Sequence record: SRR22947725_847
Direction: 5' to 3' (one strand)
DNA length: 34,283 bases
Shown: positions 1 to 34,283 of the stretch, in pieces
Position numbering within the stretch: the stretch's first letter is position 1
Layout: each line of letters starts with the position of its first letter
Notes under the pieces: generated by a model
What the model was told of the DNA's origin: nothing
Database searches by the model: none
The model's input: the letters and a program-made list of their open reading frames with translations, nothing else
Made by a program: the position numbers and the translations under genes

Positions 1-307
1 TCCCATAGGAGAAAGAGCAGATGATTCCCAGCCCAGAGCGCATTTGTACGATCATAACTATGTGATTACTGGTGGAGGTCAGTCAATCGTGCATACCGCA
101 ACGGTCAAAGAGCCCATGAGTGGTCGTGTGATGAAGACCTTTACGGATCAACCAGGAGTGCAGTTATATACAGGCAATCCACTTGGATTCTGCCTTGAAA
201 CACAACACTACCCTGATTCGGTGCATCATCCTCATTTTCCGTCCACCATCCTGAACCCGGGTGATCGTTTTGAAACCACGACGATCTATGCTTTTGATCT
301 GCCTTGA
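1..307 (+). CDS. galM: Aldose 1-epimerase (galactose mutarotase), 5'-truncated by the window edge
   Basis: Frame open from position 2 (PIGERADD...LYDHNYV). It contains the GalM motifs YDHNY, TDQPGVQLYTGN and GFCLETQHYPDS, and ends at TGA 305-307. Confidence 0.92.
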   Translation, partial: PIGERADDSQPRAHLYDHNYVITGGGQSIVHTATVKEPMSGRVMKTFTDQPGVQLYTGNPLGFCLETQHYPDSVHHPHFPSTILNPGDRFETTTIYAFDLP

Positions 308-371
308 CTGGGGTCTTGAAGTTTCGAAAGTAAAAAAAGCGTCAATAGGTGGGACCGACTCCCAAAGGTGC

Positions 372-400
372 TTGATGAATCTGGAGTCAAACTTTATACA
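372..400 (+). promoter_or_regulatory. Possible sigma70 promoter giving a leaderless mRNA for the SDR gene
   Basis: TTGATG (372-377), 17-nt spacer, TATACA (395-400). The ATG at 407 sits where +1 would fall. The -10 box lacks the conserved final T. Confidence 0.3.
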
Positions 401-406
401 GGATGG

Positions 407-1141
407 ATGCAATCCCTCGAAAACAAAGTGGTCCTCGTGGTGGGCGGTGGTTCTGGTATCGGTTTGGGTATTGGAAAGGCTTTGGCTGTCGAAGGTGCTG
501 AAGTGGTCCTTTCCGCGCGAACGGAATCCTCACTCAAGGCCGCCTGTGCATTGCCGGATGTCGGTCATTCTTTTAAGGTCAAAACATGTGACGTCGTGGA
601 TCGAAGCAAAGTTCAATCACTTGTGGATTGGGTGACTGAAACATTGGGGCAGGTAGATATTTTGGTATACAGCGCTGGCATGAATGTGCCGAAGCGCACG
701 TTTGCAGACATGGAGCCGGAGGCCATGGATCAGGTCATGGATACCAATGCAACCGGAGCTTACAATTGCATGCGAGCGGTCCTGCCCTCAATGCGAGAAC
801 GCAAGAGCGGATTGATCATCAATGTGGTTTCCTTGGCCGGTCTGCGTGCCATGCAATTAGCAGGATTACCTTATTGTGCGTCCAAATTTGCCCAGAGTGC
901 GATTGGTACTTATGCGAATTTGGAGGTTCTTCCAGATGGAGTAAGTGTCACGAATATTTATCCAGGAGAAACTGAGACGCCCATTCTCGATAAACGTCCT
1001 GTTCCTCCATCTGCAGAACAACGGGCCCGGATGTTGCAGCCGGACGATATTGCCTCAATGGTGGTAACCGTTGCGAAACTCCCTGCACGTGCAACGGTAC
1101 CTGAGATCGTCATTACTCCAAGGCATATGCCTTATGCGTGA
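407..1141 (+). CDS. SDR family NAD(P)-dependent oxidoreductase
   Basis: VVGGGSGIG Rossmann motif, YSAG, catalytic YCASK (YxxxK), IYPG. ATG 407 (MQSLENKVVL) is preferred over GTG 368. Confidence 0.9.
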   Translation: MQSLENKVVLVVGGGSGIGLGIGKALAVEGAEVVLSARTESSLKAACALPDVGHSFKVKTCDVVDRSKVQSLVDWVTETLGQVDILVYSAGMNVPKRTFADMEPEAMDQVMDTNATGAYNCMRAVLPSMRERKSGLIINVVSLAGLRAMQLAGLPYCASKFAQSAIGTYANLEVLPDGVSVTNIYPGETETPILDKRPVPPSAEQRARMLQPDDIASMVVTVAKLPARATVPEIVITPRHMPYA

Positions 1142-1185
1142 CCGAGTGAATATGACGAACATTCAATAAGCATCTTAAAACTCAT

Positions 1186-2241
1186 ATGAATCGACGCCAA
1201 TTCATTACAAAATCTTCAGGATTGCTTTTGTCTCTTCCGATGCTGACGCAGGCACAGAATCAAAAACGAGGTAAAAGACTCGGTCTATCCATAGCCTCGT
1301 ACGGGCGCGGTTCTCGTTTTTACAGTGAAGAGTTTCCAGCTTGGAAAAATGCATTGGATGTTCTGGATCACTGCAAGAGCCTGAAGGCAGGATGTCTTCA
1401 AATAGGGGTTCGCGGTTGGACTCGGGATTTTGCAGGGAAGGTAAGAGAGCGAAGAGAAAATCTTGATATTCGTCTGGAGGGGCAGATTTCACTGCCACGC
1501 AAAGAATCCGACATCGATCGTTTTGATGAGACGGTGCGCATGGCGAAGGAAGCCGGGGCTACTGTATTACGGACCGTTTGTCTTGGAGGGCGACGGTATG
1601 AAACATTCAGGAAACTTGAAGATTGGCAATATTTCAAAACCCGGTCATGGGAGTCATTGGTACGGGCCGAAAAAATAGTGCGTCAACATGGAGTTAAGTT
1701 GGCTTTTGAAAATCACAAGGACTGGCGCAGTCATGAGCAGCTGGATTTGTTGCATCGATTGAGCAGTGAATCGGTGGGGGTTTGTTTTGATTTTGGTAAC
1801 AACGTATCTTTGCTGGAGGATCCCCATGTTCAGGTCGAAGCCCTCGCACCGTTTATCATGACCACACACCTCAAAGACATGGGGGCACAAGCTTGTGAAG
1901 ATGGGTTTCTCTTGAGCGAGGTCCCGCTTGGTGAAGGCATGCTGGACTTGAATCAACTTTGTGACGTTTGTGAGCGTGCCAACCCTGATATACAATTCAA
2001 TCTGGAAATGATCACGCGCGACCCCTTGATAGTACCTGTGTTCAAAGACGAATATTGGCTTACGATGAAGGGATTACCTGCGCATGAATTAGCCACGATT
2101 TTAAAATGGATCAAACAGCATCCACCTCGAAAACCACTTCCAAGCATCAGTGATAAATCGGATGCTCAACGATTGGCTTTTGAAGAAGCCAATGTGAGAG
2201 AATGTTTTCAATACGCCCGAAAGCAACTCGGTTTATCCTAA
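1186..2241 (+). CDS. Tat-exported sugar phosphate isomerase/epimerase family (xylose-isomerase-like TIM barrel) protein
   Basis: Twin-arginine signal MNRRQFITKS...AQ. Metal-ligand motifs AFENH, FDFGN, HLKD and NLEM. Confidence 0.85.
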   Translation: MNRRQFITKSSGLLLSLPMLTQAQNQKRGKRLGLSIASYGRGSRFYSEEFPAWKNALDVLDHCKSLKAGCLQIGVRGWTRDFAGKVRERRENLDIRLEGQISLPRKESDIDRFDETVRMAKEAGATVLRTVCLGGRRYETFRKLEDWQYFKTRSWESLVRAEKIVRQHGVKLAFENHKDWRSHEQLDLLHRLSSESVGVCFDFGNNVSLLEDPHVQVEALAPFIMTTHLKDMGAQACEDGFLLSEVPLGEGMLDLNQLCDVCERANPDIQFNLEMITRDPLIVPVFKDEYWLTMKGLPAHELATILKWIKQHPPRKPLPSISDKSDAQRLAFEEANVRECFQYARKQLGLS

Positions 2242-2263
2242 CTCATTTTTAATTGAAACAGAC

Positions 2264-3055
2264 ATGTTAGACGCCTCTGAAAAATTACCCGGAATCACTC
2301 AGTTCCAAATCAAGGGTCAGACCGCAATCATTACCGGTGGTTCCAAAGGTTTAGGCCTGGCCATGGCCGCGGGCCTTGCCTCCGCTGGTGCCAACCTCAT
2401 GTTGGTGAGCAGGCATCTGGACGAATGTGAAGCTTCAGCCAAATACCTGGAAAAAGATTTCGGAGTGAAGGCGATTGGATTTCAGGCAGATGTGACTGAT
2501 TCGTCTCAAACTGAGGCCATGGTTGCGCATGCAATGAAACATTTCAATCGCCTGGATATTTTGGTGAACAGCGCCGGTATAAATATCCGGGGCCCCATCG
2601 ATTCCCTTAGTCCTGATGAATTCAGGCAAGTCATGGATATCAACGTCAATGGAACATGGCTGGCTTGCCGCGCAGTGACACCCATCATGAAAAAAGCGCA
2701 ATACGGACGTATCATCAACCTTGCCAGCGCGCTTGGTTTGGTAGGCGTGGCCAATCGTACTCCTTATGCCTCGAGTAAGGGAGCGGTGGTTCAATTAACA
2801 CGTTCGCTTTCTTTGGAATTGGCAAACGAGGGTATCACGGTGAACGCCATTTGTCCGGGACCTTTTCTTACCGAAATGAACATTCCCATCGCCGACACAG
2901 AAGATGGTAAGAAGTTCATCGTTGGTGCGACTGCCCTGAAACGCTGGGGACGCATGGAGGAGATCCAGGGGGCCGCGATCTACCTCGCAAGCCCTTCCTC
3001 AAGTTATGTGACAGGAAGCATGCTCTCTGTGGATGGTGGTTGGACTGCTCAATAA
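2264..3055 (+). CDS. SDR family oxidoreductase (gluconate 5-dehydrogenase/FabG-like)
   Basis: TGGSKGLG, NSAG, YASSK, NAICPG and C-terminal VDGGW. Confidence 0.92.
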   Translation: MLDASEKLPGITQFQIKGQTAIITGGSKGLGLAMAAGLASAGANLMLVSRHLDECEASAKYLEKDFGVKAIGFQADVTDSSQTEAMVAHAMKHFNRLDILVNSAGINIRGPIDSLSPDEFRQVMDINVNGTWLACRAVTPIMKKAQYGRIINLASALGLVGVANRTPYASSKGAVVQLTRSLSLELANEGITVNAICPGPFLTEMNIPIADTEDGKKFIVGATALKRWGRMEEIQGAAIYLASPSSSYVTGSMLSVDGGWTAQ

Positions 3056-3071
3056 TACAACCGGCTCATTT

Positions 3072-5771
3072 TCAAAGCTCGTGAAGACGCACCCTGAAAA
3101 AGGCTGACCCCAGATTGACCTTGGAGACATCAATCGTTCTCAGCGCTGAACTCGCCGGATAGAAATGAGTATTTCCCGGCACTTCCAAGGTTTTCCATGA
3201 TTGATCATCTCCAGGAGTTGCCGTCCATTGAATCTCAGCATAAGTGTTTGAAATAGTCGGTACATGAATTTGAACCGTGTTTTCATGGCGATCGATTCTC
3301 ATCTCATAAAAGTCATCTGGGTCTGTCGGGTCGGTTTGTGTCAGGAATTCAAGGAAGTTTGAAATATTGTCCCCGTCACTGTCCAAGGTGGCAATCGAAT
3401 CAGGATCAGTGACTACCCTGAAATAGACGCGAACCCAATCAGTAAACGACTGGGCTTTGGACAAATCTTCTGTGATCCAACGTTGAATCAGATTGACCGC
3501 CTGCTCATCGATTTCCGTGCTGCCCAATGGCGGCATGCGCTCGATACCATTGCTGCGGATGCGTTCGAGTAGGATTGATTTTGATGGGTCGAAACGGTGG
3601 ATGAGGCGGCCATCCGGTATGCCCATGTGGTTGTAAGGTTTTTCATGAACGATTTTGGTTTCAGAGGTAGTGACCTCGAAGGTGGCATTCCAGTGAAGCC
3701 TGGATCGGCTGGAAACGCTCTCGTGGCAGGCTTCACAGTTCGATGCAAGATAGGATCTGACTCGGTAAGTCAGACTAGCTTCTTCATCATCGGCCGCAGC
3801 CAAGCGTGGTAATTGATGGATGGACTTATTCAAAGGAGGATTGAGTCTGCCTGCTTGATCCATGGCGTGAAGCTGATTGAAAACTTCACCCTCGAAACTT
3901 ACTTCCCGGTTAAGCTGGGCTGTGTTGAAGCCCAGAGCATATCGTCCAAAACGCCCAGCCGCCTTGAAATCAGGTCCCCCATTGTGACATGCCAGACAAT
4001 CGCGTGCGCTGGGAAAGTTCCATTCCTGCAAGCGATCCACGCCATCTTCCTCGATGCTTATCGTCTCTTTCAATCCCTCAGGAGGAACGAGAATGGCATT
4101 GTCCTGAGCTTCATTCCATCGATAAGTGATTCCGTAATAACTGCCCAATACGGTGTAAATAAGAAACCTCGTTTCAAGACGTTTTTTTGTAGATGGATCT
4201 CCCCGGCGTGTTTCCAGGTCAAAGTGTTTCATGAAAATGGTTCCTCCGGGGAAAGCCCAGGCTTCATTCTCCTTAAAGCGCATCGCTCTGCTGCTGCCGG
4301 GCAAGCTTATCCACCGTGACTTGGTGGCATGATCAGACCAGAAGGGAACATTGATTTCATACGGAATCCAACTTGGATGAAGAATGAAATTTTTTACGTC
4401 AAGGAAAGCTCCTGTATCCGCCAGTGTCGGTGGCAAATCGGAAAGGTTGGTCGACGGGGGTGGTGTCAAAAACTTGATTCGGCCTTCGCTCATATCAGCC
4501 ATCAAAACGTGACCGTCGATGGGGTCCAAGGCGATATCCGCTATGTGCCCATCCCAGGCAAGCCATTCGATTCGAGGTGATTGACCCTCTGCAACGACCG
4601 CTCTGCCCAGCCAGCCCCCGAAGTAGTCAGAGAACAAAATCGATCCATCCAATTCAGGGAACTGAGTGCCGCGATAGACCAACATGCCTGCGATGTCGTT
4701 GCCATCTTCTCGTCCGTATTCGGCAACCGGGTCAACGAAGCCATGATCAGCATCATGGACAGCATGGCGCTGGGGGCCCGGCAGGCTCCCTTCCCGCTTT
4801 GGCCATCCATAATTGCCACCCAGGACAATCTCGTTGATCTCTTCACGTGTGTGATCACCGGTATCTCCCGAGTAGAGTTTTCCGGTCAATGGGTCAAAAG
4901 AGAATCTCCATGGATTACGCATGCCAATCGCATAGAACTCGGTACGAACCTTATCAGGTTCCAATTCGATTCCCTGAAACTCTCTTAAATTCAAATAAGG
5001 ATTATCTGACGGAATAGCATAATGATCCGAACTTGCGACATGTGGGTTGGGTAGCGGATTTCCCTGGCGTTTATCCACATCAATCCGAATCATTCCAGCA
5101 AAAAGGTTCTTATCAAGCTTTTGCCCATTTCCGAGAATATCGTAGAATTCACCCTCATCCCCAATGGATAGATAGAGGTATCCATCAGGGCCGAAAAGCA
5201 TGCCTCCTCCGTTATGGTCGTAATGCTTGTCAGGTTGATTGATGATTATTTTTTCTGAATCAGGAAGTGCAGAGTTAGGGTCTTCCGGGTCTACGCTGAG
5301 TTCGGAGAGTCTGTTAAAATAATCCCAGCCTGTTCCGTTCCATTCCTGAGCAACATAATAAATAAATAATCGCCCGTTATCTTTGTAATTAGGATGAAAC
5401 GCAAGTGAGAGAAGGCCTGATTCCGAATAATTGTAAACTTTTATCCCCAGATTCAAGAAGGTATTGGGCTCGGGCTTATCGCGGTTGCTGATGACAACGA
5501 CACGGCCGATTTTTTCAACCACAAACATCCTCGCATTATCCTCCTCCGGTGGGAAAACAATCTGAACGGGTTGATTAAAACGAACGGTTGGGAATCTGTC
5601 AGCCGTGGCGTAGCTCAACCACTTGGGGCGGTCCGGTAGATCAATGCTGGTGTTAGGGACGATCTTATCCCAGGGGGTTGCGGCCCTGATTGCTGCTTGA
5701 AATCCAATCAGGCCCAAGATCATTGCCTTGAACAGGGCACTTGCCCTGCGATGCCATCCGACACTTCTCAT
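3072..5771 (-). CDS. Secreted PQQ-dependent glucose/sorbosone dehydrogenase-family beta-propeller fused to a two-CxxCH cytochrome c region and a C-terminal Asp-rich repeat
   Basis: Signal-like N-terminus. GSDH motifs ESGLLSLAFHP, HNGGGMLFGPDGYLY, GMRNPWRFSFD and GGNYGWP. Heme motifs CLACH and CEACH, then RMPPLG and DSDGDNISNFLEFL. Confidence 0.88.
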   Translation of the reverse strand: MRSVGWHRRASALFKAMILGLIGFQAAIRAATPWDKIVPNTSIDLPDRPKWLSYATADRFPTVRFNQPVQIVFPPEEDNARMFVVEKIGRVVVISNRDKPEPNTFLNLGIKVYNYSESGLLSLAFHPNYKDNGRLFIYYVAQEWNGTGWDYFNRLSELSVDPEDPNSALPDSEKIIINQPDKHYDHNGGGMLFGPDGYLYLSIGDEGEFYDILGNGQKLDKNLFAGMIRIDVDKRQGNPLPNPHVASSDHYAIPSDNPYLNLREFQGIELEPDKVRTEFYAIGMRNPWRFSFDPLTGKLYSGDTGDHTREEINEIVLGGNYGWPKREGSLPGPQRHAVHDADHGFVDPVAEYGREDGNDIAGMLVYRGTQFPELDGSILFSDYFGGWLGRAVVAEGQSPRIEWLAWDGHIADIALDPIDGHVLMADMSEGRIKFLTPPPSTNLSDLPPTLADTGAFLDVKNFILHPSWIPYEINVPFWSDHATKSRWISLPGSSRAMRFKENEAWAFPGGTIFMKHFDLETRRGDPSTKKRLETRFLIYTVLGSYYGITYRWNEAQDNAILVPPEGLKETISIEEDGVDRLQEWNFPSARDCLACHNGGPDFKAAGRFGRYALGFNTAQLNREVSFEGEVFNQLHAMDQAGRLNPPLNKSIHQLPRLAAADDEEASLTYRVRSYLASNCEACHESVSSRSRLHWNATFEVTTSETKIVHEKPYNHMGIPDGRLIHRFDPSKSILLERIRSNGIERMPPLGSTEIDEQAVNLIQRWITEDLSKAQSFTDWVRVYFRVVTDPDSIATLDSDGDNISNFLEFLTQTDPTDPDDFYEMRIDRHENTVQIHVPTISNTYAEIQWTATPGDDQSWKTLEVPGNTHFYPASSALRTIDVSKVNLGSAFFRVRLHEL

Positions 5772-5802
5772 GATACTAATATGGAATAATGATGGGGAGA
5801 TT

Positions 5803-7635
5803 TCAATTCAAAATCTCTAACTGATGTGGCCCACTGGAAACATCGCCGGATTTGACCCAGGTTTTGATTTTGTGATCTCCACCGCGATTGATGACAATTT
5901 GAAATTTGAATGAAGAGGGCGATATTGTCTCGTATTCAGACCATTCGTTATCACCAATTTTCAACGTTATTGTATCGGGTTCCTGAGCGCCTTTTGTGTG
6001 GACGATGACTTGGTAGGCTCCAGATCTTTGAAAATGAGTCCACCATTCGCCGTTGGATGCTGCACCCCATGGTTTCCCAGATTGATGACGCCAATCCTGT
6101 CGAGTTAATACACTTCGACTTTGTTTTGGTGATCCGATGATGATGCGTGGAGGATCATAATTATTGGGGCGAGTTGAACTGACATCGTCAAACCAGGCGT
6201 CATAGGCATTCGTCATGGAAGTAACGATATGCGGGAAGGTTGCGGAAAGGTCTTGTGATTCGAAAGGATCGAGCAGCATGTCATAGAGCTCGAAGCGGGG
6301 GCTACCTTCAAATGATTCGTTTCCGAATCCCGAGGCATGCAGTAATTTCCATCTTTGATTGCGCGCAGCGAAGTGGTGATAGCGGACCGGTAAGTTACCT
6401 CGATGAGACTGTATGACGACGGTTCGATCTAGCCATTGCCTATTGCGTCCATCAAGAAGAGGAAGGAAACTGCGTCCGTCAAATTGATCCCAAACTTTTC
6501 TGTCTTTGACCCCACATGCATCCAGAATAGTCGGTGTGATGTCGATGTGAGCCACCACTTTATCCGACCATGTGCCTGCTTTCAGTCGATTTGGCCAATG
6601 CATCAAAAGAGGGGATCTGATGCCTCCCTCATGAACATGTGACTTACTTCCCTGGAAGCCCGATACATAGCGACGTCCATTGGGCCCATTGTCAACCATG
6701 AAGATAATCAGCGTATCCTCTAATAGTTCCAGTGCTTCTAGGCTATTTTTCAACTTCCCGATATTTTGATCAATGTTATCGATCATTGCGAAAATCCGCG
6801 CCCTTTTATCGAGGTTAGCGTTCTTGGGAAGTGCATGCCCTTGATTTTGAGGGAATTGGTCATTCGCCAAATTCAAGGACTTGTAATAATCATACTCCTC
6901 TTGAGGAACATCATGAAAGGGCCCGTGGGGAGCATTGGTGGGAAGGTAAACAAAGAAGGGTCTATTACGGGTTTTACTGACTTCGATGAATTTCAGGGCG
7001 TGATCGAAGTAGATATCCGTGCAGTAGCCCTTCTTTTGCACTTCCTGACCATTGTGAAACAGCGTTGGATCCGTGTACTTACCTTCCGCCCCAATCGGAT
7101 CAGAGGGCTGCCCAATTCCTCCTCCGCGTAGTACGAGAGATTCCTCGAATCCCTGATCCATGGCTCTCATTGGGTAATTGTCACCCATATGCCATTTGCC
7201 AAAAATCCCTGTCGCATATCCTGCGGAATAGAGTGATTCGGCGACGGTTATTTCTGCTGGCTCCATCATGGCCCGGCCAATGTAGGTATCGATACACCGA
7301 GTGCGGTAGTTGTATCTACCGGTCATGAGGCAGGCCCGCGTGGGCGCGCAGACCGGGCTTACGTAATACTGTGACATTTGAGCGCTCTTAGGCTGGAGAG
7401 CGTCAAGATTTGGGGTTCTCAAAATCGGGTTGCCGGTAAAACCAAAATCACCATAACCCTGATCATCGGTGATGATGAGGATCACGTTGGGACGTCCCGC
7501 GGCGTTCAAGGTCCCGACTCCAATGCCCTGCATCCAAGGGGAGCCAATCCCCAGGCAAACAGCCACTATGGTGGCACGTTTGCAATGAGCCCATGTCTTG
7601 TAGATATCTCTCAATATTCCTGCAACCTGATACAT
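5803..7635 (-). CDS. Arylsulfatase (formylglycine-dependent, Cys type) with C-terminal extension
   Basis: RPNVILIITDDQGYGD, CAPTRACLMTGR (CxPxR), GKWHMG, DNG and EGGIR. The true start may lie downstream of 7635. Confidence 0.93.
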   Translation of the reverse strand: MYQVAGILRDIYKTWAHCKRATIVAVCLGIGSPWMQGIGVGTLNAAGRPNVILIITDDQGYGDFGFTGNPILRTPNLDALQPKSAQMSQYYVSPVCAPTRACLMTGRYNYRTRCIDTYIGRAMMEPAEITVAESLYSAGYATGIFGKWHMGDNYPMRAMDQGFEESLVLRGGGIGQPSDPIGAEGKYTDPTLFHNGQEVQKKGYCTDIYFDHALKFIEVSKTRNRPFFVYLPTNAPHGPFHDVPQEEYDYYKSLNLANDQFPQNQGHALPKNANLDKRARIFAMIDNIDQNIGKLKNSLEALELLEDTLIIFMVDNGPNGRRYVSGFQGSKSHVHEGGIRSPLLMHWPNRLKAGTWSDKVVAHIDITPTILDACGVKDRKVWDQFDGRSFLPLLDGRNRQWLDRTVVIQSHRGNLPVRYHHFAARNQRWKLLHASGFGNESFEGSPRFELYDMLLDPFESQDLSATFPHIVTSMTNAYDAWFDDVSSTRPNNYDPPRIIIGSPKQSRSVLTRQDWRHQSGKPWGAASNGEWWTHFQRSGAYQVIVHTKGAQEPDTITLKIGDNEWSEYETISPSSFKFQIVINRGGDHKIKTWVKSGDVSSGPHQLEILN

Positions 7636-7730
7636 ATCACTTCAATTTATGCGGTTGAGCCAGATCAGGCAATGACTCTCTTTTATCTTCTCGGTTGACA
7701 TTGTCGGAGCCTTTTCGTTTCAGTGTTCGA

Positions 7731-8987
7731 GTGAAACAATTTTTTCCAGGTGCATATCCATTACGCGGCCACGTGCAGCATTATGATTGGGGAGACCCGC
7801 ATTCCATACCGGCCCTGACAGGAAAACCCAACAGGGACAAACGCCCTTGGGCCGAATTTTGGATGGGGGCTCATTCTGACTTGCCGTCCGACGTACTTGT
7901 TGATGGTCAGTGGATTTCACTTGCGGAGGTGATAGCAAATTTTCCTCTCACAGTGCTAGGGGAGCGCGTGCGTATTTCTTTTAATGAGGCTTTGCCTTTT
8001 CTCTTCAAAATACTGGCAGCTGCTCAACCCTTGTCTATCCAGGTTCATCCAACAAAAAGTGCAGCTGAAGAGGGGTTCAAAAAAGAAAATGAGATTGGTA
8101 TTGCGCTGGATGCCCGACATAGAAACTACAAGGATGTGAACCACAAACCCGAGATCATTGCAGCACTTACTCCATTTTATGGCTTGCGTGGATTTCGGCC
8201 CATCAATGAAATCAGGGATCAATTGAGCGCTTTGCCTGAGTTCTCCTTTCTTTTGAATGAGTTTGAAAAAGATGTCTCTCATTCTATCCGTAAATTGTAT
8301 GGAAAGCTGATGAGTATGGATGCAGGGGACGTGCATGAGCGATTGGCTGCCGTTATCCAGCGCTTGAAGGAAAGGCATTTCAGACAGCCTTTTTCCAGAG
8401 AGTCTGCCGAATATTGGGTCTTACAATCAAATAACTGCTGCTCTGAGAATGGATTGCACGATCGAGGATTGATGTCGTTTTTTCTACTGAACCTTGTTTC
8501 CTTGCTCCCCGGTCAGGCCATGTATCTGCCGGCGGGAGTCTTGCACGCCTACCTCGAAGGGGTAGGCGTTGAGCTCATGGCAAATTCCAATAACGTGCTG
8601 CGTGGTGGGTTGACGTCCAAGCACGTGGATGTCGATGAGTTAATGCAACACGTTTCATTCAATCCTGAAAAAGTGGATATCCTTTCGGCAAAGCCCTCGG
8701 GGGAATCCAATGCGGTTCAAAAATATTCATCCGGTGCTGCCGAGTTTGAATTGAATCAAATAGCGAGCGGCAGCGGGCAGCTTGAAGTGACCCTGTCATC
8801 CAATGGACCTGAGATCCTGTTTCCGACAAAAATGTCTGCAAATGGATCTTGTCGTATGAAATGGGAGGGTGGTGAAATTGCCATGAAGCAGGGAAGCCCA
8901 CTGTTGATTTGCCACGATGTTCGCTATACGCTTGAACTCGACCCAGATGTCAGGATATTTCTGGCACTCGTGCCCAGCAAAAAATGA
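7731..8987 (+). CDS. manA: Mannose-6-phosphate isomerase, class I
   Basis: QHYDWG, AEFWMGAH, LPFLFKIL, PLSIQVHP, NYKDVNHKPE, HAYLEG and MANSNNVLRGGLTSKH. GTG 7731 is chosen because the track's TTG start at 7695 is the start of a perfect TTGACA. Confidence 0.93.
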   Translation: MKQFFPGAYPLRGHVQHYDWGDPHSIPALTGKPNRDKRPWAEFWMGAHSDLPSDVLVDGQWISLAEVIANFPLTVLGERVRISFNEALPFLFKILAAAQPLSIQVHPTKSAAEEGFKKENEIGIALDARHRNYKDVNHKPEIIAALTPFYGLRGFRPINEIRDQLSALPEFSFLLNEFEKDVSHSIRKLYGKLMSMDAGDVHERLAAVIQRLKERHFRQPFSRESAEYWVLQSNNCCSENGLHDRGLMSFFLLNLVSLLPGQAMYLPAGVLHAYLEGVGVELMANSNNVLRGGLTSKHVDVDELMQHVSFNPEKVDILSAKPSGESNAVQKYSSGAAEFELNQIASGSGQLEVTLSSNGPEILFPTKMSANGSCRMKWEGGEIAMKQGSPLLICHDVRYTLELDPDVRIFLALVPSKK

Positions 8988-10693
8988 CAGCCTCTCAACA
9001 TACAGAAGACGAACTCAATTTTCGCGGCCGCACTCCGGCTGCTCTTCGATTTGGAACGAGTGGATTGCGAGGGCTGGTTGAAGACATGACTGATCTGGAG
9101 GTCTATGTCAACGCTGCCGGATTTCTTGAATTTCTCATGGATCGCCAGCAGATCAAGGTGGGAGACATGGTATGTCTTTCAGGTGATTTGAGACCCAGTA
9201 CGAATAGTCCTGATCGAAGCATCATGCGAGCCGTTGTGAGGGCCATTCATGATACTGGACTTGTCACCTGTTATCTTGGGCGCTTGCCTACCCCTGCACT
9301 GACTTATTTTGCGGTAAAGCGCCACCAGGCAAGCATTATGGTGACGGGAAGTCATATCCCTTTTGACCGCAACGGCATTAAATTCAACAGACCTCAAGGC
9401 GAAATTCTCAAATCAGATGAGTCGGCTATTCTGTCCAGCGTTTTGCAAGTCCGCCAAATCCAATATGCCATGGGGGAAGATCAATCTATTTTTGATGATG
9501 AAGGATGGCTCAAGCCCGAGTCTGTGCTAGAGCTCCCGGATTCAGAGTCAGCGGCGCATGACGCGTATCTAAAAAGGTTCACCGACTTTTTCCCTTCAGG
9601 GTTTCTCAAAGGGAAAAAAATTCTGGTCTACCAACATTCGGCGGTTGGTAGGGATATGCTCGTTGAATTGCTCAAAACATTTGAAGCGCAAGTTTTTACG
9701 GAGGGAAGAAGCGATACATTCGTTCCCATTGATACAGAAGATATATCCAACGAACGGCTGAATCAGCTTCAGTCATTTGTTGAAGCCAAAACGGAAAATG
9801 GGATACGTCTGGATGCGGTGATCTCAACCGATGGAGACAGTGATCGTCCCCTCGTTTGTGGAGTGGATGGCTGGGGGAGGTTACAGTTTATCAATGGCGA
9901 TTTGCTGGGTTTGCTGGTGGCTGATTTTCTAAAGGTACAGGATGTTGTTGTGCCTGTCAGTTCCAATGACGCGGTGGATCAACATCTGGCAGTCAAGGGT
10001 ATCCAACCATTCAAGACACAAATTGGATCCCCCTATGTTATTCAAACCATGGACGCCGTCCATCGGGATAAGAGTCGCTCTGTGGTTGGATGGGAAGCGA
10101 ACGGAGGATTTATGGTGGGTTCAGAGCTCACATTTGACGGGCGTAAACTAAGTCCCCTTGCGACACGGGATGCATTTTTTCCTATCCTTTGTGTCCTCTT
10201 TGCTGCCCTTGAGCAAAAGGGCAGCATTGTTGATTTGCTGGGGAAACTGCCTGCACGCTTTGGGAAAGCAGGGTTGATCGATCAATTTCCGCAAGAATCC
10301 AGTCGGGCTCTGCTTCAGAAATGGACGCCAGACATTGAAGGTTTACTGGACTGGGAATTGAGGGAAGGGGAAGCTCAGCTTCGTTTTAGCTCTGGTGAAA
10401 GGCGGTCAGCGACCACTGAGGAGATACTGATGATTGCCCATTTGTGTGAGGAGGCTACTCAATATTTTCAACCCGATGAAGGATTTACCGCCATACAGCG
10501 CATGAACTACATTGATGGTGTTCGGTTCTACTTTGATAATGAAGACATCGGTCATATCAGACCCTCGGGAAATGCACCTCAGCTGAGGTTTTATGCCGTG
10601 GCAAATGCTCAATTGCGTGCTGATGCCATGGTCGAATTAGCCTTGCGTGAACCGGATGGGTTGCTGCGATCCATGGAATCCGAACTGGCATGA
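8984..10693 (+). CDS. manB: Phosphomannomutase (alpha-D-phosphohexomutase)
   Basis: FGTSGLRG, catalytic TGSHIP, metal loop DGDSDR, GWEANGGF and RPSGNAP. ATGA overlap with manA indicates translational coupling. Confidence 0.92.
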   Translation: MTASQHTEDELNFRGRTPAALRFGTSGLRGLVEDMTDLEVYVNAAGFLEFLMDRQQIKVGDMVCLSGDLRPSTNSPDRSIMRAVVRAIHDTGLVTCYLGRLPTPALTYFAVKRHQASIMVTGSHIPFDRNGIKFNRPQGEILKSDESAILSSVLQVRQIQYAMGEDQSIFDDEGWLKPESVLELPDSESAAHDAYLKRFTDFFPSGFLKGKKILVYQHSAVGRDMLVELLKTFEAQVFTEGRSDTFVPIDTEDISNERLNQLQSFVEAKTENGIRLDAVISTDGDSDRPLVCGVDGWGRLQFINGDLLGLLVADFLKVQDVVVPVSSNDAVDQHLAVKGIQPFKTQIGSPYVIQTMDAVHRDKSRSVVGWEANGGFMVGSELTFDGRKLSPLATRDAFFPILCVLFAALEQKGSIVDLLGKLPARFGKAGLIDQFPQESSRALLQKWTPDIEGLLDWELREGEAQLRFSSGERRSATTEEILMIAHLCEEATQYFQPDEGFTAIQRMNYIDGVRFYFDNEDIGHIRPSGNAPQLRFYAVANAQLRADAMVELALREPDGLLRSMESELA

Positions 10694-10888
10694 CTTTAAT
10701 TATGGAACAGTGTGCTGCTAAATTGTTCTGTGAAATATCAAGGACAGATTCGACTTCGAGCCTATGCCGGCCATATATCGAAGGTTTCTGCGTGCCTAAC
10801 CTCTCCCTGTTGATTGGATTGCTTCTCCAAAAATGGAAAGGGCAGCCTGATCCATTCAGATTCACCTGCTGTTTTTGAAGATACGCAT

Positions 10889-11767
10889 ATGATGAGTGAG
10901 ACACGCATCCAATGTATGGTCATGAGACTGAGCCTGATACTTTTCATGATCCTTAACTGTCAGCTCGCGGCTGATGGAATGATTGATTTAACGGATCGTG
11001 CTGACTTAACTACAAGAAGCCCCATTCTGATCGCACATCGAGGAGGTGTGGTATCGGTGGATGCGCCGGAGTGTTCATTGACCGCCATCACGCGCGCTGC
11101 TGAACGAGGTTATGATATGGTGGAACTGGACGTGCAGGCATCTCGAGAGGGTGTGCCGGTTGTGTTTCATGATCGATCACTGGATAAAGCCTGCGGTCGT
11201 CCCGGGCGGATTGCTGACTTTGTCTCGAGTGAACTGTCAAATACCAGATACCTGAATTCACAGGACCATATCCTTACCCTGGATGGCGCTCTGGGGCTTT
11301 GTCGCGATCTTAATCTGGGGGTGATGCTGGATTTCAAATCGGGTCAGAAGAATGAGGTGTTCCTGAAGCAGATAGATCTACTCATTCTCAAGCATCACCT
11401 GCAGCATGCGACGATCACCATCTCGGGTTCAGAACAAATGCGGAGTCTCATGAAGCACGTCATGTTTACCCCCACTTCGAATGAAATGCTTCATTTGCGC
11501 GAAGGACACAGCATTCGATTAGGTCAACGGTTCTGGTTTGGGTTACCAAATCAACTGCTGCCGGGTGATGTTGAAAAGCTGAAGAAAGCCCATGCGCTCA
11601 TTTTTCCTGCGATCAATACATTTCGTTATCCCGCAGATGAGCATATGGAATCAGCGGGCAGAGACATTCAACGCCTTCTCAAGGAGGGAGTCGATGGGTT
11701 CCAGATAGACTCAGTTTACGATTCGAATTTTACCAAAGTCACTCAGGACACAGCTGCCCCGCATTAA
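10889..11767 (+). CDS. Glycerophosphodiester phosphodiesterase family protein, probably secreted
   Basis: IAHRGG, APECSL, VELDV, VVFHD and GVDGFQID. Signal-like MRLSLILFMILNCQLAA from ATG 10922; the start is uncertain. Confidence 0.85.
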   Translation: MMSETRIQCMVMRLSLILFMILNCQLAADGMIDLTDRADLTTRSPILIAHRGGVVSVDAPECSLTAITRAAERGYDMVELDVQASREGVPVVFHDRSLDKACGRPGRIADFVSSELSNTRYLNSQDHILTLDGALGLCRDLNLGVMLDFKSGQKNEVFLKQIDLLILKHHLQHATITISGSEQMRSLMKHVMFTPTSNEMLHLREGHSIRLGQRFWFGLPNQLLPGDVEKLKKAHALIFPAINTFRYPADEHMESAGRDIQRLLKEGVDGFQIDSVYDSNFTKVTQDTAAPH

Positions 11768-11772
11768 GATGA

Positions 11773-11794
11773 GAACCCCGGCTTTCGGGTGTTC
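11773..11794 (+). terminator. Hairpin just after the GDPD stop (possible terminator)
   Basis: GAAC-CCCG-gcttt-CGGG-t-GTTC, 5 nt after TAA. No good U-tract follows. Confidence 0.35.
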
Positions 11795-11914
11795 CCTTGA
11801 CCAAACTCTGTCATTGGCAACGCGAGGGTGGATCATTACAGGACGCTTCATTCATGTGTAACGAGACCTCAGCCATTTTTCCTTGTAAATCAATGAGCAA
11901 GGGACTGACATGGA

Positions 11915-13066
11915 GTGATGTTTCAGTTGCACGTCAATTTCAAAGGGTATCCTCATGCTTGTGCCGCCACCCTTGCTTGTCTCGTCTCTGGGTTGGGGCT
12001 CTTGTTATCGAGTCAATCCTTTGCTGCAGAATGGATTATTGAGACGGTGGCAGGCACCGGGCTGAAAGGTTATTCCGGTGATGGTGGTCCCGGGATCGAG
12101 GCACAGTTGAACAATCCTTACGGTCTGGTTGTCGGGCCCGACAAGGCGTTATATTTTTGTGATATCGACAATCACATCATCCGGAAGCTTTCGGCTGAAG
12201 GGGTGATTACCACTGTAGCGGGATGCGGTGAGGCCGGGTATTCGGGGGATGGCGGGCTGGCGACTGAAGCTCGGCTGAATCAACCTTATGAAATTCGATT
12301 TGATCGAGAAGGTCATATGTTTTTTGTGGAAATGCCCAATCATCTCGTACGAAAAGTCGATGCCAGGACAGGCATCATTACTACCTTCGCTGGCCTGGGG
12401 AAAGCTGGTTATTCAGGGGATGGAGGGTCTGCCATTCAAGCTGAGTTCAACCGTCCGCACAGTATCCAGTTTGATACTTGGGGGAATCTACTTATCTGCG
12501 ATATCGGCAATCATCGGATTCGTAGAGTGGGGCGCTCCAGTCATCTCGTGGAAACATTAAGTGGAACGGGAGAAAAGAAGCCAACACCCAATGGTTCTCC
12601 TCTTTTTCATACCCCTTTGAATGGACCGCGTGCTCTGGACGTTTCGGAGAATGGCGATCTTTGGCTGGCATTGAGAGAGGGGAATGCTGTCTATCGTGTC
12701 GACATGAAAAAGGGGCAATTGCTACACAGAGCGGGTACAGGAAAAAAAGGGTTTACTGGCAATGGGGGCCCAGCCAGAGAGGCAACACTGTCTGGACCCA
12801 AAGGGCTCAGCATTGGACCTGATGGCCATGTCTGGCTCGCGGATACGGAAAGTCACAGCATACGTGTCTTGAACACCGGGACAGGACGGCTTGAGCTTAT
12901 CGCCGGAACGGGACAACGGGGTGACGGCCCTGATGGACCTGCACTCAGGTGCCGGTTAGCCAGACCGCATGGTATCTTCGTTGCCAAGGATGGCTCTGTC
13001 TATGTCGGTGATAGCGAAAATCACCGGGTGCGTCGACTCCGCCGGACGACACTCAACGAGGATTAG
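11915..13066 (+). CDS. Secreted NHL-repeat beta-propeller protein
   Basis: Signal peptide, then about 6 repeats of the type TVAGTG..GYSGDGG.A..A.LN.P.G....DG.LY..D..NH.IR. Confidence 0.9.
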   Translation: MMFQLHVNFKGYPHACAATLACLVSGLGLLLSSQSFAAEWIIETVAGTGLKGYSGDGGPGIEAQLNNPYGLVVGPDKALYFCDIDNHIIRKLSAEGVITTVAGCGEAGYSGDGGLATEARLNQPYEIRFDREGHMFFVEMPNHLVRKVDARTGIITTFAGLGKAGYSGDGGSAIQAEFNRPHSIQFDTWGNLLICDIGNHRIRRVGRSSHLVETLSGTGEKKPTPNGSPLFHTPLNGPRALDVSENGDLWLALREGNAVYRVDMKKGQLLHRAGTGKKGFTGNGGPAREATLSGPKGLSIGPDGHVWLADTESHSIRVLNTGTGRLELIAGTGQRGDGPDGPALRCRLARPHGIFVAKDGSVYVGDSENHRVRRLRRTTLNED

Positions 13067-13677
13067 GGGATTTTTTTTATTTTGATGTTTCGATACCAGG
13101 CTTCACCTGCGGGACCTCCGTGGATTTGCAAGGCGATGATGCCGTCCAGTTCAATCGAGCGATCAGCCTCAGTATAATCAACAGTCTGATATCCATTGAT
13201 CCAAAGTTGGATGCGCTTGCCTTCGCAGCGAATGACGTAATCATTCCATTCATCGGGTTTTAAAACTTTGGCCAGTTCTTCACGATCTGGTTCGGCGAGG
13301 ATCTTGCGACGACGGGATTCATCATAGAGACAACCTGTGTAATTTTGTCCTAGATCTGCCTGATACCCGATGACCTCATGGTGGTCAGGGATGCGTCGGG
13401 TTCGGATTTGAACGCCTGCATTGGTTTGTTTGCCTACCAATCTGAACTGAAGTTGTAGTTCAAAATCCTGATAGGTATCTGCGGTGCTCAGAAATTGATT
13501 GCGTGGAATGTCGGCATAGGTCATCCCGCCTACAATGGCGTTGTTTTCTATTCGGAAGTAATGGTAATTACCTTCCCAACCTGCAAATGATTTGCCATCA
13601 AAAAGCGATACCCATCCTTGCCCCCACGATAACAAGGTCGATGCAAAGAAGAGGCTCAATATGATTTTGGATTTCAT
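13063..13677 (-). CDS. DUF1080 (3-keto-disaccharide hydrolase family) secreted protein
   Basis: Signal MKSKIILSLFF (ATG 13677). Motifs WVSLFDGKSFAGW, NAGVQIR, GYQAD, WNDYVIRC, GIIALQIHGG and YRNIKIK. Its stop overlaps the NHL stop (TTAG at 13063-13066). Confidence 0.9.
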   Translation of the reverse strand: MKSKIILSLFFASTLLSWGQGWVSLFDGKSFAGWEGNYHYFRIENNAIVGGMTYADIPRNQFLSTADTYQDFELQLQFRLVGKQTNAGVQIRTRRIPDHHEVIGYQADLGQNYTGCLYDESRRRKILAEPDREELAKVLKPDEWNDYVIRCEGKRIQLWINGYQTVDYTEADRSIELDGIIALQIHGGPAGEAWYRNIKIKKIP

Positions 13678-13760
13678 CGTATTTTGATAATGGATCGATT
13701 TTGGTTTGTGATTGCTTTGTCGCAGCTTAGGATGTAACCACGCTTCCGACAAGTAAACTG

Positions 13761-14147
13761 ATGACCGAGGACCCAATCAACAAATCGCCAAATAAACCAG
13801 ATCAATCTCCAGTCGAACGCCTCTTCCCATTTGCATTGAGAGCGCGAACAGTGGTGGTTGGAGAGTCTCTTCTGGCCCGCCTCAAAAAGAAACTTCATTT
13901 CATTCTGATCACAGAGGATATTTCAGAACACCGGATAGAGGAGATCTGTCGTCAATACTCTCATTTGCCCATTTTACAATGCTACTCAGTTGAGTCCATT
14001 GAATCTCATTTTGGATTTAAAAACACCAAAGTTCTTGGGTTTAAAAAGGGCTCGTTGGCCGTATCAATTCATAAGGAACTCAAAAAAACAGCAAAGCGAC
14101 TTAATCTGGAGCGCTCACAAAATAACGTCAAAAGTGCTGAAACCTGA
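13761..14147 (+). CDS. L7Ae/L30e-like (YlxQ/YbxF-type) small basic protein
   Basis: The pattern LFPFALRARTVVVG...LHFILITEDISE...IESHFGFKNTKVLGF matches the L7Ae fold layout (G...LVILAxDxS...LGxxxG...VVAI). It is Lys/Arg-rich and fills the gap between two genes. Confidence 0.65.
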   Translation: MTEDPINKSPNKPDQSPVERLFPFALRARTVVVGESLLARLKKKLHFILITEDISEHRIEEICRQYSHLPILQCYSVESIESHFGFKNTKVLGFKKGSLAVSIHKELKKTAKRLNLERSQNNVKSAET

Positions 14148-14205
14148 AAGATGACTGCACTTATCCAGTGGCCACGACGGCGCCAGAGAGAACAGTTGGG
14201 CTTGA

Positions 14206-15102
14206 TTAATCCTCCAGACTGAAGGAAGGAGCGCCAGTTAGAAATCCAAGCGAGGTCAGAAACAAGTCTGCCTGATAAAGCGTTTCCTTGTATTTGTTTT
14301 TGTTGAAGAACCCGTGCCCCTGGGCCTCGTAAAGATGAAGTTCGCTTCGGCATCCCAGTGCATGCATGAGCCCTTGGAATTTTTTCCCGGTTTCCACGGG
14401 GATAAGTTTGTCGTGCGTGCCCAGAAAAACGGTGGTTGGTGGAGTGTTCTCGTCCAGATTGTGCATGGGAGAAAAGGATTTCCAGTAATCGGCAACACGA
14501 TCATGACCATATCCACCCGGTCCGTTGTCATAAACAGGATTGAACAATACAAGTACCTGAGGTGCGCAGTCCACCGGTGGATCCATTGGATAATTGAACC
14601 CCTTGACTGTTGCTGTGGTTGCTGCCACATGCCCCCCGGCTGAACCACCGCCGGCAGCGATTCTGTGTGGGTCGATACCCAGCTCGTGAGCGAAATACCG
14701 AACCCATCGCATGGCTGATTTTCCATCTTCGATACATTTGTCAGGACGGGTTTGATGATTGTTTTTCGTTCTGTATTCAGCGCAGATGGCTACCATGCCT
14801 CTGGAAGCCAGATAGGCACTTTGAGGGTAAAACTGTTCAGGTGTTCCTCCATTCCAGCCACCACCGAAGAAAAAAACAATGGCGGGTTTCGTATCAGTGG
14901 ATTGATGTCCCTCCGGCGTAAACAGGTGCAATGACAGCGTGACATTTTCAATCTGTTTGAATGGAACGATTCTTGTCGGTGTGATTTCATCCTCTGCCTG
15001 CATACCTGCGGTCAGCGTCAGAGTGATCACCGCAATGAACCATTGCCTGGCCAAAGAAAGCGGGAAATTAACGAGTATTGATTTCATGAATGGATGGATC
15101 AT
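14206..15102 (-). CDS. Secreted alpha/beta hydrolase (HSL-like carboxylesterase or carbohydrate esterase)
   Basis: FFGGGW oxyanion loop, nucleophile GGSAGG, GTHD and GHGFFN. The start may be ATG 15087. Confidence 0.9.
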   Translation of the reverse strand: MIHPFMKSILVNFPLSLARQWFIAVITLTLTAGMQAEDEITPTRIVPFKQIENVTLSLHLFTPEGHQSTDTKPAIVFFFGGGWNGGTPEQFYPQSAYLASRGMVAICAEYRTKNNHQTRPDKCIEDGKSAMRWVRYFAHELGIDPHRIAAGGGSAGGHVAATTATVKGFNYPMDPPVDCAPQVLVLFNPVYDNGPGGYGHDRVADYWKSFSPMHNLDENTPPTTVFLGTHDKLIPVETGKKFQGLMHALGCRSELHLYEAQGHGFFNKNKYKETLYQADLFLTSLGFLTGAPSFSLED

Positions 15103-15202
15103 GCCAAAGCCATCTCTTGTTGCGCTGGCAAGAATGGGTGGTGTTTTTCAAATAAAATGTCCGTGTGACTATTTGGGCGCTCACTCCCCGTCGGCTGAGT
15201 TA

Positions 15203-16297
15203 TCAAAGCAACTCTTTGATTTTGTCTTCCACATCCTTGGAGTTTTGTTCTCCACTGCCAACCCTCATCAACTGGACTTTTCCTTTGCGGTCCAGCACCA
15301 CGACATGCGGGATTCCCGTGACTCCATAATATTCGCTCATGGAATTGTCTGACTGAATCGCAAAACGGTGCTCGAGACCATGTGATTTGGCAAATTCAAC
15401 CAGCATCTTTTGCTCATCGGCTTTCTCTACTGATGCCTCGCTCCTGCTGGCGCGCTTGGCTTTTTCATTCCATTCGTAATTGTAATATCGGGTAAGTCCC
15501 AGGATAACCAGACCTTTGTCTCCATAGGCTTCTTGAAGGTGTTTCAGATGCGGGAAGGTGGCGATGCATGGCCCACACCAGACAGCCCAGAAATCAAGAA
15601 GCACCACTTTGCCCTTGAGGTCTTCCGCAGCCATGGGCTCTCCATTGACCCAAGCCTCGATTGCCAAAGGGCCAGCATCTTGACCGACCATGTTTTCGAG
15701 CTTGCGTGCGCGACTCAATGCCTCATCGAATCGAGTCAAACTAGTCAGTCCTGTTTCATAAATGGACTTGATGGCATCTTCTGATGCCTTCTCCTTGATG
15801 GCAGTGACAAAAGTTTTTGCTTCATTCAATTGCTTTTCTGCTTCCTCAACATCAGCCACTATCAGCTTTTGGAGGGTCATGTTTTTATGCGTGAAATAAA
15901 TGCCTATGGACTCTTCGTCATTCGGGTCGGTATTGAGTTTTTTAATGATTTCGTCGATGGGGGTTTTTGCTGCTTTTATCTGTTTTTGATAAAATTCAAT
16001 CGCTGAATGAGCTCTGGGAATAAGAGCCTTCGAATCCTCGTTTTCGGGGGTCATTTCACTCACCACCTGGATGAGATTCGTCAGTTTTTTTTCTGCGGCT
16101 TCATTGTCAGTGCCAATCAGTTGTCCGATGCTCCCGAATTCCTGACCGAAATATCGATTGAGATGACTGCTGTCATCGACTTTTTCCTTTGCCTGTTCAG
16201 GAGTGATTTCAGCAGAGAATGTTTGAGGTGAAAGAGCGCATGTGAAAATGACAATGGCTATAGAGATGAATTTGGGCAACTGCGAGAGATATTTCAT
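15203..16297 (-). CDS. TlpA/ResA-like thiol-disulfide oxidoreductase with N-terminal helical domain
   Basis: Signal peptide, LKGKVVLLDFWAVWCGPC (CxxC) and YGVTGIPHVVVLDRKG (cis-Pro loop). Confidence 0.9.
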   Translation of the reverse strand: MKYLSQLPKFISIAIVIFTCALSPQTFSAEITPEQAKEKVDDSSHLNRYFGQEFGSIGQLIGTDNEAAEKKLTNLIQVVSEMTPENEDSKALIPRAHSAIEFYQKQIKAAKTPIDEIIKKLNTDPNDEESIGIYFTHKNMTLQKLIVADVEEAEKQLNEAKTFVTAIKEKASEDAIKSIYETGLTSLTRFDEALSRARKLENMVGQDAGPLAIEAWVNGEPMAAEDLKGKVVLLDFWAVWCGPCIATFPHLKHLQEAYGDKGLVILGLTRYYNYEWNEKAKRASRSEASVEKADEQKMLVEFAKSHGLEHRFAIQSDNSMSEYYGVTGIPHVVVLDRKGKVQLMRVGSGEQNSKDVEDKIKELL

Positions 16298-16496
16298 AGC
16301 AAGCTAATTAAGATGTCTTGAGCAATGATGTGTATCAGAATAGAATAGGAATCTATCCAACTCAGGCAGATCTTCAAGCTTGAAGTGACAGGCGCATCTG
16401 ACCATTTGTTCCATCAAATGCCTGCTTCTGGCATTTATTCATTGGTCTAATGGTGATGATTTTTTAAGATCTCCCTCACCACCCCATAGACCCAAC

Positions 16497-17894
16497 ATGA
16501 AAATACAATTTCATTTCATCATAAAATTGAGCCTTCAGATCATCTTGGTTGCCTTGATGGGAGCCACTGCTCTGGCAGGAACCGGAAAACCCAACATCAT
16601 TTATATCATGACAGATGATCTAGGTTACGGTGACCTTGGGTGTTACGGACAACAGCGCATCAAGACGCCACAGATCGATCAATTGGCAGAGGAGGGGATG
16701 CGGTTTTCGCAATTCTATGCCGGCTCGACTGTCTGTGCTCCCTCAAGATGCGTTCTGATGACAGGATATCATACCGGGCATGCTCTGGTGAGAGGGAATC
16801 GTGAGGTCAAGCCGATGGGACAGTGGCCATTGCCTGATGATACCGTCACGGTGGCTGAAGTTTTGAAGAAGGCTGGATACACCACGGGACTCGTGGGAAA
16901 ATGGGGCCTCGGCGGCCCAGGTTCAACGGGGCATCCGAATCGTCAGGGTTTTGACTATTTTTTCGGCTACCTGTGCCAGCGACATGCGCACAATTATTAC
17001 CCAGAATTTCTTTTTCGAAATGAAACGCGCGTTCCTTTGAAAGGAAACAAGGTGGAAAATGATCGTTTGGATGGGGCAGGGTATGCGACCGATCGAACGA
17101 CCTTTTCGCATGATTTATGTGCCGATGAAGCCCTTGAATTTGTGAAACGCAACCATGAAAATCCGTTCTTTCTGTATCTGTCATTGACGATTCCTCATGC
17201 CAATAACGAAGGTGGCAAGCGTGGAATGGAAGTGCCGGATTACGGGATATATTCAGCTATGGATTGGCCTGAACCTCAAAAAGGGCACGCAGCTATGATC
17301 AGTCGCCTGGATGCCGATATTGGTAAACTCATGGCCTTGCTGAAGGATTTGAACATTGATGAACATACCATTGTGTTTTTTACCTCTGACAATGGACCGC
17401 ACCGAGAGGGTGGCAACGATCCTGATTTCAATGATTCCAACGGACCTTTGCGTGGTATCAAGCGTGATCTTTACGAAGGTGGTATTCGTGTGCCGATGAT
17501 TGTTCGATGGCCAGGCGAAATTGCACCTCAATCTGTCTCGGATCACATTGGCTATTTTGGTGACTTCATGACAACCGCTGCAGAGCTGGCAGGAACACGG
17601 GCACCCAAAGGACTGGATTCCATTAGTTTTGTGGACGCTTTGTTGGGTAATGATCGAAGCCAGAAACAGCATCCATATCTTTATTGGGAGTTTCATGGTG
17701 GAGGTCGACATTTTCAGGCTATCCGACTGGGGCCATGGAAAGGGGTGAAGCATCGAAATGGTTCCTTTGAGCTGTTCCGACTTGATCAGGACCTGGGCGA
17801 GTTGCACGATGTGGCTGGAAATCATCAGTCCTTGGTGACCCAGCTGAGTATTGAAATGGAACGATCCCATCAGGATAATCCCATGTGGCAATAA
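16497..17894 (+). CDS. Arylsulfatase (Cys type), secreted
   Basis: KPNIIYIMTDDLGYGD, CAPSRCVLMTG, GKWGLG, SDNG and KRDLYEGGIRVP. Confidence 0.94.
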   Translation: MKIQFHFIIKLSLQIILVALMGATALAGTGKPNIIYIMTDDLGYGDLGCYGQQRIKTPQIDQLAEEGMRFSQFYAGSTVCAPSRCVLMTGYHTGHALVRGNREVKPMGQWPLPDDTVTVAEVLKKAGYTTGLVGKWGLGGPGSTGHPNRQGFDYFFGYLCQRHAHNYYPEFLFRNETRVPLKGNKVENDRLDGAGYATDRTTFSHDLCADEALEFVKRNHENPFFLYLSLTIPHANNEGGKRGMEVPDYGIYSAMDWPEPQKGHAAMISRLDADIGKLMALLKDLNIDEHTIVFFTSDNGPHREGGNDPDFNDSNGPLRGIKRDLYEGGIRVPMIVRWPGEIAPQSVSDHIGYFGDFMTTAAELAGTRAPKGLDSISFVDALLGNDRSQKQHPYLYWEFHGGGRHFQAIRLGPWKGVKHRNGSFELFRLDQDLGELHDVAGNHQSLVTQLSIEMERSHQDNPMWQ

Positions 17895-17931
17895 AAGGGG
17901 ACTGATTTGGGTGTATGAAAAGCTGATAACA

Positions 17932-20844
17932 ATGAAACATTCCCTCAATCAATGGCTTAAGAATGTGACTTTGCACAGGTTGATGCCATCTTCCTGTCGC
18001 ATCCTTCCATTTGTTTTGCTTTTAGGAGTGACGGTTCATGCCGATGACTCGAAACTGTTTCTGGAGAAGGTCGCGCCCATGCTCGAGACGCATTGCTTGC
18101 GCTGTCATTACCCCGGTAACGAAGAAGGAGATGTTTCGCTTGCAACACCTGATGACTTGCGTGACGGAGGTTACCTTGATGTGCGGAACGGAGATCAATC
18201 CCATTTGTTGGACCTGGTCGAGCCCGTGAGTGCAGGGAAGAAACCGGAGATGCCCGAAGACGGCGATCCTTTGTCCTCTGAACAGGTAGAGGTTTTGCGG
18301 AAATGGGTGGTTCAGGGGGCTCTCTGGCCTGAAGGCAAGGTCCTCAAGGAAGCTTCTCAGGCAGATGCATCCTGGTGGGCCTTTCAAGCGCTGAGAGAAG
18401 TGAGCGTCCCTGATGTCACGAAAGCTCCAGTTTCATGGAAACTAAATCCAGTCGATGCGTTTATTTTCGAGGAACTTCAAAACCAGCATTTATCACCTTC
18501 AATGCCCACCAGTCGCAGGCAGTTGATCAGGAGGCTTTGTTTCGATATCACTGGTTTGCCCCCTTCAGTGGAGCAGGTCAAGCGATTTGTCGGTGATCCT
18601 TCACCTGATGCGTATGAGCATCTGGTGGATCGACTCCTGGCTTCGCCGCATTACGGGGAACGATGGGGGAGGCACTGGTTGGATGTCATACGTTTTGGTG
18701 AAAGTCGCGGGTTTGAGCGTAACGAAATCATTCGAAATGCCTGGCCTTTCCGTGACTACGTCATCCGTTCTTTTAACCAGGACAAGCCCTTGAACAGACT
18801 GATCAAGGAGCATCTTGCCGGTGACCAGCTCGGCCCCAATCAACCTGATGTCGAAATTGGAACCACTTTCCTTGTTTGTGGTCCATATGATGATGTGGGA
18901 AATCAGGATCCCGCTCAGGCTGCTCAGATCCGCGCTAACACCATTGATGAAATGATTCGTGCCAGCTCCGAAGCCTTTCTTGGCCTGACCGTAGGTTGCG
19001 CGCGTTGTCATCACCATAAATTCGATCCCATCTCTCAGGAAGACTATTACCGGTGGTATGCGACTTTTGCGGGAGTACGCCATGGTTCGCGTGAAATTGC
19101 CAGCAATGCAGAACGCGAGCAACGCAAGAGAATGATGGAGCCACTGGACGCTGAACGAAATGGTTTGGCAAAGGAGAAAGAGAGACTTGAAATTGTCATC
19201 CTGAAGCGTGCGGAAATGAAAAAAGATTTGTTTGCCGAATCCTGGACAAGAGACCCGATCAAGCGAACGGGAGTTGAAGAACGGTTTGAAAAGCGGTTTG
19301 CAAAATATGTTCGACTGATCGTGGAAGGCACCGAAAGCAATCCATACGCAAGTTCAGGTTATGGGATCGACGAATTCGAAGTATGGAGCTCAGGAAAAGC
19401 GGGGCAGAATGTTGCGTCACTCGCTTTGGGGGGATTCGCAAAGGGTGCAAGCCGTATTGCAGAAGATTTTGTGAAGGCATACAGTGCGCAGTTGACGATT
19501 GACGGTGAATACGGAGCCCGCTGGATTGCTCGGGGGTCTGAACTGAGCATCACACTTTCCAAACCAACTGAAATCGATCGTATTTATTTTTCCAGTGACA
19601 GAGGCGGCGATGCAGGCAATCAGTCGGTTGCCAATTTTGTCTCTGAGTATCGACTGGAAGTTTCGTCAGACGGTGAGCAATGGGAAAAGGTGGCGGACTC
19701 TCACGACCGTCAACCCGTCAATGATGCACATCGCAAGTGGCGTTGGATGATGATGGAGCAAACGAGTGAGGAACGGCAGCAATTGAAGGGGCTGGATCTT
19801 GCCATCGCACGACTGGATCGCGAGCGCAAGGATGTGCCTGAACTGCCCCGCTGGTGGGCCGGAAATTTCACTGGTATTGAAGAATCAACCTACGTATTCA
19901 TCGGAGGAAATCCTCAGCGTAAAGGTAAGGAAGTTGTGCCTGCGAGCCTCTCTGCTTTCGATGCAACCTCTGAAGGTTACCGCCTTGATCCGGGGGCTGC
20001 CGAAGGAAAAAGGCGGTTGGCGCTTGCCAATTGGCTCGTGTCCGGCGAGAACCCATTGACCCCGCGGGTGTGGGTGAATCGCATCTGGCAAAAACACTTT
20101 GGCCATGGCCTGGTCAGTACTCCAAGTGATTTTGGTGTCATGGGAAGTCAGCCAAGTCATGCGGATTTGCTGGATTGGTTGGCAGGTCAGCTTTTGGACA
20201 ATGGATGGCGCATGAAACCGCTCCACAAATTATTGGTGATGTCTCAAGCGTATCGACAGTCTTCCACTTTTCGATCCGATGCTGCTCGTGCAGATGCAGA
20301 TTCCAAATTTCTCTGGCGATTCCCACCTCGTCGGCTTTCTGCAGAGGAGATTCGTGATTCCATGCTGAAAGTATCGGGAGTGCTCAAGGTGGAAATGGGG
20401 GGGGCTGGTTTCAAGTTATACCGCTATCTTCAAGATAATGTCGCTACCTACCAGCCCTTGGATCATCATGGTTCTGAAACTTATCGGCGCGGTATTTATC
20501 ATCACAATGCACGCGCGGCCATTGTTGATCTGATGACGGAATTTGATTGTCCAGATCCAGCTTTTCCTGCGCCGAGACGAGCCTCTACCACCACACCGCT
20601 TCAGGCGCTAACCCTGTTGAATCACTCTTTTACACTCGACATGGCAAAAGCACTTTCAAATCAATTAGATCAAGATTCAGCAGGCGATGATGAGCGTTGG
20701 GTTACGCTTGCCTATTCGAGATCCTATGGGAGAAACCCTACAGAAAGTGAATTGCAAAAAGCACTGGCTTTCAAAGCAAACTTGGGAGGTGTCCTCTTTT
20801 GCCGGGCATTGTTTAATTCCAATGAATTTATCCACATTGATTGA
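17932..20844 (+). CDS. Planctomycete cytochrome c (PSCyt1) + DUF1549 (PSCyt2) + DUF1553 (PSD1) protein with an inserted discoidin-like domain
   Basis: CLRCH...MPED, WWAFQ, LIRRLCFDITGLPP, YGERWGRHWLDV, CARCHHHKFDP, NPLTPRVWVNRIWQKHFG, TPLQALTLLN and NSNEF. ATG 17932 avoids overlap with the sulfatase gene. Confidence 0.92.
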   Translation: MKHSLNQWLKNVTLHRLMPSSCRILPFVLLLGVTVHADDSKLFLEKVAPMLETHCLRCHYPGNEEGDVSLATPDDLRDGGYLDVRNGDQSHLLDLVEPVSAGKKPEMPEDGDPLSSEQVEVLRKWVVQGALWPEGKVLKEASQADASWWAFQALREVSVPDVTKAPVSWKLNPVDAFIFEELQNQHLSPSMPTSRRQLIRRLCFDITGLPPSVEQVKRFVGDPSPDAYEHLVDRLLASPHYGERWGRHWLDVIRFGESRGFERNEIIRNAWPFRDYVIRSFNQDKPLNRLIKEHLAGDQLGPNQPDVEIGTTFLVCGPYDDVGNQDPAQAAQIRANTIDEMIRASSEAFLGLTVGCARCHHHKFDPISQEDYYRWYATFAGVRHGSREIASNAEREQRKRMMEPLDAERNGLAKEKERLEIVILKRAEMKKDLFAESWTRDPIKRTGVEERFEKRFAKYVRLIVEGTESNPYASSGYGIDEFEVWSSGKAGQNVASLALGGFAKGASRIAEDFVKAYSAQLTIDGEYGARWIARGSELSITLSKPTEIDRIYFSSDRGGDAGNQSVANFVSEYRLEVSSDGEQWEKVADSHDRQPVNDAHRKWRWMMMEQTSEERQQLKGLDLAIARLDRERKDVPELPRWWAGNFTGIEESTYVFIGGNPQRKGKEVVPASLSAFDATSEGYRLDPGAAEGKRRLALANWLVSGENPLTPRVWVNRIWQKHFGHGLVSTPSDFGVMGSQPSHADLLDWLAGQLLDNGWRMKPLHKLLVMSQAYRQSSTFRSDAARADADSKFLWRFPPRRLSAEEIRDSMLKVSGVLKVEMGGAGFKLYRYLQDNVATYQPLDHHGSETYRRGIYHHNARAAIVDLMTEFDCPDPAFPAPRRASTTTPLQALTLLNHSFTLDMAKALSNQLDQDSAGDDERWVTLAYSRSYGRNPTESELQKALAFKANLGGVLFCRALFNSNEFIHID

Positions 20845-20859
20845 TCAGTCATTCAAAGC

Positions 20860-22317
20860 ATGATGAAAACTCCAACACAATCCGCATGGCAGGCTCTCCG
20901 AAATAGACGCGGATTTTTACATGATGTTTACACTGGCCTGGCAGGTGTGGGCTTGACAGCCCTGTTGAGACAGGAGGGTCTCGCCGATGGTCCACGTACT
21001 TGGGAACCTGGTTTGGGGCAGACGCATCATCTGTCAAAAGCTTCGAGAGTGCTTCAGATTTTTTGTCCCGGAGCGGCCTCTCATATGGATTTGTGGGAAC
21101 ATAAGCCCGGGCTGGATCAATGGCACGGGAAGCCACTTCCCGGAGAGGAGGCCTTCCTCTCATTCCAGGGTAAAAATGGCAATCTTATGCGCAGTCCATG
21201 GCCCTTTGTTGCGAGTGGTCAAAGTGGAAAAAAGATTTCCTCGATGTTACCTTACATGGCCAGACACGTGGATGATATTGCCTTTTTTCATGGTATGCAT
21301 TCCAAGACAAACACACATGGTCCGGGATGTGTTTTCATGAACACTGGCCATCCCACCGAAGGCTTCCCAAGCACGGGAGCTTGGATGAGTTATGCTTTGG
21401 GGTCGGCCAACGAAAATCTACCGACCTATGTGGCCATCCCTGACGTAAGAGGGGAGCCCCCCAATGGAAAAGCGAATTGGAGTAATGGGTTTTTACCCGC
21501 AAGGCATCAGGCCATCTTGATGAGTGCGCAACAGCCCATTCGAAACCTGTCACGCCCAGGGGTGGTTTCTGCTTCAGAAGAACAGAGAACAAGATCATTG
21601 ATTGAGTTTTTGAACCAGCAACACGCTGAAGATCGATCCGGTGATTCCGCTCTGCAGGCGAGAATGGCTGCCTATGAATTAGCAGCACGGATGCAGCTTT
21701 CTGCTCCAGAGGTTTCGGATTTAAGTAGAGAACCAGACTCAGTGAGAAAGCTTTATGGAGTTGGGGACAGTAATACCCTCAAGGATGGTTATGCACAAAA
21801 TTGCATTCTGGCTCGGCGCTTATTGGAGCGTGGCGTACGCTATGTAAATCTTTATTGTGCATCAAGAGCCAGCGGAGTAGACGGACTGTTGAATTGGGAT
21901 GCGCACAAGACCTTGAAATCTGATTACGAGCGGCATTGTCCAATCTTTGATCAGCCAACGGCTGCTTTGCTGACGGATCTCAAACAACGTGGCATGCTGG
22001 ACGATACTTTGGTCTTATGGACGACCGAATTTGGGCGCATGCCAACACATCAGCAAGGAACTTCTGGCCGTGATCATAATCCCGACGGCTTTACATGTTG
22101 GATGGCAGGTGCGGGTGTCAAGGGCGGCATGAGTTATGGCGCGACAGATGAATTTGGTCGAAGAGCGGCTATAAATCCAACCACCGTCTGGGATTTTTAC
22201 GGAACGGTTCTTCATCTTCTTGGCTTTGATCATGAACGCCTGAGTTATTATTACAATGGATTCGATCGTCGATTAACAGACGTGCATGGTGGGGTCGTTC
22301 GTGATGTCCTGGCTTGA
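20860..22317 (+). CDS. DUF1501 family protein with Tat-like signal
   Basis: NRRGFLH, GAASHMDLWEHKP, CILARRLLERGVRYV, WDAH, EFGRMP, GRDHNP and RLTDVHG. It is the usual partner of DUF1549/1553 genes. Confidence 0.92.
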   Translation: MMKTPTQSAWQALRNRRGFLHDVYTGLAGVGLTALLRQEGLADGPRTWEPGLGQTHHLSKASRVLQIFCPGAASHMDLWEHKPGLDQWHGKPLPGEEAFLSFQGKNGNLMRSPWPFVASGQSGKKISSMLPYMARHVDDIAFFHGMHSKTNTHGPGCVFMNTGHPTEGFPSTGAWMSYALGSANENLPTYVAIPDVRGEPPNGKANWSNGFLPARHQAILMSAQQPIRNLSRPGVVSASEEQRTRSLIEFLNQQHAEDRSGDSALQARMAAYELAARMQLSAPEVSDLSREPDSVRKLYGVGDSNTLKDGYAQNCILARRLLERGVRYVNLYCASRASGVDGLLNWDAHKTLKSDYERHCPIFDQPTAALLTDLKQRGMLDDTLVLWTTEFGRMPTHQQGTSGRDHNPDGFTCWMAGAGVKGGMSYGATDEFGRRAAINPTTVWDFYGTVLHLLGFDHERLSYYYNGFDRRLTDVHGGVVRDVLA

Positions 22318-22403
22318 AGGGTTAGACGGGAACGTTCCAAACCTCACAGCACTGCGCATAGACGCTTGGGATATGTAGGTTCTTTGCGGTTCCAGTCCGC
22401 GTG

Positions 22404-22631
22404 GGTCCAAGGCTTATCTCGACCAAAAATCAAATGCGCGATCTAATGACTCTAAATTTCAAATGTCATGGGTATCCCCGTATGTTTGGCAAAGGGGAGA
22501 TCTTCGATGCATACCCACACTTCAACAAACGCACAGCGCATTTTTTTGAACGACATATGTCAGGTGAGCAAGTCAAGGCTGGCCGGGTGAATCCATCTGA
22601 TTTCGAGGAAACCGTCATGGAAAGGTATTGA
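22404..22631 (+). pseudogene. 3' remnant of a sulfatase (N-sulfoglucosamine sulfohydrolase-like C-terminus)
   Basis: The translation KNQMRDLM...GYPRMFGKGEIFDAYP...TAHFFERHMSGEQVKAGRVNPSDFE resembles the C-terminal tail I recall for this sulfatase group (GDPRMFGxGxIFDxYPY...FYERxMxGExxKAGWVNxxDFE). No catalytic domain lies upstream. Confidence 0.6.
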
Positions 22632-22703
22632 GTGTGATTTAAGTAGTCCTTCTTCTGGTATCGACAGAGCCCTCTGACCCAAATCCTTAAGGCTTGATTT
22701 CAA

Positions 22704-22734
22704 TTGACTCCCTTGAAATTGGGGAGTGTGCAAG
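22704..22734 (+). promoter_or_regulatory. Candidate MerR-family (CueR/ZntR-like) promoter-operator
   Basis: TTGACT (22704-22709) overlaps the dyad ACTCCCT-N7-GGGGAGT (22707-22727). A 19-nt spacer leads to a weak -10, TGCAAG. Confidence 0.4.
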
Positions 22735-22932
22735 CGGTTTTACTTGGGATAAGTGTATGTTGTAGCTCAAATAATTGTATCCTGGTTTAATGGTTTTCTT
22801 CGGTATTTCCTCTCGGTGAGCTTTTTACAATGCGATGATTGAGCAGTTTGATCTGCCTGAATCATTTCACGATTACTCATAATGTGATAAAAAAGATGGA
22901 AATAATTGAGCCGTGGATGTAAATTTCGTCTA

Positions 22933-23403
22933 GTGAATACACGTTATCCAAGCAAAGCCTTGATCCGACGTCTGACGGCGTCGGTCGTATGTCTTTGTTG
23001 GTTGGCGAGTTTTGTCTATTGCCAAACCTTGTGTCTGATGGGGGCAGACATGAACCACTTTAGGGATGGTTCATCCACCGAAACGTCTACCACTTGTCAT
23101 GGGGCAACAAAAACATCCTTACCTCCTTGCCATTCCAATTCGGAATCATCAGATTCAGAAGGAGGAAGCCTTTGTTGCTGTTCTGTGGATTTGATCAGTC
23201 AAAACGCACATCAAGCTGATTGGATTCAGGCTCATGATTTGTTGATTCCTCAATGTTGCCTTTTGCTGAGTATTCAGCCCGTTTCGTCCATCGAGACAAT
23301 GCTCGATTACTTGTCTTCTCAATCATGGCGTGACTGGACGCTCACACCTGAACTGTGTCTTGGGCCGGCTATTCACAGCCAGGCTCCTCCTTCTTTTTCC
23401 TAA
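22933..23403 (+). CDS. Cys/His-rich exported leader protein ending in QAPP; putative regulatory uORF or arrest peptide (DUF2946/CruR/CutF/CzcI-like layout)
   Basis: Basic then hydrophobic N-terminus (RRLTASVVCLCWLASFVYC). 12 Cys and 6 His from GTG 22933, including CH, CH, CCC and CC. C-terminus PELCLGPAIHSQAPPSFS*. Lies directly upstream of the efflux operon. Alternative start TTG 22906. Confidence 0.75.
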   Translation: MNTRYPSKALIRRLTASVVCLCWLASFVYCQTLCLMGADMNHFRDGSSTETSTTCHGATKTSLPPCHSNSESSDSEGGSLCCCSVDLISQNAHQADWIQAHDLLIPQCCLLLSIQPVSSIETMLDYLSSQSWRDWTLTPELCLGPAIHSQAPPSFS

Positions 23404-23540
23404 TCTTCCACTTCTTGTTGTGACCACCTGTTTTCCTGTGGTCTTGGATTTTAATTAATCTGCCAGAGACTGACGTTTCGTCGGTCTGGCAAGTCATTCG
23501 AGCCTTCATAGAATCGTTCGATTGATGATGAGGTTTCCCG
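23404..23540 (+). promoter_or_regulatory. Structured leader between the uORF and cusC
   Basis: Hairpins GACCAC/GTGGTC (23422-23443) and TGCCA-ga-GACTGACG-ttt-CGTCGGTC-TGGCA (23461-23491). GCCTTCAT (23502-23509) can pair with ATGAGGT (23528-23534), which contains the SD-like GAGGT. Confidence 0.5.
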
Positions 23541-24932
23541 ATGAATATACAAAATTTACTTAATCCAATTTGGAGCCTAGTTCCAAGTGTCCTGATGTTG
23601 GGCTGTGCCACGTCTGTTTCCAATTCCTATGATCATAGAAATGGGATGACCGATAAAATGCCTCAATTGAACCCAACAGCATCCATTTCCGATCAAAGAA
23701 TCGAAATGGAACTACAGTATTCCTTAGAAGGTTATTTGGAATATGCAGCATTACAAAATGCTGGATTGCGTTCTAAGTTTTTACAATGGAAGGCGGCTCT
23801 TGAACGAATTCCACAGGTTTATTCACTACCCGATCCTAAATTCAACTATGGTTATTACATCAGCGAAGTGGAGACACGTGTGGGCCCGCAAAATCACCGT
23901 GTTGGGATTGCTCAAACCTTTCCTTGGTTCGGTAAGTTAGGTTTGAGAAATGATAAAGCCTCAGAGGAAGCCAAAATTGCAAAAGAACGTTTTGATGCCG
24001 AAAAGGTGCGGCTTTTTTACCAAGTGAAAGCTGCTTATTACGAATACTATTACTTGGGCAAGGCAATTGACATTACACACCAAAACATTGAATTGCTGAA
24101 AAATCTCGAAGGCGTGGCTCAGGCGAAAGTGCGCGCAGGAAGCGGGATAGGTGGCGTTATGCAGGCCCAGATTGAAATTGGCAAATTGGAAGACCGATTG
24201 AAGGCGTTGAATGAAATGCGCCTTCCTGTTTTGGGGAAACTAAATGTCGCCGTTGGTTTAAAAATCGAGAGCCATTTACCCATACCAAAAGCCATTACAT
24301 ACTCGCCGGTTTCGATTGATTGGGATCTGTTGCCTTCATTCATCAATCAATCCAATCACAAGGTGAAACGGCTGACGCATCAGGTGACAACAAGATCCAT
24401 TGATGTCGCACTAGCCAAAAAACAATTCTATCCCGATGTGCAGCTGGGCGTGGATTACATTGCTACTGGGGAATCTGTTAATCCTGGTGTGTCGGACAGT
24501 GGAAAGGATCCTGTGATGGCAATGTTTTCAGTGAATATTCCTTTGTGGTACGGAAAAAAGCGTGCCGCTCTTGCCGAAGCGGAATACCAGTATCATGCAT
24601 CCATAGCCGACCTTGAGAATTCAAGGAATCAACTCAATGCTGATCTGAAAATGGCGTTATTTGAATTTAAAGATGCTGAACGAAAATTCATATTATATCA
24701 AACGACACTCACAACCCTGGCCAGGAATTCACTGAATGTTGCGCGTGAATCTTATGAAGGGGGGCGTGTAGAATTTTCTGAACTTATCGATGCTCAACGC
24801 CTGTTGCTCGAATTTCAACTATCCATTGAACGAGCGCGTACGGATCACGAAATCAGTCTTGCGAAAATTGAACGAATCCTTGGTAGAAAATTACCCCAGT
24901 CTCAGGAAATGGAGGGAAGTCCTAAATTATGA
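23541..24932 (+). CDS. cusC: TolC-family outer membrane factor of a heavy-metal RND system (CusC/SilC role), lipoprotein
   Basis: Lipobox VLMLGC. OMF repeats (SLPDP, QTFPWFGKL, FYPDVQLG, NIPLWYGK, ELIDAQR). First gene of an OMF-MFP-RND operon. Confidence 0.88.
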   Translation: MNIQNLLNPIWSLVPSVLMLGCATSVSNSYDHRNGMTDKMPQLNPTASISDQRIEMELQYSLEGYLEYAALQNAGLRSKFLQWKAALERIPQVYSLPDPKFNYGYYISEVETRVGPQNHRVGIAQTFPWFGKLGLRNDKASEEAKIAKERFDAEKVRLFYQVKAAYYEYYYLGKAIDITHQNIELLKNLEGVAQAKVRAGSGIGGVMQAQIEIGKLEDRLKALNEMRLPVLGKLNVAVGLKIESHLPIPKAITYSPVSIDWDLLPSFINQSNHKVKRLTHQVTTRSIDVALAKKQFYPDVQLGVDYIATGESVNPGVSDSGKDPVMAMFSVNIPLWYGKKRAALAEAEYQYHASIADLENSRNQLNADLKMALFEFKDAERKFILYQTTLTTLARNSLNVARESYEGGRVEFSELIDAQRLLLEFQLSIERARTDHEISLAKIERILGRKLPQSQEMEGSPKL

Positions 24933-26938
24933 AAAAGATTTTATTATTCAATATCCCCATTGTTATTTTGGCTTTTGTCGCCGGAATGCTTTTTAAAGGC
25001 AGCTCCAAACCAATTCGCACGGATGGTTTAACAGAGCATGCAAGTCACAGTAATGTTGCTTTTTATACATGTTCGATGCACCCGTCTGTTAAATTACAGG
25101 ATCCAAATGCCAAGTGCCCCATCTGTGCCATGGATCTTATTCCTGTCACATCCGGGACCGATGATTTGGCGGGATTTCCTTCGTTATCGCTTTCTCCAAG
25201 AGCCATAAAATTGGCTGAAATCGAGACAACCGCTGTCGAACGTAAGTTTGTTGAAACGGAGATTAGGATGGTGGGTAAAGTGGAATATGATGAAACACGA
25301 CTGTCCTACATCACCGCTTGGGTGCCTGGACGTCTTGATCGGCTTTATGTCGATTACACTGGAGTAGCGGTCAACAGGGGAGATCACCTTGTAGATTTAT
25401 ATAGTCCTGATTTATTGTCGGCACAGGAAGAATTGCTACAGGCTATCCAAACATCTGAATCTTTGAAGGCTAGTGAAAGCAATTTTCTGAAAAGTAAATC
25501 CTTGGCCAATATTGAATCTACCAAGGAGAAACTGCGATTATGGGGTTTATCTGAAGATCAGATTTCAGCCATCGAAGAGAGTGGAACTTCCTCGGATCAT
25601 ATCACCATCAATTCACCGATTAGTGGCATAGTCGTTCACAAGGATGCCTTGGAGGGGATGTATGTTAAAACCGGTAATCGGGTTTACACCATTGCAGATT
25701 TATCCAAAGTATGGGTCAAGCTCGACGCATATGAATCTGATCTTCCGTGGTTGCATTATGGACAAGCCGTCGAGTTTCGAACCGAAGCTTATCCTGGTCA
25801 GGTGTTCAAAGGTCAAATTGCGTTCATTGATCCCATTCTCAATTCCAGCACTCGCACGGTGAAGATTAGGGTCAACCTTCCTAATCCCGACGGTAAACTC
25901 AAGCCAGACATGTTTGTTCGTGCCACTGTTAAGTCGCGAGTTGCAAAAGGAGGGCGTGTCATGAATCCTGATTTAATGGGGAAATGGATTAGCCCCATGC
26001 ATCCTGAAATTGTTAAAAATGAGCCTGGTAGCTGTGATATATGTGGCATGGATTTAGTGAGCGCCGAATCGATGGGATATGTTTCTGCTGATCATTTGGA
26101 GGAAGAAGCTCCTTTGGTGATTCCTGCATCGGCACCCTTAATCACTGGAAAACGTGCGGTGGTTTATCTCTCAACCAAACCCGGCCATTTTGAGGGGAGG
26201 GTAGTGGAGCTTGGGCCCAGGGCAGGTGATTATTATATTGTGTTCGATGGTTTGGAGGAAGGTGAGCAAATTGTTAGCAGAGGTAGTTTCAAGATCGACA
26301 GCGCAGTTCAAATCCAAGCCAAACCCAGTATGATGAATCCAGAAGGGGGAGAAGGCTCCATGCCTCATCATGATCATTCCAGTCATGCTCAAGGGATATC
26401 GGACGATAACCAACTAGAATCAAACCCTCCAGTCGTTTCTATATTCGATGTTCCTGATGCTTGGACTCAATCATTGAAACTAATGTTGAACGACTATCTT
26501 GAACTTCAATCTTCCTTAAGCCGCGACAGCATAGAAAAAAGTCAAGAACACATAACCTCATTGAAACATCAACTTATTACAACGGAGGAAGGCGTGCTTG
26601 ACGAAGAAGGTGAGTCTTTTTGGGATGGTCATGTCAATTTGATGAATGCTGCATTGGTGCGTATGGATAAGGCGCCTGATATTCAAAACGCGCGTGAGGT
26701 TTTTTTGGAATTGTCCAACGCGCTGGTCCCAATGCTGAAACAATTTGGAAGTGGCCTGAAACAAGAGATACTCATTTACCACTGTCCTATGGCATTCAGG
26801 GGAAAGGGTGGCGATTGGATTCAAAACAAGTCAGGGATTGAGAATCCTTACTTTGGCAGCTCAATGTTTACCTGTGGTGAGCTAAAGGAGCGCCTGACTC
26901 TGACATCAGAAAAGGGGGGCGATCTTCTCCATGAGTAA
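24929..26938 (+). CDS. cusB: CusB-type periplasmic adaptor with two heavy-metal-binding domains and a C-terminal DUF3347-like domain
   Basis: YTCSMHP...CPICAMDL, GRLDRLYV, YSPDLLSAQEE, TRTVKIR and LKPDMF. Second domain WISPMHP...CDICGMDL, a His-rich linker, and YHCPMA...W...NPYFGSSMFTCG. ATGA overlap with cusC. Confidence 0.9.
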   Translation: MKKILLFNIPIVILAFVAGMLFKGSSKPIRTDGLTEHASHSNVAFYTCSMHPSVKLQDPNAKCPICAMDLIPVTSGTDDLAGFPSLSLSPRAIKLAEIETTAVERKFVETEIRMVGKVEYDETRLSYITAWVPGRLDRLYVDYTGVAVNRGDHLVDLYSPDLLSAQEELLQAIQTSESLKASESNFLKSKSLANIESTKEKLRLWGLSEDQISAIEESGTSSDHITINSPISGIVVHKDALEGMYVKTGNRVYTIADLSKVWVKLDAYESDLPWLHYGQAVEFRTEAYPGQVFKGQIAFIDPILNSSTRTVKIRVNLPNPDGKLKPDMFVRATVKSRVAKGGRVMNPDLMGKWISPMHPEIVKNEPGSCDICGMDLVSAESMGYVSADHLEEEAPLVIPASAPLITGKRAVVYLSTKPGHFEGRVVELGPRAGDYYIVFDGLEEGEQIVSRGSFKIDSAVQIQAKPSMMNPEGGEGSMPHHDHSSHAQGISDDNQLESNPPVVSIFDVPDAWTQSLKLMLNDYLELQSSLSRDSIEKSQEHITSLKHQLITTEEGVLDEEGESFWDGHVNLMNAALVRMDKAPDIQNAREVFLELSNALVPMLKQFGSGLKQEILIYHCPMAFRGKGGDWIQNKSGIENPYFGSSMFTCGELKERLTLTSEKGGDLLHE

Positions 26939-29900
26939 ATCGACTCAAGAAAACCTAGGGCCTTTGGGAATGCTCATCGAATTTTGTTTACGCAATAAAT
27001 TGGTGGTCATTCTTGGTGTTTTCTTTTGTATCACATGGGGATTGTTGGTTGCACCTTTCGATTGGGAATTAGGTGATCTGCCAAGAGATCCTTTACCGGT
27101 GGATGCGATTCCGGACATTGGAGAAAATCAGCAAATTGTATTTACTGAATGGATGGGGCGATCTCCTCAGGATGTTGAAGAACAGATTACCTATCCTTTG
27201 ACGGTTTCACTTCTGGGCGTGCCTGGGGTGAATACGGTTCGAAGCTACTCCATGTTTGGCTTCTCCACAATTTACATCATTTTCAAAGATAACATCGATT
27301 TCTATTGGTCTCGATCAAGAGTGCTGGAGAAATTAAACAGCCTTCCTTCTGGGGGTCTACCCTCCGGTGTTCAACCTACTTTGGGGCCAGATGCAACGGC
27401 ATTAGGACAGGTCTTTTGGTACACTTTGGAAGGCCTGGATGAGTCAGGGAATCCAACTGGAGGTTGGGATTTAGATGAATTGCGCTCGGTTCAAGATTGG
27501 CAGATTCGTTATGCGTTGCTTTCGGCTGAAGGTGTCAGTGAGGTAGCTTCCGTCGGAGGGTATGTAAGAGAGTATCAAATTGATGTGGATCCAGATGCCA
27601 TGCGCGCATTCGACGTTAGTTTGGAAGATGTTTTCATGGCAGTCAAGATGGCCAACGTAGATGTGGGGGCCAGAACGATTGAAGTCAATCAGGTGGAATA
27701 TGTCATTCGCGGTGTTGGGTTCATTAAATCGTTGAAAGATATTGAGAACAGCGTGATCAAGGTAAATGACAATGTGCCCGTTTATGTGAAAAATGTGGCA
27801 AACGTGGTCCATGGTCCCGCCCTCCGTCGGGGAGCACTTGATAAGGAAGGTGCCGAAGCTGTCGGCGGGGTAGTTGTCGTTCGATACGGGGAGAATCCGC
27901 TTCAGGTTATTCAGAATATAAAATCCAAAATTGCGGAACTAACACCGGGGCTTCCCCAAAAAACCTTGGCTGATGGGACTGTGAGTCGGCTGGCCATTGT
28001 GCCCTTTTACGATCGTACGGGTTTAATCAATGAAACGTTGGAAACACTCAACGACGCCCTCTCCGAAGAGATCCTGGTCACCATCATCGTGGTGCTTGTC
28101 ATGGTCATGCATTTCCGTAGTTCCATGCTCATTGCTGGTTTGCTTCCATTATCGGTGCTCATTTGTTTCAGTGCCATGAAAGTAGTGGGTGTGGACGCCA
28201 ATATTGTGGCATTATCAGGCATCGCGATTGCCATCGGAACCATGGTCGATATGGGGATTGTGATTTCTGAAAACATTCTCAAACATCTGGACGACGCCCA
28301 GCCCTGTGAGGATACATTACAGGTCGTTTTGAGAGCTTCCAAAGAAGTTGGAAGTGCCGTGCTGACTGCCGTAGCGACGACCGTGATCAGCTTTCTACCG
28401 GTGTTTACCATGGAGGCTGCTGAAGGAAAGCTATTCACGCCACTTGCCTGGACCAAAACTTTTGCATTGATGGCTTCTGTGTTGGTTGCCATCTGCGTGA
28501 TCCCACCGTTTGCTCACACTTTATTTGCCGGCAAAATCAAAGGTAAAACCTTAAAGAAAATCGTGTTCGGATTAGTCTTCATCACTGGTGCAGGTTTAGG
28601 TGTAACATGGGTGATCGGATACTTAAAGGGAACCTCTCCTCACATGCTCTGGGGACTGCTTGGCATCGTTTTATTAACCACCAGTGGTTATCGCATGATG
28701 GAGCATCGTTTGCCTGAATCATTCACAAAGCACATGCCTCGTGTATTCAATTATTTGGCAGTCATGATGGTTGGCTATTTTCTCGCAAAGCATTGGTTAC
28801 CATTGGGCCTGGAGCAGGGGGTTTTGCTTAATTGCATCTTTGTGGGTACGATGATCGGGGGGATATTATCCATTGTTCATTTGTTTCTCAAATATTACGG
28901 TTCAATGTTGGAATGGTGTTTGGGACATCGCCTGATCTTTATGTTATTGCCCTTGGTTCTTGTCATGCTGGGAGGGATGTCCTGGTTAGGATTCAATGGT
29001 TTATTTGGTTGGTTGCCCAACGGAGTGCGAAGCATTACCCCCTTGGCTCACGCGCAGCACTTGTTTCCTGGGTTAGGTAAGGAATTCATGCCTTCGCTGG
29101 ACGAGGGCTCTTACCTATATATGCCATCAACCATGCCTCATGCGTCGATTGGTGAATCCATGGACGCCATGCGTAAGCAGGACATGGCGATTCGTCAAAT
29201 CCCCGAAATAGAAAGTGTGGTGGGTAAACTGGGGCGAGCGGAAACTCCGCTTGATCCCGCACCTATTTCCATGGTGGAAACCATCGTTAATTTCTTGCCT
29301 GAATACATCACGGATGAACAGGGACATCCCCTATCATTCAGATACGATTCACAACAAAACGATTACTTCCGCGATCGTCAGGGGCATGCTGTCAATGCGC
29401 CCGATGGTCAGCCTTATTACGTGTCGGGAAAATTTGAAAGAGATGGGGCAGGAGAATTGATTGACGATAAACACGGCAGGCCTTTTCGCCTATGGAGAGC
29501 AGCATTAAATCCTGAGATGAATGAAGGTCGTGATTTTTGGAACGGTATTGAGAATTCGGAAGATATTTGGAATGCCATTGTTCAAGCAGCCAAGATTCCG
29601 GGGTCTACTTCTGCACCTAAACTGCAGCCCATTGCTGCGAGAATTGTGATGCTTCAGAGTGGCATGCGTGCTCCGATGGGGATCAAGGTCAAGGGACCCG
29701 ATTTGGAAACGATCGAACGGGTTGGGTTGGGATTAGAGCAGCTGCTCAAAGAGGTTCCATCGATTGAACCTTCCACTGTTTTTTCTGATCGTATTGTTGG
29801 GAAACCCTATTTGGAAATTGTGATCGATCGTGAGGCTATTGCAAGATACGGCATTCAATTGGCTCGGGTGCAAGAGGTGATTGAAGTGGGTATCGGCGGG

Positions 29901-30971
29901 AAACGCATCACGACAACCGTGGAAGGTCGTGAGAGGTATCCAGTGCGCGTGCGATATCTTCGTGAGCTGCGTGATCAGATTGAATCACTTGGCCGCATCC
30001 TGGTTCCCGCTCCGAATGGAAATCAAATACCATTGGGGCAATTAGCAAATATCGAGTATTTGCGTGGTCCTCAAAGTATCAAGAGTGAGGATACATTCTT
30101 AATTGGGTATGTCCTCTTTGATAAGAAACCCGGGTACGCCGAAGTGGAAGTGGTGGAGGTTGCCGATGCCTTTCTGCAAAGCAAGATCACTGACGGTACT
30201 CTGGAAATTCCGGATGGTGTCAGTTTTACTTTTGCAGGAAGTTATGAAAATCAGGTGCGATCCGAAAAGCGCTTGATGGTTGTCCTTCCTCTGGCCTTGT
30301 TAGCCATCTTTCTGATTCTTTACCTTCAATTTCGTTCTACTGCGAATGCAATGCTCGTTTTCTCCGGAATCATTGTGGCGTGGGCCGGCGGCTTCTTGAT
30401 GCTGTGGTTTTATGGTCAGGATTGGTTTCTTAATTTCTCGTTGTTTGGTTTTAATTTTCGAGAGCTGTTTCAAGTTCGCCCCTTCAATTTAAGTGTCGCC
30501 GTATGGGTAGGTTTTCTTGCCTTGTTCGGGATCGCATCCGATAACGGTGTTATCATGGCCACTTACCTGGATCAAAAGTTTCGAGGGTTAAAGGATATGT
30601 CCATTACAGATATACGCCTCGCCACTATCGAGGCAGGTGTCAGACGAGCACGTCCTTGTATGATGACAACCGCCACCACCGTATTGGCGTTGATCCCTAT
30701 CCTGACCTCAACCGGGCGCGGATCAGATATCATGGTGCCCATGGCGATACCTTCCTTTGGTGGCATGCTGGTGGTGGTTATCAGTATTTTTGTCGTACCC
30801 GTTCTTTACTGCTCAATGAAGGAATTTACACACCGAACAAAGATGCATGCAGATACCGGAGCCTTCTTGTCTGCCGCCACCTTGTTCATTCTGCCATTGT
30901 TGTACTGTGGTTTGTTGGAATGGAAGAATCAGGGATTGAGTCAAGACAGTAAGAGAGATCAAAGGGAGTGA
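26931..30971 (+). CDS. cusA: CusA/SilA-type Cu(I)/Ag(I) efflux RND permease (1346 aa, expanded)
   Basis: DAIPDIGENQ, GRSPQDVEEQITYPL, LGPDAT and TM4 AIAIGTMVD. All three CusA metal-site Met are present (LYMP M731, PISMVE M781, RIVMLQ M907). Also RERYPVRVRY. Confidence 0.93.
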   Translation: MSKSTQENLGPLGMLIEFCLRNKLVVILGVFFCITWGLLVAPFDWELGDLPRDPLPVDAIPDIGENQQIVFTEWMGRSPQDVEEQITYPLTVSLLGVPGVNTVRSYSMFGFSTIYIIFKDNIDFYWSRSRVLEKLNSLPSGGLPSGVQPTLGPDATALGQVFWYTLEGLDESGNPTGGWDLDELRSVQDWQIRYALLSAEGVSEVASVGGYVREYQIDVDPDAMRAFDVSLEDVFMAVKMANVDVGARTIEVNQVEYVIRGVGFIKSLKDIENSVIKVNDNVPVYVKNVANVVHGPALRRGALDKEGAEAVGGVVVVRYGENPLQVIQNIKSKIAELTPGLPQKTLADGTVSRLAIVPFYDRTGLINETLETLNDALSEEILVTIIVVLVMVMHFRSSMLIAGLLPLSVLICFSAMKVVGVDANIVALSGIAIAIGTMVDMGIVISENILKHLDDAQPCEDTLQVVLRASKEVGSAVLTAVATTVISFLPVFTMEAAEGKLFTPLAWTKTFALMASVLVAICVIPPFAHTLFAGKIKGKTLKKIVFGLVFITGAGLGVTWVIGYLKGTSPHMLWGLLGIVLLTTSGYRMMEHRLPESFTKHMPRVFNYLAVMMVGYFLAKHWLPLGLEQGVLLNCIFVGTMIGGILSIVHLFLKYYGSMLEWCLGHRLIFMLLPLVLVMLGGMSWLGFNGLFGWLPNGVRSITPLAHAQHLFPGLGKEFMPSLDEGSYLYMPSTMPHASIGESMDAMRKQDMAIRQIPEIESVVGKLGRAETPLDPAPISMVETIVNFLPEYITDEQGHPLSFRYDSQQNDYFRDRQGHAVNAPDGQPYYVSGKFERDGAGELIDDKHGRPFRLWRAALNPEMNEGRDFWNGIENSEDIWNAIVQAAKIPGSTSAPKLQPIAARIVMLQSGMRAPMGIKVKGPDLETIERVGLGLEQLLKEVPSIEPSTVFSDRIVGKPYLEIVIDREAIARYGIQLARVQEVIEVGIGGKRITTTVEGRERYPVRVRYLRELRDQIESLGRILVPAPNGNQIPLGQLANIEYLRGPQSIKSEDTFLIGYVLFDKKPGYAEVEVVEVADAFLQSKITDGTLEIPDGVSFTFAGSYENQVRSEKRLMVVLPLALLAIFLILYLQFRSTANAMLVFSGIIVAWAGGFLMLWFYGQDWFLNFSLFGFNFRELFQVRPFNLSVAVWVGFLALFGIASDNGVIMATYLDQKFRGLKDMSITDIRLATIEAGVRRARPCMMTTATTVLALIPILTSTGRGSDIMVPMAIPSFGGMLVVVISIFVVPVLYCSMKEFTHRTKMHADTGAFLSAATLFILPLLYCGLLEWKNQGLSQDSKRDQRE

Positions 30972-31007
30972 TTTGAGCCAGAGAAAGACATTCTCAAAGG
31001 GTTTCCA

Positions 31008-31097
31008 TTTGGTAGGGCCGCGTTGCGGCGCGGCCATAACGCATTCAACTGTATCTGGCACAGATAAATTCTTGAATGCGCGCGTGGCCCTACCAAA
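31008..31097. repeat. REP/REPIN-like long inverted repeat (GTAG family)
   Basis: TTTGGTAGGGCCGCG (31008-31022) pairs with CGTGGCCCTACCAAA (31083-31097) at 14/15. Inner stems CGCATTCAA/TTGAATGCG and TATCTG/CAGATA. The left copy reads GTAG + GGCCGCG-N6-CGCGGCC. Confidence 0.65.
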
Positions 31098-31168
31098 CAG
31101 GATCTTTCCTTTCGGTTTGAAACACTCCTTCAATCAGAGGAATACTTCATGATTTCTAATTTAAAATT

Positions 31169-31195
31169 CTGCGATCTTCGTGATCTCCGTGATTA
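31169..31195. repeat. Degenerate 3 x 9-nt tandem repeat
   Basis: CTGCGATCT / TCGTGATCT / CCGTGATTA embedded in AT-rich intergenic DNA. Confidence 0.45.
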
Positions 31196-31273
31196 ATTCT
31201 CTCATCACACTCGCAAAATAAAATTACCACAACATCACAAACCCTGAAGTTTAAGCTTGTCAAATCCCGCAGG

Positions 31274-32671
31274 ATGCAGAGTTTTCCTCCTCTGAAAACG
31301 AACGAACAAGATCAGCAGTTATCCAATGACAAAGGGTGGATGGCTCCCAACTTCCCTTGGGAACCACGACGCTTTCCAATCTTTTACGGTTGGGTCATCG
31401 TGTTTGGTGCCACTGTGGGGACTCTATTCACGATCCCTGGTCAAACGATGGGTTTCAGTGTTTTCACTGATATTCTCATGAAGGAACTTGGTTTGTCCCG
31501 TGTGGCCTTGAGTCTAGCCTATTGTATTGGCACCGTAGCCAGTGGTCTGATGCTGCCCTGGATGGGGCGCTTGCTTGATCGATGGGGAGATCGGCAGATG
31601 ACGGTTGTCGCAACGGCAGCTACGGGTGCGGTTTTGTTTTACCTGAGCGTAGTGGCTGATTTGAGTCGCTTGCTCTCACAGATGTTTTCTGAGCGCTGGC
31701 AGACGGCATGTTCTTTTGCATGCATTGGTTTCGGTTTTTTCATGATACGCATCTCAGCTCAGGGGGTATTGTCGATGACTTGCCGGAATGTGATGGGTAA
31801 ATGGTTTGATGTCAAAAGGGGGATGGCACTTGCCTTCAGTGGCGTCTTCGTATCATTCGGGTTTTCCCTTGCTCCTCGCTGGCTGAATCACTGGGTCGAA
31901 CAATATGGATATGAAGGTACCTGGAGATTGATCGGTTTTTCAACGCTGGCTATCATGGGGCCTCTGGGTTGGCTGATCTTCCGAGATAGACCTGAGGATT
32001 GCGGGCTGATGATGGACGGCGTCACGCAAAAAGCAGAAACCTCCACTAACATGGACATGGTCATTCATCATGATTTTACACTGAAGGAAACCCTCCAGAC
32101 CTTCTCCTTTTGGTTGTTTAATCTATCCTTTGCTTTCTACGCCATGTTTGCAACGGCTTTTACTTTTCATATTCTTTCCATCGGTTCTGAATTTGGCTTC
32201 AATAAAGAACGGATTTTGACTTTGTTCGTCCCCATGGCCGTGATCAGTGTCGTCACGAATTTCAGCTTCGGCTGGATCAATACCAAAATGCGATTGAAGT
32301 ATTTGCTCATGCTGATGAACCTCGGAGGGCTTGCAGGAGTTTTTGGGCTTTATCAATTGACCCACAACTGGGGTGTTATTGCCTATGTGGTTGGCAATGG
32401 AATTGCAGGTGGTGGCTTTGTCAGTCTTTCGGGTATCATATGGCCAAGGTTTTTTGGTCGCTTATGGTTAGGTTCGATCAGTGGAATCAACATGTCCACC
32501 ATGGTCATTGCAAGCGGTATGGGGCCTTTGATTTTTGGTTGGAGTGAACAAATGGGAGGTTCCTACCGCCCGATTTTACTACTGAGCATGATCATCCCAC
32601 TTGCACTCGCCATTCTCAGCTTCTGGGCTGATAATCCTCAAAGAAAACTGGGTGACACACTTAGCAGTTAA
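31274..32671 (+). CDS. Major facilitator superfamily transporter (OFA/MCT-like)
   Basis: IFYGWVIV, motif A GRLLDRWGDR, KWFDVKRGMA, RDRPEDCGL and RFFGR. About 12 hydrophobic segments. Confidence 0.9.
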   Translation: MQSFPPLKTNEQDQQLSNDKGWMAPNFPWEPRRFPIFYGWVIVFGATVGTLFTIPGQTMGFSVFTDILMKELGLSRVALSLAYCIGTVASGLMLPWMGRLLDRWGDRQMTVVATAATGAVLFYLSVVADLSRLLSQMFSERWQTACSFACIGFGFFMIRISAQGVLSMTCRNVMGKWFDVKRGMALAFSGVFVSFGFSLAPRWLNHWVEQYGYEGTWRLIGFSTLAIMGPLGWLIFRDRPEDCGLMMDGVTQKAETSTNMDMVIHHDFTLKETLQTFSFWLFNLSFAFYAMFATAFTFHILSIGSEFGFNKERILTLFVPMAVISVVTNFSFGWINTKMRLKYLLMLMNLGGLAGVFGLYQLTHNWGVIAYVVGNGIAGGGFVSLSGIIWPRFFGRLWLGSISGINMSTMVIASGMGPLIFGWSEQMGGSYRPILLLSMIIPLALAILSFWADNPQRKLGDTLSS

Positions 32672-32863
32672 AACGGGTTGATCAGGCGAAATTTGTTCTA
32701 CTCCGCTGCCTAACCATGTAAGCTCTCCGCATCCACTTAATTCTGCCCTCGATTTATTGGTGGATTTGTGGGCAGGATGCATTGTATGCAGATAATATAG
32801 CCACCTTTGAGAGTCTTGGGTGACAATTCTAAAAGTCATCTTGAGCAAAAGCAGAAAACAAAA

Positions 32864-34283
32864 ATGGTGAATTCATTGAATCAAAAGATTCGCAAGGTGA
32901 TTGGCTGTTGCATGCTGATCAACTTGTTCATGAGCTTACAGGCAAATGATTCCTTCGATATCATAAAAGAGGCATACCTTCACAACGATCATCTCAGATT
33001 TGAATCAACCGTCCTGATTCAGGATAACCTGGATGAGCCTCTTGTCTTTGAAGTGCTTGATGATGGGCGCGTTTTCCTTATAGAGCGAAAGGGAGCCATC
33101 AAGTTGTATCAGCCCACTGATGCGAGCGTAAGGACAATCGGGTTCCTGGAAGTCAATACGAGCGGTAACGAAGAGCAGGGTTTAGTGGGGATGACTCTCG
33201 ACCCTGATTTTCGAGAAAATGGATGGATGTATCTTTATTATTTTCACCCGAATCAAGCCAAGGCGATTATCAGTCGCTGGGATATCCTTGATGATACCCT
33301 CGTGGTGGATTCAGAAAAAATTCTATTGGGATTTCCTGCACAACGTGAAACCTGTTGTCACACGGGGGGAGGGATGACGTGGGATAAGGATGATAATCTT
33401 TATATCGCGACAGGGAACAATACCGGGATCAATGAAACATCCCACACTGATGAGCGACCGGGTCGTAGCAGTTGGGATGGCCAGCGTGGTGCTTCCAATA
33501 CCGATAGCCTTGAAGGGAAAATTTTGAGAATTTACCCAGAACCCAATGGTAGCTACACCATTCCCCAAGGAAATCTTTTTCCCCTCACCACTCCTTTGAC
33601 ACGGCCGGAAATTTACACCATGGGACATCTCAATGCGTGGAGAGTTTCCATCGATAGTGCGACAGGTTATCTATATTGGGGAGAGACGGGGCCTGACGGA
33701 AGCGAGGATTCCAAACGCGGACCAAAAGGATTCGATGAATTCAATCAAGCTCGTGGCCCCGGATTTTTTGGCTGGCCCTATTTTACTGGAGGAGCTGCAT
33801 TTCCTGTTATGGATTATGAAACGAATACACCCGGTGAAATAAAAAATCCGAAATCTCCAACGAATCTTTCACCCAATAATACGGGGATGACTGAATTGCC
33901 TCCTGTTTCTCCTTCCTTTATCAATTATTCCCACGATCAAAACGAACAATTTCCTTCCATGGGAACTGGAGAGCGCTCCGCCACGGGCGGACCCGTTTAC
34001 CGTCATGCAGACTATCCAAACGCCAAACGTCCCTGGCCTGATTATTTTGAGGGTAAATGGTTGGTTGCAGAATTTTCAAGGAAAGCCATTTTTATGATAA
34101 CTATGGATCATGAGGGCAATGCTCAATCCCTTGAACGATTCCTGCCCGGTTACCATCCCTCGGGGCCTATCGATATGAAATTTGCTCCAGACGGGAATTT
34201 ATATGTTCTTGAGCATGGCGAGGGACGGTTTAAGTCAAATTCCGAGGCAAAATTGGTACGCATCACCTATGAAGGCAACAGCC
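32864..34283 (+). CDS. PQQ-dependent glucose/sorbosone dehydrogenase-family protein, 3'-truncated by the window edge (not in the ORF track)
   Basis: Manual translation from ATG 32864 is open to the end of the window: LDEPLVFEVLDDGRVFLIERKG, EQGLVGMTLDPDF, CCHTGGGM, GKILRI, EFNQARGPGFFGWPY and PIDMKFAPDGNLYVLE. Confidence 0.9.
   Translation, partial: MVNSLNQKIRKVIGCCMLINLFMSLQANDSFDIIKEAYLHNDHLRFESTVLIQDNLDEPLVFEVLDDGRVFLIERKGAIKLYQPTDASVRTIGFLEVNTSGNEEQGLVGMTLDPDFRENGWMYLYYFHPNQAKAIISRWDILDDTLVVDSEKILLGFPAQRETCCHTGGGMTWDKDDNLYIATGNNTGINETSHTDERPGRSSWDGQRGASNTDSLEGKILRIYPEPNGSYTIPQGNLFPLTTPLTRPEIYTMGHLNAWRVSIDSATGYLYWGETGPDGSEDSKRGPKGFDEFNQARGPGFFGWPYFTGGAAFPVMDYETNTPGEIKNPKSPTNLSPNNTGMTELPPVSPSFINYSHDQNEQFPSMGTGERSATGGPVYRHADYPNAKRPWPDYFEGKWLVAEFSRKAIFMITMDHEGNAQSLERFLPGYHPSGPIDMKFAPDGNLYVLEHGEGRFKSNSEAKLVRITYEGNS

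Follow-up and report, generated by a model that had tools for sequence, protein, structure and literature searches.

A putative copper-sensing leader peptide ahead of a Cus-type efflux operon belongs to a previously unnamed protein family of the Verrucomicrobiota

We analysed a window of 34,283 nucleotides (the whole stretch of DNA in sequence record SRR22947725_847) and found that the open reading frame (ORF) ahead of its Cus-type efflux operon belongs, as judged from sequence, to a previously unnamed and sizeable family of the Verrucomicrobiota. This leader is probably a CutF-like, cis-acting and co-translationally exported copper sensor that would pause ribosomes at a C-terminal Ala-Pro-Pro (APP) motif. 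The concept of a CutF-like copper-sensing leader is already published; the verrucomicrobial family is set apart by its tail, its spacing and its RNA. The features of the leader are listed below, with positions numbered along the window.

22933..23403, plus strand: leader ORF, 156 aa and stop, GTG start; open frame, homologues starting at the same place, pN/pS 0.16-0.44
22951..23049, plus strand: N-terminal hydrophobic helix, residues 7-39, predicted by AlphaFold2, with Lys8, Arg12 and Arg13 ahead of it
23020..23034, plus strand: C30-x3-C34 motif closing the hydrophobic segment; C30 invariant (100 of 100 members), CxxxC in 63 of 100
23125..23133, plus strand: PCH, residues 65-67; invariant in 10 of 10 members of the window's subfamily
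23173..23181, plus strand: CCC, residues 81-83; C82 invariant family-wide and 71 residues before Pro153
23335..23391, plus strand: conserved C-terminal segment W135-P153 ending in QAPP, candidate tunnel-interacting pause peptide (counts over 153 proteins; synonymous codon variation)
23383..23391, plus strand: Ala-Pro-Pro codons GCT CCT CCT, read from the sequence
23392..23403, plus strand: variable three-codon tail SFS and TAA stop; tail of three residues in 97 of 153 proteins

The frame is open from the GTG at 22933 to the TAA at 23401-23403. A TTG at 22906 would be an alternative start and give a leader of 165 aa; the GTG position is matched by relatives, three of which (P0002-P0004) have 156 aa and one of which (L080) carries an ATG there. 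The initial annotation described a hydrophobic N-terminus, the motifs TCH (residues 54-56), PCH, CCC and CC (108-109), and no CxxC anywhere in the 156 aa, all of which we find in the sequence; it had overlooked the CxxxC at C30-C34. It also placed QAPP correctly, with the codons CAG GCT CCT CCT at 23380-23391 followed by Ser-Phe-Ser and the stop, and a spacer of 137 nt (23404-23540) before the ATG of the outer-membrane efflux protein (OEP) gene at 23541. Comparison with ten relatives of 90-95% identity indicated purifying selection on the ORF (pN/pS 0.16-0.44), with 0-3 synonymous vs 0-1 non-synonymous differences in residues 131-156. Given this selection and the family-wide conservation of the APP tail, the leader is more than a chance feature. 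Contigs from RNA libraries run from the leader across the spacer into cusC (X3, 22959-23727; X1, 23358-23659), uncovered bins in these libraries carrying no meaning. Contig starts at 22959 (X3) and 22945 (X5), one of them with adapter letters, were not taken as transcription starts, since contigs of X1 and X2 cover 22879-23014.

A profile search returned 328 cluster representatives at E<=1e-3, of which 214 reached E<=1e-10, with a median length in the family of 152 aa. The nearest Atlas clusters were unnamed verrucomicrobial proteins, and no NCBIfam model was found for eight typical members; a DUF6769 cluster at 0.95 among the nearest Atlas clusters is a lead only. An order-level search detected the family in 23 of 201 genomes; the 2 of 401 genomes found phylum-wide at E<=1e-5 come from nine candidates scored per genome in mostly small genomes and are not read as absence. 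Tails were counted over 153 proteins, namely P0002-P0004 and the best 150 of the profile-search matches. The most conserved part of the family is the last ~19 residues ahead of a short variable tail, an 18-residue segment leading up to the Pro-Pro, with the consensus W-x-F-T-P-E-V-x-L-G-P-A-x-[RH]-S-[LHQ]-A-P-P, usually followed by three residues and the stop. All 153 proteins have the Pro-Pro, 150 have Ala at -2, 136 Ser at -4, 145 Arg or His at -5, 148 Gly at -9 and 145 Pro at -14, and the residues after the Pro-Pro number three in 97 (range 0-7). The initial annotation had named loss of APP in homologues as evidence against its reading and had expected the middle of the protein to diverge; the APP is kept and the middle does diverge across the family. 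Conservation of the motif is partly circular, the motif having been part of the profile that collected the members; matches to the single sequence with 26-29% identity (L006, L007, L009) keep it as well. The loci are mutually related, so the counts overstate independence.

Among 100 aligned members the distance from C82 to the last Pro is 69-73 residues in every one (71 in 66 and 70 in 22), whereas that from C30 varies between 106 and 146; a median of 6 His and 4 Cys lies between the two cysteines. The fixed spacing could also reflect a small folded domain. AlphaFold2 gave residues 7-39 as one helix (pLDDT 92-94 for residues 11-30), the sole confident part of a model with a mean pLDDT of 64, and R13, A16, W23 and L24 are conserved in an alignment (A2) of relatives. 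The helix fits a signal peptide or a signal anchor. The remainder is predicted to lack a compact fold, low pLDDT being no proof of disorder, and no solved structure was related to the family at E<=1.

The genes that follow the leader encode a putative heavy-metal efflux system.

23541..24932, plus strand: outer-membrane efflux protein OEP, a CusC-like lipoprotein (PF02321, E 1.2e-44)
24929..26938, plus strand: CusB-like adaptor with two HMBD domains and a C-terminal DUF3347, from domain matches
26931..30971, plus strand: heavy-metal RND pump of the CusA/CzcA family, 1346 aa with an insertion of ~300 aa (TIGR00914, 756.6 bits)

By similarity the operon is a Cus-type heavy-metal RND efflux system (OEP, membrane-fusion protein and HME-RND pump closest to CusA), the best solved relative of the pump being E. 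coli CusA (628 bits, vs 390 bits for ZneA); its Cu/Ag specificity is a prediction. Response-regulator, histidine-kinase and CusF domains were absent from the 21 window ORFs scanned against Pfam, a set that outside the operon comprises ORFs of at least 150 aa, in line with the earlier statement that the window has no cusRS or cusF. In support of the initial annotation, members of the family immediately precede a wide range of same-strand copper-handling genes and head varied copper-homeostasis operons. In 19 of 27 loci with downstream sequence a metal-related Pfam family was found among the first three same-strand ORFs: OEP-HlyD(-ACR_tran) in six, multicopper oxidase in eight, Metal_resist in two, and an HMBD P-type ATPase, an HMBD protein and OEP with NicO in one each. 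The related loci were sampled from an 18-row alignment with the single pattern VCLGPAFRS, so they comprise only members with that 9-mer. Genes for Rho and EF-P are present in three of three genomes of the genus, EF-P scoring above cut-off.

In most relatives a conserved two-hairpin RNA (P1/P2) begins at the leader stop codon. Of 51 family loci, 36 have a strongest hairpin within 75 nt that starts between -8 and +3 from the end of the stop, 35 of them with dG <= -12; for Pfam-supported control genes of those loci the corresponding figures were 2 of 42 and 0. Pairing of the P1/P2 structure holds in 89.2% of cells, vs 31-52% for slid controls, and none of 500 shuffles attained its 17 double-change cells; these values are biased toward the structure because it was specified by hand on chosen well-aligned loci. 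RNAalifold predicted no pairs from a MAFFT alignment of 35 loci and only five pairs of P2 from 24 picked loci. A covariance model matched the P1-P2 element only directly after the leader stop, and at E<=1 it had no match in the window or in L001-L005, the window's own clade. The window had no Rfam match at gathering thresholds; eight loci searched at E<=1 gave none at the two-hairpin element and three chance matches elsewhere. In three loci with 5-residue tails the hairpin shifts into the ORF, keeping 11-12 nt; across loci its position spreads equally around the Pro-Pro and the stop as reference points (sd 2.3 vs 2.4). Complementarity between the 3' arm of P1 and the 5' arm of P2, as attenuator logic would have it, was not seen by eye.

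The window itself has a different RNA downstream of the stop.

23404..23421, plus strand: linker following the stop, rich in C/U and poor in G, kept in L005 and L088 (relatives of 49-51% identity)
23422..23443, plus strand: hairpin 1, 6-bp stem and 10-nt loop, -10.3 kcal/mol, z -2.15, with a U-rich tail at 23444-23459; weakly terminator-like
23461..23491, plus strand: hairpin 2, 13 bp, -16.8 kcal/mol; compensatory G-C to A-U change in L002, L080 and L082

Hairpin 1 shows one compensatory A-U to G-C change in L080, and L088 and L005 have an equivalent hairpin with a U-rich tail. It starts 30 nt past the presumed A-site codon, too far for a ribosome to reach it while paused or terminating. The end of one X2 contig at 23445, just past hairpin 1, does not by itself indicate a 3' end, since only one contig stops there. 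In the minimum-free-energy fold of the window the Shine-Dalgarno (SD)-like GAGG of cusC is paired; close relatives have GAGA there. Since this fold is weak and not significant (z -1.84) and the SD-like bases vary among close relatives, occlusion of the cusC ribosome-binding site was rejected as the main read-out.

The Cys and His clusters, the predicted export helix, the adjoining metal genes and selection over the whole ORF would also suit an exported or membrane-anchored metal-binding protein acting in trans, as a chaperone, a buffer or a CzcI-like periplasmic regulator, with its C-terminus serving as a partner-binding or processing motif; proteins of the CzcI type are described as preceding czcCBA without a proline motif (PMC9973294). 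We regard this as rather unlikely. Conservation peaks at -18 to 0 and is followed by a variable three-residue tail, unlike motifs of the extreme C-terminus and unlike sorting signals, which have a transmembrane segment after the motif. Furthermore, no compact fold is predicted, most relatives have the conserved RNA hairpin directly next to the Pro-Pro site, and the variety of partners (pump, oxidase, ATPase, kinase) fits a regulatory cassette better than a protein with a dedicated partner.

The reading as a cis-acting sensor draws on the likeness to CutF of Rhodobacter capsulatus and to CutF-like proteins (Ozturk et al. 2023, PMC9973294; bioRxiv 10.1101/2025.02.05.636593), which are described as small, with an export signal, a CxxxC and further Cys and His, and with a Pro-Pro within the last 15 residues; their genes closely precede same-strand copper genes. 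The leader agrees with this description in its Pro-Pro at residues 152-153 of 156, its hydrophobic helix 7-39 and the OEP gene 137 nt downstream. OEP genes of RND pumps are given as the commonest downstream neighbour of CutF-like genes and multicopper oxidases as the founding case (PMC9973294), and both kinds of neighbour recur in the verrucomicrobial family; the position of a leader ahead of an exporter, which the initial annotation counted as a distinction, thus has precedent. The differences are several. CutF carries PPP, whereas this family has [LHQ]APP behind a near-invariant 18-residue segment and a Cys-to-PP distance of 69-73; CutF is described with one stem-loop over the ribosome-binding site, in contrast to the two-hairpin element that starts at the stop here. 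The CutF-like survey filtered for proteins <150 aa (PMC9973294), a length that the leader (156 aa) and the family median (152 aa) exceed, and the word Verrucomicrobiota is absent from the main text of that survey of 29 clusters. CopL of Xanthomonas/Stenotrophomonas and CzcI of Cupriavidus are, by description, also small ORFs rich in Cys and His that precede a copper oxidase or czcCBA; CopL is stated to act in cis, and CzcI to be without a C-terminal proline motif (PMC9973294).

Like CruR (Bp2923, DUF2946) of Bordetella pertussis, the leader has its export signal at the N-terminus, keeps a conserved Cys at constant spacing to the PP, and stands at the head of a metal-homeostasis operon with a long spacer. 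The initial annotation had set the leader apart from DUF2946, and our searches agree: the window ORF had no match to PF11162 at E<=1 (gathering score 23.7 bits), and of 100 family members only two matched, with a best E of 0.012. In hhalign the family alignment scored a probability of 0.85% against a narrow set of 13 verrucomicrobial DUF2946-like leaders. As a positive control, the verrucomicrobial RGPP/RAPP leaders L047 and L048 scored 23.1 and 20.4 bits on PF11162, just under the cut-off; such DUF2946-like leaders coexist in the same order. Whereas CruR has a CXXC ~45 residues upstream of its C-terminal motif, the leader has CxxxC (30-34) and CCC (81-83) with a spacing of 71; the position of the CruR RAPP is shared (APP and three residues) but not its Arg, which is Gln here, and the CruR target is a TonB-dependent importer rather than an exporter. 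A strict CruR-type switch would have constitutive arrest, relieved by metal and followed by Rho termination in the C-rich spacer, with the genes off under metal, or with induction of the pump by scarcity of metal or some other signal. The sequence at 23383-23421, rich in C/U and poor in G, is similar to a Rho loading region, the genus has Rho, and the PP lies three residues before the stop as reported for CruR (PMC9426467). We nevertheless judge such a switch improbable: the Arg of the EF-P-refractory RAPP arrest (PMC12992588) is missing, the Cys-to-PP spacing is 71 vs the 45 given for CruR (PMC9426467), and switching an exporter off with metal would be physiologically senseless.

The leader also resembles the RAPP-type peptides (SecM RAGP, ApdA/ApdP RAPP, ApcA RAPG; PMC12992588, PMC10987492), which are described as small secreted or membrane proteins encoded upstream of the regulated gene, with a conserved C-terminal segment of ~17-20 residues whose final A-P-P or G-P lies a few codons short of the stop. 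Their downstream genes serve protein localisation, in contrast to metal handling here, and the Arg of RAPP occurs in 1 of 153 family proteins, which have Arg or His two residues further upstream instead. The missing Arg speaks against a pause: its position is Gln in the window and mostly Leu or His in the family. As reported in PMC12992588, Arg substitutions all abolished arrest in ApcA, ApdA and ApdP, the SecM variants AAPP and AAGP (Arg-to-Ala) were arrest-defective, and CruR R139A lost its arrest; the PPP of CutF is likewise described as not a strong staller alone in a LepB fusion (PMC9973294). Since the Arg was irreplaceable in every peptide tested, the mechanism is not transferable from SecM, ApdA or CruR. 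The initial annotation, with its Gln in place of the usual Arg, understates the role of that residue, and Gln is itself a minority before APP (6 of 153, vs 94 Leu, 50 His and 1 Arg). What the leader does offer is X-Pro-Pro with a small or acidic X together with EF-P in the organism, as APP and the three genus genomes with EF-P indicate. APP is reportedly a strong EF-P-dependent motif. For the E-site codon, G is described as the preferred first base (bioRxiv 10.1101/2024.04.15.589488).

In the mechanism that we propose, the nascent leader chain would be threaded through SecYEG and the ribosome would pause with the P site holding Pro152 and the A site Pro153, as the toeprint of CruR suggests by analogy (PMC12992588), while the conserved segment would lie inside the exit tunnel; APP would act as a diprolyl motif of the EF-P-dependent type. 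During the pause Cys82 of the CCC cluster as well as Cys30 and Cys34 would already be outside the ribosome, at or beyond the membrane, and binding of Cu(I) or Ag(I) to the leader thiols, rather than disulfide formation or onward pulling, would set the pause duration. This in turn would determine the expression level of cusCBA through the leader RNA. Because of the analogy to CutF and the exporter as target, we infer that metal would lengthen the pause and turn the pump on. The step of which we are least sure is the RNA read-out. The conserved hairpin that most relatives have ~10 nt after the Pro-Pro codons would sit at the front edge of the paused ribosome; in the window's clade, with its C/U-rich linker, weak terminator-like hairpin and second hairpin, the read-out may be Rho access or attenuation and not direct unmasking of the ribosome-binding site. 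That the RNA is the whole regulatory element, the ORF being translated only for ribosome positioning or transcription coupling and its peptide conserved through overlapping RNA structure, is very improbable, as the conserved two-hairpin RNA right after the stop in most relatives and the biased Ala codon of APP (GCT in 35 of 49 loci) are set against 17 different codon combinations for A-P-P in the same 49 loci, the synonymous excess in residues 131-156, and a window clade that keeps the peptide motif and has lost the recognisable RNA element.

Going further, the family may form a new class of pause peptide without the RAPP Arg, a possibility that we raise tentatively. The 18-residue tunnel segment with its [LHQ]APP end would then set the stall, jointly in most members with the mRNA hairpin ~10 nt past the Pro-Pro, and Cu(I) bound to a Cys ~71 residues from the peptidyl-transferase centre would tune it across the membrane. 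Together with the two-hairpin RNA this would make a self-contained, transferable copper switch that Verrucomicrobiota appear to place ahead of pumps, oxidases, ATPases and kinases.

To date, copper control through a nascent exported peptide has been worked out for CruR and CutF, both from proteobacteria, and these two differ in nearly every mechanistic detail. The verrucomicrobial family would be a third, sequence-unrelated design, with an 18-residue tail, a 71-residue ruler to the Cys and, in the majority of members, an RNA hairpin right next to the presumed pause site. It would put to the test which features a switch of this sort needs, in particular whether the RAPP Arg is dispensable and whether mRNA structure helps to hold the ribosome. 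For annotators it would give a name to a recurrent hypothetical gene and to an RNA motif absent from Rfam. Moreover, it would explain how copper pumps are regulated without a neighbouring two-component system in many Verrucomicrobiota, including abundant marine ones.

The leader before the pump genes is an open frame of 156 residues. The initial annotation had placed QAPP at its end, three codons before the stop and a 137-nt spacer, and the sequence confirmed this arrangement.

Features of the leader and of the genes that follow it.
22933-23403, plus strand: leader ORF of 156 residues, open from GTG 22933 to TAA 23401-23403
23380-23391, plus strand: QAPP, then the three codons Ser-Phe-Ser and the stop
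23404-23540, plus strand: spacer of 137 nt from the leader stop to the ATG of the next gene
Directly after the leader stop, plus strand: C/U-rich linker of 18 nt, window clade
23422-23443, plus strand: 6-bp hairpin with U-rich tail (-10.3 kcal/mol, z -2.15)
23461-23491, plus strand: 13-bp hairpin
First gene after the leader: outer-membrane efflux protein (PF02321, E 1.2e-44)
24929-26938: CusB-like adaptor, two HMBD domains and a C-terminal DUF3347
26931-30971: CusA/CzcA-family RND pump of 1346 aa (TIGR00914, 756.6 bits)

The GTG start is backed by homologues of 63-76% identity, which are 156 aa long and start at the same position, and the metagenome relative L080 has an ATG at this position. 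Compared with ten relatives of 90-95% identity, pN/pS of the leader was 0.16-0.44. Judged from sequence comparison, this is a genuine gene that belongs to a protein family. The Cys motifs TCH, PCH, CCC and CC were found as annotated, with no CxxC in the 156 residues; in addition, C30-x3-C34 closes the hydrophobic segment. The top solved relative of the pump was E. coli CusA (628 bits vs 390 bits for the Zn-type ZneA), and because the CusA score is well above that of ZneA, the label "Cu/Ag-type" is reasonable for its predicted specificity. The pump is longer than CusA (1346 vs ~1050 aa) and its profile and PDB matches are split (query 15-540 and about 940-1300), which implies a mid-protein insertion of roughly 300-400 residues. 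No two-component or CusF domain was detected among the 21 window ORFs scanned against Pfam, in agreement with the annotated absence of cusRS and cusF. The extra HMBD/DUF3347 domains of the adaptor might replace the CusF role; no separate CusF gene was seen. Directly upstream of the leader (17851-22317) are the genes of a 997-aa PSCyt1/PSCyt2/PSD1 protein that has an F5/8 type C domain and of a 485-aa DUF1501 protein, a pair typical of Planctomycetes and Verrucomicrobia, and the remaining window genes encode, by Pfam, sulfatases, GSDH-like proteins and sugar metabolism.

The stretch is present in marine metatranscriptome libraries of several studies. Two contigs from RNA libraries span the leader, spacer and cusC (X3, 22959-23727; X1, 23358-23659), which is compatible with leader-cusC co-transcription, with the reservation that contigs establish neither one continuous transcript nor its level or ends, and that DNA is possible in the libraries. 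Contigs X5 and X3 start just inside the leader ORF (22945 and 22959); X3 has adapter letters at its end, and the window has an in-frame TTG at 22960.

The leader matched no Pfam or NCBIfam family at E<=1, and a word-indexed search returned four close clusters. A single-sequence search of 41 related genomes gave matches at E<=0.1 in 12, among them L006, L007 and L009, which come from other families of the same order and align over their full length at 26-29% identity. An eight-sequence profile searched against 1.84 billion representatives found 328 proteins at E<=1e-3 (214 at E<=1e-10), nearly all of 130-200 aa and aligned end to end. Members occurred in 23 of 201 sampled genomes of the order of the nearest genome, some with two, and in 2 of 401 genomes of a phylum-wide sample in which few candidates were scored per genome. 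The genome records with members are almost all labelled Verrucomicrobiota (Limisphaerales, Pedosphaera, Opitutaceae, Lacunisphaera).

Conservation of APP in homologues, proposed by the initial annotation as a test, was borne out. Among 153 proteins, comprising three close homologues (P0002-P0004) and the best 150 of the 328 profile matches, all 153 have the last Pro-Pro.

Conserved residues before the last Pro (position, residue, count among the 153 proteins).
-2, Ala, 150/153
-4, Ser, 136/153
-5, Arg, 122/153, or His, 23/153
-7, Ala, 145/153
-8, Pro, 142/153
-9, Gly, 148/153
-10, Leu, 145/153
-12, Val, 136/153
-13, Glu, 134/153
-14, Pro, 145/153
-15, Thr, 134/153
-18, Trp, 109/153

The annotated Gln in place of Arg holds for the window, while the family mostly has Leu (94) or His (50) before APP, with Gln in 6 and Arg in 1 of the 153. 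Exactly three residues follow PP in 97/153 proteins (range 0-7), and these are not conserved. The near-invariance of the motif is partly built in, because the collecting profile includes it; nevertheless, the motif is kept in the single-sequence hits, found without the profile. Thirteen further loci from the order search comprised ten with xAPP and one each with RAPP, PPP and no PP, the last three matching at the N-terminus only. The A-P-P codons vary among 17 synonymous combinations in 49 loci, and therefore the constraint acts on the peptide. The Ala codon is GCT in 35/49 loci and the second Pro CCC in 30/49, a bias that could come from relatedness of the loci or from tRNA or E-site preference. 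In an alignment of 100 rows only C30, C82, P152 and P153 are invariant. C82 stands 69-73 residues before the last Pro in all 100 (71 in 66, 70 in 22), while the spacing from C30 varies between 106 and 146. CxxxC is found at C30 in 63/100 members, and a median of six His and four Cys lies between C30 and C82. AlphaFold2 run with this alignment gave a mean pLDDT of 64, was confident only for the N-terminal helix (residues 7-39) and predicted no compact domain. With this His- and Cys-containing segment for it and the conserved tail against it, a metal-binding protein acting in trans is an unlikely alternative to the cis-acting sensor that we favour, though the likeliest of the rivals.

The DUF2946 protein CruR carries CXXC with RAPP 45 residues on, three residues before its end, and was reported to act through Rho (PMC9426467); its arrest was later shown in the PURE system, with the P and A sites occupied by the two Pro codons (PMC12992588). 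The same source describes the Arg of RAPP-type motifs as irreplaceable in ApcA, ApdA, ApdP, SecM and CruR (PMC12992588), whereas the window family lacks that Arg and its Cys ruler is 71 instead of 45 residues. The DUF2946 search suggested by the initial annotation showed that PF11162 does not recognise the family, and no profile-profile similarity was found to verrucomicrobial RGPP/RAPP leaders near the PF11162 threshold. With the shared Pro-Pro on one side and these differences on the other, a CruR-type variant in which metal relieves the arrest seems improbable.

In most relatives a conserved RNA follows the leader stop. The strongest hairpin within 75 nt starts at -8 to +3 from the stop end in 36/51 distinct family loci (35 with dG <= -12 kcal/mol), compared with 2/42 Pfam-supported gene stops of the same loci (none with dG <= -12). 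In the alignment, the order is hairpin P1 (conserved outer stem, inner stem rich in G+C), a C/U-rich linker and hairpin P2, whose 7-bp stem is conserved; P2 is in turn followed by a short conserved word resembling TCTGTC. The element is about 98 nt long (L036:6436-6532, L040:6436-6533, L016:6451-6548) in most family loci among L006-L076, outside the window clade. For 24 loci chosen for good alignment, with the structure specified by hand, 89.2% of cells pair vs 31-52% with slid partners, and six pairs show double changes, the 17 double-change cells being matched by 0/500 shuffles. A covariance model from these loci found the element directly 3' of the leader stop in further loci outside the building set, with no credible match elsewhere in 415 kb and none at E<=1 in the window or the loci L001-L005 of its clade; Rfam 15 gave no match at the element. 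In the window clade, the two hairpins of the spacer each show one compensatory change among close relatives, and a hairpin with U-rich tail occupies the same place in L005 and L088 (49-51% identical). P1 starts to pair at a median of 10 nt past the second Pro codon, ~+16 from the first base of the P-site Pro codon, which is where toeprints place the front edge of the ribosome. This placement is compatible with reference to either the Pro-Pro site or the stop codon. Despite the paired structure here, and given the constraint on the peptide, an element acting as RNA only is very improbable.

For gene context we used 31 loci fetched by the pattern VCLGPAFRS, four of which end before any downstream ORF. 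A metal-related Pfam family occurred among the first three same-strand ORFs in 19 of the other 27: OEP-HlyD(-ACR_tran) pumps in six, multicopper oxidases in eight (three of them accompanied by an OEP gene, in one case together with CopB), Metal_resist proteins in two, and an HMBD P-type ATPase, an HMBD protein and OEP plus NicO in one each. The other eight had a PAS kinase with LuxR regulator, ferredoxin with multihaem cytochrome, ferric reductase, DUF2231 with Crp, a PDZ protease, or no hit. Leader-to-gene spacers ranged from 15 to about 580 nt. A single conserved small gene heading such varied targets matches published descriptions of CutF-like and DUF2946 genes. The leader is separated from the OEP or multicopper-oxidase gene by an ORF of about 190-225 aa in eight loci (L024:1688-2308, L032:529-1149, L039:6549-7148, L040:6547-7146, L046:689-1294, L029:6510-7184, L022:2716-3366, L041:1193-1768); none matches a Pfam or NCBIfam family at curated level, and it may be a second conserved component of family copper operons.

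CutF combines CxxxC, the motif type that C30-x3-C34 represents in the window, with a C-terminal PPP and requires its signal peptide; periplasmic Cu binding was proposed to cause a stall that opens the stem-loop covering the cutO ribosome-binding site, and EF-P counteracts the stall (bioRxiv 10.1101/2025.02.05.636593). A survey counted 5,334 CutF-like proteins, mostly in Pseudomonadota and Bacteroidota, with OEP genes of RND pumps as the commonest neighbour (PMC9973294); conceptually, therefore, a leader ahead of a cus-type pump has precedent. The arrest-leader interpretation of the initial annotation is supported in part, in this narrower form: the leader very probably belongs to a new family, specific to Verrucomicrobiota, of CutF-like metal-responsive leaders. 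Full-text searches of the literature on verrucomicrobial arrest peptides, copper-linked ribosome stalling and CutF-like proteins gave no description of this family, which the supplementary clusters of PMC9973294 may include. Leaders of DUF2946-like type that carry CXXC or one Cys, and RGPP/RAPP close to the C-terminus, were seen at L047:1318-1773, L048:370-744 and in L073, whose frame ends about 1340 nt before the end of the locus; the L047 leader lies directly upstream of a TonB-dependent-receptor-like ORF, a CruR-like arrangement. These leaders belong to genomes of the same order, and therefore both leader types coexist in Verrucomicrobiota. We consider it moderately probable that the leader is a cis-acting pause sensor, a reading in which the arrest, the sense of the regulation and, for the window clade, the way the RNA is read out are inferred. 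Genes for EF-P and for Rho are present in the genus. If the family does pause ribosomes, the likelier mode is a diprolyl pause that is sensitive to EF-P and reinforced by the conserved segment in the tunnel, in which respect the family would resemble CutF more than SecM or CruR.
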